From a candidate division FCPU426 bacterium (GTDB lineage: Bacteria > Oederibacteriota > Muellerivitia > Muellerivitales > Muellerivitaceae): a DNA stretch of 64,000 nt. A program made the position numbers and the translations under genes. Below, piece after piece: positions 1 to 64,000 of this stretch. The DNA lies in assembly GCA_963738405.1 (NCBI GenBank), contig CAVTWJ010000021.1, positions 32,001 to 96,000 of the forward strand. Reading direction: 5' to 3'. Under the pieces are notes generated by a model. It was not told where the DNA came from and did no database searches. It saw only the letters and a list, made by a program, of their open reading frames with translations. Position 1 is the first letter of the stretch. Each line of letters opens with the position of its first letter.

Positions 1-317
1 TTCCCGTCAAAGCGCTTGAAGAGTTCCTGAAATTTCCGTCCCTCTTCCTGCAAAATTTTAACCAGGTCCACCAGCTGAAGAATCTTGGGTAAAAAGTTTT
101 CCCGGTCCAGTTCCAAGGTCGAGGCCAGCTGGTGGATGTATTGGATGTAATCGTAGGTGGTTTGGGCGCAAGCCCGCAGGGCCACCGAAATTTCCCCGGA
201 CATCTCCTCGGGGACCTTGCCCTTCTTGAGTTGGGCAAGGACCCTTTGGGTAAAATCATCCCCCGGTTCCCAGGCCTTCAGGTTGTCCATCAATTGTTGG
301 GGAGTGAGTTCTTCCAT
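1..317 (-). CDS. Hypothetical alpha-helical protein, runs off the window edge (MEELTPQQLMDNLKAWEPGDDF...)
   Basis: Manually translated open frame from ATG at 317 to the edge; ATG overlaps the TAA of the PHP gene (TAATG). Confidence 0.65.
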   Translation of the reverse strand, partial: MEELTPQQLMDNLKAWEPGDDFTQRVLAQLKKGKVPEEMSGEISVALRACAQTTYDYIQYIHQLASTLELDRENFLPKILQLVDLVKILQEEGRKFQELFKRFDG

Positions 318-1183
318 TAAACCCGGTTTTCTCGGCGCCTTTGCGCGATTCTTTCCCGAAGCTTTTCGATATTTTCATAGGGCGGGCGGCCCTGACCCAA
401 TTGAATGCCCGGTTTGTGTTTGCCGTGGAAGTCGCTGCCGCCGGTCGTCAGGAGGCCGAATTCCTTGGCCAAATCCCCAAAGATCTGCCGGTCCTCGGGT
501 TTGTGGTCGGGATGGATCACTTCCAGCCCGTCCAGTCCCATCTCCGCCAACTCGGCCACCTTTTGTTTCAGATCCATTCCCTGTAACTTCATTTGGATAG
601 GGTGGGCCACCACCGCGGCCCCGCCCGACTCGTGGATCATGTCGATGCATTCCTTCGCTTCCCAGGAAGCTTTGGTCACATAGGCGGGAGCGCCCTTGGT
701 GAGATACTTGCGAAAGGCTTGGTCGTAACTTTCTACATAGCCCTTGGCCTCCAGGGCCTTGGCGATATGGGGCCGACCGACCTGACCTTGAGCGTGGGAA
801 AGTTCGGTGACTTCTTCCATGGTCAGGGGCATCCCCAGGGCTTTCAGCTTTTCCAAAATAAGTGGATTTCGTTCGGCTCTGGCCCTTTGAAAAATCTCCA
901 ACCTTTGGGCGATCGGCCCTTTAAAGTCGAATCCATAACCCAAAATATGAAGGGTCCCGGGGGAAAATTTGGCGGACAACTCAACACCGGGCATAACTTC
1001 CAGGCCTTCCCGTTCGGCCTCCCGAATCAGGTCCTCGAGCCCCGAAACGGTATCGTGGTCGGTCAAGGCCACCGCGTCCACGGCTTGTTCCCGGGCAAGA
1101 AGGGCCAGTTCCTTAGGGGTCAGGGTCCCATCGGAATGGTTGGTGTGCATGTGAAGGTCGGCGACGGTTTTCATTGAGGGCAC
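317..1183 (-). CDS. PHP-domain metal-dependent phosphoesterase (TrpH/YciV-like); likely start ATG 1174
   Basis: DLHMHTNHSDG, ALTDHD, GVELS, GRPHIA, AHP and GGSDFHG motifs. Confidence 0.9.
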   Translation of the reverse strand: MPSMKTVADLHMHTNHSDGTLTPKELALLAREQAVDAVALTDHDTVSGLEDLIREAEREGLEVMPGVELSAKFSPGTLHILGYGFDFKGPIAQRLEIFQRARAERNPLILEKLKALGMPLTMEEVTELSHAQGQVGRPHIAKALEAKGYVESYDQAFRKYLTKGAPAYVTKASWEAKECIDMIHESGGAAVVAHPIQMKLQGMDLKQKVAELAEMGLDGLEVIHPDHKPEDRQIFGDLAKEFGLLTTGGSDFHGKHKPGIQLGQGRPPYENIEKLRERIAQRRRENRV

Positions 1184-1211
1184 ATTATAAGGGGGTCTTT
1201 CGAAATAAAAA

Positions 1212-3494
1212 TCAGGTTCTATGGCGGAAAAGTCCAGGCAGAGCGAACCCGCAAAGCATTAGATAGAGGGCTAAACCAATAAAGGAAATCCATTTTCCGG
1301 CCTCAAAGGCCGCGGGGCGGTATTCCAAAAGAAACTGCTGGCTTCCCGCCTGAAGGGGAATCCCCCTTAAAAAACCGTCCGCGGGAAGAACTTTAAAAGT
1401 TTGTTGGGAGGAACTTGCCAGGGCGGTAGCCCTCCAGCTCCGGCTGTAATTATCGGTAATGACCAGAACCGCGGGTTTATTCAGGGTCGCGGTAATTTCC
1501 ATTTCATCGCTTGTCAGGTCCCTCACTTGAACCTGGGATTGCAGTGGACCAGGCTGGGTGCTGATTCCAGGTTCCGTCTCTAAATAAACATTCTTGCCCC
1601 AATCAAACCCCGGTTTGGCCGAATTCTGAATGGCCTGGTCCATCGGTTCCAGGGTCCAGTGATCGGCAAAAAAAGCCCGGGGAGCCACCTTCCAGGGGGT
1701 CTTATCCGCCGTCAATCCATCCCCCTTAACACCCAAGGTATAACGCAGGCGCAAAAGGCCTAATGCGGAGGTGAAATGGTTGAAATTGCTTTTCATCATG
1801 AAGGCAGTGTCCGCGTCGCATTGCTCCACCGCCGCGGCGAATTTGGCGTAGCGGTTGGGAACAACCGGGTCGTCGCCCCAAATGTCGAAACCCTGGGTGC
1901 CCAGGGTGTAATTGTTGGAATCCGCCAGCACCCGGTAGCGTCCCGAATCGCCCAGTACCCGGTAATCTCCCGGGTCGCTTTGGTAGAGTTTCTCCACGAC
2001 GTCGGCCTTAGCCTGGATAGCTTGGTAATCAAAATAAGGCCGGGTGCTCCAGGCAAACAGAAAGGGTTCAAGGCAGGCGAGGGCAACCAGTGCTAACCGA
2101 AATTGGGGGCGATTGGGAATCATCCGGCAGAGAAGATAAAGCGTTCCCAGCACCAAGCTTCCTCTCAAGAGGCTTAAGGCCATCCCTTCGGCGTGGGAAG
2201 CGAATTTCGCGAACAGCGCGCCGTTATTAAAAAAGGAAGCACCGACAAAAATAAGCGTTAGGGCGCCCATGACCGACAACCCTATTCCTAATGGTTTGAT
2301 CCACCGGGACGCTTGGGCCGGGTCCTTCAAGACCTGGTCCAGCCCCATCGCCGCCAGGGCGATCAGGCAAAGGCTGATGAGGATATCCACCTTGCCCACT
2401 CCCCGAAAGGACGCGAAGAGCGGGAACCAGTGGTAGAAGGCCACGAACAAGGGGGTCCGCTTCCCCACCGCCAATAGGGTGAGGAAAAGCGCTGTGAAGG
2501 AGAAGAACTTTTTTTGCGGCTGGCTGGGAGAATTTAAACCGAAGAGGGCTAAAACAAAACCCGTGAGCCCAAGGATGACCACCCCTTCCCAATAAAAGCC
2601 CCCGCCCCAATAGTCGCCCCAATGGCCGAAGAAATTGGGCCAGACCAGGCACCAAAGCCTCTCCGGGGTCATGTCCGCGATGTCCACGATATCTATCGGC
2701 AGTTTGTGGTTGCGCAAACTTTCGCCCGCCGCGTCCCAGCCCGCCAAGACCTGCACCGCGCCGATCAAACCCCCTCCCAGGCCCATCAAAACAAATCCGT
2801 ATAGGAAGGACATCTTCTTTTGAGCGGGCAGGGTGCAAACCGCGTAGACCCCGGTAAAGATCGCGGTGTAGTAGAGGTACTGGACGTGCCCCGCGAAGAC
2901 TTGCATGGCAAAACCCGCTATCCCCAATAAGACCCAATGGAATTTTTGCTCCAGCCGGTAGCCGTCGATCGCCAGAAGGATAAAGGGAATCCAAACCATC
3001 TCGCAAAGATTAGGGAGATGCCCGGGCACGATGCGGATGAAATAGGCCCCCCCAAACATGAAGAGGAACCCCGCCGTCAGGGCGCTTAACGAATGGGAAC
3101 CCCTTTTGAGAATCCAGAAATAGGTGAAGACCCCCCCGAGGAAAACATGCAGGGCGATTCCGAAATTGACCGCGAAGGGCAGGGGCAAAACTAGGTAAAG
3201 CCAGTTGGGGGGATAGAGCAGGGCCGATTGAAAATCGCCGAAAAAGGGCGCCCCGCAGAAAAGCCGGGGGTTCCAAAGGGCCAAATGCCCCTTGGCCAGC
3301 TCTCCAAAACCGAACTTCCTCCACCAGAGGGACTGGTTGGCCAGGTCATCGGCGGCCTTGGAAAGGATCTTGTACCCCCAGGGGTTCAAGAAGGGAGCGA
3401 ACAGAATCAGGGTGGCGGCCAAAAGAATGCCCAAGGCCCAACAGGCAGGAAGGTGGAGGCTCTCAGGGTTAACTCGGACGGATTTTCGGGTCAT
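1212..3494 (-). CDS. YfhO-like multi-pass membrane protein, putative GT-C glycosyltransferase (start moved to ATG 3494)
   Basis: LWNPxLFCGAPF..QSALLYPPNW, AGHVQY and C-terminal LVITDNYSRSW..L.Y.P motifs; many TM helices; ATGA overlap with upstream paralog. Confidence 0.8.
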   Translation of the reverse strand: MTRKSVRVNPESLHLPACWALGILLAATLILFAPFLNPWGYKILSKAADDLANQSLWWRKFGFGELAKGHLALWNPRLFCGAPFFGDFQSALLYPPNWLYLVLPLPFAVNFGIALHVFLGGVFTYFWILKRGSHSLSALTAGFLFMFGGAYFIRIVPGHLPNLCEMVWIPFILLAIDGYRLEQKFHWVLLGIAGFAMQVFAGHVQYLYYTAIFTGVYAVCTLPAQKKMSFLYGFVLMGLGGGLIGAVQVLAGWDAAGESLRNHKLPIDIVDIADMTPERLWCLVWPNFFGHWGDYWGGGFYWEGVVILGLTGFVLALFGLNSPSQPQKKFFSFTALFLTLLAVGKRTPLFVAFYHWFPLFASFRGVGKVDILISLCLIALAAMGLDQVLKDPAQASRWIKPLGIGLSVMGALTLIFVGASFFNNGALFAKFASHAEGMALSLLRGSLVLGTLYLLCRMIPNRPQFRLALVALACLEPFLFAWSTRPYFDYQAIQAKADVVEKLYQSDPGDYRVLGDSGRYRVLADSNNYTLGTQGFDIWGDDPVVPNRYAKFAAAVEQCDADTAFMMKSNFNHFTSALGLLRLRYTLGVKGDGLTADKTPWKVAPRAFFADHWTLEPMDQAIQNSAKPGFDWGKNVYLETEPGISTQPGPLQSQVQVRDLTSDEMEITATLNKPAVLVITDNYSRSWRATALASSSQQTFKVLPADGFLRGIPLQAGSQQFLLEYRPAAFEAGKWISFIGLALYLMLCGFALPGLFRHRT

Positions 3495-5707
3495 ATCAAT
3501 TTCTTTCGGACGTTCCATATCAACAGCGGAATAAAGAGGAACCAGGAGGCTAAGGAAATCCACTTGCCCGCCTCAAAGCCCTCCGGCCGGTACTCTAACA
3601 GAAAATGCTGGTTGCCAGGCTCAAGGGGAACGGCCCTTAAAAAACCGTCGGCGGGCAATACCTGAAATGATTTTTGCTGAGAATCAGAAATAGGAGCCGC
3701 CCTCCAGCCTCGGCTGTAATTATCCGTGATGACCAAAACCGTGCTCGCCGGGCAGTGGGCTGTGACTTCCATGGCATCCGTAGAGAGGTCTTTCACTTCA
3801 ACCGAACCCCCTTTAACCTTTCCCGCTTGGGGAATGCCAGGGTCCGATTCCAAATAAACCAGGCCCTTGGGATTGAAATGTTTATCCGTCACTTTCGATA
3901 TCACCGAATCGGGGCTCACCACTTCATAGCGTCCCGCCAGGAAGGCCCTGGGCATTTCGAGGGTCGAAGCCTTGTGCTTTTGGTAATGGTCCCCCTCGTC
4001 CCGGAACACATAGCGCAGCCGGACCAACCCCCGAATAAGCGCCTGGGTTCCATCTTCTTTCGGCGACTCCACATAGTTCGTGTACCGAGCGGTCACGGCC
4101 GGATCATCCCCCCAAATATCCAGGGCCCCGGCGCCCAGTGAATAATCTTTCTTCGTGGCGAAAACACGGTAATCACCCTTCTCGGTCGCGTAACAATCCC
4201 GAAGGACCTGGGTCTTTTGGGCCTGGACCGTGAAATCGAAAGAAGGAAGGTTGTTGTGCGCGAAAAAGAAAAGCTCCGACAGGGCGAGGAGCAGGAAACC
4301 GTAACGGAAAAGGGGCCTACGTCTGGCGGCCCAAGCGGTCCAAGACAGGGCGCCCAGCGTCAGTCCGGCGATGGAACATTTGAGGGCGATATCGCCCGAG
4401 TGGTTTCCATAATGGTGAAAGAAGGCGGAATCCGGCGGGATCAGCCCGATCACCAGACCCAGACCTAAGAAAGAAACACAGGCTCCCAGTAATAACTTAT
4501 GGAATTTTTCCATCGAGGGCGGATGGTTCATCACCTCGTCCAACCCCATGACCGCCAGGGCAGCCAGGCATAGGGATATCAATATGTTGAATTTGCCGAT
4601 GCCCCTGAAATGGGAAAAAAGCGGAACGAACCGGAAGAAGAAAGGAAGAAGCGGCCCCCTTTTCCCAATGGCCAGGAGGATTAGGATCAGCCCCAAAAAT
4701 CCGAAGGTGCGCTTTTGGGGATGTTCAGACCGGAACAGCGCGAACAGGGCAGCCGAAAATACGGTCAAACCGGTGGCCAGACCCCCTTCCCAGAAAAGTC
4801 CCCCGCCCCAGTAGCTGTTCCAATCGCCGTACAGGTTCGGCATGAAAAGGCACCACAGCCTTTCGGGCGTCAGGTCGGCGGCATTGACGTAATCCATCGT
4901 CATGGTCCCGCCCCGGGCGCTTTCGAAGGCCGCGTCCCACCCGGCGAAAAGCTGAACGGCCGAAAGCAATAAGGCCCCGCTGAACATCAACCCCAATCCG
5001 CACAGGTAGGAGGTCTTTCTCTTAACCCCCGACAAGTCCATCAAGATATAGAGGGAAAGCGCCAGCAGGGTGTAATAGACGTATTGGATGTGGCCGGAAA
5101 ATACTTGGAGCGCCAGCGCCGCCATGCCGATACCTAAGGAAAAGACGTCCCTTTTGTCCCGGTAGCGGTCCACCGCCATAAAAATAAGGGGGATCCAAAC
5201 CATCGCGCAAAGGTTCGAGAGGTGCCCCGGAACCAGGTGGAGAAAATAGGCTCCGCCCCACATGAAAGAGAATGAAACCACAAGGGCTGATTCCCACCGG
5301 GCGCCCCGGTTCCCCGCCCAGAGGTAGGTGAACCATCCCGCCATAAACACATGCAGAACGATGGAAAGGTTGACCGCGAAGGGCAGGGGCAGAACCATGA
5401 AAAGCCAATTCGGGGGATATAGCAGGGCCGATTGGAACCCGCCGAAGAAGGGTTCCCCGCAGTAGAGGTAGGGGTTCCAAAGGGCTAGATGGCCCTTTTT
5501 GAGTTCGTCAAAACCAAACTGGCGCCACCAAAGGAATTGGCCGGAGAGGTCCTGTCCGTCGCTGGAAATGACCCAATGGGTCGAGGGGGAAAGAAACCAC
5601 CAAAAGAGGACCAGGTTGGCGATGGCTAAAAAGGCAGTCGCCAGCCAAAAGACCTGGCGGTTAGAGAGAAGGGTTTTAACTTGGGGAAAGGGGTCTGTGG
5701 GAGTCAC
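3491..5707 (-). CDS. YfhO-like multi-pass membrane protein, putative GT-C glycosyltransferase (paralog of 1212..3494)
   Basis: Same motif set (LWNPYLYCGEPF, SGHIQY, TDNYSRGW); GTGA overlap with the cysC stop. Confidence 0.8.
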   Translation of the reverse strand: MTPTDPFPQVKTLLSNRQVFWLATAFLAIANLVLFWWFLSPSTHWVISSDGQDLSGQFLWWRQFGFDELKKGHLALWNPYLYCGEPFFGGFQSALLYPPNWLFMVLPLPFAVNLSIVLHVFMAGWFTYLWAGNRGARWESALVVSFSFMWGGAYFLHLVPGHLSNLCAMVWIPLIFMAVDRYRDKRDVFSLGIGMAALALQVFSGHIQYVYYTLLALSLYILMDLSGVKRKTSYLCGLGLMFSGALLLSAVQLFAGWDAAFESARGGTMTMDYVNAADLTPERLWCLFMPNLYGDWNSYWGGGLFWEGGLATGLTVFSAALFALFRSEHPQKRTFGFLGLILILLAIGKRGPLLPFFFRFVPLFSHFRGIGKFNILISLCLAALAVMGLDEVMNHPPSMEKFHKLLLGACVSFLGLGLVIGLIPPDSAFFHHYGNHSGDIALKCSIAGLTLGALSWTAWAARRRPLFRYGFLLLALSELFFFAHNNLPSFDFTVQAQKTQVLRDCYATEKGDYRVFATKKDYSLGAGALDIWGDDPAVTARYTNYVESPKEDGTQALIRGLVRLRYVFRDEGDHYQKHKASTLEMPRAFLAGRYEVVSPDSVISKVTDKHFNPKGLVYLESDPGIPQAGKVKGGSVEVKDLSTDAMEVTAHCPASTVLVITDNYSRGWRAAPISDSQQKSFQVLPADGFLRAVPLEPGNQHFLLEYRPEGFEAGKWISLASWFLFIPLLIWNVRKKLI

Positions 5708-6243
5708 TTAGAGGCAAGATAGCCCAGTTCTTCCAATTTCTTAATCACTTTTTCGACGCTTTGTTCCACCGTTTCCTTGTCCGTATGGCACACCACCTCG
5801 GGGTTCAAGGGGGCCTCATAGGGGTCGTCCACCCCTGTGAAATGCTTGATTTCGCCCTTCATGGCCTTTTGATAGAGGCCCTTCAGGTCCCTTTGGGCGC
5901 AGACTTCCAGGGGGCAGTCGGCAAAGACCTCGACGAATTTCTGGATCTTGGCGCGGTTGTGGTCCCTCGCCTCCCGATAGGGTGAAATGACGGAGGCGAT
6001 GGCGTTCACCCCGTGCCGGTTCAAAAGCTGGCAAACAAAACCCACCCTTTTCACGTTCTCATCGCGGTCTTCCCTGGAAAAGCCCAACCCCTTGGAAAGA
6101 TGGGTACGGACAATATCCCCATCCAGCGTCTCGTGGGGAATTTTCAGTTCTTCCATCTTGAGGGCCACCCGCTCGGAGATGGTGGATTTGCCCGAACCGG
6201 AGAGTCCCGTGAACCATAGGGTGAAGCCTTTAGACTCTTGCAT
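5704..6243 (-). CDS. cysC: Adenylyl-sulfate (APS) kinase
   Basis: TLWFTGLSGSGKST, LDGDIVR, DLKGLY and FTGVDDPYEAP motifs. Confidence 0.95.
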   Translation of the reverse strand: MQESKGFTLWFTGLSGSGKSTISERVALKMEELKIPHETLDGDIVRTHLSKGLGFSREDRDENVKRVGFVCQLLNRHGVNAIASVISPYREARDHNRAKIQKFVEVFADCPLEVCAQRDLKGLYQKAMKGEIKHFTGVDDPYEAPLNPEVVCHTDKETVEQSVEKVIKKLEELGYLASK

Positions 6244-6339
6244 GAAAAGAAAACCGCCTTTGATGGAATATGCCCCAAACTAACACGCCCTCCGAATGAA
6301 CTCAAGCAAGCCCATGTCCTGAAGTATTTCTCACAGGGC

Positions 6340-6486
6340 GTCATTGCGAGGAAATAGCCGCCGAATAGGCGGCAGTTTATGACGTGGCAATCTCAGTTTA
6401 AATATGCCTTAAATGACTAACGCGAACGGCAAACTGGGATCGCCACGCCGCTAACCGCCCCCATTGGGGCAGCTCCTCGCGATGAC
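6340..6486. repeat. Nested palindromic intergenic element (REP/RPE/MITE-like)
   Basis: Outer IR GTCATTGCGAGGA/TCCTCGCGATGAC; inner IR CGTGGCAATCTCAGTTT/AAACTGGGATCGCCACG; two small GC hairpins. Confidence 0.7.
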
Positions 6487-6612
6487 AGCATGAACCGAAG
6501 AAATAATACTCAAACTAATACACTACCCAATCGGTAGATGAAAATCTTCAAACCATTGATTAAACTACACGAGCGTTTTTCAACTAAGACCTATTTCCCT
6601 TGAGGAGGCATC

Positions 6613-7548
6613 ATGTCCACACAACGTCCAAAAATAACGGTGGTAGGCGCGGGTAACGTCGGGGCTTCCTGCGCGGCCTGGATGGCCGAGAGGGACCTGG
6701 GCGACATCGTGCTGTTGGATATCCCCGCCGCCAAGGATATGCCCAAGGGAAAGGCCCTGGACCTCTTACAAGTGGGCCCTATCTCGGGATACAACTCAAG
6801 ACTCAAGGGCACCACGGACTACGCCGACACCGCCGATTCGGATGTCTGCGTCATCACCGCGGGCGTGCCCCGCAAGCCCGGCATGAGCCGGGAAGACCTG
6901 GTGGCGGTCAACCAGGGCATCGTGACGGCCGTGACGAAGGAATTGGTTTCCAAATCCCCCAACGCCATTTTGATCGTTGTCACCAACCCGCTCGATACCA
7001 TGTGCTACGTGGCCTACAAGGCTTCGGGATTTCCCAAGCACCGGGTCATCGGCCAGGCGGGGGTACTGGACGGGGCCCGCATGCGGACCTTTTTGGCCGA
7101 AGCGGCCCAGGTCGCGGTTGAGAACGTCACCGCCGGGGTCATCGGCGGCCATGGAGACGAGATGGTGCCGCTGGTTCGCTATTCCACCATCGCGGGAGTG
7201 CCTATTTCCAACATTCTCAAGAAAGAACAAATTGAAGCGATTGTGGAACGCACCCGCAAGGGCGGGGGCGAGTTGGTGGGGCTGTTGGGCGTTTCAGCCT
7301 GGTATGCGCCCGGCGCTGCGGCCGGCTCCATGGTCGAGGCCATTTTGAAAGACAAGAAATTGGTGGTTCCCTGTTCCGTTTATTTGGAAGGCGAATACGG
7401 TCTGAAAGACATGTACTTCGGCGTTTACAGCAAGCTCGGACGCAAGGGGTTGGAACAGGTGCTCGAAGTTCCCTTGAACGACGAGGAAAAAGCCATGGTG
7501 GCGAAATCCGCTTCCCTCATTCAGGACACCATGAAGGCGCTTAAATAA
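6613..7548 (+). CDS. mdh: Malate dehydrogenase (LDH-like type)
   Basis: [47 protein letters not shown] upstream. Confidence 0.96.
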
Positions 7549-7556
7549 AAAACAGA

Positions 7557-8894
7557 ATGAATCTTCCTTTGAACCCCAGGAAACGAACTTGGTTCTTCCT
7601 GGGGTTCCTGTTTTTCTTCTTCATCCTTCGTTTCTTTTTCGGCCTCTACTGCCCCCCCGTTACTGACGCCGGGGATTACGTGCAGACCTACGTTATCGGG
7701 CTCAAAAGCTACACCACCCACACTTGGCCCTATTTCGGCCCCGACGTTCAACAGCCCGAAACCCACTTTAAGACCCAAATGCCCGGTGCTTTGGAAGGGC
7801 TTCTGATATCCCTTTCCTTTTGGCTTTGGCCATCGGCTGAATCCCCTACCTTGTTTCTAAATCTTCTTTCTTTTCTAGCCCTCACCCTTTGGGGTTGGTA
7901 TTGCGCCAAGCGTCTGCCGGGCTTTCCACCCCTTTTTATCTTGGCCTGGCTCTATATCGCCCCCTGGACTACCCACTATTCCGCCACCGTTATCAACCCT
8001 TCCTACGCTTTCCTGGGAAGCGCCTTGTTCTTCTTGGGCTTTTGCGAAACCCTGCCTGGGTTTTCACTGGGAGTAATAAAACCCCACTGGGCCAACCTAG
8101 CCATGGGTTTCGGCATCGCCTGGGCCATGCAGCTTCATATGTCTTATCTGGCTTTTTTCCCCTTCTTTTTGCTTTCTCTCTATTTCCAGTTTCAGCGGAA
8201 AAAGTTGGTACAGGCAGTGGGTTACTCGTTTCTCGGAGCCCTTCCCCTTTTAGCCCTGATCCTCCCGACCTATTGGCAGTACGGCTTTAACGCTGGGAAG
8301 GACGTTAATGGTTTTGTCACCGGTTTGAACTGGAATAACGTCAAGGATGTCCTGGGTACTCTGGCCCGGTATTGTTCCATCGCCAGTTTCGAGATGCCCC
8401 GCTTCATCGGAGACCACACCCATGAAAGGGAGATGTATCTATGGACTTCGCCCTGGCTCTTGGTGCCCGGCACCTTTCTTTGGATGTCGGGTTACCTCCA
8501 GCCCCTGGTCATGACCGGCTTCGCATGGGTCAAGAACCATCCCCGAATCGATTGGCCCTGGGTGAAGGGGTTGGGGATCGGGACCTTTCTTTTGGTTTAC
8601 GGCCTCTTTCTTTTCTCACCCGACATGACCGCCTCATTTCGTTTGGTTCTTCTATTCCCCATCTTGTTTCTCTATAGCTTCTATTGCTTCGACGCCTTAA
8701 TGGCAAACCGTTGGTGGAAATGGATTGGAATCGCCTTTATTGTTTTTGGAGTCTTTTTCCAGACCTGCTACGCCCTCAAGTGTATGGGCGGAGACACCTC
8801 CATTTACTCTCAATACCGGGACCGAATGACCCAAGCCCTGCGGCAAAATGACTACCGCATTTTTTCGGAAAGGCGAACCGGAAGCCTTTATTAA
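7557..8894 (+). CDS. Multi-pass membrane protein, possible ArnT/PMT-like GT-C glycosyltransferase
   Basis: About 10 hydrophobic segments; acidic first loop (TDAGD) followed by PYFGP..MPG; QLH motif. Confidence 0.55.
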   Translation: MNLPLNPRKRTWFFLGFLFFFFILRFFFGLYCPPVTDAGDYVQTYVIGLKSYTTHTWPYFGPDVQQPETHFKTQMPGALEGLLISLSFWLWPSAESPTLFLNLLSFLALTLWGWYCAKRLPGFPPLFILAWLYIAPWTTHYSATVINPSYAFLGSALFFLGFCETLPGFSLGVIKPHWANLAMGFGIAWAMQLHMSYLAFFPFFLLSLYFQFQRKKLVQAVGYSFLGALPLLALILPTYWQYGFNAGKDVNGFVTGLNWNNVKDVLGTLARYCSIASFEMPRFIGDHTHEREMYLWTSPWLLVPGTFLWMSGYLQPLVMTGFAWVKNHPRIDWPWVKGLGIGTFLLVYGLFLFSPDMTASFRLVLLFPILFLYSFYCFDALMANRWWKWIGIAFIVFGVFFQTCYALKCMGGDTSIYSQYRDRMTQALRQNDYRIFSERRTGSLY

Positions 8895-9034
8895 TTTCCA
8901 AACATCAACCTAACACCCCGTGAAACCCGCGGTTCTTCCTTTTCCCAAGCCCTCCCTTTCCACCCCCAGTTAACCCACTCACGACCCTTGTCATATACAA
9001 TGAATCCGCCGGTTTAAAAAACGGGGAGGCTGAT

Positions 9035-9466
9035 ATGCCACAAATCAATTTTTGGGCGGTGCTGGTTTCGGCGGTTGTCTATTTCGTGATCGGGTGGGTT
9101 TGGCACTCGCCCCTGATGTTTGGTAAGGTCTGGGAAAAGTGGTTGGGCTTCGACAAGTTGAGCAAGAAAGAAAAAAAAGCCATGATGAAGAAGATGGGCC
9201 CGGTGATGGGCGTGGCCTTTCTGACCACTTTACTGGCCGCCTACTGCCTGGCCTATACGGTGATGTCGGGCATGAGTTTTTACCACGTCGCCGGTGTGTC
9301 GGCGGGACTGCAGGCCGGTTTTTGGACCTGGCTTGGATTTATTGTGACCACCCAGTTGAACGGCGTTCTTTGGGAAAAAAAGCCCTTCAAGATTTACCTC
9401 ATCAATATCAGCTACTACCTGGTTTCATTTTTGGTGATGGGTTCGATCCTGGCGGTTTGGCAGTAA
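9035..9466 (+). CDS. DUF1761-like small membrane protein
   Basis: INFWAVLV..F.IG..W.SP..FG..W pattern, 4 TMs, SD GGGGAGG. Confidence 0.75.
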   Translation: MPQINFWAVLVSAVVYFVIGWVWHSPLMFGKVWEKWLGFDKLSKKEKKAMMKKMGPVMGVAFLTTLLAAYCLAYTVMSGMSFYHVAGVSAGLQAGFWTWLGFIVTTQLNGVLWEKKPFKIYLINISYYLVSFLVMGSILAVWQ

Positions 9467-9488
9467 AAGGCGGCTGACCGCCGGGGGG

Positions 9489-9932
9489 TCAATGGTTTTT
9501 CTTGGCCAGGGCGATGAGATATTTCTCGATCTTGTGAAGATCTTCCTGATTGATGGCAATCGTCTGCACCCCCGCGCGGTGGATGGTGCGGCCCATTTCG
9601 ATAAAGGATTCGGAACGGACGATCTTCGCCAGAAACTTGAGGACCGATTGATAGCGGGGCAGGTGCAAACCGATCTCAACCACCGCCCCGATGGGGAAAT
9701 CTTGTTCCCCCAAAAGCGCCAGCCCTCCCATGGAAATATCCTTGGTAACCGCGTGGTATAGCGAGGACTTGTGGGATAGGGCGGGAAGGTGGTCCACAGT
9801 GGTGGTTTTGTAGTCCACGTGTTCCAAAATGCTTTTGGAATCTTTAGGGTCCACCAATCGGTAATCGACCTTGACCGTCGCCACGATACGCTCATGCTGG
9901 CGTTTCTCGACCCATCCCCTTTTGGTAGGCAT
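9489..9932 (-). CDS. Stand-alone PilZ-domain c-di-GMP receptor
   Basis: RQHER (RxxxR) and DISMGG (DxSxxG) motifs. Confidence 0.85.
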   Translation of the reverse strand: MPTKRGWVEKRQHERIVATVKVDYRLVDPKDSKSILEHVDYKTTTVDHLPALSHKSSLYHAVTKDISMGGLALLGEQDFPIGAVVEIGLHLPRYQSVLKFLAKIVRSESFIEMGRTIHRAGVQTIAINQEDLHKIEKYLIALAKKNH

Positions 9933-9990
9933 AAGATTCCTTTGTCGGATCTGATTGTCCGGGAATTATAGCCTGACCCGATACCCGAAT

Positions 9991-10989
9991 TTATAGGTTT
10001 ACGATCTCATTTCGGGGATTGCCCTCCTGCCAGCCCAGGATGAGGCAGGAAGCCAAAACCAAAAGGGTTCCCAAGATGAAATGGGGCGTCAGGGGTTCCC
10101 CCAAAAGCCCCCAGCCCAGAAGCGCCGCCAAAATGGGGGTGAGGAGGGATAAGAGGGTGCCCATGGAAAAACTGGTATAGCCGTAGCCCTGGGTAAACAA
10201 AAGCTGGGCCGCCATGGCGCAAAGCCCCATCACTATAAGTATCCCAAGCCCTGGCCCCGCCAAGGATTGAAACCTTCCCAGGGTCTCGAAAGCCCCTCCC
10301 AAAAAGGGAAAACCCAGCAAGCCCAATCCTGCGAAGAAGAACCCGAAGAGGGTAAAACTAAAAAAAACGGTCAAGGCATTGTCGGTTTTCCGGGCCACCT
10401 TGATGGCGGCCACCCCGCCTCCCGCCGCCATGCCGGACAATACCCCGGTCAGGTCCCCCCATTCAAAATGGTCGAAGCTCACCCCCAAAACCAGCCAGAC
10501 CCCGATGCCGGCCAAAAGAAGCGTCAGGGCGAAACCCTTGGGCGGCTGGTGCTTTAAAAACAGCACCCCGAAGACATTGGCCCAAATGGAATAGGTGTAG
10601 TTAAGAAGCGTGCCCTTGGCCGCTGTGGTGAGCTGTAGGGTGATGAAATAAAGAAGGACGGTGAGGCCCCCCAGGATGCCCCGCCATAGAAGGGCCTCCC
10701 GGTTCACCAGTTTGAGTTTCTGGGGCCCGTAAAAATGAAGCAGGGCGATTCCCGCCAAGGCGATGGTGAAGCGGCAGAAGCTGGTTTGCACCGCCCCGAA
10801 GTGGTACTGGTTTCCCCATTTCACCAGGATCGGGAGGAAGCCGAAGAAAACCCCCGAGAGGGTCATCAAGAGGATGCCGTTATGTTTTATTCTTCCCTTG
10901 TGAATTGTTGGTTGAGGTTTTCGGTTCATTCCCATGGGCCGTTCTTGGTGTCTTGGTGGTGAAAATAGATGTGGCCGTTTGAGCCTCAT
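9991..10989 (-). CDS. DMT/EamA family transporter (start uncertain)
   Basis: 10 TMs in two EamA repeats; ATGA overlap with HAD gene stop. Confidence 0.85.
   Translation of the reverse strand: MRLKRPHLFSPPRHQERPMGMNRKPQPTIHKGRIKHNGILLMTLSGVFFGFLPILVKWGNQYHFGAVQTSFCRFTIALAGIALLHFYGPQKLKLVNREALLWRGILGGLTVLLYFITLQLTTAAKGTLLNYTYSIWANVFGVLFLKHQPPKGFALTLLLAGIGVWLVLGVSFDHFEWGDLTGVLSGMAAGGGVAAIKVARKTDNALTVFFSFTLFGFFFAGLGLLGFPFLGGAFETLGRFQSLAGPGLGILIVMGLCAMAAQLLFTQGYGYTSFSMGTLLSLLTPILAALLGWGLLGEPLTPHFILGTLLVLASCLILGWQEGNPRNEIVNL
10939..10963 (-). repeat. Copy of the TTCACCACCAAGRCACCAAGAACGG short repeat
   Basis: Reverse complement matches 24461-24485 at 24/25 nt. Confidence 0.75.
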
Positions 10990-11615
10990 AGGTGCTTTAA
11001 CACGGGGCGCAGGTCACGGCCCGTTAATTCCCAGTCGCCCTTGCCCTTGAGGAATCGGTCGGGGTTCACCGCGATTTTCTTGCCCGCCACCTTGAAGACC
11101 GCCCTGTCCGACCGGCTGTCCCCTAAGACCGCCGTATGCTTCAAGGAAACCTTGTGGCGTTTGGCGAGGTCTTTCAAGAAGATCGGTTTTTCATGTTCCT
11201 CAAAAATCACCATGCCCCGGCCCGTCACCCTGCCTCCCTTGATTTCAAGGGTCGTCCCCTTAACCTCATCAAACCCAAAGCGGTCTTGAAAATACCGGGC
11301 GGATAATTCATAGCCCAGCGTGGCTAGGGCCACCCCGTGACCTTGTCTCTTGAGGGCCTTCACCGTCTCGCCGATCCCCTTCATCTTGGGGATCTGGGCC
11401 AAGGCCTTATGGATATCGGTCAGTTTCCAGCCCTTCATGCGGCGGGTCACCTTCTTGGCCAGGGTGAGGTGGTCGGTTTTTTCCACCAGCCAGTCTTCTT
11501 CCAGTTTCCGGAAATAATCTTCCGCCCCCATTTTTCTAAAGATGAACCGGGTCGTGGAAACGCCGTAGGTGAGGGTGCCGTCGAGGTCAAAGAGGATTAC
11601 GCGCTTGGGGTTCAA
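10986..11615 (-). CDS. HAD-IB family phosphatase (SerB-like); start moved to TTG 11615
   Basis: FDLDGTL motif I, ATLG, K, GDSRSD; the upstream extension overlaps icd and its terminator. Confidence 0.8.
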   Translation of the reverse strand: MNPKRVILFDLDGTLTYGVSTTRFIFRKMGAEDYFRKLEEDWLVEKTDHLTLAKKVTRRMKGWKLTDIHKALAQIPKMKGIGETVKALKRQGHGVALATLGYELSARYFQDRFGFDEVKGTTLEIKGGRVTGRGMVIFEEHEKPIFLKDLAKRHKVSLKHTAVLGDSRSDRAVFKVAGKKIAVNPDRFLKGKGDWELTGRDLRPVLKHL

Positions 11616-11616
11616 T

Positions 11617-11653
11617 GAAAAAGGGCCTTTCAGAGGATATGAAGGGCCCTTAT
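11617..11653 (-). terminator. Intrinsic terminator after icd
   Basis: Minus strand AAGGGCCCTTCA-loop-TGAAAGGCCCTTTTT. Confidence 0.6.
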
Positions 11654-11689
11654 TAAACGAAAAATAATGTTTTTTTAAAAGCCTTACGC

Positions 11690-12949
11690 TCACCCCATAT
11701 TGGCGATGACGGCCGTGGCGAATTCGGAGCATTTCACTTCTTTCGCCCCTTCCATCTGCCGAGCGAAATCGTAAGTGACCACCTTTTGACTGATCGTCTT
11801 GTCCAGCGCCTTCACGATCAGGTTCGCCGCTTCCAGCCAGCCCATGTACTCGAACATCATGACGCCGGAAAGAACCACTGAACCCGGGTTTACCTTGTCC
11901 AGATTGGCGTACTTGGGGGCCGTGCCGTGCGTGGCCTCGAATATGGCGTGGCCGGTAACGTAATTGATGTTGCCGCCGGGGGCGATGCCGATGCCGCCCA
12001 CCTGGGCCGCCAGGGCGTCGGATAAATAGTCGCCGTTCAGGTTCAGGGTGGCGATCACGTCGAACTCATCGGGGCGGGTCAAGACCTGCTGGAGGGTGAT
12101 ATCAGCGATGGAGTCCTTGATCACCAGCCCCGCGCCGGGCTTTCCCTCAGGGATCTTGCACCAGGGGCCGCCGTCCAGTTCCACCGCGCCGAACTCGCTC
12201 TTGGCCAGTCCATAACCCCAGTCGCGGAAGGCGCCTTCGGTGTACTTCATGATGTTGCCCTTGTGGACAAAATTCACGCTCTTGCGCTTCAAGCGGATGG
12301 CGTATTGGATGGCCGCCCGAACCAGGCGCTCAGTGCCTTCTTTGGAAACAGGCTTGATGCCAATGCCGGAGGTTTGGGGGAAACGGATTTTTTTGACCCC
12401 CATTTCCTTTTGCAGGAACTCGATCACCTTTTTCGCCTCGGGGGATTCGGCGGGCCACTCGATGCCGGCGTAAATATCCTCGGTGTTCTCGCGGAAGATC
12501 ACCATGTCCACCTTCTCCGGGCGCTTCACAGGCGAGGGAACCCCCTGGTAATAGCGCACCGGCCGGAGACAGACATAGAGATCCAGCTTTTGGCGCAGGG
12601 CCACATTAAGGGAGCTGATGCCGCCCCCCACGGGCGTCGTCAGGGGGCCCTTGATGCCCACCAAGTATTCCTTGAAAGCCTCGATCGTGTCCTCGGGCAA
12701 CCAGTTTTGGAACTTGTCAAAGGCGGTCTGGCCCGCGAAGACCTCGAACCAGGATATTTTTTTCTTGCCCTGGTAGGCCTTGGCCACCGCCGCGTCAAAG
12801 ATGCGTACCGAAGCGCGCCAGATGTCCGGCCCCGTCCCGTCGCCTTCGATAAAAGGAAGCACCGGATTATCCGGCACCTTCAAGACCCCGTTTTGAATGG
12901 AAACTTTTTCGCCCTGCGGTGCTTTGACGTCTTTATAGGAATAAGACAA
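11690..12949 (-). CDS. icd: NADP-dependent isocitrate dehydrogenase (E. coli type)
   Basis: [52 protein letters not shown]. Confidence 0.97.
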
Positions 12950-13013
12950 GGAAATCCTCCCCTGAAATTAGGTGATGGGTCCGCGATTGGACGCGGAAAA
13001 GAAAATCGTTCGC

Positions 13014-13042
13014 AGTTTATGCCTTGAAAAAAGGGGCGTCAA
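13014..13042 (-). promoter_or_regulatory. Sigma70-type promoter of icd
   Basis: TTGACG-17 nt-TAAACT on the minus strand. Confidence 0.6.
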
Positions 13043-13065
13043 GAAAGACGCCATGAGAAAGGTTC

Positions 13066-14364
13066 TCAGGCTTGGGCGTCGGGGAGATGCCGGAAGTCTT
13101 CGGCACGAAGATTATACTTTCGCATCTTGCGCTGAAGGGTCTTGAGGCTCAGGCCCGACAAACAAGCCGCGTCCTGGAGTTTTCCCTTGGTTTTGGCAAG
13201 GGCGTCCACCAGATAGCCCCGCTCGGTGGTGTCCAGAAGCTGATCGAGCTTTTCACCGGAGGGCGAGACGATTCCTACGTCGAGCTTGGCGATTTGAGGG
13301 CCCGTGGCCATCAAACAGGCCCTTTCAATATGAATTTCCAGCTCCCTTAAGTTTCCCGGCCAGGGGTAGGTCATCAATTGGGAAAGGGCCTCCGGGCTCA
13401 GCTTTTCGGCCGGGGAGCCCGTCACCACCCGGAAGGTTTCGATGAAATGCTGGGCCAGAAAAGGAAGGTCCTGGGGGCGCTCCCTGAGGGAAGGCAATCG
13501 CAGGGTGCGGGAAGCGAACCGGTTGAAAAGATCCAGCCGGATGATTTCCTGGTGGACCAGCTGGTCGATATCTTGCCTTGTGGCCGCCACGACCCGTGGT
13601 TCGTTCTTCCCCGCCGTCTTAGCCAAAACGGACGCCAGTTTTTTCTGGCTGGCTTCACCCAGGCCGCAGATCTCATCCAGATAGAGGGTTCCCCCGGCGG
13701 CCTTTTCCCAGGCTCCGCCGGGTCCGAAAAGCCCGGCCGCGCAATCACCCTCCTGATTGTCCACGCAATGGAAGACATGAAAAGGGGCTTCGGCCCGGCG
13801 GGACCTTTGGTGAAGTGCGCGGGCGAATGATTTTTTTCCCGTGCCTTTTTCCCCCTGCAGCAGCACCGGCCAGCCGTCGTCGGCCCAATGGGACATCTGC
13901 TCAAACACCAGCTGGAACCGCTTATCCCGGCTGCTGATGGTTCCGGCGTTTTGGGGAAGGGGCGCGCCCTTGGTTAGCTCCGTGATATCCTTCACCACTT
14001 CCACGACATAATCGACCGATTTGTGGGACGCGTTCCAAAGGGGATAGATGGAAACCTGGAAATCCCGATTGGCCCCCTGTTCCCCCAGGGTGGCGTATCC
14101 TAGGTGGGGTTGTCCGGTCTCGAAAACCATTTTGGCTTTGCAGAAAAAACATTTTTCAGCGAAACCGTAGAAAGCCTGGTGGCAGGGAAGGCCGCGCAAT
14201 TCGTCGAGCTTTTTCCCCAGGTTCTGGCTGGAGGTCTGGTTGACGAAGACCAGTCGGAACTGCCGGTCGATAATTTTCACCGACTGGGGCAATCCGTCCA
14301 AGACTTCCCTGAGAAAGGGAGCCTTGGTATAGAGGGCGGGAGGCCGGTAACGGCGGGGGCTCAA
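13066..14364 (-). CDS. PAS + sigma54-type AAA+ + Fis-HTH transcriptional regulator, lacking GAFTGA
   Basis: GEKGTGK Walker A, TLYLDEI Walker B, LPSLRER, YPWPGNLREL, C-terminal HTH; N-terminal PAS. Confidence 0.85.
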   Translation of the reverse strand: MSPRRYRPPALYTKAPFLREVLDGLPQSVKIIDRQFRLVFVNQTSSQNLGKKLDELRGLPCHQAFYGFAEKCFFCKAKMVFETGQPHLGYATLGEQGANRDFQVSIYPLWNASHKSVDYVVEVVKDITELTKGAPLPQNAGTISSRDKRFQLVFEQMSHWADDGWPVLLQGEKGTGKKSFARALHQRSRRAEAPFHVFHCVDNQEGDCAAGLFGPGGAWEKAAGGTLYLDEICGLGEASQKKLASVLAKTAGKNEPRVVAATRQDIDQLVHQEIIRLDLFNRFASRTLRLPSLRERPQDLPFLAQHFIETFRVVTGSPAEKLSPEALSQLMTYPWPGNLRELEIHIERACLMATGPQIAKLDVGIVSPSGEKLDQLLDTTERGYLVDALAKTKGKLQDAACLSGLSLKTLQRKMRKYNLRAEDFRHLPDAQA

Positions 14365-14405
14365 GCCGCGGCCCTATGCGTGGAAATCACGTCGGAAAAA
14401 TTTCC

Positions 14406-15074
14406 TTAGTTTTTGGAGAGGCTAGGGGGAAGGGGCGCGGTTTCTGTTTTCTCAGGGACGCCCGAGGAAATGTAGTGCTTGAACCGCTTCTTCATTTCCA
14501 GCAGATCCTTGCGGATGGCCGAAAGCTTGTCCGCCAATTCCTGCTCCTCGCCGAAAACCTCGATCGCCTTTTCCAGAAGCTTCAGCGACTCCTGCTGAAG
14601 GGAAACTTCTTTTTGAATGAGCGATTGGAAGGATCCCGTTTCCACCTGCTCGGCAAGATGCCCCGTGACGGTCAGGGTCACCGGGATTCCCGTCAAATCG
14701 TAAAGGGTCTTCACGATGGCCTGGTAGTGCTTCTGCGCCGAGGCCAAGAGCTGCCAAAGGGCGCTGACCGAATTCTCGTCATCCTGGCCCACCGTGGCGG
14801 TGGCGGTGGAAAGAACCATCAAACGGCGATAAAAGAGGTCCAAAACCTGGAAGAGGATGGCGGCCTTGCGGAGGGTGATCTTGCTGATGTGGGTCTTGTT
14901 ATTGAGGAGCACCTTCACTTCATTGACCTTCAACTCGCACTGCTCCAGCAATTCCCGGTTGGCGCGGGCGTCCCTGGGGCTGATGCGAAGGGCCCGGCTG
15001 GCTAAGTGCTGAACATTACGGCCTAAAGACTCTACCGTCTCAATAAGCTGAAAAAGCGAAAAATAAAAGTTCAT
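14406..15074 (-). CDS. Hypothetical alpha-helical protein
   Basis: 222-aa ORF with SD AGGGGAG; no motif recognised. Confidence 0.6.
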   Translation of the reverse strand: MNFYFSLFQLIETVESLGRNVQHLASRALRISPRDARANRELLEQCELKVNEVKVLLNNKTHISKITLRKAAILFQVLDLFYRRLMVLSTATATVGQDDENSVSALWQLLASAQKHYQAIVKTLYDLTGIPVTLTVTGHLAEQVETGSFQSLIQKEVSLQQESLKLLEKAIEVFGEEQELADKLSAIRKDLLEMKKRFKHYISSGVPEKTETAPLPPSLSKN

Positions 15075-15411
15075 GATCGGCTCCCCTATTCTTTCGACCT
15101 TACTTGGGTGGGCTTGGAAAGGCTTATTTAGTAGGTCAAAAGATTCTTTAGATGAAGTATAGCGACTGTACCTATAAGGTTACACAAATAATCGTCGGGA
15201 CAATGTAAATTGTTAAAATATAAGGGTAATCGAAGCATTTAAGGTTTAGCGAAAAATAAACAGATTCTCAAAAAAGGTCATAATTGTCTCTTATGTGTCA
15301 AAATTTACACTTAATTAACAAGCTTTATACCCAAGTTGCCTAGCTTCCTTTGGGCTGTTTTAGCGAAACTTTGGACCACCAGTTCAATCCACCATCACGG
15401 AGAGGTGTTGC

Positions 15412-15864
15412 ATGCTCAAAGAAGGCGCCAAGGCCCCTGAATTTTCTTTGGAAACAGACAAGGGAGAAAAGGTTTCGCTGAAGGATTTCAAGGGCAAATC
15501 GGTGGTGCTTTATTTTTACCCTAAGGACATGACGCCCGGCTGTACCCAGGAAGCCTGTGATTTCCGAGACAACTGGGAAAGGGTGAAGAAAAAGGGAGCC
15601 GTGGTTTTAGGCGTCAGCGCGGACCCCGTGAAAAAACACCAGACCTTCAAGGAAAAGTACAAACTCCCTTTCACACTGCTTTCAGATGAGAAAAAGGAAA
15701 TGTTGAAAGAATACGGAGTGTGGAAGAAAAAGAAATTCATGGGCCGGGAATTTATGGGTATCGTGCGTTCCACGTTTCTCATCGGCAAGGACGGCAAGAT
15801 TGAGAAGATCTGGTCCCCTGTCAGCGTGAAGGGCCATGTGGACGAGGTCATAGAAGCCCTATAG
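15412..15864 (+). CDS. bcp: Peroxiredoxin BCP
   Basis: [21 protein letters not shown] active site. Confidence 0.95.
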
Positions 15865-16200
15865 GGTTGGCCCTGGGTCGACACGCCTTCTCTCATCCGT
15901 AATGGGAATATAGTCCAGCTTCACGTCTCCTACGATCTGGCATTGGCAGGCCAGCCGCCATGAGGGCCTTGCCTTGATCGTGGCCAGGGTCTGCCTTTCC
16001 CTCTCGGTGGGGGGCGAAAGGTTTTCCATTCCCTCAATCACTTCCGTCAGGCAGGTGGTGCAAACCGCGCGCTCGCACCGGTAACGGATCGGCAGGTCGT
16101 AGCGGAAGGTGGCGTCTACCAGGGTGTCTTCCACGTCCACCTCGCCCGATTCTCCTGTCCTGGGAAAAGTAATCTTGGCTTTTTTAATTTCTTCCGGCAT
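15859..16200 (-). CDS. 2Fe-2S ferredoxin
   Basis: C-x4-C-x2-C (CERAVCTTC) plus RLACQC. Confidence 0.85.
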
Positions 16201-16242
16201 GTCTTCCTCTTTAATTTACGCTGACGGACCGTCCAGCCCTCG

Positions 16243-16271
16243 TTGAAAGCTTATCAAGGCTCGCATAGAAT
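16243..16271 (+). promoter_or_regulatory. Sigma70-type promoter upstream of the DUF4149 gene
   Basis: TTGAAA-17 nt-TAGAAT. Confidence 0.5.
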
Positions 16272-16298
16272 GCGGATAAGTTTTTTCAAGGGGGCGCT

Positions 16299-16814
16299 AT
16301 GGCCTTTCTCCGTTTCCTGCATCTTTTTACCTTTGTCTTCTGGTATGGAACCCTTCTATATTTCACCTTCATCCAAGCCCCGGTCCTCTTCAAGACCCTT
16401 CCCCGGGACCTTTTCGGATTGGTTCAAAGCAAGCTCTTTCCGCCCTTTTACATCATCAGTTACGTCTGCGGCACCTTCCTTATCGTCTCGTACCATTTTC
16501 TCAATCCCCTGAAGCCCAACGACCCGCAGGACTGCGTAAAGATCACAGCCCTCTATCTGATGCTTTTGCTTTCCCTGGCCCAAGGAATGTGGATCGGCCC
16601 CAAGGCCGCCCAGCTTCGCTTAGACCGCATCGCCGCGGAAGAGGCCAAGGACGCGCCGAAAGCCGAGAGTTTGAGCCATGAATTCGGCAAGGCCCACGGG
16701 ATTTCCAGCCTGATCAACCTGCTGGTGATCTTGTCCGGCCTGGTTTATCTCATCTACTTCAATCTCAAGCCCGCCGCTCCCGCACCTTCCCTAATCCAAA
16801 AAATATTTGGATGA
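16299..16814 (+). CDS. DUF4149/TMEM205-like membrane protein
   Basis: APVLFKTLPRDLFGLVQSKLFP and F...HGISSLINL motifs; 4 TMs. Confidence 0.8.
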   Translation: MAFLRFLHLFTFVFWYGTLLYFTFIQAPVLFKTLPRDLFGLVQSKLFPPFYIISYVCGTFLIVSYHFLNPLKPNDPQDCVKITALYLMLLLSLAQGMWIGPKAAQLRLDRIAAEEAKDAPKAESLSHEFGKAHGISSLINLLVILSGLVYLIYFNLKPAAPAPSLIQKIFG

Positions 16815-17611
16815 TTTCAAAAGCTTTTCTTTTTCCCTTTTTCTTTTTTGGATTAATTCTTCTTGTTCTTCCCTCTTGTGCGCATGTTCCAACACCCAAT
16901 TCCAATGGACTTGGGGCCATGTCCCAAACCCCCGCGCCTCCAAACGATAAAAACGCCCAAACTTCCAAACTTTTTCCTCTTCTTCACTATCCCTACCAAG
17001 AGGAAGCGCCAAATCCGATTGAAATAAGCGAGACCTCCCTCCTTGCCTCGGAAAAGGATTGGAGTCGCGACCTGCAAACCCAGCCTGACCGCCTGGACTT
17101 GATCCTTTCCCTCGCCAAGGCGGATCAGGCCCTGGGTTGGTTTGAAACCCAGTACGCTCTTTTAGCCCAGACCCTCCAAAAGATTGACCAGAAAGAGGCG
17201 AATTTTCAGTGGAGTCCTGGCCAGGAACTGCCCGATTCCCCCGCCCATCTTCTTTCCACCGCCCTTTTGGAATCGGAGGCTTTCTACTTCAATCAAGGCC
17301 CGGATCAAACCGAAAAGGCTTCCCGCTTGGCGCGGCTGGCCATGACCTACAACGAGCAGGACCCCTACGCCTATAACGCCTTGGCCGTCTGCCATCAAAT
17401 CCAGGGCAATTCCCAGCACACCTTGAAATACCTTTTGATCGCCTTGAGCCGGGACCCTCAAAACTGCATGGTTCTGGGAAATATCGGCAGGCTTCTCTCG
17501 AGCTTGGGAAAGAAAAAGGAGGCGAGGATCTATTTCAAGCGGGTGATTTCATTGAACAGAGAGCCGGATGAGACAAAGGAAGTGAAGGCCTACTTGAGAA
17601 TTAAGCCTTAG
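16811..17611 (+). CDS. TPR-repeat lipoprotein
   Basis: Signal peptide ending LPSC; C-terminal TPR-like helices (AYNALAV, VLGNIG..L..LG...EA...F). Confidence 0.7.
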   Translation: MISKAFLFPFFFFGLILLVLPSCAHVPTPNSNGLGAMSQTPAPPNDKNAQTSKLFPLLHYPYQEEAPNPIEISETSLLASEKDWSRDLQTQPDRLDLILSLAKADQALGWFETQYALLAQTLQKIDQKEANFQWSPGQELPDSPAHLLSTALLESEAFYFNQGPDQTEKASRLARLAMTYNEQDPYAYNALAVCHQIQGNSQHTLKYLLIALSRDPQNCMVLGNIGRLLSSLGKKKEARIYFKRVISLNREPDETKEVKAYLRIKP

Positions 17612-18224
17612 GTCCCTGCGCACGGGCCCGTTCCTCATTGATATAGCGGGTGGCCTCGGAAAAGCCGTAGACCGGGGCATCGGTCAGGGCCTTTAAATCG
17701 TTGGTCTTGCCGATCTTTTCGTAATATTCCATCATCCCGGCCAGAACCAGCATGAGAAAGAAGAGGGAAGGTTCCCCAAGGGTCTTAATGAGGTATTGCA
17801 GAAAGAAAATGACCGTCACCGGGTAGGTGTGGCCCTCGTCGCCCAGGGGCAGAACCAATTCGGCCAGCCGGCCGTCCTGTTCCTGGATCAGTTTAAGCGT
17901 AACCGCCCTCTCAACTTTTTCAGGCGCCGTCTCCAGAAGCGTTTGATCCTTCCCCAAGATCACCGGCCGAAACAGGCCCTTGGGGTTGACCGTATCGGCC
18001 ATGGCCTGCTGGAGATAGCCGAACAACAGAGAAACCTGCTTGTTCTCACCCAGCAAAAAGAGAAGCCGGGCCGTCGCTAGGCTGAAAAGCTGAATCTCGT
18101 CCCGCTCCCGGGAGATCCCGTCCACTTCTTCGGACTGATATTCCACAAAAGCCTTAAAGGGCGCCTCGAAAACCACCTTGGCGGTGCCGATGTTTTTTTT
18201 GATTTCTTCCACTGGGGCGGTCAC
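17601..18224 (-). CDS. Hypothetical protein
   Basis: 207-aa ORF directly downstream of moeB on the same strand. Confidence 0.6.
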   Translation of the reverse strand: MTAPVEEIKKNIGTAKVVFEAPFKAFVEYQSEEVDGISRERDEIQLFSLATARLLFLLGENKQVSLLFGYLQQAMADTVNPKGLFRPVILGKDQTLLETAPEKVERAVTLKLIQEQDGRLAELVLPLGDEGHTYPVTVIFFLQYLIKTLGEPSLFFLMLVLAGMMEYYEKIGKTNDLKALTDAPVYGFSEATRYINEERARAQGPKA

Positions 18225-18245
18225 TCAATCCGGTCCTTGAATGAT

Positions 18246-19406
18246 TTAGTACTTAGGAACCGACGAATCCACCTGATCGCTCCAGCCCAGGATGCCGCCC
18301 GCCACGTTGACCAGGTTGGAAAAGCCCTGCTGCTTTAAAAAGTTGATGGCTTTCATGCTCCGCACCCCGCTCTTGCAATGCACCACGATTTCCTTGTCCT
18401 TCACCTTGTCCAGTTCATGGAATCGGTTAGGCAGTTGGGATAGAGGCAACAAGGTGGAACCCTTGATGTTGGCGATCTCGTACTCGTTGGGCTCGCGCAC
18501 GTCCAACAACAGAAAATCTTGTTTCTCGTCCATCTTGACCTTCAGTTCCAGCGGTGTGATTTCATCCTTATTCATCACCTTGACCTCCTGGGTCTGGGTG
18601 TCTTCCACCCTCATGCCGCAAAATTGCTCGTAATCGATCAGCTCGTGAATGGTCGGGTTCGTTCCGCAGATAGGGCAGGCCGGGTCCTTGTGAAGTTTTA
18701 AGGTGCGAAACTGCATGTCGAGCGAGTTGTAGATCACGAACTTGCCGATGGCGGGCTTGCCGATGCCCGTGATGAGCTTGATGGCCTCGGTGGCCTGGAT
18801 GGCCCCGATGGTGCCCACCATGGCGCCCATGACCCCGCCCTCGGCGCAGGAAGGCACCTCGCCCGGGGGAGGCGGTTCGGGGTAAAGGCAGCGGTAGCAG
18901 GGCCCCTCGGGGGTCTTGAAGACCGTCATCTGCCCGTCGAAGCGGAAGATGGAGCCGTAAATGTTGGCCTTACCCTGAAGCACCGCCGCGTCGTTGGTCA
19001 GGTAGCGGGTCGGGAAATTGTCCGTCCCGTCAATGATCAGATCGTAATCTTTCAAGATGCCCATGATGTTGTCGCTCTTCAGGGCCACGGCGTAGGTATT
19101 CACCTTCACGTCCGGGTTCAGGGCCTTAAGCCGCTTGGCGGCCACTTCCACCTTGGGTTTTCCCACATCTTCGGTGGTAAAAAGCACCTGGCGTTGCAGG
19201 TTGCTGGCGTCCACCGTGTCGAAATCCACAATACCGATGGTGCCCACACCCGCCGCGGCAAGATAAAGGGAAATGGGGCATCCTAACCCGCCCGCGCCTA
19301 CCACCAGCACCTTGGCTTCCAAAAGTTTCTTTTGACCCGTTACCCCCACCTCGGGCAGGAGGATATGGCGCGTATAGCGTTTGATTTGGTCTTGGCTGAG
19401 ATTCAT
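18246..19406 (-). CDS. moeB: MoeB/ThiF adenylyltransferase with C-terminal rhodanese (MoeZ/MoeBR type)
   Basis: RYTRHILLPEVG, GAGGLG, SNLQRQ, CYRC..CAEGG, CPIC; rhodanese loop HCKSGVRS. Confidence 0.92.
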   Translation of the reverse strand: MNLSQDQIKRYTRHILLPEVGVTGQKKLLEAKVLVVGAGGLGCPISLYLAAAGVGTIGIVDFDTVDASNLQRQVLFTTEDVGKPKVEVAAKRLKALNPDVKVNTYAVALKSDNIMGILKDYDLIIDGTDNFPTRYLTNDAAVLQGKANIYGSIFRFDGQMTVFKTPEGPCYRCLYPEPPPPGEVPSCAEGGVMGAMVGTIGAIQATEAIKLITGIGKPAIGKFVIYNSLDMQFRTLKLHKDPACPICGTNPTIHELIDYEQFCGMRVEDTQTQEVKVMNKDEITPLELKVKMDEKQDFLLLDVREPNEYEIANIKGSTLLPLSQLPNRFHELDKVKDKEIVVHCKSGVRSMKAINFLKQQGFSNLVNVAGGILGWSDQVDSSVPKY

Positions 19407-19507
19407 GGGTTTCTCCCCGGTGATTTAGGTGAGGCTTAGGCGGCAACAGGAAAAGCATGATAGGGGCGCAAGAAGGGGCAAATCAACCAATGATCGAATC
19501 CCCGCCT

Positions 19508-19960
19508 TTACGACCCCGACTTTTCCAAATAGCTTTTCAGCATTTCCAAGGTTTGGGTGGTCCTGCGCTTATGGGAAGCAAGCCCGAACCCCAGGCCAAA
19601 ATAGATCTTTTCCCCCAGTCCCTTTGGCTCCACTTTCATCCAATAAAAGGAGACTCGGCATCCCTTTTCAAGGGGGGTGATTTCAATCGCGGCCCTTCCC
19701 ATTAAATTACCTATGTAATCCATGAATATTCGTCGGGGAGGTTCCAACCCGGCGATCCGGTAGTTGAACTTCGCCGGAGGAAATGTTCCTTCAACCTCGA
19801 AATGGATTTCCTGGCCGACGAAGGCCTTCGACTCCCCCTCCCATTTCATTTTTAAACCCAACCGCCAGCAGGACCGTACTTCCCAATCGATCAGGGCCCG
19901 GTAAATTTTTTCAGGTGAACTTTCAATGTCGATTTCTTCCCGGCTTTGGTAATAAGTCAA
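19508..19960 (-). CDS. SRPBCC/START-like protein (start TTG 19960 behind SD GGAG)
   Basis: EIDIESSPEKIYRAL.DW....W N-terminus and C-terminal L..LK.YLE helix. Confidence 0.7.
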   Translation of the reverse strand: MTYYQSREEIDIESSPEKIYRALIDWEVRSCWRLGLKMKWEGESKAFVGQEIHFEVEGTFPPAKFNYRIAGLEPPRRIFMDYIGNLMGRAAIEITPLEKGCRVSFYWMKVEPKGLGEKIYFGLGFGLASHKRRTTQTLEMLKSYLEKSGS

Positions 19961-19995
19961 ACTTCGCTCCTGCCCCTGAAGGTTTCTAAACAATT

Positions 19996-20097
19996 TTCAC
20001 CACCAAGACACGAAGACACCAAGAAAAGCTCTTATTTCCAAGGTCCAAATCCCTATTCTTGCCTAACTTGGTGCCTTGGTGCCTTGGTGGTAGAAAA
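19996..20097. repeat. Palindromic element built from CACCAAGR octamer arms
   Basis: TTCACCACCAAGACACGAAGACACCAAG ... CTTGGTGCCTTGGTGCCTTGGTGGTAGAA inverted arms around a ~40-nt spacer. Confidence 0.8.
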
Positions 20098-20163
20098 AGT
20101 TTTACTTGTTGTTCCAAGTCAAACTATTGAATTTGGCAAGTCACATTGTTATTTTAACTGAAA

Positions 20164-20817
20164 ATGAATATCACCTTAAAAGAAGTCCAAGAAAAAGCAA
20201 CTTCCTCCCCCCAGGAAATCCGGGAACTAATCTGCGAGCTTTGCCGCAATTTCTACCAATTAGGCTGGGCTTCCGGCACCGGCGGCGGCATTTCGGTGCG
20301 CGAGGGCGACAAGATTTACATGGCCCCTAGCTCTGTCCAAAAAGAACGTTTAATACCTCAGGATATTTTTGTTCTCGACCTGGAAGGCCAGGTGGTACAG
20401 GAACCTGGCGGTGACCTGAAGCTTTCCCAATGCGCCCCCCTTTTCATGCACGCCTACAAACAGCGCAACGCCGGGGCGGTACTTCACAGCCATTCCCTCA
20501 ACGCCGTCATGGCCACCGAGCTTTTCGACAAACAGTTCAGCGTCCACAACCTGGAAATGCAAAAGGGAGTGGAAGGCTACGGGGCCTTTGACACCGTGGA
20601 AGTGCCGATTATTGACAATACCGCTTACGAATGCGACCTGGCCGATTCCTTGGGCGAGGCTATCCGCAACAACCCCAGGTCCCACGCCATTCTGGTTCGC
20701 AACCACGGGGTCTATGTCTGGGGGAAGGACTGGAAACAGGCCAAGACCCATGCCGAATGCTACGACTACCTCTTCGCCGCCTCTGCCCGCAGAAAACAAC
20801 TGGGGATCGCCCTATAA
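20164..20817 (+). CDS. mtnB: Methylthioribulose-1-phosphate dehydratase
   Basis: GWASGTGGGIS, AVLHSHS, RNHGVYVWG, ECYDYLF; adjacent to mtnD. Confidence 0.92.
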   Translation: MNITLKEVQEKATSSPQEIRELICELCRNFYQLGWASGTGGGISVREGDKIYMAPSSVQKERLIPQDIFVLDLEGQVVQEPGGDLKLSQCAPLFMHAYKQRNAGAVLHSHSLNAVMATELFDKQFSVHNLEMQKGVEGYGAFDTVEVPIIDNTAYECDLADSLGEAIRNNPRSHAILVRNHGVYVWGKDWKQAKTHAECYDYLFAASARRKQLGIAL

Positions 20818-20899
20818 TCCTTTAACATCGGAGGTTTGGAGGGCCGCCAAATCTTTACCAACCATTTAAAATATCAATCAGTTAGTAAGGGGAGGAATC

Positions 20900-21367
20900 A
20901 TGAAAGCCATTTGGATCGATACGAATAAAGAAATTACCGCCGAGGAGCTCAACGCCCAGGGCGTGACTTACGAGCAGTTCGAAACCGACGAAACCAAATA
21001 CAAGGGGCCTCTGGAGGCCCTCATGAAAGAACGCGGCTATGTCACCATGGACCAGGTGAAGATGTGGCCCGAGATGCCCAACTTCGACGCCCTCTGCCAA
21101 AAGTTCGTGGGCGAGCACCTGCACACCGACGACGAAGTCCGCTTCCTTTTGGGCGGCTCGGGAGTCTTTGAAATCCGAAGCCTCGACGACCGCTGGATGA
21201 AGGTCACGGTCGAACCCAGCGACTTCATATTGGTTCCCGCCAACCGTTTCCACCGCTTTTATCTGACCGAAGAAAAGAACATCCATTGCGTCCGGCTCTT
21301 CAAGGACCAATCGGGCTGGACCCCCCTCTACCGCAAGGACTTGGAAGCGGCGGGCGCCACCACATAA
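20900..21367 (+). CDS. mtnD: Acireductone dioxygenase
   Basis: EHLHTDDEVRF...G.G.F, VPANRFHRF, RLF...GW. Confidence 0.92.
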   Translation: MKAIWIDTNKEITAEELNAQGVTYEQFETDETKYKGPLEALMKERGYVTMDQVKMWPEMPNFDALCQKFVGEHLHTDDEVRFLLGGSGVFEIRSLDDRWMKVTVEPSDFILVPANRFHRFYLTEEKNIHCVRLFKDQSGWTPLYRKDLEAAGATT

Positions 21368-21386
21368 GGTTGTCTTCGGTTCAACG

Positions 21387-21417
21387 AAGGGGCGGGATCA
21401 TTCCCGCCCCTTTTTTT
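21387..21417 (+). terminator. Intrinsic terminator after mtnD
   Basis: AAGGGGCGGGA-tcat-TCCCGCCCC-T7. Confidence 0.85.
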
Positions 21418-21490
21418 GTGTCCCTAATCCCTACTCCAATTGAAGTGGCTATAATGACCGGGCTTTCACCAACTTCTCTTTCGGGGTGCT

Positions 21491-22030
21491 ATGCCGGAGT
21501 TTATTTTAACGCCTGAAAAAAAAACGCTTCCTCAAGCCCCTTCCCTTCTGGATCAAATCCATAAATTGGGATTTCCGGTCGAAATCAATGTGAAGGGAAA
21601 GCCGGAAAACTGGGAATCCCTTCGTTTTTATGAACCCGGTCCCCCAGAAATTGAATGCCATGTGATTTACGATGCCGAGGAAGGCCGGTACGTCCTTCAG
21701 GTATCTTCCGACTCCCCGACCGAGGCCTATGACCTTCAACTTTCTCTCGTGGAAATTCTTCTTAAAAACCTTGGCGGCCAGGTGGATAACCGCTTCACCC
21801 GCGAGAGATTTTCCGCCGCCGAATTCATCAAAAAAATGGCTCATCACCGGGGCTCCCTAAGCGCTCACTGGGATATCCTCTGGCTGGTCTTTTCCTGGGC
21901 GGTCGTCTTTTTCGGAATTTTTCTTTGTTTCTCAGTCCACCCCGGCATGCAGGGGGCCGTGGTTTCCATCGTGGTATTGGCACTGATAAGCGCCGCAGGT
22001 TTAACCTACACCCGATTTAAAAGCAAATGA
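21491..22030 (+). CDS. Hypothetical protein with two C-terminal TMs
   Basis: 179-aa ORF; ATGA overlap with queG. Confidence 0.65.
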   Translation: MPEFILTPEKKTLPQAPSLLDQIHKLGFPVEINVKGKPENWESLRFYEPGPPEIECHVIYDAEEGRYVLQVSSDSPTEAYDLQLSLVEILLKNLGGQVDNRFTRERFSAAEFIKKMAHHRGSLSAHWDILWLVFSWAVVFFGIFLCFSVHPGMQGAVVSIVVLALISAAGLTYTRFKSK

Positions 22031-22941
22031 CCCCGGCGGAAACCACCCGCCTTTTGAAACAGAAAGCCACCGAACTTGGGTTCGAGCTTTCCGGCGCGGC
22101 CCCCGCCCTTCCCTCCCCTAATTTTGCCTATTACCTGGATTGGCTCGCCAAGGGCTACGCGGGTGAAATGGGCTATCTGGAACGCCGAAAGGCCGAACGC
22201 GGCGATCCCCAATTGGTTCTCCCAGGCGCCAAATCGTTTTTTTGTGTGGGCCTTAGCTACAACCCCCAACCTGAACATTACCCCCTGTTAGAGAAACATC
22301 CCATTTCCTGTTACGCCTGGGGACAGGATTACCACAAGGTTTTGGGTGAAAAGTTAAAAGCTCTGAGGGATTACCTTTGCGAAACCCTCTGCCCCGGCGC
22401 CCAGGCCAAGTGGTATGTGGATACCGGACCAGTTTTGGAGCGTAGCTTCGCCGCCCAGGCGGGCTTGGGTTGGATCGGCAAGAACACCCTGCTCTTAAAC
22501 CGCAAGTTCGGGTCTCTTTTGTTTTTGGGAGAAATCCTAACGGATGTTGAACTGACCTATGACGAACCCGTCGATAACCTTTGCAAAACCTGCACTTCCT
22601 GCCTGGATGCCTGCCCGGTTGGTGCTTTGGAAGAGGCTGGTGTCTTAAACGCAAACAAATGCATCAGCTACCTCACCCTCGAACATCGTTCGGATTTTAA
22701 AGGTCATGTGGACCTGCACGGCTATCTGGCCGGTTGTGACCTCTGCCAAACCGTTTGCCCCTACAACGCCAATGCCCCGGCGGGACGAGAGGAAGCCTTT
22801 GCTCCCCGGCCTGAAATTCTGGAGTTAACGAAGGAGAAAGCCTCTCAAATGGTCGAAGAGGATTTTAAGAAATTCATTGAGAAGAGTGCGTTGGAAAGAA
22901 TTAAATATCCAATGTGGAAAAGAAATACGAATTCAGGATAG
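22027..22941 (+). CDS. queG: tRNA epoxyqueuosine reductase
   Basis: YAWGQDYH, VDTGPVLER, GLGWIGKN, CKTCTSCLDACP, CISYLT, GCDLCQTVCP. Confidence 0.93.
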   Translation: MTPAETTRLLKQKATELGFELSGAAPALPSPNFAYYLDWLAKGYAGEMGYLERRKAERGDPQLVLPGAKSFFCVGLSYNPQPEHYPLLEKHPISCYAWGQDYHKVLGEKLKALRDYLCETLCPGAQAKWYVDTGPVLERSFAAQAGLGWIGKNTLLLNRKFGSLLFLGEILTDVELTYDEPVDNLCKTCTSCLDACPVGALEEAGVLNANKCISYLTLEHRSDFKGHVDLHGYLAGCDLCQTVCPYNANAPAGREEAFAPRPEILELTKEKASQMVEEDFKKFIEKSALERIKYPMWKRNTNSG

Positions 22942-23024
22942 AACGCCAAAGATTGTCCTATCTGGATCCCCATAGTGGACAATCCCAAATTAAATTTAAG
23001 CAGTTTATGAGGTTGGTTTCCTTT

Positions 23025-23552
23025 TCAGCCCGCAACCTCTTTCAAGAGTGCCAAAATCTTGCCTTCGCCATCTCGGTTCGAAACCCTGTCGAATACAAAC
23101 ATAAAAACTGTAAAGAGAGTCAGTATCAACTCGAAAATTGAATATGGAACCCACTCAATCGTTTGGTGACTCAACCCTGGCAATTGAAGAAAGCTTTTTG
23201 CCAATACAAACAGAAAAAGTCCTAACGCAATAAAAGCTAGTAACCAAATGGGGAAAGCGGGTCCAGGCAAACATCCATAAATGCGGCTTCCTTTACCCCG
23301 GTTTTCGATCTTACCCCGAATGGTTATTTTCCCTGCCCCACGAGAGAAAAGTGAAGAAAGTGGGGTAAAAGATATTTTGAAACTTCCGTTTTCCACATTC
23401 CCAACGAGTTTCTCGTAATAGGGCAGTAAATGGAACGTCGGCTCTTTGATGATTCGACTCGACAATTCATGCTCGATTTTTTCTGGAGAATCGGAACTGT
23501 TTATTTCAAAGGGCCGCCATAAAAATATTTTGATTCGTGTCAAAAAAGGCAT
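23025..23552 (-). CDS. Hypothetical membrane protein (AT-richer)
   Basis: 175-aa ORF with two TMs. Confidence 0.6.
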   Translation of the reverse strand: MPFLTRIKIFLWRPFEINSSDSPEKIEHELSSRIIKEPTFHLLPYYEKLVGNVENGSFKISFTPLSSLFSRGAGKITIRGKIENRGKGSRIYGCLPGPAFPIWLLAFIALGLFLFVLAKSFLQLPGLSHQTIEWVPYSIFELILTLFTVFMFVFDRVSNRDGEGKILALLKEVAG

Positions 23553-23620
23553 ATCAACACCTCAATGAGCATTTAATTTTCTTGTCCAAACCGGGGACCC
23601 GTCGGGGACAATTAATTCTA

Positions 23621-24406
23621 TTACTCTGGCATATCAATCTTAGGAATACTGCTTTCCGGCACATGATGCATGCCGTGGGCACCAGCTTTGCGAATGGTTT
23701 CAAAAAAAAGCCCGAAATCTTCTTTCAGTTTTGAAATATCCAACCCCAAATAGGTTTCAGGAAGCTGATTCCATTTATCCAAAGCCTTCTCATACATCCC
23801 CATGGCGCCGGGCCAGTTGCCGTTCTTGTAGTGGTGAACGCCCACGGCGACTTGAATAATTGCTTGATAGTGCAACTTATCCAAACCCTCCACCTTCATC
23901 CAAATATCCTCAATCATTTCATGGCATTCGAAATAGAACCCACCGTTGAATAGGCGTATTCCCTCCAGGTATTCATGAAGGTATTTAGAATTCTCATCGG
24001 CTTCCCAATCCTTTTTCATGACTTCCTCAATCAGGGTCTGGTCCGCCTCGGGGAAGTTGTATTTGGAAAGATCATCGGGCTTCACCCAGGCAAAATCGGC
24101 CACCTCGATCTTCTGGGGAACCCCGCTTTTGATTCCGCAAAGGAAGATGTTCAGGCGCACCGCGCGGTTGGGATACTGGTAATTGACGATCTTGTAGAAC
24201 TTGCGGATGAAAACTTCAATGCCCAGTTCTTCCTTCAGTTCCCGCACCACGCATTGTTCCAGCGATTCGTTGGGTTCTTTCTTGCCGCCGGGCAGTTCCC
24301 AGAAGCCCCCGAAAGAATCCTCGGGGCGTCTTTGGGTGATGAGATAAAGCCCATTCTCATAGATTAGGGCCGCGCCGACTTCGAGGGGGGATTGAGGGAA
24401 ATTCAT
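23621..24406 (-). CDS. NUDIX hydrolase (MutT/NudG-like) fused to a DUF309-like domain
   Basis: WELPGGKKEPNESLEQCVVRELKEELG Nudix box; C-terminal G..LFN.G.YFECHE..E..W, IQVAVGVHH. Confidence 0.85.
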   Translation of the reverse strand: MNFPQSPLEVGAALIYENGLYLITQRRPEDSFGGFWELPGGKKEPNESLEQCVVRELKEELGIEVFIRKFYKIVNYQYPNRAVRLNIFLCGIKSGVPQKIEVADFAWVKPDDLSKYNFPEADQTLIEEVMKKDWEADENSKYLHEYLEGIRLFNGGFYFECHEMIEDIWMKVEGLDKLHYQAIIQVAVGVHHYKNGNWPGAMGMYEKALDKWNQLPETYLGLDISKLKEDFGLFFETIRKAGAHGMHHVPESSIPKIDMPE

Positions 24407-24460
24407 AGGGGAAATGTACCTGAAAATCGCTAATGAACCAACAAAGGAAACATCTAAATA

Positions 24461-24485
24461 TTCACCACCAAGGCACCAAGAACGG
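24461..24485 (+). repeat. Copy of the TTCACCACCAAGRCACCAAGAACGG short repeat
   Basis: Matches 10939-10963 (reverse complement) and the left arm at 19996. Confidence 0.75.
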
Positions 24486-24515
24486 GATTAGATTATTTTA
24501 AAACCCCTATAAGGT

Positions 24516-24902
24516 TTATTTTGGTTTTACTTGGCGCCTTGGGGGTAAAGATTGCTTTTTCTTTCTGGCTCGCCTTTTCCTCTTCTTCGGTTTTTGGGTT
24601 TTCTGAAAGGGCATTTTGCCTTTTGTATCCGGCGGAGGAAGAGTTTCCCCGCCGATCAGGCGGATCTTTCGGGCCTTGGGGACCTTTTTAACCTGGTATT
24701 CACGCCGAAGGGCCGTGGAATAGTCACCCTGGGGTTCCTGGAAGATCAGCCGAACCGGCCCATGGGCGGCGGTATATTTGCTTCCCTTGCCCGAATTATG
24801 GGTCTCGATGCGCTTTTCAACGTCCTTGGCGATGCCGGTGTAATAGGTGCCATCGGCGCATTCGGCGATGTAAAGGCTCCACTCTTCCTTGGGGTTCTTC
24901 AC
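24516..24902 (-). CDS. Small GIY-YIG nuclease (YhbQ/YazA-like) with a basic tail
   Basis: LYIAECADGTYYTG....KRI..HN.GKG.KYT, ALRRE..VK. Confidence 0.85.
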   Translation of the reverse strand: MKNPKEEWSLYIAECADGTYYTGIAKDVEKRIETHNSGKGSKYTAAHGPVRLIFQEPQGDYSTALRREYQVKKVPKARKIRLIGGETLPPPDTKGKMPFQKTQKPKKRKRRARKKKQSLPPRRQVKPK

Positions 24903-24909
24903 CGGCCCC

Positions 24910-25743
24910 TCAGTTCACAAACACGATCTCGCCGACCGGGGGAATGAGCTTCATCTTTTCGCCCTCACCCAGGAAAAGCTTCACGGCCTTCTTACCCTCT
25001 TCCCCCATATCCACTGTGCGATCATTGACCCACATGCCGACGAACTTGTCTGCCACTTCCCGCGAAAGGCCCCGGCCGAAACCGAGGGCGTAATCCAGCG
25101 CTTCGTCACGGTGCGCCAGGGAATATTCGATCGATTGCTTGAGGTGCCTGGAAACCTTAGCCTTCACATCGGGGGCCAAGTCCTTGCGGATGGCATTTAA
25201 GCCCATGGGAAGCACCATGCCGGTCTTTTGAAACCACCATTCGCCCAGTTCTAATATTTTGTGCAGGCCCTTTTCGTGGTAGGTCAGCTGGCCCTCGTGG
25301 ATCAGCAATCCCGCCTCCACCGTTCCCTTCACCACCTCATCCATGATGTGATCAAAATCCACGACCACTTCCACGAAATCGGGCAGGCAAAGCCTCAGGG
25401 CCAAGTAAGCGCTGGTCAATTTTCCAGGCACCGCGATTTTCCGGCCCTTGAGCTGGTCGATGGTCATGGCTTCGGTGGCCACCACCATGGGGCCGTAGTT
25501 GCGGCCGATGGAACCACCGTGGGTCAAGACATCGTACTTGTCCTTCACATAGGCGTAAGCGTGGGCCGAAATGGCCGTGACTTCCATGCGCCCTTCCCGG
25601 GCCCAGTCGTTGAGGGTCTGGATGTCTTTCAAAACATGTTCATATTCGATGCCCTCGGTGTCCAGCTTGCCCTTGGCGAGGCCATAAAACATGAAGGCGT
25701 CGTCGGCGTCGGGGCTGTGGGCGAGGCGGATGCGGGTGGTCAT
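24910..25743 (-). CDS. mqnD: 1,4-dihydroxy-6-naphthoate synthase, futalosine menaquinone pathway (start moved to ATG 25743)
   Basis: LAHSPDADDAFMF, DIQTLN, VPGKLTSA, GLLIHEGQLTY, LPMG, WVN. Confidence 0.88.
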   Translation of the reverse strand: MTTRIRLAHSPDADDAFMFYGLAKGKLDTEGIEYEHVLKDIQTLNDWAREGRMEVTAISAHAYAYVKDKYDVLTHGGSIGRNYGPMVVATEAMTIDQLKGRKIAVPGKLTSAYLALRLCLPDFVEVVVDFDHIMDEVVKGTVEAGLLIHEGQLTYHEKGLHKILELGEWWFQKTGMVLPMGLNAIRKDLAPDVKAKVSRHLKQSIEYSLAHRDEALDYALGFGRGLSREVADKFVGMWVNDRTVDMGEEGKKAVKLFLGEGEKMKLIPPVGEIVFVN

Positions 25744-25838
25744 GAAAATCCCTTTCAAATGATTCGGAATGGCTTGTTTATTTTTCATCTTCCCGGCAGG
25801 GAGCGGTTTTTTCAACCGGAATCATGGGAGGGGGACAT

Positions 25839-25873
25839 AAAAAAAGGCTCCGGGTCCCTGGTCCCGGAGCCTA
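25839..25873 (-). terminator. Intrinsic terminator after the stalked cupredoxin gene
   Basis: Minus strand AGGCTCCGGG-accaggga-CCCGGAGCC-T7. Confidence 0.85.
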
Positions 25874-25891
25874 TACGAAGACGAGAAAAGG

Positions 25892-27547
25892 TCAATTAAC
25901 CGTAATGGTGCCCGCCATGGCCGTGCAATTGGTGGAGCCGCAAGCGTTCGTGCTGCAGGTCCTCGCGTGATTACCGCAATGGAAATAATAGATTCCTGTG
26001 GCAGGAAAGACATAGGTTATAGGGCCGCTCGTGGTTCCGCCCGTCACGAGGCAGGTCACGGAACCGTTGTCAAACCACAAGGGATGGGTGCCGTTGGCGG
26101 GCAAAATAATCGTATCGCCCACATGGGCCGTTAGGGTCAAGGACCCTCCGGTCGCCGTGGTTCCCCCGCTTGCCGTATAAATAAAGCCGCTGGCGGAAAT
26201 GCCGGTAGAAACCGACGCGGTGGAAACCGTGATAGTCACGGGTGCGGCGGTCGAGGTAATGGTTGGGGTAAAAGTTTTGGTCAAAGTCATGGTCGCGGTA
26301 AAGGTGGAGGTGGGCGTACCCGTAGTGGTTGGCGTGTTGGTAATAGTGGGACTATTGGTGGCCGTGACGGTCAAAGTGGCGGTGGGGGTGTTGGAGGGGG
26401 TCGAGGTTGGGGTTTTCGTCGAACTATTGGTAGTGGTTGCCGTGGCAGTGGCGGTGGAGGTTGCCGTCGGGCTGTTGGTAGGTGTGGATGTCTGGGTTTG
26501 CGTCGGCGTATTGGAAGGGGTGGAGGTGGCTGTAGCCGTGGAGGTCGTCGTTGGACTGTTAGTAGGCGTCGAAGAAGAAGTTGCCGTTCCCGTTACCGTG
26601 GCTGTAAAGGTGGCTGTTCGAGTGGAAGTCTCCGTCGGACTGTTCGAGGGTGTGGCGGTTCCGGTTTGAGTGGAGGTATTAGAAGGGGTGGAGGTAGGGG
26701 TGTTTGTAGCGGTCACGGTGGGGCTGTTCGTGGATGTAGCCGTGGACGTAACCGTTGAAGTCACAGTGAGAGTAAAGGTTCCGGTAAAGGTGGCTGTCAC
26801 AGTCGGGCTATTCGTGGGCGTGGGGGTAAAGCTGGTGGTAGGGCTGTTCGTCGGGGTGGAGGTTGAGGTGGGGGTTGGGCTATTCGTGGAGGTTGAAGTT
26901 TGGGTGGTCGTGGAGGTGACCGTTGGGCTGTTGGTGGGAGTCGGAGAAAAGCTTGGCGTGGGCGTATAGGATGGAGTGGAGGTAATCGTCGGCGTGGCGG
27001 TATCGGTGGGGGTTCCGGTATAGGTCAGGCTGGGGGTGGGGGTAGGTGAAAGGGTATCCGTCGGGGAGGGGGTCGCGGTCGGGGTATCCGAGGGGGTAAA
27101 GCTGTTGGTGGATGTTGGGGTAGGGGTGGGACTATTAGTAATAGTCGGTGTATCGGTCGGGAGGGGGGTATTTGTGGAGGTGAGTGTGGGTGTTGAAGTT
27201 AAAGTGTTGGTAATCGTGGGGGAGAAAGTGGAAGTTCCCGTTGGGGTAGAAGTTGAGGTGGGAGTGGGACTATTGGATGCCGTGGGACTGGAAGTAGGTG
27301 TCGAACTGAAAACCGCAGTATGGGTCGCGGTTCCCGTGGGGGTAGGGCTAGAAGTAGGAGTGTTTGTGGAAGCCAAAGTGGAGGTGGATGTCGGGGTCGA
27401 AGTGGAGGTTCCAGTGACAGGCGTGGCGGTGGGATTGGAATTGTTCGGGGGGCTCGTGGGAGATGATTCTGAGGGACGGGAACAGGAAATAGCGGTTAGA
27501 CCACCCACCCATAGAACCAAAAATGTAAAGGCAACCCTGAAACGCAC
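25892..27547 (-). CDS. Lipoprotein with a long Thr/Ser/Pro stalk and a C-terminal cupredoxin-like domain (start GTG 27547)
   Basis: SD GGAGG; signal [22 protein letters not shown]; ~420 aa (x-T)n; VGDTI..HPL..Y.F...G.YYFHC..H...M.G.ITV. Confidence 0.75.
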
Positions 27548-27636
27548 TTCATCCTCCCCCAACAACCCATAGGTCTAACATTTGGCTCTATTGACTAGAG
27601 GGGGGGCAAGGGAAGGGTTACCTAACCTAAAACAAA

Positions 27637-28365
27637 TTAATTGGCGGAAAGGGGGTCCAAAATGGCCGAAAGTACCCTTGGTTTATCGGTCAAATCCCTA
27701 AAAACAAAGTCGGGGGATTCGGCTTGAAGCTGTTCCAGGGTGTAATTACTGCTCGCGACCGCAAGGGTACGGACCCCCAGGGGCCTCCCGCAAAGCACAT
27801 CGTTGGGGGTATCACCAATGATCACGATCTCTTTCCCCTTAAAATCCTGTCCCGTTAGACGTTTGGCTTCGGCCACGGCCCGGGGCGGCAGATCGGCCCG
27901 GTTTCGGGTTCCATCGCCAAAGGCCCCGAAAGAAAAATAGTGGTTCAGCTTATGGGTTTCCAGCTTCCACCGGGCGCCTTCCTCGAAATTGCCGGTCAGT
28001 AAACCCAACAACAGTTCTTTCCGGGGTTCCAATTCGGCCAGCAGTTCCTTCACACCGGGCTTCAACTGTACATGCTGGGGGCCCTTCACCCTTTCCTTCA
28101 GGCTTCTCAAGTATCTTTTCTGTATGACGGGCAGGGCCTTGGCAAAATCCTCTTCCGAAACATTATTGCCATCCAGAAGTTCCCAAATGATTTGCGGGTC
28201 GGTTTTTCCCCCCGCCCGATACCGGGAGGCGTCCACCTTCACAGGGATATTCATTTCCCTAAAGGAAACCTCGATGGAACTGGTGAAGGGCTCTTCCCAA
28301 CCCTTGCGGTAGGTGCTGAGAAGCGTTCCGTCGATATCGAAAAGGACCAGCCTGGTAGGAGTCAT
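27637..28365 (-). CDS. HAD-superfamily hydrolase (start ATG 28365)
   Basis: LFDIDGTL, LLTGN, GAFGD, IGDTPND. Confidence 0.85.
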   Translation of the reverse strand: MTPTRLVLFDIDGTLLSTYRKGWEEPFTSSIEVSFREMNIPVKVDASRYRAGGKTDPQIIWELLDGNNVSEEDFAKALPVIQKRYLRSLKERVKGPQHVQLKPGVKELLAELEPRKELLLGLLTGNFEEGARWKLETHKLNHYFSFGAFGDGTRNRADLPPRAVAEAKRLTGQDFKGKEIVIIGDTPNDVLCGRPLGVRTLAVASSNYTLEQLQAESPDFVFRDLTDKPRVLSAILDPLSAN

Positions 28366-28367
28366 AA

Positions 28368-29966
28368 TTAAATTACCCTTTGGTATTCGTTTAGGTCTTT
28401 TTTCCAAACCACCACCCCGCAAAAGCGCTCCCCTTCGGGACAAACGGGGATAGTTCCGGCCCGGCTTCGAAGCCCGCAGGGAGGCAATAACCACTTGCCG
28501 ATGCGGGGATGGGTTTCCCGCACCTGCTTGGCCTCATCCAACGAGGCCTTCCATATCTCTTCTTGGGCGTTGTAGCAAAGCCTCATGGCGTGCTTGTGGT
28601 GAAGATTGAGGAGGTCTGAAGATTCGGTAAACCGCACCGCCACGGCGTTAGGAAGAAGATAGGCTGCGAACTCATCCGAGACACCCATCTTTTTTAACCT
28701 GACGATTCCATCCCAGGTGCGATCCATAATTTCAGCGTATTCCTTTTTCAATGCCGGGTCCTGCTCCAGCAAGACTGGCACCAGGTAATCGGGCTCGTCC
28801 AGCGTGAGAGCGTAAAGGGCAGGGCGGGAAGCCGGGGTCATGCGGTGGCGTTGGTCCTGGGAATCCCCGGTATGGGAAAGTTTTTTTCGGAAGGTGTAGT
28901 GGGGATGGAAGAGCGCCCGGGAAAGCTTGCTGTGGGTAGTGACATTCAGGGTCTCGCCCAGGTACTTGTTTTTTCCAGGGTCCAACGCCAATTCAATGGC
29001 CTCGTCATCGGAAAGGGCGGAAGCGGGCAGGCCAAAAACCTCTCGGACTGAGGAGGCTAACATCCTCTCGCCTTCTTTTGAATAATCCACTAGCTTGGAG
29101 GTATAACCCTCCAGCGAGGCGTCGAATTCTTCCCGGAATCGCTTATGGGTCTGGGCCGAGGTTTTAAAAACTTCTTCCATCCTAAATTCGGCGGTCTGCT
29201 CGGGCTCCAGCGGCCTTTCCAATACGGCCTTGTATTCGGGGGCGATGGCCAAAACCTCCTCCACCATCTTCCCGACCACCAGCCGCTGTTCCAGGGGCGT
29301 GTCCAAAGTCTGGCAAAGGCGCCAATAACGCAAAAGGGTGAGCCCCGAGACCGTGTGGTAAAGATAGGCGAAGGCCGCCACCGGCAGTACGTAACGTGCC
29401 ACTTCCTGCGATTTTTTCTGCACCGCCCCCGAGGCCTTCTTGCCGTGGGGGTCGATCTTCTTGAAGCGGACAAAATATTCCCGCTCGACCAGGAGCTTCA
29501 GCTTTTCCGTTAGAGCTTGGTAGCTTTGGGCCTGAAAGGCCGCCGTCTCCCGGTAAATCTTCTCGGCGTCCCCCGCCAGAGGCGGAACGGCCATCTGGGT
29601 CGGGTCTACGGTGACATAACGCTGGGACACCTGCTCCGAATTGTAAAAGGGATGGCTGTGCAGGAAGCTCCAGATGAACTGGCGCGAGACGTTTTCCAGG
29701 GCGAATTGAAAGTGGGCGTGCTGGAGGGTGGTGTGGTGACCCGCCTTGTAAATGGATTTGGCCAGGTCGTCGCGCTTTTTGAGGCGCTCTTCCCGGGCGG
29801 ACCCCTCCAGCCCCGCGCCCATGACCTGCTCGGTAGTGATGATGCCCTTGCTGGAATAGCAGGTCCGAGCCGTCGCCACCGCGTTATCGAAGGGTTTGTG
29901 GAAAGCGTTGACGAGGGTGACTTTGGGGGAAGCGGAAAGAAAGGAGGATTCGGTCATTTCGGTCAT
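28368..29966 (-). CDS. thyX: Double-length (tandem-domain) flavin-dependent thymidylate synthase
   Basis: ARTCY, GHHTTLQH, VSR, QVSQRY, EVARYVLP in domain 1; QDQRHR, YLLPNA, RLCYNAQEEI in domain 2. Confidence 0.85.
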   Translation of the reverse strand: MTEMTESSFLSASPKVTLVNAFHKPFDNAVATARTCYSSKGIITTEQVMGAGLEGSAREERLKKRDDLAKSIYKAGHHTTLQHAHFQFALENVSRQFIWSFLHSHPFYNSEQVSQRYVTVDPTQMAVPPLAGDAEKIYRETAAFQAQSYQALTEKLKLLVEREYFVRFKKIDPHGKKASGAVQKKSQEVARYVLPVAAFAYLYHTVSGLTLLRYWRLCQTLDTPLEQRLVVGKMVEEVLAIAPEYKAVLERPLEPEQTAEFRMEEVFKTSAQTHKRFREEFDASLEGYTSKLVDYSKEGERMLASSVREVFGLPASALSDDEAIELALDPGKNKYLGETLNVTTHSKLSRALFHPHYTFRKKLSHTGDSQDQRHRMTPASRPALYALTLDEPDYLVPVLLEQDPALKKEYAEIMDRTWDGIVRLKKMGVSDEFAAYLLPNAVAVRFTESSDLLNLHHKHAMRLCYNAQEEIWKASLDEAKQVRETHPRIGKWLLPPCGLRSRAGTIPVCPEGERFCGVVVWKKDLNEYQRVI

Positions 29967-30136
29967 GGCCTTTTCAAAGGGGGGCTGTCAAAGCGGTTCA
30001 TTTTAACGGAGGCTTCTTCCCAAAGTCACGGGGCAAAACCCAGGCGGGCTCGGTATCTCGTCCCGTTCGGGGTTGGCCCGTTGAAAAAGGTATAATAACT
30101 CCGCCTCATCGACATCCGACTAAAGGACCCCAAGGT

Positions 30137-32029
30137 TTGGACCTTTCTTACACGAAACAAGACCGAACCCCGATCCCTCAAGCTCTCCCTTTTCCACTCG
30201 GGATGGGTGTTTTGCTTTTTCTGGTTTGCTTTGAGCTCTACCTCACCCATCTGACTCCCCTATTCATGGATGACGACTCGCCTGAAACCATCACCGCGGC
30301 CTTTAGCCTAGGGCTTCAGCACCCTCCCGGTTACGCCCTTTTATCCCTGACCCAGCGCCTCTTATGCCTCCTCCCCGTGGGAAATCCAGGCTTCCGAATC
30401 AATCTGGGTTCGGCCTGTTTGGGAGCGGCCAACACGGTTTTGATCCTCTTTTTAAGCCGGAAGATATTCCAACGGCTCATCCCCGGCGGGTTTGGACCCT
30501 TCTCCGTTTTTCCAGCCGGAATCTGCTCCCTTTGCGCGGCCCTGATCCCTGCCTTCTCACCGACCTTTTGGGAAAAATCCTTGGGAGCCAAGGGGTTCCT
30601 CTATCAGGGGGCCAGCTCCCTGGCGCTTTTGATGCTCGCCTGCCTTTTGAAGGACAGCGCTCAAGGGGGGGACAAGGATTCAAGTTCCCGCTCCAGCTCC
30701 TGGTTCCTTTTAGCCGTTCTTCTTTTTGGTCTTGGTTTTGGGTGGCATTGGGAAACCCAGGTCTTATTTATTCCTATTCTTTTCATGTTTAAAAAACCAT
30801 TCCCAAAAGACTCCCTCTTAAAACCTTGCGCGATGGGTCTCTCCTTTCTTTTAACCGGCGCCTCCGTTTTGCTTTATTTGCCGGTAAGGGCCCGCCTCCA
30901 TCCGGTTTTAGACCTGGGAGAACCGGTGAATGCGCGGCTCTTTATGGACGATTTTTTCCGTTATTACACCAGCCAGCATGATTTAGGCTTGGCTTCCACC
31001 TTTTGGGGCGTCCTGAGGGGCCAACTTCCCTGGCTTCGATTAAGTCAATTGTTCCAAACCATCCTCGACATTCAAGGGCGCGCCATCACAAGGCATCTAT
31101 GGGGGGAAATCGGGCCCGGAGTCCTCCTTTTAGCCTTGCTCGGCTTGATTGTTTGGATGAAATCCAAGGAGCGCAGAATGCTTTGGGCCCTTTCCACTCC
31201 CCTTGTTTTACTGGCATTGGCCCTCTGTTCCGCTTCCTGGATTCCCTCCGGCCCCCTGGCCGACTGGTACGTGGATAACTTCCTATTACCCTTCAATTGG
31301 GGCGCGGGGCTTTTCGCGGGAGTGGGCCTCTATGCCTTAGGGATTCGAGCGGGCGGTTTGCTTGCCTCCAAGAGCCGATGGAAATGGTTGGGAAGTTTTT
31401 TCGCCTTGGCCGTCCTGCCTCTACCCCCTCTTCTCCAACAAGAGACAGGGGCGGACCTTTCCCATCAGGTCCTTCGTTATGATTACGGGGTCAACCTCAT
31501 GAAGTCCCTGCCAAAAAATACCGTGTTTTTAGCCGAAGCGGACGAAGACTATTTCACCCTCTATTACCTTCAAATCGTTGAAAAAAAGCGCCCCGACATC
31601 TCTATGGTCCCCGCCTTTACCCTGTTCGAGACCTGGGGCGTGGAGCAGGCGGAAGGGTTTTATCCCGAGCTCGGGCTCACCGACAGGCCCCAGGCTTACC
31701 CCGACCCTTATCATCGGATCGAATCCGCCCTTTCCGAAATTGTGGGGAACAACCTCGGCCGGCGCCCCATCGGTTATTCCTATTTTGAGGGAGCCTTCCA
31801 CCGCTATTACCTTTCCAGCCATCCTTCCCTTCTAGCGGAAAAATCCGGGATCGCGCTGCTCTTGGCTCCCCCCAACCGGAAAACTATTCCCGCCCTTTCC
31901 CTGGGTCAAATCCGAGCCAGGCATTGGAGCACCAATCCTTCGAACACTCATCCCACGCTTCAAGGAATCTGGACCGTGTACAACTTGGCGGCGCAAAGCA
32001 CCCCATCCGGGCAGTCCGATGGCCATTAG
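30137..32029 (+). CDS. DUF2723/TMEM260-like membrane glycosyltransferase
   Basis: DDSPE..TAA..LGLQHPPGY, LLYLPVRA, D....F.L.YLQ.VE..RPD. Confidence 0.8.
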   Translation: MDLSYTKQDRTPIPQALPFPLGMGVLLFLVCFELYLTHLTPLFMDDDSPETITAAFSLGLQHPPGYALLSLTQRLLCLLPVGNPGFRINLGSACLGAANTVLILFLSRKIFQRLIPGGFGPFSVFPAGICSLCAALIPAFSPTFWEKSLGAKGFLYQGASSLALLMLACLLKDSAQGGDKDSSSRSSSWFLLAVLLFGLGFGWHWETQVLFIPILFMFKKPFPKDSLLKPCAMGLSFLLTGASVLLYLPVRARLHPVLDLGEPVNARLFMDDFFRYYTSQHDLGLASTFWGVLRGQLPWLRLSQLFQTILDIQGRAITRHLWGEIGPGVLLLALLGLIVWMKSKERRMLWALSTPLVLLALALCSASWIPSGPLADWYVDNFLLPFNWGAGLFAGVGLYALGIRAGGLLASKSRWKWLGSFFALAVLPLPPLLQQETGADLSHQVLRYDYGVNLMKSLPKNTVFLAEADEDYFTLYYLQIVEKKRPDISMVPAFTLFETWGVEQAEGFYPELGLTDRPQAYPDPYHRIESALSEIVGNNLGRRPIGYSYFEGAFHRYYLSSHPSLLAEKSGIALLLAPPNRKTIPALSLGQIRARHWSTNPSNTHPTLQGIWTVYNLAAQSTPSGQSDGH

Positions 32030-34244
32030 CCCTCCCCTCCAGATCAACCCCTGGAAGGCCCCCCCATCACGGGGTTTCGGGGGATATGGAACCTATGCGG
32101 CCCTGCTAGGCGTAATCATCCTAGCGATTTTTGGGGATCTGTTCTGGGGACGAAACCATTTGATTTTTTCCAATTTCGGTTCGGACCTGGTTCCTTTTTA
32201 TCTTCCCGACCGGGAATTTGGCTTTTCCCAGCTCCGCCAGGGCCACATTCCCTTTTGGAACCCCTATGTCTATTCGGGGAGCCCCTATTTCATCGATTTC
32301 CAAAACGCCCTTTTTTATCCCCCCAATTGGATTTTTCTTTTCTTGGACACACGCATCGCGATCAACACCAGTATCGTCATGCATGTTTTTATGGCCGGAT
32401 TGTTCGCGTTTCTTTGGTTCGCCCACCGGCGTTTGCATCCGGCCGCCTGTCTGCTGGGCGGCGTTGTTTTCATGCTGTGCGGGCCCTACTATCTCCAAAT
32501 TTCCGAGGGGCACCTTTCCAATTTCTGTACCATGACCTGGATTCCGTTGATCCTTTTGGCCGTCGAGGGCTGGAGGGAAAACCGCACGACCCGATGGCTG
32601 GCCCTGGGGGTCCTTTCCGTCACCCTGCAGATACTGGCGGGCCATCCCCAATATGTTTTTTACACTTTTCTGGCCGTGGGGGCCTATGGTTTGGTCCTGC
32701 TTCCCGGAACAAAAGGAAAATGGAAATTTCTGGCGGGGCTGGCTTTCTTCTACCTTTTCAGCGCCTGCCTGGTGGCGGTTCAACTGCTTCCGACCCTTTT
32801 CTCGCTTCCTGAAACGCTCCGGGGCCACGGATTCCAAATGGAAGAGGTCTATTCCTTTTCCCTTCCGCCAGAAAATATCCTGACCCTTTTTCTGCCCCAA
32901 ATTTGGGGCGGTGCCATGGATTATTTCGGAAGGGGGGATTACGGCGAAACCTCCCTTTTCATGGGGGTCACGGCCTTCTGGCTGTCCCTGACAGGCCTGT
33001 TTCTTTCTCCCAAGGAAAGCCGGATTCCATTCCTTCTGGCCTTTTTGGCCTTTTTGTTGGCGTTGGGGCCCCAAACCTTCTTATTTCGGGGGCTCTTCGA
33101 TCTCTTTCCCTTTTCCCAGGGATTCCGTGCCGCCTATCGGTTCGGGCTCTTCACTCCCTTCTTTTTGGGGATCACGGCGGTGCTGCAGCTTCACCGCCTT
33201 TTTCAAGGCGAGAAAGTGCCAAGGTTTTTGCCGCTTCTGGCCGGGGCGATGGGCGGTATCAGCCTTCTTTCCGTTCCCTTTTTCCCGGCCTTGTATATGT
33301 CGAGTCTCATCCGATTCGGCCTCTTAAGCCTTCTTTTTGCCGCCAGCCTTTGGGCGGCTGAAAAAACCAGACGCGGACGAAATTCACTTCTTTTTCTTTT
33401 GGTGCTGATCGGTTTATGTGAGCTCATCCTTTTCGCCAGGGATAACCGCCCCGTATTCGATTATCGCCAGTTTGAGGCCCGGCAATCCGCCTTGAATACC
33501 CTTTCCCTCTCGATTCCCGCGGATGCCCGAATCTACGCCCCCTTTGGGGACACCGTCGGTCCTTTCGACCAGGGGATTTGGGGCTTTAACAACATGGTGC
33601 TTTACCGATACGCCCGGTTCATTGGAGCCAGCCAGGGACTGCCCGCCTATGTCCCAATTGCCCACCCGATTCACCGGGATGGTCCCCCGCTGGGACTATT
33701 GAGATATGGTTATCGGGTGGAGGATTCCTTTAAGGGAATCCAGGCCATTCCTACCCATTTAAAGTTGATGAAAAGGGCCCAGTTCATCGATGGGTTTGAG
33801 ATAAAAAAAGGAGAAAATGAAATCATCAGCGGGCTTTTGGACAGCCGTTTCGATCCCGCGCGAAAGGTTCTTCTCGAGGAACCTCCGGTTCCCATGCCCA
33901 TTCCTTCGGCCCATTTGGGAAGGGTTGAATTGAAAGACCTTTCAACGGACGAAGTGGAAATATGGGCGGACCTGGACCATCCCTCGATCCTCTTGTTGAG
34001 CGACAGTTACTCCAAGGGATGGTCGATCCAGCCCCTGGACCCTGGCGCTCCACAGCCATACCGGATTCTCCCCGCAGACCTGACGCTCAAGGCCGTTCCC
34101 CTCACGGCGGGCCGCCACCATTTTCTGATGAGGTATATCCCTCCCTATTTCGAACTCGGGAAATGGATTTCTTTGGTTTCCCTCGCGGCTCTAGGACTCT
34201 TCTTCGCGCGGATCTTTCAATTTCCACGGGAAACCCTCGATTAA
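32019..34244 (+). CDS. YfhO-like multi-pass membrane protein, putative GT-C (third paralog)
   Basis: PFWNPYVYSGSP...QNALFYPPNW, AGHPQY, SDSYSKGW, Y.P..F..GKWIS. Confidence 0.8.
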   Translation: MAISPPLQINPWKAPPSRGFGGYGTYAALLGVIILAIFGDLFWGRNHLIFSNFGSDLVPFYLPDREFGFSQLRQGHIPFWNPYVYSGSPYFIDFQNALFYPPNWIFLFLDTRIAINTSIVMHVFMAGLFAFLWFAHRRLHPAACLLGGVVFMLCGPYYLQISEGHLSNFCTMTWIPLILLAVEGWRENRTTRWLALGVLSVTLQILAGHPQYVFYTFLAVGAYGLVLLPGTKGKWKFLAGLAFFYLFSACLVAVQLLPTLFSLPETLRGHGFQMEEVYSFSLPPENILTLFLPQIWGGAMDYFGRGDYGETSLFMGVTAFWLSLTGLFLSPKESRIPFLLAFLAFLLALGPQTFLFRGLFDLFPFSQGFRAAYRFGLFTPFFLGITAVLQLHRLFQGEKVPRFLPLLAGAMGGISLLSVPFFPALYMSSLIRFGLLSLLFAASLWAAEKTRRGRNSLLFLLVLIGLCELILFARDNRPVFDYRQFEARQSALNTLSLSIPADARIYAPFGDTVGPFDQGIWGFNNMVLYRYARFIGASQGLPAYVPIAHPIHRDGPPLGLLRYGYRVEDSFKGIQAIPTHLKLMKRAQFIDGFEIKKGENEIISGLLDSRFDPARKVLLEEPPVPMPIPSAHLGRVELKDLSTDEVEIWADLDHPSILLLSDSYSKGWSIQPLDPGAPQPYRILPADLTLKAVPLTAGRHHFLMRYIPPYFELGKWISLVSLAALGLFFARIFQFPRETLD

Positions 34245-34331
34245 AAGCGCCGTGGTTTAAAGGCCCTCTTGCTTCGGTTGTTCCAAGGCTTTTAAGATGA
34301 TTTTAAATCCATTCAAAAGGCATCAATAATT

Positions 34332-35765
34332 ATGTCTTCCAAACCAGAGACTTTAGGCGCACTTCGGGCGGCCTCCTATCCTGATCGATCCATCAAGGAA
34401 GAGCTGGAGCACAACCTGCTCAAGCATCTGAAGACGGGACAACCCCTCTTTCCGGAGATTCACGGCTACGAGGAAACGGTGGTGCCCCAGCTCATCAACG
34501 CCATCCTGTCCCATCACGACATGGTGTTTTTGGGGGAAAAAGGACAAGCCAAAAGCCGCCTCATGCGGTCCCTGACTCAGTTTTTGGATGAGGAAATCCC
34601 TGTCGTGAAGGGCTGTGAGATTCACGACCATCCCTATCACCCCATCTGCGCGGCCTGCCGGAAGAAACAAAAGGAAAAGGGCGACAACCTGGAGATCGAA
34701 TGGGTTGGCAGGGATTCGCGCTACGGCGAGCGCCTTTCCCCCGGCACCAAGATCGCCGACTTGATCGGCGACCTGGACCCGGCCAAGGTAGCCGCGGGCA
34801 ACCCCTTGGCCAGCGAGGAAGCCATCCATTTCGGCCTGATCCCCCGCATGAACCGGGGCATCTTCGCCGTGAACGAACTGCCCGACTTGGAATACCTGGT
34901 TCAGGTGGCGCTCTTCAATATTTTGGAGGAAAGGGACATCCAGGTTCGGGGCTACCCCATCCGTTTCGACCTGGACCTGCTTTTACTTTTCACTGCCAAT
35001 CCGGAAGAATACACCCGCGCGGGCAAGATCATCACCCAGCTCAAGGACCGCATCGGAGCCGAAATCCGGACCCACTACCCCCTCACCCGGGAACTGGGCA
35101 TCAAGATCATGGAACAGGAAGCCCACCTGCCCCAGGATGATGAGGTCAAGCTGACCATCCCCGATTTCATGACCCAGATTATCGAGCAAATCACCTTGGA
35201 AGCCCGAAAGAGCCCCTACGTGAACCAGAAATCGGGCGTGTCAGCCCGTCTCTCGATCGCCAATTACGAAACCATGGTGGCCAATTCCAGGCGCCGGGCC
35301 TATGTGCTGGGTGAAAAGGAAGCGGTCCCCCGTATGTCGGACTTGGCTTACCTTTACACCTCCACCTCGGGAAAAATTGAGCTGGACCCCTTCCGCGAGG
35401 AAACCGTCACCGAATTCCAGGTTTTCTCCAAGCTCATGGACAAAGCGGTGGCACAGGTGTTCAAGGAACATATGGATGCGGCCCATCTGGAGGCGGGCGT
35501 GCCCGATTTAAGCGGCGAGAAGCATATTCGCGTGTCCGACCTCACCCCCGCCAACCAGTACAAAGACGTCATTTCACAGCTGCCCCAGATCTGGGAGCCG
35601 GTCCATCACCTGGCCGATAAGAAATCGGAAGTGTACCAAGCTTCCTGCGTGGAATTTGTGCTGGAAGGTCTTCACCTTACCGGGAAATTATCGCGAGCCA
35701 AGGTGGGGGAATTTTTCGACTACCAGCCCACCGCAACCCCTAAGAAAAAAGCCGACAGATCTTAG
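34332..35765 (+). CDS. AAA+ ATPase, ChlI/MoxR-like ('magnesium chelatase'-annotated type)
   Basis: GEKGQAKS Walker A, DLIGDLDP, FAVNELPDL, FTANPEEY, LKDRIG. Confidence 0.85.
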   Translation: MSSKPETLGALRAASYPDRSIKEELEHNLLKHLKTGQPLFPEIHGYEETVVPQLINAILSHHDMVFLGEKGQAKSRLMRSLTQFLDEEIPVVKGCEIHDHPYHPICAACRKKQKEKGDNLEIEWVGRDSRYGERLSPGTKIADLIGDLDPAKVAAGNPLASEEAIHFGLIPRMNRGIFAVNELPDLEYLVQVALFNILEERDIQVRGYPIRFDLDLLLLFTANPEEYTRAGKIITQLKDRIGAEIRTHYPLTRELGIKIMEQEAHLPQDDEVKLTIPDFMTQIIEQITLEARKSPYVNQKSGVSARLSIANYETMVANSRRRAYVLGEKEAVPRMSDLAYLYTSTSGKIELDPFREETVTEFQVFSKLMDKAVAQVFKEHMDAAHLEAGVPDLSGEKHIRVSDLTPANQYKDVISQLPQIWEPVHHLADKKSEVYQASCVEFVLEGLHLTGKLSRAKVGEFFDYQPTATPKKKADRS

Positions 35766-35780
35766 GAACTTTGAGGACTC

Positions 35781-37529
35781 ATGATTACCCACGACTATTT
35801 TGAATGGCGAGAGCCCGACGAGCCTCCTTTCACCATGCAGGACCTGGTGGACGCGGTGAAGGACCTCATGATGCAGTACCACGTCACCTTTGACGAGGCC
35901 CTGCGCCACCTGCAGGAACGCGGCATTCCCTACAACCAATTTCTCAAAATGAGCGGTCTGGAACAGCTCATCCAAGGTTTTAAGAACGAGCTTCAAAAAC
36001 AAAAATCGGCCCTATTGGATCAATACCGTTTGGACGAGCTTTTGACCAGGCTGGAGGAGGAAATCCGGAGAGCCAAGACCTCCCTCGACCAGATATCCTC
36101 GAAGTGGAAAGACAAAAGCCTCCGGGACCAACTACAGGATTCCATGGGCCGCCGCGACCCCTCTTCCCTTTTCGGGATGGACTGGAAGATTTCCCGGTCC
36201 GGTGAAAAGGACGCAGGAGAAACCCGCCGCCAGCTGGAAGACCTGGTTCGCAAAATCCAACAGCTGCAAGCCCTAAGGGAACTCTACGAAAAATACGAAT
36301 TCACCGGACCGAAAACCCCCACCTCCCAGGAAGCCGAAAGAATAAGGGAGAAGCTCCAACAGCTCCAGGATCTGGAGGACAAGCTCCAGGACGCTCTGGA
36401 ATACGGGGACCTCTTCAACTTGGAAGCCGAAAGCCTGGAACAGATATTAGGCAAGGAAGCCGCCGAAGCCTTCGCGGCCAAAAGGGACGAACTGAAACAG
36501 CAATTTACCGAGGCTCTCAAGTCCACCGGCGATGTGGACTACAACGAGGAAGAGGATATCTACAAAATCACGCCCGGCGCCGCCCGCAAGATCGGCGAAA
36601 AGGCCCTGAAAGAGGTTTATTCCCGGCTTTTCACCGACGGCGTGGGCCGCCACCACGCCACCTACACCGGCGACGGCAATGTGGAAATGACCACCACCAA
36701 GCCCTTCGAGTTTGGGGATTCCCTGACCTCACTCGACCTTCCCTCCAGCCTCCTGAACTCCGCCATTCGGCAGTTGGGTTCGCCTTTAGCTCCGGAAGCA
36801 GGAAAAATCCACATCGACAGCCGGGATTTTATGGTACACGAAACCAAGGGGGCGGCCTCCACCGCCATTGTCATGCTGATTGACCAAAGCGGCTCCATGT
36901 CCCGTTTCGGGCGCTTTTTCAACGCCAAAAAACTGGCCCTGGCCCTGGATGCCTTGATCCGAACCGAATACCCGGAGGACAAGCTGTCTTTTATTTGTTT
37001 TTCCACCTTCGCCAAACCAGTCGGGGTGGGCGCCATCCCCGAACTTTCCCCCAAGCCCGTGACCATGATGGGCGGGGCGGTCAATTTGAGAATTGATTTT
37101 TCTAGGGAAGGCGCCGAACGCCAAAAGGCCATGATTCCGGAGCATTTCACCAATTTGCAAAAGGGTCTGGAACTGGCGCGGGTAAAGCTGGCGAACTCCG
37201 ACACCCGAAACAAGAGCATCCTCCTGATCACCGATGGCGCCCCCACGGCTTTTTACGAAGGGTCCTGTCTTTATCTGACCTACCCACCCAACGAACGAAC
37301 CTACGAGGCCACGATGCGGGAAGTACGCCGGGTGACTGACGACAAGATCACCATCAACACCTTCATGATGGGCAACGAGATGGATGGGGGCTTTTTCGGG
37401 GAGGGTGATTTTTTGGAGCAGATGCATAAGGTCAACCAAGGGCGCCTCATCTATCCGGCGCCCGATAAATTGACCCAATATGTTTTGAAGGATTACCTGG
37501 ATCACAAGAACAAGATCATCCAGATCTGA
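35781..37529 (+). CDS. VWA-domain protein with a coiled-coil N-terminus (partner of the ATPase)
   Basis: MIDAS DQSGSM, TNL..GL, ITDG.PT. Confidence 0.85.
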   Translation: MITHDYFEWREPDEPPFTMQDLVDAVKDLMMQYHVTFDEALRHLQERGIPYNQFLKMSGLEQLIQGFKNELQKQKSALLDQYRLDELLTRLEEEIRRAKTSLDQISSKWKDKSLRDQLQDSMGRRDPSSLFGMDWKISRSGEKDAGETRRQLEDLVRKIQQLQALRELYEKYEFTGPKTPTSQEAERIREKLQQLQDLEDKLQDALEYGDLFNLEAESLEQILGKEAAEAFAAKRDELKQQFTEALKSTGDVDYNEEEDIYKITPGAARKIGEKALKEVYSRLFTDGVGRHHATYTGDGNVEMTTTKPFEFGDSLTSLDLPSSLLNSAIRQLGSPLAPEAGKIHIDSRDFMVHETKGAASTAIVMLIDQSGSMSRFGRFFNAKKLALALDALIRTEYPEDKLSFICFSTFAKPVGVGAIPELSPKPVTMMGGAVNLRIDFSREGAERQKAMIPEHFTNLQKGLELARVKLANSDTRNKSILLITDGAPTAFYEGSCLYLTYPPNERTYEATMREVRRVTDDKITINTFMMGNEMDGGFFGEGDFLEQMHKVNQGRLIYPAPDKLTQYVLKDYLDHKNKIIQI

Positions 37530-37533
37530 AGAG

Positions 37534-38235
37534 TTACCCGGCGTAATCCATGGCGTGGTACAGCCTGCCGCTTCCTTCTTTTTCTTCCAAAAGCACCGGC
37601 ACAAGGGCTCCCGGCAGGACTTTATCGGGATCGTTGGGCGCGTTGGGTCCGCCCAGGTCCGTGCGAAGCCAACCCGGATCCATTAAATTCATCAAGACAC
37701 CTGTGCCTTCGAGGGTCTTGACCAGGTCGCGCACATAACGGTCCAATGCGGCCTTGGAACAGCTGTAGGGCATTAGTTCGGGCTGGTCGGCGATCCCCGA
37801 AGTCACGTTCACCACCCGGCCCCATTTTCTTTCAACCATTTTGGAGATAAATGCGTTACAGATCAGGGCCGGCACTGTCGAATTCACGAGGAAACTTTGG
37901 GTATATTCCTCCGCGGTGGCGCCGTACTTGTTTTCGCGCCACTTCGTCATGACGGCGGCGTTGTTATAAAGAATGTCGATGTGATCCCCCGAAATCCGTT
38001 TGGCCTCGGCGATTAAATGTTCCACCTGTTTGAGGTCGGATAGTTCGGCGGCCACCGCGTGAGCTTCCATGCCCTTGGCTTTCAGGTCTTCCAATAACTT
38101 CTTGGTCCCTTCCAGGTTTCGGCTTTGCAAAATCAATTTACACCCTTGATCCGCCAGGGCTTTCGTAACCCGGACCCCCACGCCACGGCTCGCGCCGGTC
38201 AATAAGACCCATTTGTTTTTTATATTCACCGTCAT
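37534..38235 (-). CDS. SDR family oxidoreductase
   Basis: TGASRGVG, NNAA, YSCSK, PGWLRTD. Confidence 0.9.
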   Translation of the reverse strand: MTVNIKNKWVLLTGASRGVGVRVTKALADQGCKLILQSRNLEGTKKLLEDLKAKGMEAHAVAAELSDLKQVEHLIAEAKRISGDHIDILYNNAAVMTKWRENKYGATAEEYTQSFLVNSTVPALICNAFISKMVERKWGRVVNVTSGIADQPELMPYSCSKAALDRYVRDLVKTLEGTGVLMNLMDPGWLRTDLGGPNAPNDPDKVLPGALVPVLLEEKEGSGRLYHAMDYAG

Positions 38236-38921
38236 TTTTGATTTCTCCTTTTAGTTTTTTTACCGACGACTCCTCGGACTTGAACCCCTTTGGGTGGCTG
38301 TACAACCCCATGGTTCACCCAAAGGCTGAAAGAATAGGTTTTTTCCTCGCCCTTTTTCCATTTCCAAGTCCTATCCGATGGTTCCTTGCCCGTGACAAAA
38401 GCCTGAAGAAAAGGCGTCCATTGGCGGTTATCCTGAAGCACCATGAGCAGGCCGGGCGCCCTTAACTTGATTCGGAGTTCTTGGCGGCTGGGACCCAGGG
38501 ATAAAACTTTTGATTTCCCTTCTGAAATCTTGGGATCAGCCCTCCTTTCAGCCCTGATGATCCCCTTTTGTTGACCCAACCGAAATTCGCCGCCGGTCCA
38601 ATCCCCGTAAGGCAGGCTCAAAACAATCCGGACATGGATCACCTCTACGGGAGATAAGGGGCAAAGTTTAAACTTAAAGTTACAAGTTTCCCCCGAAAGG
38701 GTGATTTGGGTTTTGAGACCCACGGACCCTTTTTTTCCGGCGGGAATCAGCCCGTCCACCGAAGCGCTTTGTAACGCCTCATCCACCACGTTTTTTCTCC
38801 AACCCTCGGAAAAGACTTCCGGGGTGATCTTGCCGACGCTTTTATTTCCATCGGTGAGGGTGACCGAGCCCTTATGGGTGGTTATCCGTAAGGGAGAAAG
38901 CCTTTCGTTTTTCGAAACCAT
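38232..38921 (-). CDS. Hypothetical beta-rich protein
   Basis: 229-aa ORF between GH9 and SDR; overlaps both. Confidence 0.55.
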   Translation of the reverse strand: MVSKNERLSPLRITTHKGSVTLTDGNKSVGKITPEVFSEGWRKNVVDEALQSASVDGLIPAGKKGSVGLKTQITLSGETCNFKFKLCPLSPVEVIHVRIVLSLPYGDWTGGEFRLGQQKGIIRAERRADPKISEGKSKVLSLGPSRQELRIKLRAPGLLMVLQDNRQWTPFLQAFVTGKEPSDRTWKWKKGEEKTYSFSLWVNHGVVQPPKGVQVRGVVGKKTKRRNQK

Positions 38922-40725
38922 CGAATGACTCCTTTATCAAACTTAAGTCCGATTTATCTTTTGGGCCTGGATCCGGGAGCGTGTTGGCCAAAATGAACAC
39001 CAGGGGCGCGTTCCAGTTGATGGCTACTTCGTTCGAGGCATAGGCCCCTTGGGTATCGGTGTAACACCTGGCGGGCGGAAGTCCTGTCGGGGTGATATGG
39101 TCCTGTCCCCCGACATTGGGGCCTCCCGACAGCATCCCGGGCCAGGCAAGAAGGATACCATCCGCCGCGCTGGGACGGTGATGGGGGTGCATCACAAAGG
39201 AGGTTCCCAAGCCGGTCACGTAGGATATCTTGTTCGCGTTGCGGCCCAGCAGGTAATGGATATCGTCCAGTACAGCCTGGACATAGTCCGCATCCGGAGT
39301 CATGGCGTTGGCCATGAGGAGCAGGATTCCGTAATTGGCCACCCCGCCGTTGGAACCCCAGATATAGTCTTTCGCCCTCAAGCTGACCCGGTAGCCGTCA
39401 GCTTTTTGCCGGGCCACCACTTTGTCCGCCGCGGCAAGGGTATCGGCTTTGATGATGGCAAGCGCCTTCGCGTCGGCCGTGGATCTTTTTGAAAAATAAT
39501 AAGTCCACATGGCCAAATCGTGGGGGTCCGCCCAGTCCTGGGGGTAGGCATCCCCCGATACCGTGGGGTTCCATTCCTTATAACTTGCATTGAAAAAATC
39601 GCTGTAAACTTCGTCACCTGTTGTGCGGTATAGCTCGGCGGCCGCCCAGAGCCGTTGGTTATCCTTTTTAAAATTCTCCCGGAAGCCATGGTCGGAATAT
39701 TCACCCGTGGAAATTCCCGCCGGATTGCGGTCGAACCCGGCAAGGGGGTTCGTTTGAGCCCAGCCCCAGGCACGGACAGCGGCCTCCAGGCAAGCCCGGG
39801 AAAAGGCGGCATCATAGGGTTGGTATAGGCGGGTGGCGATGGCCATGACCGCCGCGAAATCCGCCGTGGCCGCGGTGGTCTTATAGGGGGAGGACCCGCT
39901 TCCAATGATCAGGCGGGGCCCCGCCGAATCCACCTCCGGCATCTCGAATCGGTCGAATTTGGCGGTGGTGAGCTTGGGCCAAACTCCGCCGTCGCTGTCC
40001 TGCATGGCGAGCATCCATTCCAGGTTCCAGCGGCATTCGTTGAGAATGTCGGGCGTCGAATTTCCCGACTCCGGAAGATGAAGGTTTAGCTTCCCGATCC
40101 GGTTTGAATACCACTCATAGGTCCAGAGAAGCTCGGCGGTAGAAATGCCCGAATTGACCACGTATTTCCCGTAATCTCCCGCGTCATGCCAACCTTTGGC
40201 TGCGTTTTTAAAACCCGTCTTCCCGGAAGAGGGGTCAAAGGTGCCGTCAGCCAAGTGGCAGGGGCCGTGGCTCCAGGTGGTGGCGCCCTTCGTCAAGGTC
40301 ACCCCCATCCCGCACCTCTGACCATAAAAAAACTTTATGACATCGTAGAAAGCGCCGGCGTATACGTTGGGTCCTATCGCGAAGGGGTAGCTTTGCCCGA
40401 GCCCCACCGCGCTCACGAGGTAGGTTCCCGGCGCCGTGACCGCCGAAAAATCAGCTGTTCGAATCGTTATCCCCGAATTGGCATCGGCGGAGGAAGGCCC
40501 TAAGGATCCGGAAAAAACGGTGACGCCTCCCGGGAAGGTCAGGACCGTGAAGGGTCCCGCCGCCGAGGCGTTCGTCACCATGGCGAGCTTGGTTTCGGTG
40601 GTCAGATATCCGGTTTGATCCACCTGGATATCAGCCGTAGTTGCCGCGCCAAGGGGAGCGATCGCGGCCACAAGGAAATAAATAACACGAAGGTGGGCGG
40701 GGAAGGTTTGAAATACTTTTATCAA
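38872..40725 (-). CDS. Secreted glycoside hydrolase family 9 with an N-terminal Ig-like domain
   Basis: VDQTGY..K.A, ADFS.V..PG.Y; GWHDAGDYGKY, HPHHR, YASNEVAINWNA. Confidence 0.92.
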   Translation of the reverse strand: MIKVFQTFPAHLRVIYFLVAAIAPLGAATTADIQVDQTGYLTTETKLAMVTNASAAGPFTVLTFPGGVTVFSGSLGPSSADANSGITIRTADFSAVTAPGTYLVSAVGLGQSYPFAIGPNVYAGAFYDVIKFFYGQRCGMGVTLTKGATTWSHGPCHLADGTFDPSSGKTGFKNAAKGWHDAGDYGKYVVNSGISTAELLWTYEWYSNRIGKLNLHLPESGNSTPDILNECRWNLEWMLAMQDSDGGVWPKLTTAKFDRFEMPEVDSAGPRLIIGSGSSPYKTTAATADFAAVMAIATRLYQPYDAAFSRACLEAAVRAWGWAQTNPLAGFDRNPAGISTGEYSDHGFRENFKKDNQRLWAAAELYRTTGDEVYSDFFNASYKEWNPTVSGDAYPQDWADPHDLAMWTYYFSKRSTADAKALAIIKADTLAAADKVVARQKADGYRVSLRAKDYIWGSNGGVANYGILLLMANAMTPDADYVQAVLDDIHYLLGRNANKISYVTGLGTSFVMHPHHRPSAADGILLAWPGMLSGGPNVGGQDHITPTGLPPARCYTDTQGAYASNEVAINWNAPLVFILANTLPDPGPKDKSDLSLIKESFDGFEKRKAFSLTDNHP

Positions 40726-40820
40726 AACAATCTTCCAAAAACTTCCGGAACACTGGAGAAGGACCCGGGCGTGAGAAACATGAGAACCGCCACAAATACG
40801 AGCCGATATTTCATTTTCAT
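40722..40820 (-). CDS. Possible 32-aa signal-peptide-like ORF upstream of GH9
   Basis: SD-like GAGGAG directly before ATG; MKMKYRLVFVAVLMFLTPGSFSSVPEVFGRLF; TGA overlaps the GH9 TTG. Confidence 0.35.
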   Translation of the reverse strand: MKMKYRLVFVAVLMFLTPGSFSSVPEVFGRLF

Positions 40821-41012
40821 TCTCCTCAATGGGATTCGGCCAGGCTCACCGATGATACCCGATTTATTTTCGAACAAGGCGGTAAGGGTTCCCGTGAAAG
40901 CGGTGCCATTAAAATTTTTTCGGAAAGGGTGTTGTTTTTGGAACGTTGGAAGAATCGGAGGCCTGAATAGTTAAAATAAAACGCGGATCAAAATCACATG
41001 GAAGTTCCCAGA

Positions 41013-43196
41013 TTAACGCCAGGGGTACTTGGATTCCGATTCCTTGGCCTTGAGGGCCGCTTCTTCCGCATCCTTTTTGTCCCCACCCAACCAATAGAGC
41101 GAAGCCAGTTCCCCGTAGAGGTGGGAAGCCGGATATCCGTATTTCACGGCATTTTCCAAGGCGGCCAGGTGTTCGGGAAAATGGCCGCCAAAATAATAGT
41201 AAGTGGCTGCCACCTTTTCCCAGTACATGGAAGCGATCAAGGGATCATCCTTCACCCAATCCCCTCCCCTTTGAACATCTTGGGTGTATCGGTCCATAAG
41301 ACCCTGGTCATGAATGTGATCCAAATCCCAATTAAGCAGGGTAAAGCCGGGGTCCGCCTTCGCCCAATGACCGAGCTGAGCCCAGTTGGAATCGTTGATC
41401 TTGAGGATTCCCAAGAGGCGGGGATTTTCCGGATAAACTTCCGCGTCCAACACCCTCCAATCCGCATCCGGGAACCGCGCCTTCAAGAAGGGAAGGTAGT
41501 GGGCGTCCGTCACCAAGGCCAGCCAAGAGGGGAGGGCGGAGGAGGGATCCCCTTTCAAGATATTGAGATAATAGGTCATGACTTCCAGGCTGCGGTCCGC
41601 CGGGACATCCCACTCGCCTAAAATAATGCCGGGCCCATATTGATTTTTCCACGTCTTCAAAATTTGATAGGTCTGGAACCGGGCGGGAGATTTGCCGAAT
41701 GTCTGAAGAAGCGCCGGATTTTGGGCCGCCGCTAAACAGGGTCCCCAAAGACGGTCCGCGTCAAAAAACGCCGTGAATAACAAAATCCCGACCAGAATCC
41801 ATCCCTTGCGGGATCCTATCCGCTCAAGGAAGCTTTGTATTCCCACAGCCGTCACCAAAAGCAAGGGAACCAATACCTGTACGATTCTCATTCCCTCCAT
41901 GTTGACGGTTAAAAAACCAGGAAAAAGGAACAAGAGGAAAGACAAGGCCAAAGCCCGGGTGAAGGGCATGGAGGTTCGTCCGAAAAAACGAATCAAACCC
42001 AGCGCAAAGAAAGCGGCTAAAAGAGGGTTTAAAAAACCGCCTTCGACCGGGGTTAATAAATGATTTCCATCCGTCGTTCCCCAAAACAGCACGCTGACAT
42101 AGCTGAATACGACGGATGATTGCGCCAAGAAATTAAAGGGCCGGCTCCAGGCCGCCACGTCTAATATATGCCGGCCGAAACCCATCCGATAACTTTCCAT
42201 AGCCCAAGGACCCATGATCAAGCCTAATCCGAATATAAAAAGATATAAATGAAGGGCTTTCCCTTTTCGGAGGGTTAATGTTTCCCAAACCACAACGATT
42301 CCTGTCCATAGAACGACCATCGGCCAGGCGGTGAAGGTAAAACAGTTAAGGCCCGTGACAGTCCCCAACAATAACGACCAAGCCGCTTTTTCCGGATTTA
42401 CCGCTTTGAGGTATTTCCCTAAAACATAAAAACCAGCGAGGTTGAACAGGGGGACGACAATCCCCTCCTCGCAAACCCTTCCCAAAAGCAAAGGCCAATA
42501 ACTCAAACCCCAAAGTCCCGCCACAAGAAAAGAAAGGGATTTTGAAAAATATTGGCGCGCGGTTCCATAGGCCAATAAGACGGTTAGGATGGAAATAATC
42601 GCCGGAGGAACCCAAAGGTTGAAACTAACCGAATGCGAGAGGGTAAAAAACAAGCCGTAGATCCAAAACAGGGTGGGCGGACCTTGGCCCGCCGTGTTGA
42701 AAAATCTCCAATCGTCTCGATCGGCGATGGCTAACCCCGCCTCAGCGTGCAGGGCTTCATCCCCTGTCGGCCATAGTTCCAGGGTCGTAACCCGCCAAAA
42801 CCTTAAAACCACAGCGGCCCCGCCCAGCAAAACCCACACCCAACCCGGAATCGTTCCCAAGAACTCCCTCAAATAAAAAGGCTTTTCGCTGGTTTTAGAG
42901 GCTGTATCCCGGCGGAAGAATAAAACCATCGGCAACAGAACCCCAAGGAGGCCTATCAGGAATTTGGAGGCCAAGGGAAGGCTTAAATAGGATAAGAGTG
43001 TATTTGAAAGGATTAGCACTATTAAAACACCCCAATCCGATATCCGGGTGTCCTGGGTGAGGTGTTGGATTTGAGAACGAATTGATTTCAAATGGGTTTC
43101 CTGATGGGCGCCGCGTCCCTTGAACCCTATCAGTTTAATTGATTCCTTGGACGTTACAATTATGAACCGCCCGTCGCCCTGTTTGCTTTGTTTCAT
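41013..43196 (-). CDS. PMT/ArnT-like (GT39/GT83-type) membrane glycosyltransferase with a C-terminal TPR-like part (start uncertain)
   Basis: LRFW......PTGDE...A..G; QGPP; W.L.LGR; many TMs. Confidence 0.7.
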   Translation of the reverse strand: MKQSKQGDGRFIIVTSKESIKLIGFKGRGAHQETHLKSIRSQIQHLTQDTRISDWGVLIVLILSNTLLSYLSLPLASKFLIGLLGVLLPMVLFFRRDTASKTSEKPFYLREFLGTIPGWVWVLLGGAAVVLRFWRVTTLELWPTGDEALHAEAGLAIADRDDWRFFNTAGQGPPTLFWIYGLFFTLSHSVSFNLWVPPAIISILTVLLAYGTARQYFSKSLSFLVAGLWGLSYWPLLLGRVCEEGIVVPLFNLAGFYVLGKYLKAVNPEKAAWSLLLGTVTGLNCFTFTAWPMVVLWTGIVVVWETLTLRKGKALHLYLFIFGLGLIMGPWAMESYRMGFGRHILDVAAWSRPFNFLAQSSVVFSYVSVLFWGTTDGNHLLTPVEGGFLNPLLAAFFALGLIRFFGRTSMPFTRALALSFLLFLFPGFLTVNMEGMRIVQVLVPLLLVTAVGIQSFLERIGSRKGWILVGILLFTAFFDADRLWGPCLAAAQNPALLQTFGKSPARFQTYQILKTWKNQYGPGIILGEWDVPADRSLEVMTYYLNILKGDPSSALPSWLALVTDAHYLPFLKARFPDADWRVLDAEVYPENPRLLGILKINDSNWAQLGHWAKADPGFTLLNWDLDHIHDQGLMDRYTQDVQRGGDWVKDDPLIASMYWEKVAATYYYFGGHFPEHLAALENAVKYGYPASHLYGELASLYWLGGDKKDAEEAALKAKESESKYPWR

Positions 43197-43252
43197 GTTT
43201 AAATGGGTTCCCGAGCCTTTGAATCTCTGGACCGAAAAGAGATATCCCCGCG

Positions 43253-44545
43253 ATGCCTAAAAGATCAAACCCTTCCCATTCCAAAACCCCATCCTTGCCG
43301 GCCCCTCTTCCCTCCATCGACCAGGTTCCTGTCCATGGCTGGCGCAAAACCTTCGCGGCTTTCAAAAACCCCAATTACCGCCTTTTTTTCATGGGTCAAA
43401 CCCTATCCCTCATCGGCACTTGGGCCCGCAGCGCAGCCTGGGGGTGGCTGGCCTATCAATGGACCCATTCAAAGCTTCTTCTGGGACTCACCTTCATGTT
43501 CAACGCCTTGCCCCTGTTTCTGTTTTCCACTTACGCGGGTTCGCTGGCGGATCGGATACCCAAACTGGCCATTTTCAAGGTGACCAGTTGGACCGCCATG
43601 ACAGCCTCCCTGGTTTTCTCCATTCTCTTGTTCCAAGGGGAAAGGGATATCCACACCTTGATGGGATTTGTATCCCTCTGGGGTCTTTGCATGGCCTTTG
43701 AGATGCCGGCTCGGCAAAGCTTGATGGTGGAATTGGTGGGAAAGGAGCATCTGGTCAACGCCATCGCCTTGAACAGCGCCATGGTGAATGCTACGCGAGT
43801 CATCGGCCCTGCGATCGGCGGGATTTTACTGAGCAACTACGGTCCCCAATGGTGCTTCCTTTTGGATGCTTTGAGTTTTACGGCCGTTCTCGCAGGCCTT
43901 TACCTTATGCGCATTGATAAAACCACCCATGTCAAGGAAGCCAAGACGGACTGGAAATATTATTCGGAAGGGTTCCGATACGTGAAAAACCACCCGACCC
44001 TGGCCCGCACCATGGGACTGATGCTTTTATTAAGTATCGGCGGATGGGCCTATCTTTCGCAGTTTCCCGCTTTCGTACAGGACCGCCTGGGACTCCAAGC
44101 CGACGGCTATGGCTGGCTTTTGGCCATGAACGGCCTGGGGGCCTGCACCGCGGCGCTCTTGGTGGCAAGCCAAGGCCGACAACTGATCAAGGAACGAACC
44201 CTCTTTTTCGGAATTGCCGTTTATAGCCTCTTTATCTTTTTATTCGGATTTCAGCACAATCCAGTGGGGGCGGCCTTCTTGGTTTTTTTCGCAGGGTTCG
44301 GCATTGTGCTTTTCTTTTCCACCGGCAACAGCGTGATCCAGACCTATTCCCCCGATCCCTTGAGGGGCCGCATCATGGGCATCTGGGCCCTTGTTTTTGG
44401 CGGAGGAATGCCCATCGGCAGTTTTTGGATGGGTTATCTGGCCTCCAGAACCGATTCGGGAGTGGCCCTGCAGGCGGGAGGGGTTTTTTGCGCCGTGGGG
44501 GCGTTTCTTATTTATTTCTTCGGCCTGAAAAAACGGCGATCCTAA
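43253..44545 (+). CDS. MFS transporter
   Basis: GSLADRIPK motif A, PARQSL, RVIGPAIGG, LRGRIMG; 12 TMs. Confidence 0.9.
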   Translation: MPKRSNPSHSKTPSLPAPLPSIDQVPVHGWRKTFAAFKNPNYRLFFMGQTLSLIGTWARSAAWGWLAYQWTHSKLLLGLTFMFNALPLFLFSTYAGSLADRIPKLAIFKVTSWTAMTASLVFSILLFQGERDIHTLMGFVSLWGLCMAFEMPARQSLMVELVGKEHLVNAIALNSAMVNATRVIGPAIGGILLSNYGPQWCFLLDALSFTAVLAGLYLMRIDKTTHVKEAKTDWKYYSEGFRYVKNHPTLARTMGLMLLLSIGGWAYLSQFPAFVQDRLGLQADGYGWLLAMNGLGACTAALLVASQGRQLIKERTLFFGIAVYSLFIFLFGFQHNPVGAAFLVFFAGFGIVLFFSTGNSVIQTYSPDPLRGRIMGIWALVFGGGMPIGSFWMGYLASRTDSGVALQAGGVFCAVGAFLIYFFGLKKRRS

Positions 44546-44634
44546 AAAAGGTTTTTTCTCCTTCCGTTGACGCCTCCAAAGCCCATGGTTTAAGTTAGGT
44601 TCCGCATTTCATCGCTCAAAGGGAGAGTAATAAT

Positions 44635-46485
44635 TTGAACGTTTTGCCTTTGATGCTGGCCGCACTTTTGGTGATGGCCATCGCCTACCGCTATTACAGC
44701 GCCTTCCTGGCCGCCAAGGTCGTCGCCTTGGACGACCGCAGGGTGACCCCGGCCCACACCTTGAACGATGGAACCAATTACAAACCCATCCCCAAGTACG
44801 TTCTCTTCGGGCAGCATTTCGCCAATATCGCGGGCTCCGGACCCTTGATCGGTCCGGTTTTAGCTGCCCAATTCGGTTTTCTTCCCGGGTTTCTTTGGCT
44901 GCTTATCGGGGTTTGTCTGGCCGGGGCCGTGCACGATTTCATGATTTTATCCGCCTCCATCCGTCGCAACGGCAAGTCGCTGGCTGAAATCGCCCGGCAC
45001 GAGATTACGCCCCTGGCAGGCGCGGTGGCCTCCTTGGCCATTCTGATTATTGTGGTGGTGGCTTTGGCGGGATTGGGCTTGGCGGTCGTCAACGCGCTAA
45101 AGGGCAGCCCCTGGGGCGTGTTTTCCATCGGCGCCACCATCCTGACCGCCGTCATCGTGGGTTTCTGGATGTTCAAGTTTCATGTGGGCAAAATCGCCGG
45201 GATCAGCGTTTTCGGCGTGGGGGTGGTGGTTTCGGCGGTAATTTTCGGAAACACCATCGCCCATTCGGGATTGGCGCCCCTTTTCACCTGGACACCCAAC
45301 GGGGTGATCCTCGCCTTGGGCCTTTATGGTTTTATGGCCTCGGTCCTGCCGGTCTGGATGCTCATGACCCCGATGGGATACCTGAGCTCTTACATGAAAA
45401 TTGGGACCATTACAGCCCTAGTGGTGGGCATCATTCTGGTTCACCCTGATCTGAAAATGCCCGCCCTGACCCCTTTCGTGAATGGCGGCGGCCCCATCAT
45501 TCCCGGCAAACTTTTTCCCTTTGTTTTTGTCACGATCGCCTGCGGGGCCATCTCGGGTTTTCACGCCCTCGTATCCTCGGGCACAACCCCCAAGATGCTC
45601 GACAAGGAATCGGACGCACGAACGATTGGCTACGGGGCTATGCTGGTGGAAGGCTTAGTGGGTGTGGTGGCGCTTTTGGCCACCTGTTCCCTCTTTCCAG
45701 CCGATTACTTCGCCATCAATCTTTCCCCCGATAAATTCGCCGCGCTTGGGATGAATCCCGTTCACCTGCAGGAACTTTGTCAGGCCGTGGGCGAGAATGT
45801 GGCGGGACGGCCCGGCGGGGCGGTTTCGTTAGCGGTGGGCTTCGCCCAGGTCTTTTCCGGGCTTCCAGGTTTGGAAAGCCTCATGAATTATTTCTACCAT
45901 TTCATGATCATGTTTGAGGCCTTGTTTATCCTGACCACCATTGACGCGGGCACCCGGATCGGCCGGTTTCTTTTACAGGAATTTGGCGGACGCCTTTGGA
46001 AACCCTTGGAAAATCCCAACTGGCTACCGGGAACGGTTCTTTGTACCGCCCTGGTAGTGGGTTTTTGGGTTTATTTGATCTTGGCGGGAAGCGTCTCTAC
46101 CATCTGGCCCATGTTCGGGACCGCCAACCAGCTCTTGGCCAGCGTGGCCCTGGCGGTGGCCACCAGCGCCATCATCAACTCGGGAAGGGCCAGGTACGCT
46201 TGGGTGACCTTGGTCCCCATGTTGTTTGTGGCCTCCACAACCCTGACCGCGGCCTGGATGAATATTTTCAACAACTTCCTGCCCTTGGCGGCCGCCCACC
46301 CTGAAAAGGCCTTCTCAGCCTATCTCAACGTGACCCTTACGGTCGTGATCATGACCTGCGCGCTAATTGTGCTTTGGGAATCATTCCGGCGCTGGTACCA
46401 AATTCTCGTGTTAAAGAAAAACCCGAAAGCGTTAAAGGCGTCGAGTTCGAAAGGGATTGAGATGCCGGATTATGGCTGCTGTTAG
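44635..46485 (+). CDS. cstA: Carbon starvation protein A family peptide/pyruvate transporter
   Basis: TPAH...DG..Y.P, HFANIAG.GPL.GP, GAVHD, IACGAISGFH, TT.D.GTR..R, IWPMFG.ANQLLA. Confidence 0.93.
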   Translation: MNVLPLMLAALLVMAIAYRYYSAFLAAKVVALDDRRVTPAHTLNDGTNYKPIPKYVLFGQHFANIAGSGPLIGPVLAAQFGFLPGFLWLLIGVCLAGAVHDFMILSASIRRNGKSLAEIARHEITPLAGAVASLAILIIVVVALAGLGLAVVNALKGSPWGVFSIGATILTAVIVGFWMFKFHVGKIAGISVFGVGVVVSAVIFGNTIAHSGLAPLFTWTPNGVILALGLYGFMASVLPVWMLMTPMGYLSSYMKIGTITALVVGIILVHPDLKMPALTPFVNGGGPIIPGKLFPFVFVTIACGAISGFHALVSSGTTPKMLDKESDARTIGYGAMLVEGLVGVVALLATCSLFPADYFAINLSPDKFAALGMNPVHLQELCQAVGENVAGRPGGAVSLAVGFAQVFSGLPGLESLMNYFYHFMIMFEALFILTTIDAGTRIGRFLLQEFGGRLWKPLENPNWLPGTVLCTALVVGFWVYLILAGSVSTIWPMFGTANQLLASVALAVATSAIINSGRARYAWVTLVPMLFVASTTLTAAWMNIFNNFLPLAAAHPEKAFSAYLNVTLTVVIMTCALIVLWESFRRWYQILVLKKNPKALKASSSKGIEMPDYGCC

Positions 46486-46521
46486 AAATATTTCGACCGC
46501 TTCCCGCCCTTCAAAGTCGAT

Positions 46522-47058
46522 TTAAATAAGTCCCAACACAAAAAAGACCACCCCCACCATGCCGCAGCCGATACTGACGAACCAGAACATCTTCTTTCGG
46601 GCCAAGGCGGCGATGGCCCCAGTGGCGATCGCCACCTGGAAAAAGGTCACCGAATGGGCCAGGATTTCGTGATGTTTTAAATGGGCTTCCGATTCCTCCT
46701 GAAGCTGGATGGCGTCATCCTTTATTTTTTCCTGCTCCTGTTTGTACTGTTCCTCTTTTTGAAGTTCCTCTTCAGAAGGTTTGTGTTTCAAGGCGATCAA
46801 CATTTCGTTTTTCGCAGTAAGAATCGCGGACTTGATGCCCTTGGCTTGGTAGTAGGCCCATTGATCCGAGGCCTTGAGCTGGTCCAACATGGCTTCGTTG
46901 GCGTGGGAACCGGCTAAGAGGGCCGATACCGCCGCGAAGACTGCGAGGATGGCGGAACTTAAAGCCACGCCCATAATCCAATTTTCTTTTGATTTTTCCG
47001 CGCTTTCTTCCATATCCTCGTGCAAATGTTCGGTGGGGACTTCTATTTCTTCGGGCAT
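46522..47058 (-). CDS. DUF4337-like membrane protein
   Basis: ASDQWAYYQAKGIK motif, 3 TMs, coiled coil. Confidence 0.8.
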   Translation of the reverse strand: MPEEIEVPTEHLHEDMEESAEKSKENWIMGVALSSAILAVFAAVSALLAGSHANEAMLDQLKASDQWAYYQAKGIKSAILTAKNEMLIALKHKPSEEELQKEEQYKQEQEKIKDDAIQLQEESEAHLKHHEILAHSVTFFQVAIATGAIAALARKKMFWFVSIGCGMVGVVFFVLGLI

Positions 47059-47143
47059 TTGTTTTCCTTAGTTTTTTTGATGGACCATAAATTAAATTCG
47101 ACTCTTGAGACTGTTAAGTCTTGCGGTAAATTCCGAAATAAAT

Positions 47144-47176
47144 AAAAAAGGGGAGGCGGTTTTGCCGCTCCCCTTT
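47144..47176 (-). terminator. Intrinsic terminator after the desaturase
   Basis: Minus strand AAAGGGGAGCGG-caaaa-CCGCCTCCCC-T6. Confidence 0.75.
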
Positions 47177-47203
47177 AGTAAAGACCGCTTGAAGAAATGA
47201 AAA

Positions 47204-48154
47204 CTAGGCCGCGACTTCCTTTTTAATCCCCAACCTTCCTTCCGCAATAAGTTCCTTGGGGTGCTTTTGAATATCCCAAACCAACCCGAACATTGAAAAA
47301 GTCTTCAGGACGTAATGGGTAATATCGACTTCCCACCAATAGATTCCCTGGCTTTCAGCGAAGGGGAAACGGTGATGGTTGTTATGCCAGCCTTCCCCCA
47401 AGGTGACCATGGAAAGGACAAAACTGTTCTTACTGTCATCCCCCGTCTCAAAACGCTTCTTGCCGATGAGATGGGAAAGGGAGTTGATGCAGAAAGTTCC
47501 ATGGTAAAGCAAAGTCGTGGAGGTGAAAAATCCCCAGGTCAACATTTGCAGGCCGTTCGTATGCAGGCTGGGCGCGGCGTGCTGCAAAAAGGCGCCAAAA
47601 AAGTAGATGCCTCCCGCTAACACGAAAGGCGCCAAACCGTGATACTTGTTAAGCCACACCAGCTCAGGAAACTTGACGAGATCCTTCACGGCCTCCTCGT
47701 TGGTTTTGGCGTACTTGCGGCTTAAAAGCCAGCCCATGTGGGACCACCAGAGGCCCCTCCTGCGGGGCGAATGAACATCCTGGTCCGTATCCGAATATTT
47801 ATGGTGGTGCCGGTGATGGGCCGCCCACCAAAGGGGGCCCTGCTGAGCGCTGGTAGCTCCCCAAAACCCCAGAATAAATTGAAAGATTCGGCTGGTCTTA
47901 TAGGACCGGTGTGAAAAATACCGGTGATAGGCGCCCGTGATGGCGAACATGCGGGCGTAATACATGAAAACGCACATTAGGATCGCAGGCCAACTGAACC
48001 CAGTGAAAATGGCCAAAACGCCAACCACATGAACCAGGAAAAAAGGAATGCTGTCGACCCAATCGATTTTTTCTTCGAAGGTGTATACGTGACGAATACG
48101 GCGCCACCCCGTATCGGGCGAATTACCCGTTTTAGTTGTCTCCCCTGCTTGCAT
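47204..48154 (-). CDS. Delta-9 type acyl-CoA/lipid desaturase (start ATG 48154 behind GAGGTG)
   Basis: His boxes YHRYFSHRS, HHRHHH, GEGWHNNHH. Confidence 0.92.
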   Translation of the reverse strand: MQAGETTKTGNSPDTGWRRIRHVYTFEEKIDWVDSIPFFLVHVVGVLAIFTGFSWPAILMCVFMYYARMFAITGAYHRYFSHRSYKTSRIFQFILGFWGATSAQQGPLWWAAHHRHHHKYSDTDQDVHSPRRRGLWWSHMGWLLSRKYAKTNEEAVKDLVKFPELVWLNKYHGLAPFVLAGGIYFFGAFLQHAAPSLHTNGLQMLTWGFFTSTTLLYHGTFCINSLSHLIGKKRFETGDDSKNSFVLSMVTLGEGWHNNHHRFPFAESQGIYWWEVDITHYVLKTFSMFGLVWDIQKHPKELIAEGRLGIKKEVAA

Positions 48155-48561
48155 AAGCCTTAACACCTCATGAATTAAATTTTGATTTCCCTGCCAAATC
48201 TGCAGGCTCCAGTCGTATCTGAAAACAATTTTCTTGACCTAATACTTCATCAAATAAAAATGTCCGTTTTTGACCGCTGGAAAGACCGCGATGGCAGAAC
48301 TAAAACACTTGGAGGAGTAACGTTTGATTAAACCAAACTCTTCCTAAAGATATTATACTCCGGGTTCTGCCCCGGAATAACCAGTAAAACCAAAGCTCCA
48401 AACTTTTATTCTCTCAACCCGTAAAATTGGCAAAAGGCATTCGAAGCACATTGAACACACAAAATATCACTTTTTGCCCTTCCCCACCCCACCCATTGGG
48501 GTGGTTATTGATCTTTCAGCTAGAAAAAAGGGATAAAAAAACCTATTGAGAGGGTTTTAAA

Positions 48562-49458
48562 TCATCGCCGGATAATAAGAATAACCGCCCCCACGATCAA
48601 ACCCGAGGCCAATATAACGGAGAGGGTTACGGGCTCCCCTGCCCAGGCCCATCCAAGAAACACCGCGATCACTGGATTGACGAAGGCATAGGCGGAAGCT
48701 AACGCCGGGGTGGCCCGATGAAGGACCCAGATATAAGACGTGAACCCCACCAAAGAACCGACGAGGCCCAGATAAGCCCAGGCCCACCATGAACCGGAAG
48801 AGATTTGAGCTAAATGAAACCCCGTCATCTCCCCAATCAAAATCGCTCCCAAAAGCTGAAAAACACCTCCAGCGATCATTTCCATTGAGGTGGCAAGAAA
48901 AACCGAATCCGGTAAGTTAGCTTGTCTGGCGTAGATGGAACCCATGGCCCAGCTAACCGGGGTTAAGATCAGAACGAGCATTCTCCAACCGACGGGTTTT
49001 TCCCCATAACCTGCAAACCCGGGTATCGTCAACAAAGCGACCCCGGTAAGGCCCAAAACGATACCCCACCAGATTGAAGTATTGGGTTTACTTTTTTTCC
49101 CCAAAACCATTCCACCAAAACCATCCAAAGGGGAACGGTCGCCACCAAAAGAGCCGCCACACCCGAGGGCACCTCACGCTCCGCCCAACTGACCCCGCCA
49201 TTGGAGAAGAAGACCAGTAAAAAAACCCACAATGGCCGCGCTCTTCCATTGATTCCATGTGGGCCGAGATTCACCTTTCATTCGGTTAATCGCGTAGAGA
49301 AGAATTCCCGAGAAAAGAAATCGGCTTCCCGCCATGAGAAGGGGAGGGAAAGTCGAAACCGAAATGCGGATGGCCAGGTAGGTCGAACCCCAGACCAAGT
49401 AAACGCACCCAAGGGCCAGCCACACATCGGGAGTCAGGGAATGGTTTCGTCTAGGCAT
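48562..49458 (-). pseudogene. EamA/YedA-like transporter interrupted by two frameshifts
   Basis: VYLVWGSTYLAIR...VGF | LLVFFSNGG...VPLWMVL..WG | KSKP...YAFVNPVIAVFLG pieces joined at a T7 run (49219-49225) and an A7 run (49092-49098). Confidence 0.75.
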
Positions 49459-49512
49459 GAAGAGGTCCGTGAATTATGATGAAATCATATTGGTTAAGAC
49501 TAGGGGCTCATT

Positions 49513-50496
49513 ATGACGGAAATGCAGCAAATCACCCCTCGGGCGAAAAAAAATATATTCCTAATACGTTTTATTTTGGCTTTGATTTTACTTTGTTTCG
49601 CGTTCTTTTATCTTCAACCACATCCCGAAAAAAAAGAATTAGTTCTTATTTATTCAGCCGTATTAATCGCTTCCTTTTTTCCCTTCTTTTCCATGACCGA
49701 AGAACAATTTGAGAAGATCCGGTTTCAATATGTCGTGTTTTCCATGGACTTCGTGTTTCTTTTAAGTGGGCTTTTTCTCTTTGATCACTTTGAAACCAAC
49801 CTGCTCATCATGCTGTTTTTCACTTTTTTCATTTCCGCCTTGAGCCAGTCGCCCGGCCGTAGCTTTGTCGTATCGATTCCTGTCATCGCCCTTTACGTTT
49901 ACCTCAACTATATGAAAAGCGACGTATTTAACGTCATGGATCCGGTGCTCTTTCTTTCCTGCGCTTTACTTTTGGTTGTGGCCATCCATGCCGGTTATCT
50001 CGCCTACCGAACGGTTCAACAAGAGAAAGAAATAATCGAATTGGCTAAGAAGGCAAATCTCTTAGCCGAAAAGGTACGAGAAGGGGATCAGGCCGCCTTG
50101 GAATACGCCTCCACCCTCAAAAATGTTCTGGACGCCTTGCCCGTCGGGGCCATCGCCGTTTCAACCCAACAAACGATTCTTTTCGTTAACAGCCGTGTTG
50201 GAAAAATATTGGATTTGAATCCCCGGTCCCTCATTAACCTTTACCTGCCCGAAAAGACCACTCCCTTAGGCGAAATTGGCGTCCTGATGGCCAAAGCCAT
50301 CAAGGATCGGCATGAATTGAAAAGAGAATATCTGGATATCGAGTGGAAAGGCGTCCCCAAGAGGTTCCGATTGGACAGCGCCACCGGTGCCGCCGGACCT
50401 AACGGAAAGGTTTGGGGAACCTTGTTTGTGCTCCAGGAAACCCATCGAACACCGGAAGAAAATCCCTCCGTACCTGATCCTTTGCTGAAAGACTGA
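49513..50496 (+). CDS. Membrane protein with a coiled coil and C-terminal PAS-like domain
   Basis: 5-6 TMs, then VLDALPVGAIAV.....ILFVN ... G...G.LFVLQE. Confidence 0.7.
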   Translation: MTEMQQITPRAKKNIFLIRFILALILLCFAFFYLQPHPEKKELVLIYSAVLIASFFPFFSMTEEQFEKIRFQYVVFSMDFVFLLSGLFLFDHFETNLLIMLFFTFFISALSQSPGRSFVVSIPVIALYVYLNYMKSDVFNVMDPVLFLSCALLLVVAIHAGYLAYRTVQQEKEIIELAKKANLLAEKVREGDQAALEYASTLKNVLDALPVGAIAVSTQQTILFVNSRVGKILDLNPRSLINLYLPEKTTPLGEIGVLMAKAIKDRHELKREYLDIEWKGVPKRFRLDSATGAAGPNGKVWGTLFVLQETHRTPEENPSVPDPLLKD

Positions 50497-50730
50497 ATCT
50501 TTGATTTTCCTCTCGCCTTGTGGTCCCCCCATTCCATCCCCTTAATTTCCTTACATTCCGGGACTTAGAAAGGTCTTTCGAGCGCCTCTCGCTTGTGGTG
50601 CGGCGATTCCCTGCGACCGAAAGCGGCAAAAAAATAAAAAAACTGTTTCAGGAGTATTCTCGCTTTAGTCCTTCATCCTTTTCCATTCCCGACTCACAGA
50701 CTCACGCCAAAATAAAAAAATAATATATTT

Positions 50731-50771
50731 TGTTACGTAACACTCGCATTTTTTTTGTTTCGTGTTAAAAT
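50731..50771 (+). promoter_or_regulatory. Perfect palindrome TGTTACGTAACA plus extended -10 promoter (TGtTAAAAT)
   Basis: Palindrome at 50731-50742; TG at 50763-64 and TAAAAT at 50766-71. Confidence 0.55.
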
Positions 50772-50800
50772 GTCGTAAATTCGCTAAGAAGGAGGGACCC

Positions 50801-50851
50801 GTGGCGAAGAAAGTTGCTAAGAAGAAACCCGCGAAGAAAAAGAAGAAGTAA
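50801..50851 (+). CDS. 16-aa lysine-rich microprotein MAKKVAKKKPAKKKKK
   Basis: SD AAGGAGG, GTG start, TAA stop, own promoter and terminator. Confidence 0.7.
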   Translation: MAKKVAKKKPAKKKKK

Positions 50852-50875
50852 ATTCTTCATGACTGTTTTGTTTGC

Positions 50876-50907
50876 AAGCCCGTCCCCATTCGGGGACGGG
50901 CTTTTTT
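50876..50907 (+). terminator. Intrinsic terminator after the microprotein ORF
   Basis: AAGCCCGTCCCC-attc-GGGGACGGGC-T6. Confidence 0.9.
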
Positions 50908-51265
50908 CATTTTAAGCTCTAGTAAGAGCCCCAAAGTTTTTAGGCGACTCCTGAAATTCCCATTTTTAATCCCTCTAAAAAACATTTAGTGAAACCAAAT
51001 CATAAAAAGTATCAATGCGTCGAATGGAAGATCAAATTGGAAAAATTTATTGAAATTTAATTTATGGGCGTTTATCAACGTCTTTAGTTATTCTTGAATG
51101 CCTGGTTTATTGGGTTTTTAAACCGATTTTGGAACCGTGGACGATATCAAACATTTCCTTGGTAAATTCGCACCCTTCCCATTGAAAAATATTGATAGTC
51201 CTTGATTTATACGCTTTGAAAAAAAACATTACGTTCTTAAGCAACCGAATACAAAAATAAGAATA

Positions 51266-51994
51266 TCAACCAAACACTTTGTTCCAAAGAATCCGCAAGG
51301 GATCATAATACTTATCCACAACCCTCTCCTTAAGCGGAATAATGGCGTTGTCCGTAATGTGGATATCCTCGGGACAAACCTCAGTACAGCATTTGGTGAT
51401 ATTACATAGACCCAGACCATGTTGGTCCTTGAGAAGGCCGGTTCGGTCTAACTTATCGATAGGATGCATTTCGAGAGAGGCGATACGCGCGAAAAAGCGG
51501 GGACCCGCGAATTGACCCTGCATATTGTGTTCACGCAAAACATGACAAGTGTTTTGGCAGAGGAAGCATTCGATGCATTTTCGGAATTCCTGCACTCGAT
51601 CCACGTCCCTTTGCTCCCATTGCCACACAGCCCCATCCTTCGGGGTAAAGGGCGGAATCTTTTTATTAACTTCATAGTTATAGGAAACGTCAGTTGCCAG
51701 ATCTTTCATGAGCGGGAAGGCTTTCATCGGGGTGACGGTAATGGTTTGACCTTCCTCAAACTCGTTCAGGCGGGTCATGCACATCAGCCGAGGTTTTCCG
51801 TTCACTTCAGCCGAGCAGGAGCCGCATTTACCCGCCTTGCAATTCCAACGGCAGGCCAGGTCGGGGGTTTGAGTCGCTTGGAGGCGGTGGATGGCGTCCA
51901 ACACCACCATCCCCTCCTCCACCTCCACATCGTAATCTTTAAGCTCCCCGCCTTCGGAGTTACCCCGGTAAACCTTCATGTGAACCATCGACAT
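51266..51994 (-). CDS. sdhB: Succinate dehydrogenase/fumarate reductase Fe-S subunit
   Basis: NCKAGKCGSC, CIECFLCQNTC, CNITKCCTEVCP. Confidence 0.92.
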   Translation of the reverse strand: MSMVHMKVYRGNSEGGELKDYDVEVEEGMVVLDAIHRLQATQTPDLACRWNCKAGKCGSCSAEVNGKPRLMCMTRLNEFEEGQTITVTPMKAFPLMKDLATDVSYNYEVNKKIPPFTPKDGAVWQWEQRDVDRVQEFRKCIECFLCQNTCHVLREHNMQGQFAGPRFFARIASLEMHPIDKLDRTGLLKDQHGLGLCNITKCCTEVCPEDIHITDNAIIPLKERVVDKYYDPLRILWNKVFG

Positions 51995-52020
51995 TCCGTC
52001 CTCCTCATTACATCTTTAGC

Positions 52021-53904
52021 TTAAGAAGCCGCGGGCGCTTCCCCGCGGATTTGTTTTAAGATTTCCGGTTTTAATAAATGCTCGTTCACCAATTCATTTT
52101 CCAACTCGGAGGGAATTTGCGGCAGGGCTTCCTGGGCCACTTCCATGGTTCCGTTTTTATGCCGAACCACAATCCGCTTTTTAGCAAACTCTTTTGAGTA
52201 ATCCGGGCAGTCGGTGCGCGTATGTCCTCCCCGGGATTCCTTCCGTTCTTTGGCCGCCCGGGTTATCGCCTCGCCAACAATGAGCATATTTCGAAGATCA
52301 AGGGCCACGTGCCAGCCAGGGTTGAAAAGTCTATTTCCCTCCGCCGACACCTTTTGCAAACGATCCTGAAGGATCGCCAAGTCTTTTAAACCCTGGTCCA
52401 ATAGTTTCTCTTCACGGTACATACCCGCTCCCTTTTCCATCGCCGTCTGCAGGTCGGCCAGAATGGCATAGGAAACTTCTCCCGGAGGGTTTGCAAAGGG
52501 CTGGTCCATTTGACGGTTGAGTTCGGAAAGGCTGTCCTCATTTATCTTAGGCGTTCCATTTTTCTTGGCGAATGCCGCGGCGTGTTCGCCGGCCAGTTTG
52601 CCGAATACCACCAAATCGGAAAGGGAGTTGCCCCCAAGGCGGTTGGAGCCGTGCATCCCGGCCGAGCATTCACCCGCTGCGAAAAGGCCCGGCACCGTGG
52701 ACATTTGGGTTTCGGGGTCGACCTTGACCCCTCCCATCATGTAATGGCAGGTTGGGGCAATTTCCATGGGAACCTGAGTGATATCCACATCCGCCAATTG
52801 TTTGAACTGGTGGTACATGGAGGGAAGTTTTTTCTTGATGTCCTCCGGACTGCGACGGGAGGCGATGTCGAGATAGACGCCGCCATGTTCGCTGCCGCGC
52901 CCCTCATGAATCTCGTTCCAAAGGGCCCGGGCTGTCACATCTCGGCTCATGAGTTCGGGAGGCTTTCGTTCCTTCACCGTTTCCTCTTTTTGTCCCTCCA
53001 CCACGACCTTTTTAAACCAAGTGTTGGCTTCTTCTTCCGTATCGGCGTATTTTCCCTGGTACTTGGGCGGGATGTACTTGAACATAAACCTTTCGCCCTT
53101 GTTGTTTTTCAAAACCCCTCCCTCGCCGCGGACGCCTTCGGTGATCAAGAGTCCCCTTACGGAAGGAGGCCAAACCATTCCAGTGGGGTGAAACTGGACA
53201 TATTCCATGTCGGCTAATTCGGCTCCCGCCAGGTAAGCCAGGGCGAATCCGTCGCCGGTGCATTCCCAGGAGTTGGAATTTACCCGGTAAAGTTTGCCGA
53301 TACCGCCAGTTGAAAGAATAATCGACTTGGCCTTAAAGAGAACGGGGCGGCCCGTTTCGCGGAAATAGCCGTAGGCTCCGGCGATACGGTCCCCGTCTTT
53401 GAGGAGGGCATAAATGGTGCATTCCATATGCACCTCAATGCCCGAATGCACTCCCTTGTCCTGAAGGGTACGAATGAGTTCCAACCCGGTCCGGTCGCCG
53501 ACATGGGCGAGGCGCTTGTAGGTATGGCCCCCGAAATGGCGGACGTTGATGTTGCCCTTGCCGTCGGTAGTACGGTCAAACACCGCCCCCCATTTTTCCA
53601 GCTCCCTTACCCGGTCGGGTGCCTGTTGGGCGTGGATCTGGGCCATACGCCAGTGGTTGGCGAAGTTGCCGCCGAGAAGGGTGTCGCAAAAATGCTGGCG
53701 CCAGGAATCCCGGGAATCCACCGTGGCCAAAGCTGCGGCGATGCCGCCCTCGGCCATGACCGTGTGGGCCTTACCCAAAAGGGATTTGCAGACAAGCCCG
53801 GTTTTGCAACCCGCGGCAGAGGCCTCAATGGCGGCCCTTAATCCCGCTCCACCCGCTCCGATCACCAGCACGTCGTATTCGTATGATTGATAGCTGTCGC
53901 TCAT
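52021..53904 (-). CDS. sdhA: Succinate dehydrogenase/fumarate reductase flavoprotein
   Basis: GAGGAG, HTVMAEGG (covalent FAD His), QFHPTG, TEGVRGEG, HYMMGG, HGSNRLGGNSL, ESRGGH. Confidence 0.95.
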   Translation of the reverse strand: MSDSYQSYEYDVLVIGAGGAGLRAAIEASAAGCKTGLVCKSLLGKAHTVMAEGGIAAALATVDSRDSWRQHFCDTLLGGNFANHWRMAQIHAQQAPDRVRELEKWGAVFDRTTDGKGNINVRHFGGHTYKRLAHVGDRTGLELIRTLQDKGVHSGIEVHMECTIYALLKDGDRIAGAYGYFRETGRPVLFKAKSIILSTGGIGKLYRVNSNSWECTGDGFALAYLAGAELADMEYVQFHPTGMVWPPSVRGLLITEGVRGEGGVLKNNKGERFMFKYIPPKYQGKYADTEEEANTWFKKVVVEGQKEETVKERKPPELMSRDVTARALWNEIHEGRGSEHGGVYLDIASRRSPEDIKKKLPSMYHQFKQLADVDITQVPMEIAPTCHYMMGGVKVDPETQMSTVPGLFAAGECSAGMHGSNRLGGNSLSDLVVFGKLAGEHAAAFAKKNGTPKINEDSLSELNRQMDQPFANPPGEVSYAILADLQTAMEKGAGMYREEKLLDQGLKDLAILQDRLQKVSAEGNRLFNPGWHVALDLRNMLIVGEAITRAAKERKESRGGHTRTDCPDYSKEFAKKRIVVRHKNGTMEVAQEALPQIPSELENELVNEHLLKPEILKQIRGEAPAAS

Positions 53905-53940
53905 GATTTCAAAACACTCCTATCCTCTAGATTCACTTCA

Positions 53941-54708
53941 TTAAAAGATTTTGAGATCGGTCCAAATACCCATCGCGACAAGGCGGACATAAAGGTCCGC
54001 GAACCCAACCGTAAAAAGTGAAAGCCAGCCCCAAAGGGGGTGATCCTCATTGAGTTTGCTGACCCTGCACCAAGCCTTGTATCGAAAATCATTGGTGGGG
54101 CAATTGGAGAAACAATCCAGTTTTCCTCCCACCAGATGCCGCCAGGCGTGACAACTGAAAACATAGAGTGTTAATAAAATTGTATCCGCCAACAACACAA
54201 CCGTACCCATCCCCACGTAATAGGTTTTCGGACCTTCGATCGTGAAAGCCTTGATGAGATCAATCCAATGGTTAATAACGAGAAGCACGGCCAAATATAG
54301 AAAATAGCGATGAATGTTTTGCAGGATAAAGGGAAAACCCTGCTCGCCTTTGTATTCCCGGGGTTCTTCCCCCACCGCACAGGCGGGCGGGTCTTGAAAC
54401 AAAGCGCGGTAATAGGCCTTGCGGAAGTAATAACAGGTGCCCCGGAATCCCGCAGGGGCCCAAAGAATCAGGATGGCCGGGGACCATTTAAACCAGGAGG
54501 GGCTGAGAAAGGGCGAAAAAGCCGGCGAAACATAGGAACCCCATTGGTAATAAACCTCGCCGTTCGGACCGTAAGGAGTAAAAGCGGCCCAGGTCATGTA
54601 AACGATAAAGGCAAGAAGACCCAACCCAATGACCAGCGACTCCCGCCACCATTCGTCCTGCCGTAGGGTTACACCCGCGCCCTTTTGGGTTCTAACGTCA
54701 ATCGACAT
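53941..54708 (-). CDS. SDH membrane anchor, mycobacterial Rv0249c (Sdh1)-like
   Basis: GFRGTCYYFRKAYYR, PPACAV.E, FP.ILQN.HRYF, SCHAWRHLVGG; directly upstream of sdhA. Confidence 0.8.
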   Translation of the reverse strand: MSIDVRTQKGAGVTLRQDEWWRESLVIGLGLLAFIVYMTWAAFTPYGPNGEVYYQWGSYVSPAFSPFLSPSWFKWSPAILILWAPAGFRGTCYYFRKAYYRALFQDPPACAVGEEPREYKGEQGFPFILQNIHRYFLYLAVLLVINHWIDLIKAFTIEGPKTYYVGMGTVVLLADTILLTLYVFSCHAWRHLVGGKLDCFSNCPTNDFRYKAWCRVSKLNEDHPLWGWLSLFTVGFADLYVRLVAMGIWTDLKIF

Positions 54709-54788
54709 ACTTATCTCCTAAAAAAATAATTTTTTACCCCTCAAACCTTTTATTCACAATAACCGTTCGAGGATTTGAACGCATTTTT

Positions 54789-55778
54789 CTACAATTTCAG
54801 GTTGGAACTATGGCCTGGGGTGGCTTTTTCATTCGGGTTGATATAGGTCTTGGCGAAATTAACAGCCGTTGCACCTTCCGAATAACCGGTTGCGATCAAA
54901 TCCAGCTTGCCGGGATGGGTCACGATATCACCCGCCGCGTAAATGCCGGGAATATTCGTTTCCATCCTTTGATTCACCGGAATCTTGTTTTTCTCAAGCA
55001 CCAATCCCCAATCCTTCAGGAAGGAGAGGGAAGCCTGGAAGCCGAAATTGAGAACCACGAAATCCATAGGAAGAGTTTCGTCCTGGTTGGTGTGGTTTTC
55101 GTAAATGACCGCTTCCTCCACCTTACCGTTTCCCTTGACAGTGCGGAGCTCGTACCACAGTTTAACTTCGACGGAGGAGGCCTTCAGTTTTCGGACAGAT
55201 TCCTCATGGGCCCTAAATTCATCCCGGCGGTGGACCAGGGTCACTTTGGAACAGATGGGTTCCAGCATCAAAGCCCAATCCAGGGCGGAGTCCCCGCCTC
55301 CTACTACCAGGGCTCTTTTCCCCTTAAAGGGTTCCAAGGAAAGAATTCCATATTGCACACCCTTGTCCTCATAGGGAACCAGTTCGGCGTTGGGATGTTT
55401 TTTGGGCGTAAAAGATCCCATGCCCAGGGTTAAAACGACCGCCTTACTATGGTGAAGAACTCCCTTTTCTGTCGTCAGTTCAAACACGTTGTCAGGGCGC
55501 TTAACGAGATGGCTCACCCTTTCCCCTAAAACGATTGTGGGTTTAAACCGCATTAGCTGTTCTTCCATGTCTTTTACCAGCTGTTTGCCGGATACGCGGG
55601 GAAACCCCGCCACATCGTATATATCTTTTTCCGGGTACATGGCCGCCACTTGTCCGCCCAGTTGTTCCAGGGAATCAATAATTTTGGTTTTCATACCGCG
55701 AAGGCCTGCGTAAAACCCGCCGAACATACCGGCAGGTCCGGCCCCCACAATGATGATGTCGAATATTTCCTCGGCCAT
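54789..55778 (-). CDS. TrxR-like ferredoxin-NADP+ reductase (YumC type)
   Basis: GAGPAG, GGQ..AMYPEK.IYDVAGF, GGGDSALDW, HRR..FRAH, LIATG..E; no CxxC. Confidence 0.88.
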   Translation of the reverse strand: MAEEIFDIIIVGAGPAGMFGGFYAGLRGMKTKIIDSLEQLGGQVAAMYPEKDIYDVAGFPRVSGKQLVKDMEEQLMRFKPTIVLGERVSHLVKRPDNVFELTTEKGVLHHSKAVVLTLGMGSFTPKKHPNAELVPYEDKGVQYGILSLEPFKGKRALVVGGGDSALDWALMLEPICSKVTLVHRRDEFRAHEESVRKLKASSVEVKLWYELRTVKGNGKVEEAVIYENHTNQDETLPMDFVVLNFGFQASLSFLKDWGLVLEKNKIPVNQRMETNIPGIYAAGDIVTHPGKLDLIATGYSEGATAVNFAKTYINPNEKATPGHSSNLKL

Positions 55779-55896
55779 GGGTTTCCCCCTCGCTTGGTTT
55801 TTGGAACGAATGTGATTTGAGCGTTTTTTATAGACTGCTTTATTTAAATACTAAACTTTATTGCCGATTTTAAGATCACGATCAGGTGAATAATTT

Positions 55897-56340
55897 CTAA
55901 CGGTGCGGCGTATAAGACAGATTAGGCGCGGGACGTTCAACCGCGATGCTTTCCTTAATGCAAACGGTTTCGCAAAGTTTGCAACTGACGCATTTTTTCT
56001 CGTCTACGACCGCTATTTTGAAAAATTCAGGGTGATCGTGCCGTGGCTGCATGGAAATACAGTCAAAGGGACAGATGTCGACACAAAATTCGCAGGCCGT
56101 GCAGGTTTCAGGATCCACTTTCGCCTTGGGGATGGCGAGAGGTTTTATTTTTTTAACGATATCACCCAGGGGGTCAATGATGGCTTCGACAGGGCAATGG
56201 ATGCCGCAAACACCGCAGTCGATGCAGAGGGCTGGATCAATGTGGTGAAGGTTTTTCTTATCGCCCGCGATGGCTTCAGTGGGGCATTTAACCGCGCAGA
56301 GAGTGCAGCCGATGCAATTGTCTAGAATGACGTGCGGCAT
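55897..56340 (-). CDS. Polyferredoxin with four CxxCxxCxxxC motifs
   Basis: CIGCTLCAVKCP, CIDCGVCGIHCP, CTACEFCVDICP, CVSCKLCETVC. Confidence 0.9.
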   Translation of the reverse strand: MPHVILDNCIGCTLCAVKCPTEAIAGDKKNLHHIDPALCIDCGVCGIHCPVEAIIDPLGDIVKKIKPLAIPKAKVDPETCTACEFCVDICPFDCISMQPRHDHPEFFKIAVVDEKKCVSCKLCETVCIKESIAVERPAPNLSYTPHR

Positions 56341-56416
56341 AAGCGCTCCCCTAATTTCAAGGCAAGAAACCTGACAGCTTTAAGTAGGAATATTTAATCA
56401 AAAGGCCCAGAAAAAT

Positions 56417-56447
56417 AAAAGGCCCTTCTGAAAGAGAAGGGCCTTTT
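56417..56447. terminator. Bidirectional-looking intrinsic terminator after korB
   Basis: AAAAGGCCCTTCT-gaaag-AGAAGGGCCTTTT. Confidence 0.75.
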
Positions 56448-56468
56448 GTCGTCCTTGTTGTTTTAAAT

Positions 56469-57365
56469 TTAAACGTACTCTTCAATCAATTTTTTGCGTT
56501 GTTCCGATGTTAAACCCAACTTCTTTGTCTTGGCCAAGCCCGCGCCCTGCAGGGCCGGGTCCGCCGCGTCGAGGGAAGGCTGGGGATTCGGGTTTTTGTA
56601 GAAAACCCCTATGGGGATCTGCGCTCCCCACTCTTTGGAACGTTCCATTCCGGAAGCCCAGTCGGTGGGGTTGTGGCCCTTATCTTCCAGCTTATAGACA
56701 CGTTCCTTGAACCATCCGAAGGTATTTTGCTTGTTAAAGGTGACGCAGGGGCTGAAGACGTCGATCAGGGCAAAACCCGGATACTGGATGGCCTGGGTAT
56801 AGAGGCTCTTTAAGTGATTGATATCGCCGGAGAACCCGCGCGCCACAAAACCGCATCCGGCCGCCAGCGCCAGTGCGATGGGGTTCAACTGTCCCTCGGG
56901 ATTTCCGTTGGGGGTGGACTTGGTCTTCATCCCGGACTCGGAAGTGGGCGAAGTCTGGCCGGTGGTCAGGCCGTAGATCTCGTTGTCCATGACGATATAG
57001 GTCATATTGACGTTGCGGCGCATAGAATGGATGAAATGGCCTTGGCCGATTCCGTAGCCGTCCCCGTCGCCGCCGCAGGCGATAACGGTCATCTCATGGT
57101 TGCCCATCTTGGCGCCAGTGGCTACCGGCAGGGAACGACCGTGCAGGGAATGCATGCCATAAGACCGGAAAAAGCCGGGCAGGTTGGACGAACATCCGAT
57201 TCCCGAAACCACCATCAATTGCTCGTTGGGGATTCCCAGTTCGCCACAGGCGCGCTGGAGAACGGTCAAGACCCCGTAGTCCCCGCAACCTGGACACCAA
57301 TCCGGCGGGATTTCCGGTTTATAAAGTTTCGCGTCCCTCGGTGCTGCTACGACTGCTGTCGCCAT
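56469..57365 (-). CDS. korB: 2-oxoacid:ferredoxin oxidoreductase beta subunit
   Basis: WCPGCG, SGIGCS, HGR, GGDGD, DNEIYGLTTGQTSPT, SPCVTFN. Confidence 0.9.
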   Translation of the reverse strand: MATAVVAAPRDAKLYKPEIPPDWCPGCGDYGVLTVLQRACGELGIPNEQLMVVSGIGCSSNLPGFFRSYGMHSLHGRSLPVATGAKMGNHEMTVIACGGDGDGYGIGQGHFIHSMRRNVNMTYIVMDNEIYGLTTGQTSPTSESGMKTKSTPNGNPEGQLNPIALALAAGCGFVARGFSGDINHLKSLYTQAIQYPGFALIDVFSPCVTFNKQNTFGWFKERVYKLEDKGHNPTDWASGMERSKEWGAQIPIGVFYKNPNPQPSLDAADPALQGAGLAKTKKLGLTSEQRKKLIEEYV

Positions 57366-57416
57366 AATTTCCTCCTGGAAAATTGCCTCCCCTTTCGGGG
57401 AAAGGTTGAATAAAAT

Positions 57417-59240
57417 TTAGTGCGTCGACGAAGTGGCCATGACCCCAGGACCCGGAGGGTGTGGCGTGCGCCAGCCAGGTTCTAACGACTCGGATTCAAC
57501 GAGCTTTTTGCCCTTCAAGACATCCTTGATTCCCGCAACGATATGCTTGGGCTCGAAAGGCTCGCCGTCGTACTTTCGGACATTGGCAGTGGCCGTGATG
57601 CCTGTTTCAGCCCGCAAATGGCGGGCAAATTGGCCCGACTTGTTCATTTCCACGACGATGATATTTTTCTTATGCTTCAAGATCTCGGTGATTTCCTTTT
57701 CCTGGAAAGGCACCAGGTACTTGACCGATAGATGGTTAACCTTGATTCCCTCTTTATTCAACCGCTCGACGGCCTCACTTGCCGCTCCATGGGTTGAACC
57801 GTAAGTTACGATCGTGGTATCAGCGTCCGCGGGACCTTCCAGTTTGGGTTTGGGCAAAGCGGCCAAAACCGACTGCATTTTACGCTCGCGCTTATCCACA
57901 ACCTTCTTGCGAGTAACGGGGTCGGTATAGACGTCAGAGATGGTGACTCCGTCCTCGTCATGCTCGTCGGTGGCGGAAACGTACAGGTGGTTCGGGAGTC
58001 CTGGGATGGCCCGGGGCGACACACCCGAGGGGGTGTCCTTATAACGAAGGTAGGTTTTGGGCTTTCCGTCATCCTCGAAGATCATCTCACCGCGGTCGAT
58101 CTTGAACTCGCGATCGAGAAATGAGGTTTCCAGGGTCATATGGCCCTCGCTCATCAGCAGGTCGGACAGGATGAGAACCGGCATCTGGAATTTTTCGGCG
58201 TAGTTGAAGGCTTCTTCCATGGTGGTGTAACAATCGGCGATAGAAGTAGGCGCGATGATCACGCGCTGGAAGTCACCCTGGGAGGCCCCGATTGCCTGGT
58301 TCAGGTCGCCCTGTTCTTGCTTGGTCGGAAGACCCGTGGAGGGCCCGCCGCGCATGACATTGATCATCACGACCGGGATTTCCATGATAGAGGCCATGCC
58401 GATAGCTTCGGTCATGAGGGCGAATCCACCGCCCGAGGTGGCGCACATGGCGCGCACGCCCATTTGGCCCGCTCCGATGGTCATGTTAGCAACGCCGATT
58501 TCATCTTCCACTTGGCGGACGCAGATACCCAGGTCCTTGCCGTGTCCCGCCATCCAATGAAGGACTCCGGTGGCCGGGCTCATCGGATAGGCGCAATAAA
58601 CTTTGCAGCCGGCGTTGGCCGCGCCGAGGGCCAGCATATTGTTGCCGTGAACCATGGCCAACTTGGCCGGAGTTTTACCGAGGGGGTTGGCGATTTTCTT
58701 GTAGGTCTTCACCGCAAAATCGTAGCCGGCCTTGGCGGCATCAATGTTGGCCTTGACGACCTGAGGTTTCTTTTTAAAGGTATGTTCGAAGACGGAAGAG
58801 AGGGATTCAAACTCCAGCCCCAAAAGTCCGGTGAGAGCTCCGAGAGACACAGTGTTCTGCATGATCGGAAGGGCGTCCTTCCCCGCCAGCTCGAAAACCG
58901 GGAGAGGGCAGAGTTGAACTCCCTCAGGGGCCTTTCCAGGCTTTACCTTGTCGCCGTTGTAGACGCAGATGCCGCCGGACTTGAGTTCCTGCAGGTGGCG
59001 GTCCATTGAATCTTGGTTCAGGGCGATCATCGCGCCCACTTGGTCACCGACGTTGGTGACGTTCTTGGTTGAAATCCGAAGACGTATCCAGGAATGGCCG
59101 CCTCGGATCAGGGATTGGTAGCTCGTATAAACGTAAACGAAAAGTCCTTGCCGGGCGGAAGTCAAAGCCAAGTTGTCCCCGGTGGAAGCGCCCCCGTCTC
59201 CGGCCGCACCACCGATTCCTATAACGATTTCATTTTCCAT
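57417..59240 (-). CDS. korA: 2-oxoacid:ferredoxin oxidoreductase alpha subunit (gamma-alpha fusion)
   Basis: Y.S.IRGGHS, YPMSPAT, EDEI, TSGGGFALM.E, RGGPSTGLPTK.EQGD. Confidence 0.9.
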   Translation of the reverse strand: MENEIVIGIGGAAGDGGASTGDNLALTSARQGLFVYVYTSYQSLIRGGHSWIRLRISTKNVTNVGDQVGAMIALNQDSMDRHLQELKSGGICVYNGDKVKPGKAPEGVQLCPLPVFELAGKDALPIMQNTVSLGALTGLLGLEFESLSSVFEHTFKKKPQVVKANIDAAKAGYDFAVKTYKKIANPLGKTPAKLAMVHGNNMLALGAANAGCKVYCAYPMSPATGVLHWMAGHGKDLGICVRQVEDEIGVANMTIGAGQMGVRAMCATSGGGFALMTEAIGMASIMEIPVVMINVMRGGPSTGLPTKQEQGDLNQAIGASQGDFQRVIIAPTSIADCYTTMEEAFNYAEKFQMPVLILSDLLMSEGHMTLETSFLDREFKIDRGEMIFEDDGKPKTYLRYKDTPSGVSPRAIPGLPNHLYVSATDEHDEDGVTISDVYTDPVTRKKVVDKRERKMQSVLAALPKPKLEGPADADTTIVTYGSTHGAASEAVERLNKEGIKVNHLSVKYLVPFQEKEITEILKHKKNIIVVEMNKSGQFARHLRAETGITATANVRKYDGEPFEPKHIVAGIKDVLKGKKLVESESLEPGWRTPHPPGPGVMATSSTH

Positions 59241-59491
59241 TAACAGATTCCTCCCCTGAAAATTGATCTTTCGATGATTATATTAGAAGGATTTTCTTCA
59301 AACCTTCACCCCAGGTCCGCGGCAAAAGGGCACGGCGGACACCTGGAAACAAACTAGGGGGAGCATATTACCCTTTTATCTTAAATATTCGCAATACCCA
59401 GCAAAACAAAGGGCACTTTCAACGCCGGTCAGGGAATACAAGATTTGGTAGCCGATTGATTAAAGAACCCCACGCAATCCTGTCGGAAAAA

Positions 59492-60508
59492 TTACTTCTC
59501 CACGGAAGAAACTTTTCCCATCAAGACAAAGGATTGGGTCGGAATCAATTTTAAATCAGCGGAATAAGATTCAAGGGAAAGCAGGCCGATCCCCTTGGCA
59601 TAATATCGGTAAAAAGAACCAACTTTCTTACTGTCCTTCATGTCTTTTTCTTCCACAATCACGCAATCGGAATAGGATTTTTTAAGGACCTTCGCCGGGC
59701 CAAGGGTGGCTTTAAAAATTCGCAATAACTCCCCATCGGTTTGTTTCCAAATCGTCGGTTGGGTCGAAACGGGCATCTTCAAGATGAAATCGCCTGACTT
59801 TTGTTGATCAACAGCCGAGCCGCGTTCAATTCCATCCTCCGTCATAACCAATTGGTTAAGAATGGGAGACCCGGACTCGGTATTTTCAAACGTAACACGC
59901 GTCGATCCATCCACGTTCTCTTTAAAATCCACGCACTTGACCCTAAAGTGGCGGGGCGCGGTTTCATTCTTTTCGGCCTTTAAGTAGACGAACTCCATCG
60001 TTTGGCCTGGGTTCACGGGAAAATAATCATAAAGTCCTCCCCTTGGAACTGCCACCCCCGGCGCAACCTGATGAGTTGGAATAAGGGTCGCGTGCGGAGT
60101 CTCCAATGGGGTTGAATAAGGTGATGGAGAGGGCGAGGGTAAGGCGTTAACGAATGGGCTCGGCGTTGAGGTCGGTTCTAAAGGAAGAGGCGTATCCGTA
60201 AACGTTGGCGGCAACACAAGGGGGGCATTAGGTGTCGCGGTAGGCGCTATGGGAATGGGAATATCTGTCGGGGTCGGAGGGTTTCCTTGATCCGTGGATT
60301 TTTCCCCGAGGGATCTCCTCAATTCCTCATCGGAGGGTATTGGAACGGGGGTTCCTGTGTCCGGAGGAGGCATAACCTCAGAAACTTCGGTGGGAATGAT
60401 GGGGACCGGAGGCTCCGGGTCGGCCCAAGCAAAACCCGCCACGTTTAAACCCACAAGGATAAAAATAATATGATTAGCCCATTTCATTTTTTCGCCTGGC
60501 CTTCCCAT
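59492..60508 (-). CDS. Exported protein with a Pro/Thr-rich N-terminal linker
   Basis: Signal peptide ending AWA; ~130 aa P/T-rich; C-terminal DYFP...YYAKGIGL domain. Confidence 0.7.
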   Translation of the reverse strand: MGRPGEKMKWANHIIFILVGLNVAGFAWADPEPPVPIIPTEVSEVMPPPDTGTPVPIPSDEELRRSLGEKSTDQGNPPTPTDIPIPIAPTATPNAPLVLPPTFTDTPLPLEPTSTPSPFVNALPSPSPSPYSTPLETPHATLIPTHQVAPGVAVPRGGLYDYFPVNPGQTMEFVYLKAEKNETAPRHFRVKCVDFKENVDGSTRVTFENTESGSPILNQLVMTEDGIERGSAVDQQKSGDFILKMPVSTQPTIWKQTDGELLRIFKATLGPAKVLKKSYSDCVIVEEKDMKDSKKVGSFYRYYAKGIGLLSLESYSADLKLIPTQSFVLMGKVSSVEK

Positions 60509-60576
60509 CGTTTTCTAAAAAACCTGATTTCACCTAAAGAGATCAATCCAATTTTAGGGGAAGACAAATAGACGGG

Positions 60577-61038
60577 TTAATCAAATCCATAAAATGAATA
60601 GGGCACATTTTTAGAATCTTGCACGGTGCTGTTAACGTAAACAATTCCATTGGTGCTATCGTATAACCAGCCAACGCCGCCGCCCGTTGGAACCTGGGCT
60701 TGGGACGTCATGGTCACCTTATTCCCAACTGGAGAAGGTGAGCCAGATACAAAAAAACCCGTGGTGTGTACCGCTGATATGGAATCCATATATTTGCTGA
60801 AGGAATAGACCTGAGAAGTGTTCAAAGTGCTTGGCCAAACACCTTGTTGATCCCCGTAGTACATGCAAGCCGATGCTTTGAGGCTTCCTAGCGTACCTTT
60901 CGTGGCCCCTTCGCGTGATTTTTCCAACATCTGCGCGAATTTAGGAATGGCGATCGCGGCTAAAATTCCAATGATCGCCACCACGATCATTAATTCGATC
61001 AAAGTAAATCCACCGGCTTTCCGGTTGGAAATCCTCAT
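60577..61038 (-). CDS. Type IV pilin / pseudopilin
   Basis: Class III signal G|FTLIELMIVVAIIGILAAIAIP. Confidence 0.9.
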   Translation of the reverse strand: MRISNRKAGGFTLIELMIVVAIIGILAAIAIPKFAQMLEKSREGATKGTLGSLKASACMYYGDQQGVWPSTLNTSQVYSFSKYMDSISAVHTTGFFVSGSPSPVGNKVTMTSQAQVPTGGGVGWLYDSTNGIVYVNSTVQDSKNVPYSFYGFD

Positions 61039-61154
61039 ACCCTTACCCCCTAAAAGCCTTCTAACTTCCGCAAGACAATGAAGCTGACCCGACCCCTATT
61101 TTAGCTTAATTGTGGCCGAATTTGGGCTATCAGAGGATGAATTTCAGGTTGTTA

Positions 61155-61457
61155 TTAACCTTTCAATCGGTTTTCAACGCTTTTGACCTTATCTTCTATG
61201 GTCTGGGATTTATCGGTTCTTGTGCCAAATTTTAGCGTGGTGGTAATTCGAGGGGCTCCCATTTTATGAACTTCTTCGTGGCAGCGTTTGATGGCGCCAA
61301 ATACCTCGTCCCATTCTCCCTCGATGTTGGTTCCATAGGCATGCAGATGGGTTTTCAATCCGGTTTCTTTCAATACTTTCTCGCATAAGGCCACATATTC
61401 AGAGACTGAAACCCCTACTCCTAAAGGAACCACGCATAAATCCGCGATCACGCGCAT
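61155..61457 (-). CDS. Thiamine-binding protein (MTH1187/YqgV family)
   Basis: VVPLG...SVS.YV, H..GT.IEG.WDEV, TRTDK...KV.SV. Confidence 0.88.
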   Translation of the reverse strand: MRVIADLCVVPLGVGVSVSEYVALCEKVLKETGLKTHLHAYGTNIEGEWDEVFGAIKRCHEEVHKMGAPRITTTLKFGTRTDKSQTIEDKVKSVENRLKG

Positions 61458-61561
61458 GTCAAACCTCCTCTTTTAACCGATAATCTCCTGGAAAGGATGG
61501 TTTACCAACCTTTGAATCAGGAATCAACCCTTCGGCGATCGCCGGGAAGTGATATCTCGTT

Positions 61562-62692
61562 ATGAATAAAACCCTAAAGAGGGTTCTCGGAATTACTCTT
61601 CTCGTCAAACTTTCTCTGTTGGGGATTATTTTCCTTGGATACCACCTGTTTTCGTTTCAAACCGGGAACTATCTGGCCAATTTTCACAATCCAAGCCAGG
61701 TTACGCCCAACCTCCTAACGGCCTATCAAACCTGGGACGCACAACACTACCTTAACTTAGCTATAAATGGTTATCGGCCTAATGCTCCCAGCGATGCTTT
61801 TTATCCGCTTTTCCCCTACCTAATTCATTTCCTCACTTACATCACAGGGCTAAAACCATGGATAGGAGGACTCCTTTTGTCCAACCTGTTGGCCCTTCTC
61901 GCCTCGGCATTTTTGTTTCTGTTGGTCAAGGATCTCAAAGATGAAAAAACCGCATTCCGTGCCTGCATTTGGTTACTGGCATTCCCCACCGCTTTTTACT
62001 GCGGCCTCATTTACACCGAATCTCTTTTTCTATGCCTTGTGACAGCTTTCTATTATTTTTCCCAAAGGGATTTACGGCTTCCGACCCTTTCCTGCGCTTT
62101 TTTGCTTTCCCTGTCCCGTCCTACAGGGGTTCTGGTGGCTCTAACTCTTTTGGCAGGCCACAAAACAAAACAGGGATATTCCGAGAAACCCTATCTCAAT
62201 AGGTTATTAACCATTCTCGCTTATCTTCTCGGGTTTGCCTCTTACTTATGTCTCATGTATTTTTGGACCGGGGATTTCTTTTCCGGATTTTCAGCCCAGC
62301 GCTTTTTTATTTCCCACAACCAGTTTTTGAACTTTTTAAACCCTTGGAATTGGTTTATCGAAAACTTTATCAAAAACAGGTACACCTGGAATGGGCCTCA
62401 AACCAGCTTCTTTAACCGGGCGGTCTTCTTGGGAGTTTTATCGACCCTGCCCTTTATTTATCGGCACATCGGAAGGAATTTTTTTATTTACACCCTGGTG
62501 TTGGGTTTAGTGCCGGCCCTATTAAGCGATTTAATGAGCTACATCCGTTATGCGTACGTTCTTTTTCCCCTATTTATTTTGGCAGCGATCAATTTCCACG
62601 AGCGCCCCTACGCAAAATTTATTTTCCTTAGCTGTTGGTTGCTGCAATTCGTTTTATTGACCCTTCATTCATTGAATTATTGGGTAGGATAA
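61562..62692 (+). CDS. PIG-V-like (Mannosyl_trans2) GT-C mannosyltransferase
   Basis: WDAQHYL.LA..GY, AFYPLFP, YTESLF, SRPTG, RY....FP. Confidence 0.8.
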   Translation: MNKTLKRVLGITLLVKLSLLGIIFLGYHLFSFQTGNYLANFHNPSQVTPNLLTAYQTWDAQHYLNLAINGYRPNAPSDAFYPLFPYLIHFLTYITGLKPWIGGLLLSNLLALLASAFLFLLVKDLKDEKTAFRACIWLLAFPTAFYCGLIYTESLFLCLVTAFYYFSQRDLRLPTLSCAFLLSLSRPTGVLVALTLLAGHKTKQGYSEKPYLNRLLTILAYLLGFASYLCLMYFWTGDFFSGFSAQRFFISHNQFLNFLNPWNWFIENFIKNRYTWNGPQTSFFNRAVFLGVLSTLPFIYRHIGRNFFIYTLVLGLVPALLSDLMSYIRYAYVLFPLFILAAINFHERPYAKFIFLSCWLLQFVLLTLHSLNYWVG

Positions 62693-62728
62693 AAGGTCCG
62701 GAGAAAAATCGGGTTTTGAGTGGTGATT

Positions 62729-64000
62729 TTAAAAAGGAAATTTAAGAAAGCCCAAGAGGAGGGTTCCGAGGGCGCAGAGAAAAACCGCCGCAGCAACTCC
62801 TGAGCTCAGGAACGCTCGATCCTCTGCCCCTTCCGGTTTTTGGTAAATGGCCGCTCCCACTCTTAAGTAATAAAAAGCCGAGAGAAAACTGTTTAAGACC
62901 GCCACGATCACCAGACCCACCTGGCCCTCATCGACCGCCAGTTTAAAAAGATAGTATTTCCCGAAAAACCCCGCCGTGGGGGTCATGCCCGCGAGGGAAA
63001 AGAGGAAAAGGGCCAATGCCCCGCCCACCCAGGGATAGTGGAGTCCAAAACCCCGGTAATCGCTGATTTCCAACCTTTCCCCTCCGGCGGACCAGGCGCC
63101 CTTGGGAACCGCCCAAGCGATAATCCCAAAGGCCCCTGCCGTCATGAAGGTATAGGCCAAAAGATAAAAAGCCACTGCCCTTTCAACTTGATCGGAAGGC
63201 GCTGAAGCCGCCACCGACAAACCCACCAAAAGGTAACCCGCATGGGCCACGCTGGAAAATCCCAACAGGCGTTTGAGGTTGGTCTGGTGCAGCGCTCCCA
63301 GGTTCCCCACCGTCATAGTCAAAACCGCTAAAACCCCAAGAACGGACGCCCACGGCCCCTGCAGGCCCATCGCCTCCACAAAAATGCGGGCGAGAATTCC
63401 CACCGAGGCCGTTTTCACACCTGTTGAAAGCAAGGCTGAAACCGGGGCCGGCGCGCCATCATAAACGTCGGGGGCCCAGGCGTGAAAAGGTACCGCCGCG
63501 ATCTTGAACCCAAACCCAACAAGAACTAGTCCCGCTCCCAAAGCCATGAGAAGGGGGGATTTCCCCAATTCCAACGCGTGTCGAAGATCCACAAACCGCA
63601 AGGAGCCTGAAGCCCCGTAAAAGAGTGCGACTCCGTACAACAGAAAACCAGAGGCAAAAACCCCGCTTAAAAAATATTTAAGAGCCGCCTCCACCGAACG
63701 GGGCCGATTGCGCAGATAGCCCGCCAGCGCATAGGAGGAAAGGGACATCAATTCCAGACCCACAAAGAGGGTTAAAAAGTCCGCCGAAACCGCCAACACG
63801 ATCATTCCGGAAACGGCCAAAAGAAGAAGGGCATAATATTCACCCGTCACGGCCCTTTCCCTCTCAAGATAGGAAACCGAAAAAAGGCAGCAAAGCAGCC
63901 CTGAGACCAGACAGGCTCCGGTAAGGGTCGAGGAATAGATATCCACCACCGCGCAGCCGTTGAACAAAAGACCGGGAAGAGGTCTTTGCGATATCAAATG
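62729..64000 (-). CDS. nuoN: NADH-quinone oxidoreductase subunit N (5' end outside the window)
   Basis: LELMSL, EAALKYF, FKIAAVPFH.WAPDVYDGAP, KRLL.FSSVAHAGY, SLAG..PTAGF.GK. Confidence 0.93.
   Translation of the reverse strand, partial: HLISQRPLPGLLFNGCAVVDIYSSTLTGACLVSGLLCCLFSVSYLERERAVTGEYYALLLLAVSGMIVLAVSADFLTLFVGLELMSLSSYALAGYLRNRPRSVEAALKYFLSGVFASGFLLYGVALFYGASGSLRFVDLRHALELGKSPLLMALGAGLVLVGFGFKIAAVPFHAWAPDVYDGAPAPVSALLSTGVKTASVGILARIFVEAMGLQGPWASVLGVLAVLTMTVGNLGALHQTNLKRLLGFSSVAHAGYLLVGLSVAASAPSDQVERAVAFYLLAYTFMTAGAFGIIAWAVPKGAWSAGGERLEISDYRGFGLHYPWVGGALALFLFSLAGMTPTAGFFGKYYLFKLAVDEGQVGLVIVAVLNSFLSAFYYLRVGAAIYQKPEGAEDRAFLSSGVAAAVFLCALGTLLLGFLKFPF

Follow-up and report, generated by a model that had tools for sequence, protein, structure and literature searches.

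The described systems closest to the mini-gene reported here are the C-terminal, histone H1-like tails of the Pseudomonas proteins AlgP and PhaF, 150-200-residue tandem repeats carried on a folded N-terminal domain, whose lysines, as set out in the passages of the two reports that deal with these KPAA tails, bind DNA, polyphosphate granules, and specific mRNAs (PMC9239181, PMC12818456). The AlgP paper, where it touches on detection, remarks that tryptic proteomics has difficulty detecting such sequences because their lysines are so close together (PMC9239181, PMC12818456), and mycobacterial Ku, in the part of the report concerned with its tails, carries PAKKA tails (PMC3553676). To the extent covered by these accounts, the AlgP and PhaF tails and the mini-gene peptide are alike in being Lys/Ala(/Pro)-rich, Arg-poor, disordered, and strongly cationic, with lysines every ~2-4 residues. 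The mini-gene product differs in standing alone: it has 16 residues (its relatives have 11-24), its gene carries a promoter and a terminator of its own, and a search with five relatives of 20-24 aa found no model-based homology (Pfam, NCBIfam).

The C-terminal tail of histone H1 and the chlamydial proteins Hc1 and Hc2 have a similar Lys-rich composition as parts of larger DNA-binding proteins. The likeness of H1, Hc1/Hc2, and the Ku tails to the mini-gene peptide, which has a PAKK motif, lies in composition and in electrostatic, sequence-unspecific binding of nucleic acid, the latter being presumed for the peptide, which unlike these proteins has no globular domain. A physico-chemical analogy can be drawn with polyamines and synthetic oligolysines, which are likewise small, flexible, multivalent cations and which condense DNA and RNA through the release of counter-ions; the mini-gene peptide, unlike polyamines, is encoded by a gene and made by the ribosome, so that its level could be set by transcription and translation.

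Very small ribosomal proteins offer a further comparison. As far as the source descriptions go, bS22, bL37, bL38, bTHX, and eL41 share with the peptide their size class, basic character, and stand-alone or tiny genes that are routinely unannotated. Proteins of the bS22 type, however, have conserved, Arg-containing sequences within reach of a homology search, whereas the Lys/Ala peptides lack Arg, have no fixed length, are present in more than one copy, and gave no match. The bS22 homologue of the source genome was indeed found in this way, as a 34-aa Arg/Lys-rich ORF with a GGAGG Shine-Dalgarno (SD) sequence (contig C1:158900-159004; L183:201-305) that matches the PDB chains 8fmw_V (E = 7.8e-4) and 7jil_5 (E = 0.052) and no NCBIfam model.

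The mini-gene lies in the window, the whole 64,000-nt stretch of DNA analyzed, which belongs to a genome of 3.18 Mb (G000); two genomes of the same genus, G001 and G003, served for close comparison. Its features, in window coordinates except for the last, are as follows.

50728..50762, plus strand: conserved region upstream of the -10 element, near-identical in G000, G001, and G003; sequence further upstream is unalignable
50763..50771, plus strand: extended -10 promoter element TGtTAAAAT, identical in G000, G001, and G003
50778..50800, plus strand: short 5' leader, with an inferred transcription start
50789-50795, plus strand: Shine-Dalgarno sequence AAGGAGG, with a 5-nt spacer to the GTG start
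50801..50851, plus strand: ORF from GTG at 50801 to TAA at 50849-50851, encoding the 16-aa peptide MAKKVAKKKPAKKKKK
50876..50909, plus strand: intrinsic terminator, a 12-bp G+C-rich stem with a 4-nt loop, followed by a T run
~344857-344898 of contig C9 of G000 (L015:1501-1542), minus strand: 13-aa paralogue MAKKVVKKKTAKK, with SD, -10-like element, and terminator

The peptide MAKKVAKKKPAKKKKK contains 10 Lys, 3 Ala, 1 Val, and 1 Pro, its lysines being encoded by seven AAG and three AAA codons. The original prediction, made from the letters of the window, had described an extended -10 element, an SD, a GTG...TAA frame with mixed AAG and AAA codons, and a GC-rich terminator in a gap of ~770 bp. 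All of these are present at the coordinates given above: the terminator stem (50876-50903) has 12 pairs, nine of them G-C, precedes a T run, and forms a hairpin of ~-26 kcal/mol, and the gap measures 769 bp, from the end of a 327-aa ORF at 50496 to the end of sdhB at 51266. No -35 hexamer stands at 16-18 nt from TGtTAAAAT, which is why a sigma-70 scan passed over this promoter. Just 5' of it, at 50731-50742, is a 12-bp palindrome, TGTTACGTAACA, that could be an operator; it is perfect only in G000 and imperfect in G001 and G003. Within the genome, just 61 ORFs of 100 codons or more have the perfect heptamer AAGGAGG 4-9 nt before their start. In the predicted fold of the whole 133-nt transcript (z = -3.0), the SD is placed in a hairpin loop, and the mini-gene transcript shows one stable terminator hairpin with no alternative terminator/antiterminator fold. 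An Rfam search of the locus gave nothing at gathering score, the best candidate being PyrR at 30.5 bits versus 54 (E = 0.25).

On its 3' side, the mini-gene faces the convergent genes sdhB-sdhA. The 327-aa ORF on its 5' side (49513-50496, plus strand) has no Pfam match and is linked to the mini-gene only within the genus; by eye, its N-terminal half is hydrophobic and membrane-like and its C-terminal half soluble and possibly PAS-like.

A 261-nt query matched the mini-gene region in the two same-genus genomes at 87% and 85% identity. In the three-way alignment, the conserved island runs from ~35 nt 5' of the -10 element through to the terminator, taking in the -10, leader, SD, and ORF, with both flanks unalignable. 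The G001 orthologue encodes the identical 16-aa peptide with two synonymous changes, while that of G003 encodes 15 aa, with Val replaced by Ala, Pro by Thr, and one Lys codon lost in frame. In both genomes the terminator stem has changed on both arms with pairing kept, that is, by compensatory changes. A longer in-frame reading, 29 aa from a GTG at 50762, is interrupted by a stop codon in the orthologue of G001; hence the 16-aa frame is the conserved one. The original prediction had named lack of frame conservation in relatives as evidence against it and had proposed a pattern search of related genomes for the SD-ORF-terminator arrangement. In the relatives the frame is kept with synonymous changes, so that this refuting condition fails, and the retention of promoter, SD, ORF, and terminator there gives good support to the claim that a translated microprotein has a complete transcription unit here.

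The same pattern of change extends across the phylum. In 15 same-length pairs from 11 ortholog groups, there are 64 nucleotide differences, 5 at first, 6 at second, and 53 at third codon positions, corresponding to 48 synonymous and 9 non-synonymous codons. The longest A run of an ORF averages 6.06, versus 6.94 when the Lys codons are shuffled within each ORF, and none of 2000 shuffles gave so low a value. Since the ortholog pairs are related, these counts are not independent events, and both the count and the shuffle statistics overstate significance. Selection against poly(A) slippage would give such an avoidance of A runs in the codon choice. Length differences are all multiples of 3, and start and stop codons are kept across genera while nucleotide identity is lost. 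Within the 3.18-Mb genome, the only SD-preceded short ORFs with at least 50% Lys and no Arg are the mini-gene and its paralogue, and the reversed genome has none; with at least 50% Lys plus Arg, there are 22 in the genome versus 15 in its reverse. On this comparative evidence we regard the mini-gene as very probably real. At the level of sequence, these comparisons establish it as conserved, with purifying selection acting on the peptide, and as part of a widespread class.

The paralogue MAKKVVKKKTAKK carries AAGGAGG and the -10-like element TGtTAAGGT, and its G001 orthologue differs by seven synonymous and no non-synonymous changes, with a TTG start in place of ATG. A third copy, MATKKKPAKKKKK, is present in G001 (L029). 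Two or three copies of Lys/Ala ORFs occur in some genomes, and the relatives, 11-24 aa long, keep their composition while their sequence drifts; each has its own SD and a frame closed upstream by stops. In two Rokubacteria/Methylomirabilota records (L092, L137), tandem Lys/Ala micro-ORFs lie ~60 nt apart with separate SDs, and the pair in L092 adjoins the bL28 gene on the opposite strand.

Across 36 distinct ORFs of the phylum, the composition is 64.7% Lys, 22.9% Ala, 5.7% Val, and 4.3% Thr, with traces of Pro, Gly, Ile, and Cys, figures that are biased by the selection of ORFs with at least 42% Lys and Ala at position 2. Arg, Asp, Glu, and aromatic residues are absent from these ORFs, and the absence of Arg was not imposed by the selection; Lys and Arg are used almost equally in the long ORFs of the genome (0.53).

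Prevalence was estimated with sequence patterns, so that the figures depend on the pattern and are lower bounds. A strict pattern (GGAGG, 4-10 nt, RTGGC, 12-42 nt, four AAR codons, TAA) matched in 8 of 31 genomes of the family and 15 times in 14 of 99 genomes of the phylum, with one of the 15 matches out of frame and none for the reversed pattern. By manual reading of the matches listed for a looser pattern, 16 or more of the 31 family genomes have an in-frame Lys/Ala ORF, as do 13 or more of 23 families, although such looser patterns are noisy and their matches in part no commoner than in the reversed control. A still looser pattern gave no clear Lys/Ala ORF in four of five high-quality family genomes without an earlier match. 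This patchy presence in the family would mean either that the role is dispensable or that the patterns miss variants.

Beyond the phylum, a scan of one genome per prokaryotic species returned at least 118 loci; among the matches listed, 72 are in-frame tiny ORFs and 46 are out-of-frame chance matches, the latter mostly from low-G+C Clostridia. A Lys filter leaves at least 73 in-frame tiny ORFs from other phyla among the matches listed. The records belong to Acidobacteriota/Terriglobia, Binatia, Rokubacteria/Methylomirabilota, Nitrospiria, and Planctomycetes, and further Lys/Ala ORFs come from Verrucomicrobiota, Gemmatimonadales, Patescibacteria (CPR), and DPANN archaea. Being of low complexity, the Lys/Ala peptides of separate phyla may have arisen by convergence instead of common descent. 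Another family of micro-ORFs, MAKD(K/R)SPKKE(T/V)KKPKKKK, with an SPKK motif and a TATAAT promoter, was seen in Bryobacterales/Acidobacteria records (L066, L105, L133, L151) and adjoins thiC in two loci. On viral contigs (80 loci, L200-L279), 39 in-frame Lys-rich micro-ORFs were found, none of them pure Lys/Ala, and a phage origin is thus not indicated. All of these viral ORFs contain Cys, Gly, Glu, or Arg, and they include recurrent types such as MACKKKGGKKKK, MATRGGKKKKKTRGGKKKK, and MAKKQEKPVKKDEKKKK.

Two types of gene can be told apart within the phylum, a MAV/MAKK type with an extended -10 element, as in the G000 mini-gene, and a MATKKK type with a consensus TTGACA promoter and a 5'-terminal hairpin. 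TGn-TAnAAT elements like that of the mini-gene precede relatives in other genera and families, and stable terminators follow most of the 35 relatives examined. The MATKKK-type loci, from other families of the phylum (L177, L168, L173, L174, L178, L180, L181, L182), have a TTGAC(A/G) -35 and a TAnnnT-like -10 hexamer at 16-18 nt. Folded singly, since the hairpins are misaligned for one consensus fold, seven of the eight leaders form a 5'-terminal hairpin with stem sequences that differ between genomes, followed by an ACACAT-like sequence and a G-rich SD. In these predicted folds the hairpin looks like an mRNA-stabilizing 5' stem-loop.

The Binatia-like and Acidobacteriota micro-ORFs are preceded by highly conserved leaders of ~90-110 nt with predicted long-range helices, for which covariation is too slight to serve as proof (alignment A2: L040, L046, L049, L069, L076, L080, L149, L117, L124, L079; alignment A3: L037, L126, L056, L084, L062, L099, L153). 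No Rfam family matched these leaders. Over 20 relatives' loci, the only Rfam family above gathering score was Acido-Lenti-1 (RF01687), which in two loci of Acidobacteriaceae (L101:669-716, L134:572-619) lies ~200 nt 3' of the micro-ORF. Neighboring genes are kept only locally. The source genus and one further genus share sdhB, a different family has RNase J and an M16 peptidase, two additional families have ftsK, and two CPR loci have secA; a gene-neighborhood comparison of relatives found no conserved partner gene, and 1 of 103 flanking fragments from other phyla encodes a ribosomal protein.

The representatives of the class that were looked up are absent from the resources consulted. With E values up to 10 allowed, five relatives 20-24 aa in length matched no Pfam or NCBIfam family and a 24-aa relative no PDB chain, and an exact look-up among ~15 billion predicted proteins found none of the five. 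A full-text literature search found no description of genes for free Lys/Ala micro-peptides, and the sORFdb paper does not mention lysine. Within these literature and database searches, the earlier suggestion that the gene is possibly undescribed holds. Among the sequencing runs searched for the locus there was no RNA run with it; the only runs listed were six of DNA, with a 0.05 share of the sampled words.

How, then, might such a peptide act? We give about an even chance to the reading that it is a polyanion-binding counter-ion peptide. The mini-gene would be a stand-alone, monocistronic gene whose extended -10 promoter yields a transcript of ~130 nt, from which the perfect SD would direct efficient translation of the 16-residue peptide; the initiator Met would probably be removed, since residue 2 is Ala. 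The product is predicted to be an intrinsically disordered oligocation of ~+10 charge, built from almost nothing other than Lys and Ala. Made in large amounts, it may act by its charge on chromosomal DNA, on rRNA or mRNA, and possibly on polyphosphate, neutralizing and compacting these polymers in the manner of a free histone-H1 or AlgP-type Lys/Ala tail or of a gene-encoded polyamine.

Composition, variable length, paralogues, and patchy presence all favor an abundant oligocation acting by charge, and the lack of conservation of neighboring genes beyond local synteny favors a non-specific action of this kind. The idea of an H1-tail or protamine-like, polyanion-binding peptide, put forward in the original prediction, fits the Arg-free composition of Lys, Ala, Val, Thr, and Pro. 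We infer high expression of the class from the perfect heptamer SD, the strong terminators, and, in relatives, the TTGACA promoters and 5'-terminal hairpins. Counting against this reading, the genome has three HU/IHF genes, which leave no obvious gap among nucleoid proteins to fill; a role as stand-in for missing classical nucleoid proteins is ruled out by their presence.

An unrecognized small ribosomal protein, the other kind of function suggested in the original prediction, seated in a fixed rRNA pocket of every ribosome in the manner of bTHX, bS22, bL37, or eL41, would also be tiny and very basic and have strong expression signals, and in the portions of the structural literature that bear on it, lineage-specific micro ribosomal proteins are still being discovered by cryo-EM. 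Some neighborhoods could be read the same way, as the relatives of one family lie between RNase J and the M16 peptidase, one lies beside YicC, and one Rokubacteria locus adjoins bL28. The peptides, however, have no Arg, whereas the matched bS22 chains are rich in both Arg and Lys; they range from 11 to 24 aa with only composition conserved and occur as two or three paralogues and in tandem copies. Their presence in the family is patchy, just one of 103 flanking fragments encodes a ribosomal protein, the 24-aa relative matched no PDB chain at E up to 10, and a bS22 homologue is already present in the genome. The absence of Arg and of homology, the varying length, the multiple copies, and the patchy distribution make a fixed ribosomal protein less likely, and we consider this explanation unlikely.

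Alternatively, the translated ORF could be regulatory, its ten Lys codons reporting Lys-tRNA supply or the state of the ribosome, or the ~130-nt RNA could act by base-pairing, with the peptide secondary. The transcript is of sRNA size and ends in a strong terminator, lineage-specific conserved leaders with predicted structure precede the Binatia-like and Acidobacteriota relatives, and some relatives are followed, in the same orientation, by ftsK or secA. At the G000 locus, however, nothing downstream could be controlled, because the next gene, sdhB, is convergent and a strong terminator follows the stop. No alternative terminator/antiterminator fold is seen there and no Rfam family reaches gathering score. 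Moreover, third codon positions vary freely, so that the ORF part is not constrained as RNA, which contradicts a function of the RNA alone. Such a regulatory role is distinctly unlikely. A leader peptide or attenuator, tried as a candidate for the G000 locus, is excluded by the convergent sdhB and the single strong terminator after the stop.

Polycationic peptides bind anionic lipids and LPS, an affinity that would suit a precursor or exported peptide, whether a RiPP substrate, a membrane- or envelope-acting peptide, or an antimicrobial one. Against this, the mini-gene product lacks a signal peptide and any hydrophobic segment, neither a modifying enzyme nor an exporter is conserved alongside the gene, and the adjacent 327-aa membrane protein is linked to it only within the genus. 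We regard export or maturation of this kind as very unlikely.

That the ORF is a chance frame in a purine-rich, conserved non-coding element, as its shortness, its low complexity, and the lack of an RNA run with the locus among the runs searched might suggest, is highly improbable in view of the period-3 substitutions, the in-frame indels, the start and stop codons conserved across genera, the absence of reversed-pattern matches in 99 genomes, and the avoidance of A runs.

Returning to the counter-ion reading, the mini-gene apparently represents a free-standing form of the known H1-like Lys/Ala polycation theme, one that is widespread and unannotated. A broader proposal, which we hold tentatively and regard as rather doubtful, is that many bacterial phyla, especially uncultured lineages of soil and groundwater, have mini-genes dedicated to free peptides of 10-24 residues resembling oligolysine, and that these peptides, strongly expressed, are major cellular polycations that set the electrostatics of nucleoid, ribosomes, or polyphosphate. 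If this were true, these peptides would be ribosomally made "polyamines" or tail-only linker histones, and the class would have been overlooked because it is invisible to gene callers, protein databases, and tryptic proteomics.

The case also illustrates that comparative signals by themselves suffice for the confident recognition of ORFs much shorter than the usual length cut-offs, and a synthetic peptide of 16 residues would provide a simple, testable model of the class. If its levels match its expression signals, a whole class of abundant polycations is missing from annotation, databases, and proteomics in many phyla, which would bear on how nucleoids, ribosomes, and polyphosphate are neutralized and organized in organisms that still resist cultivation.
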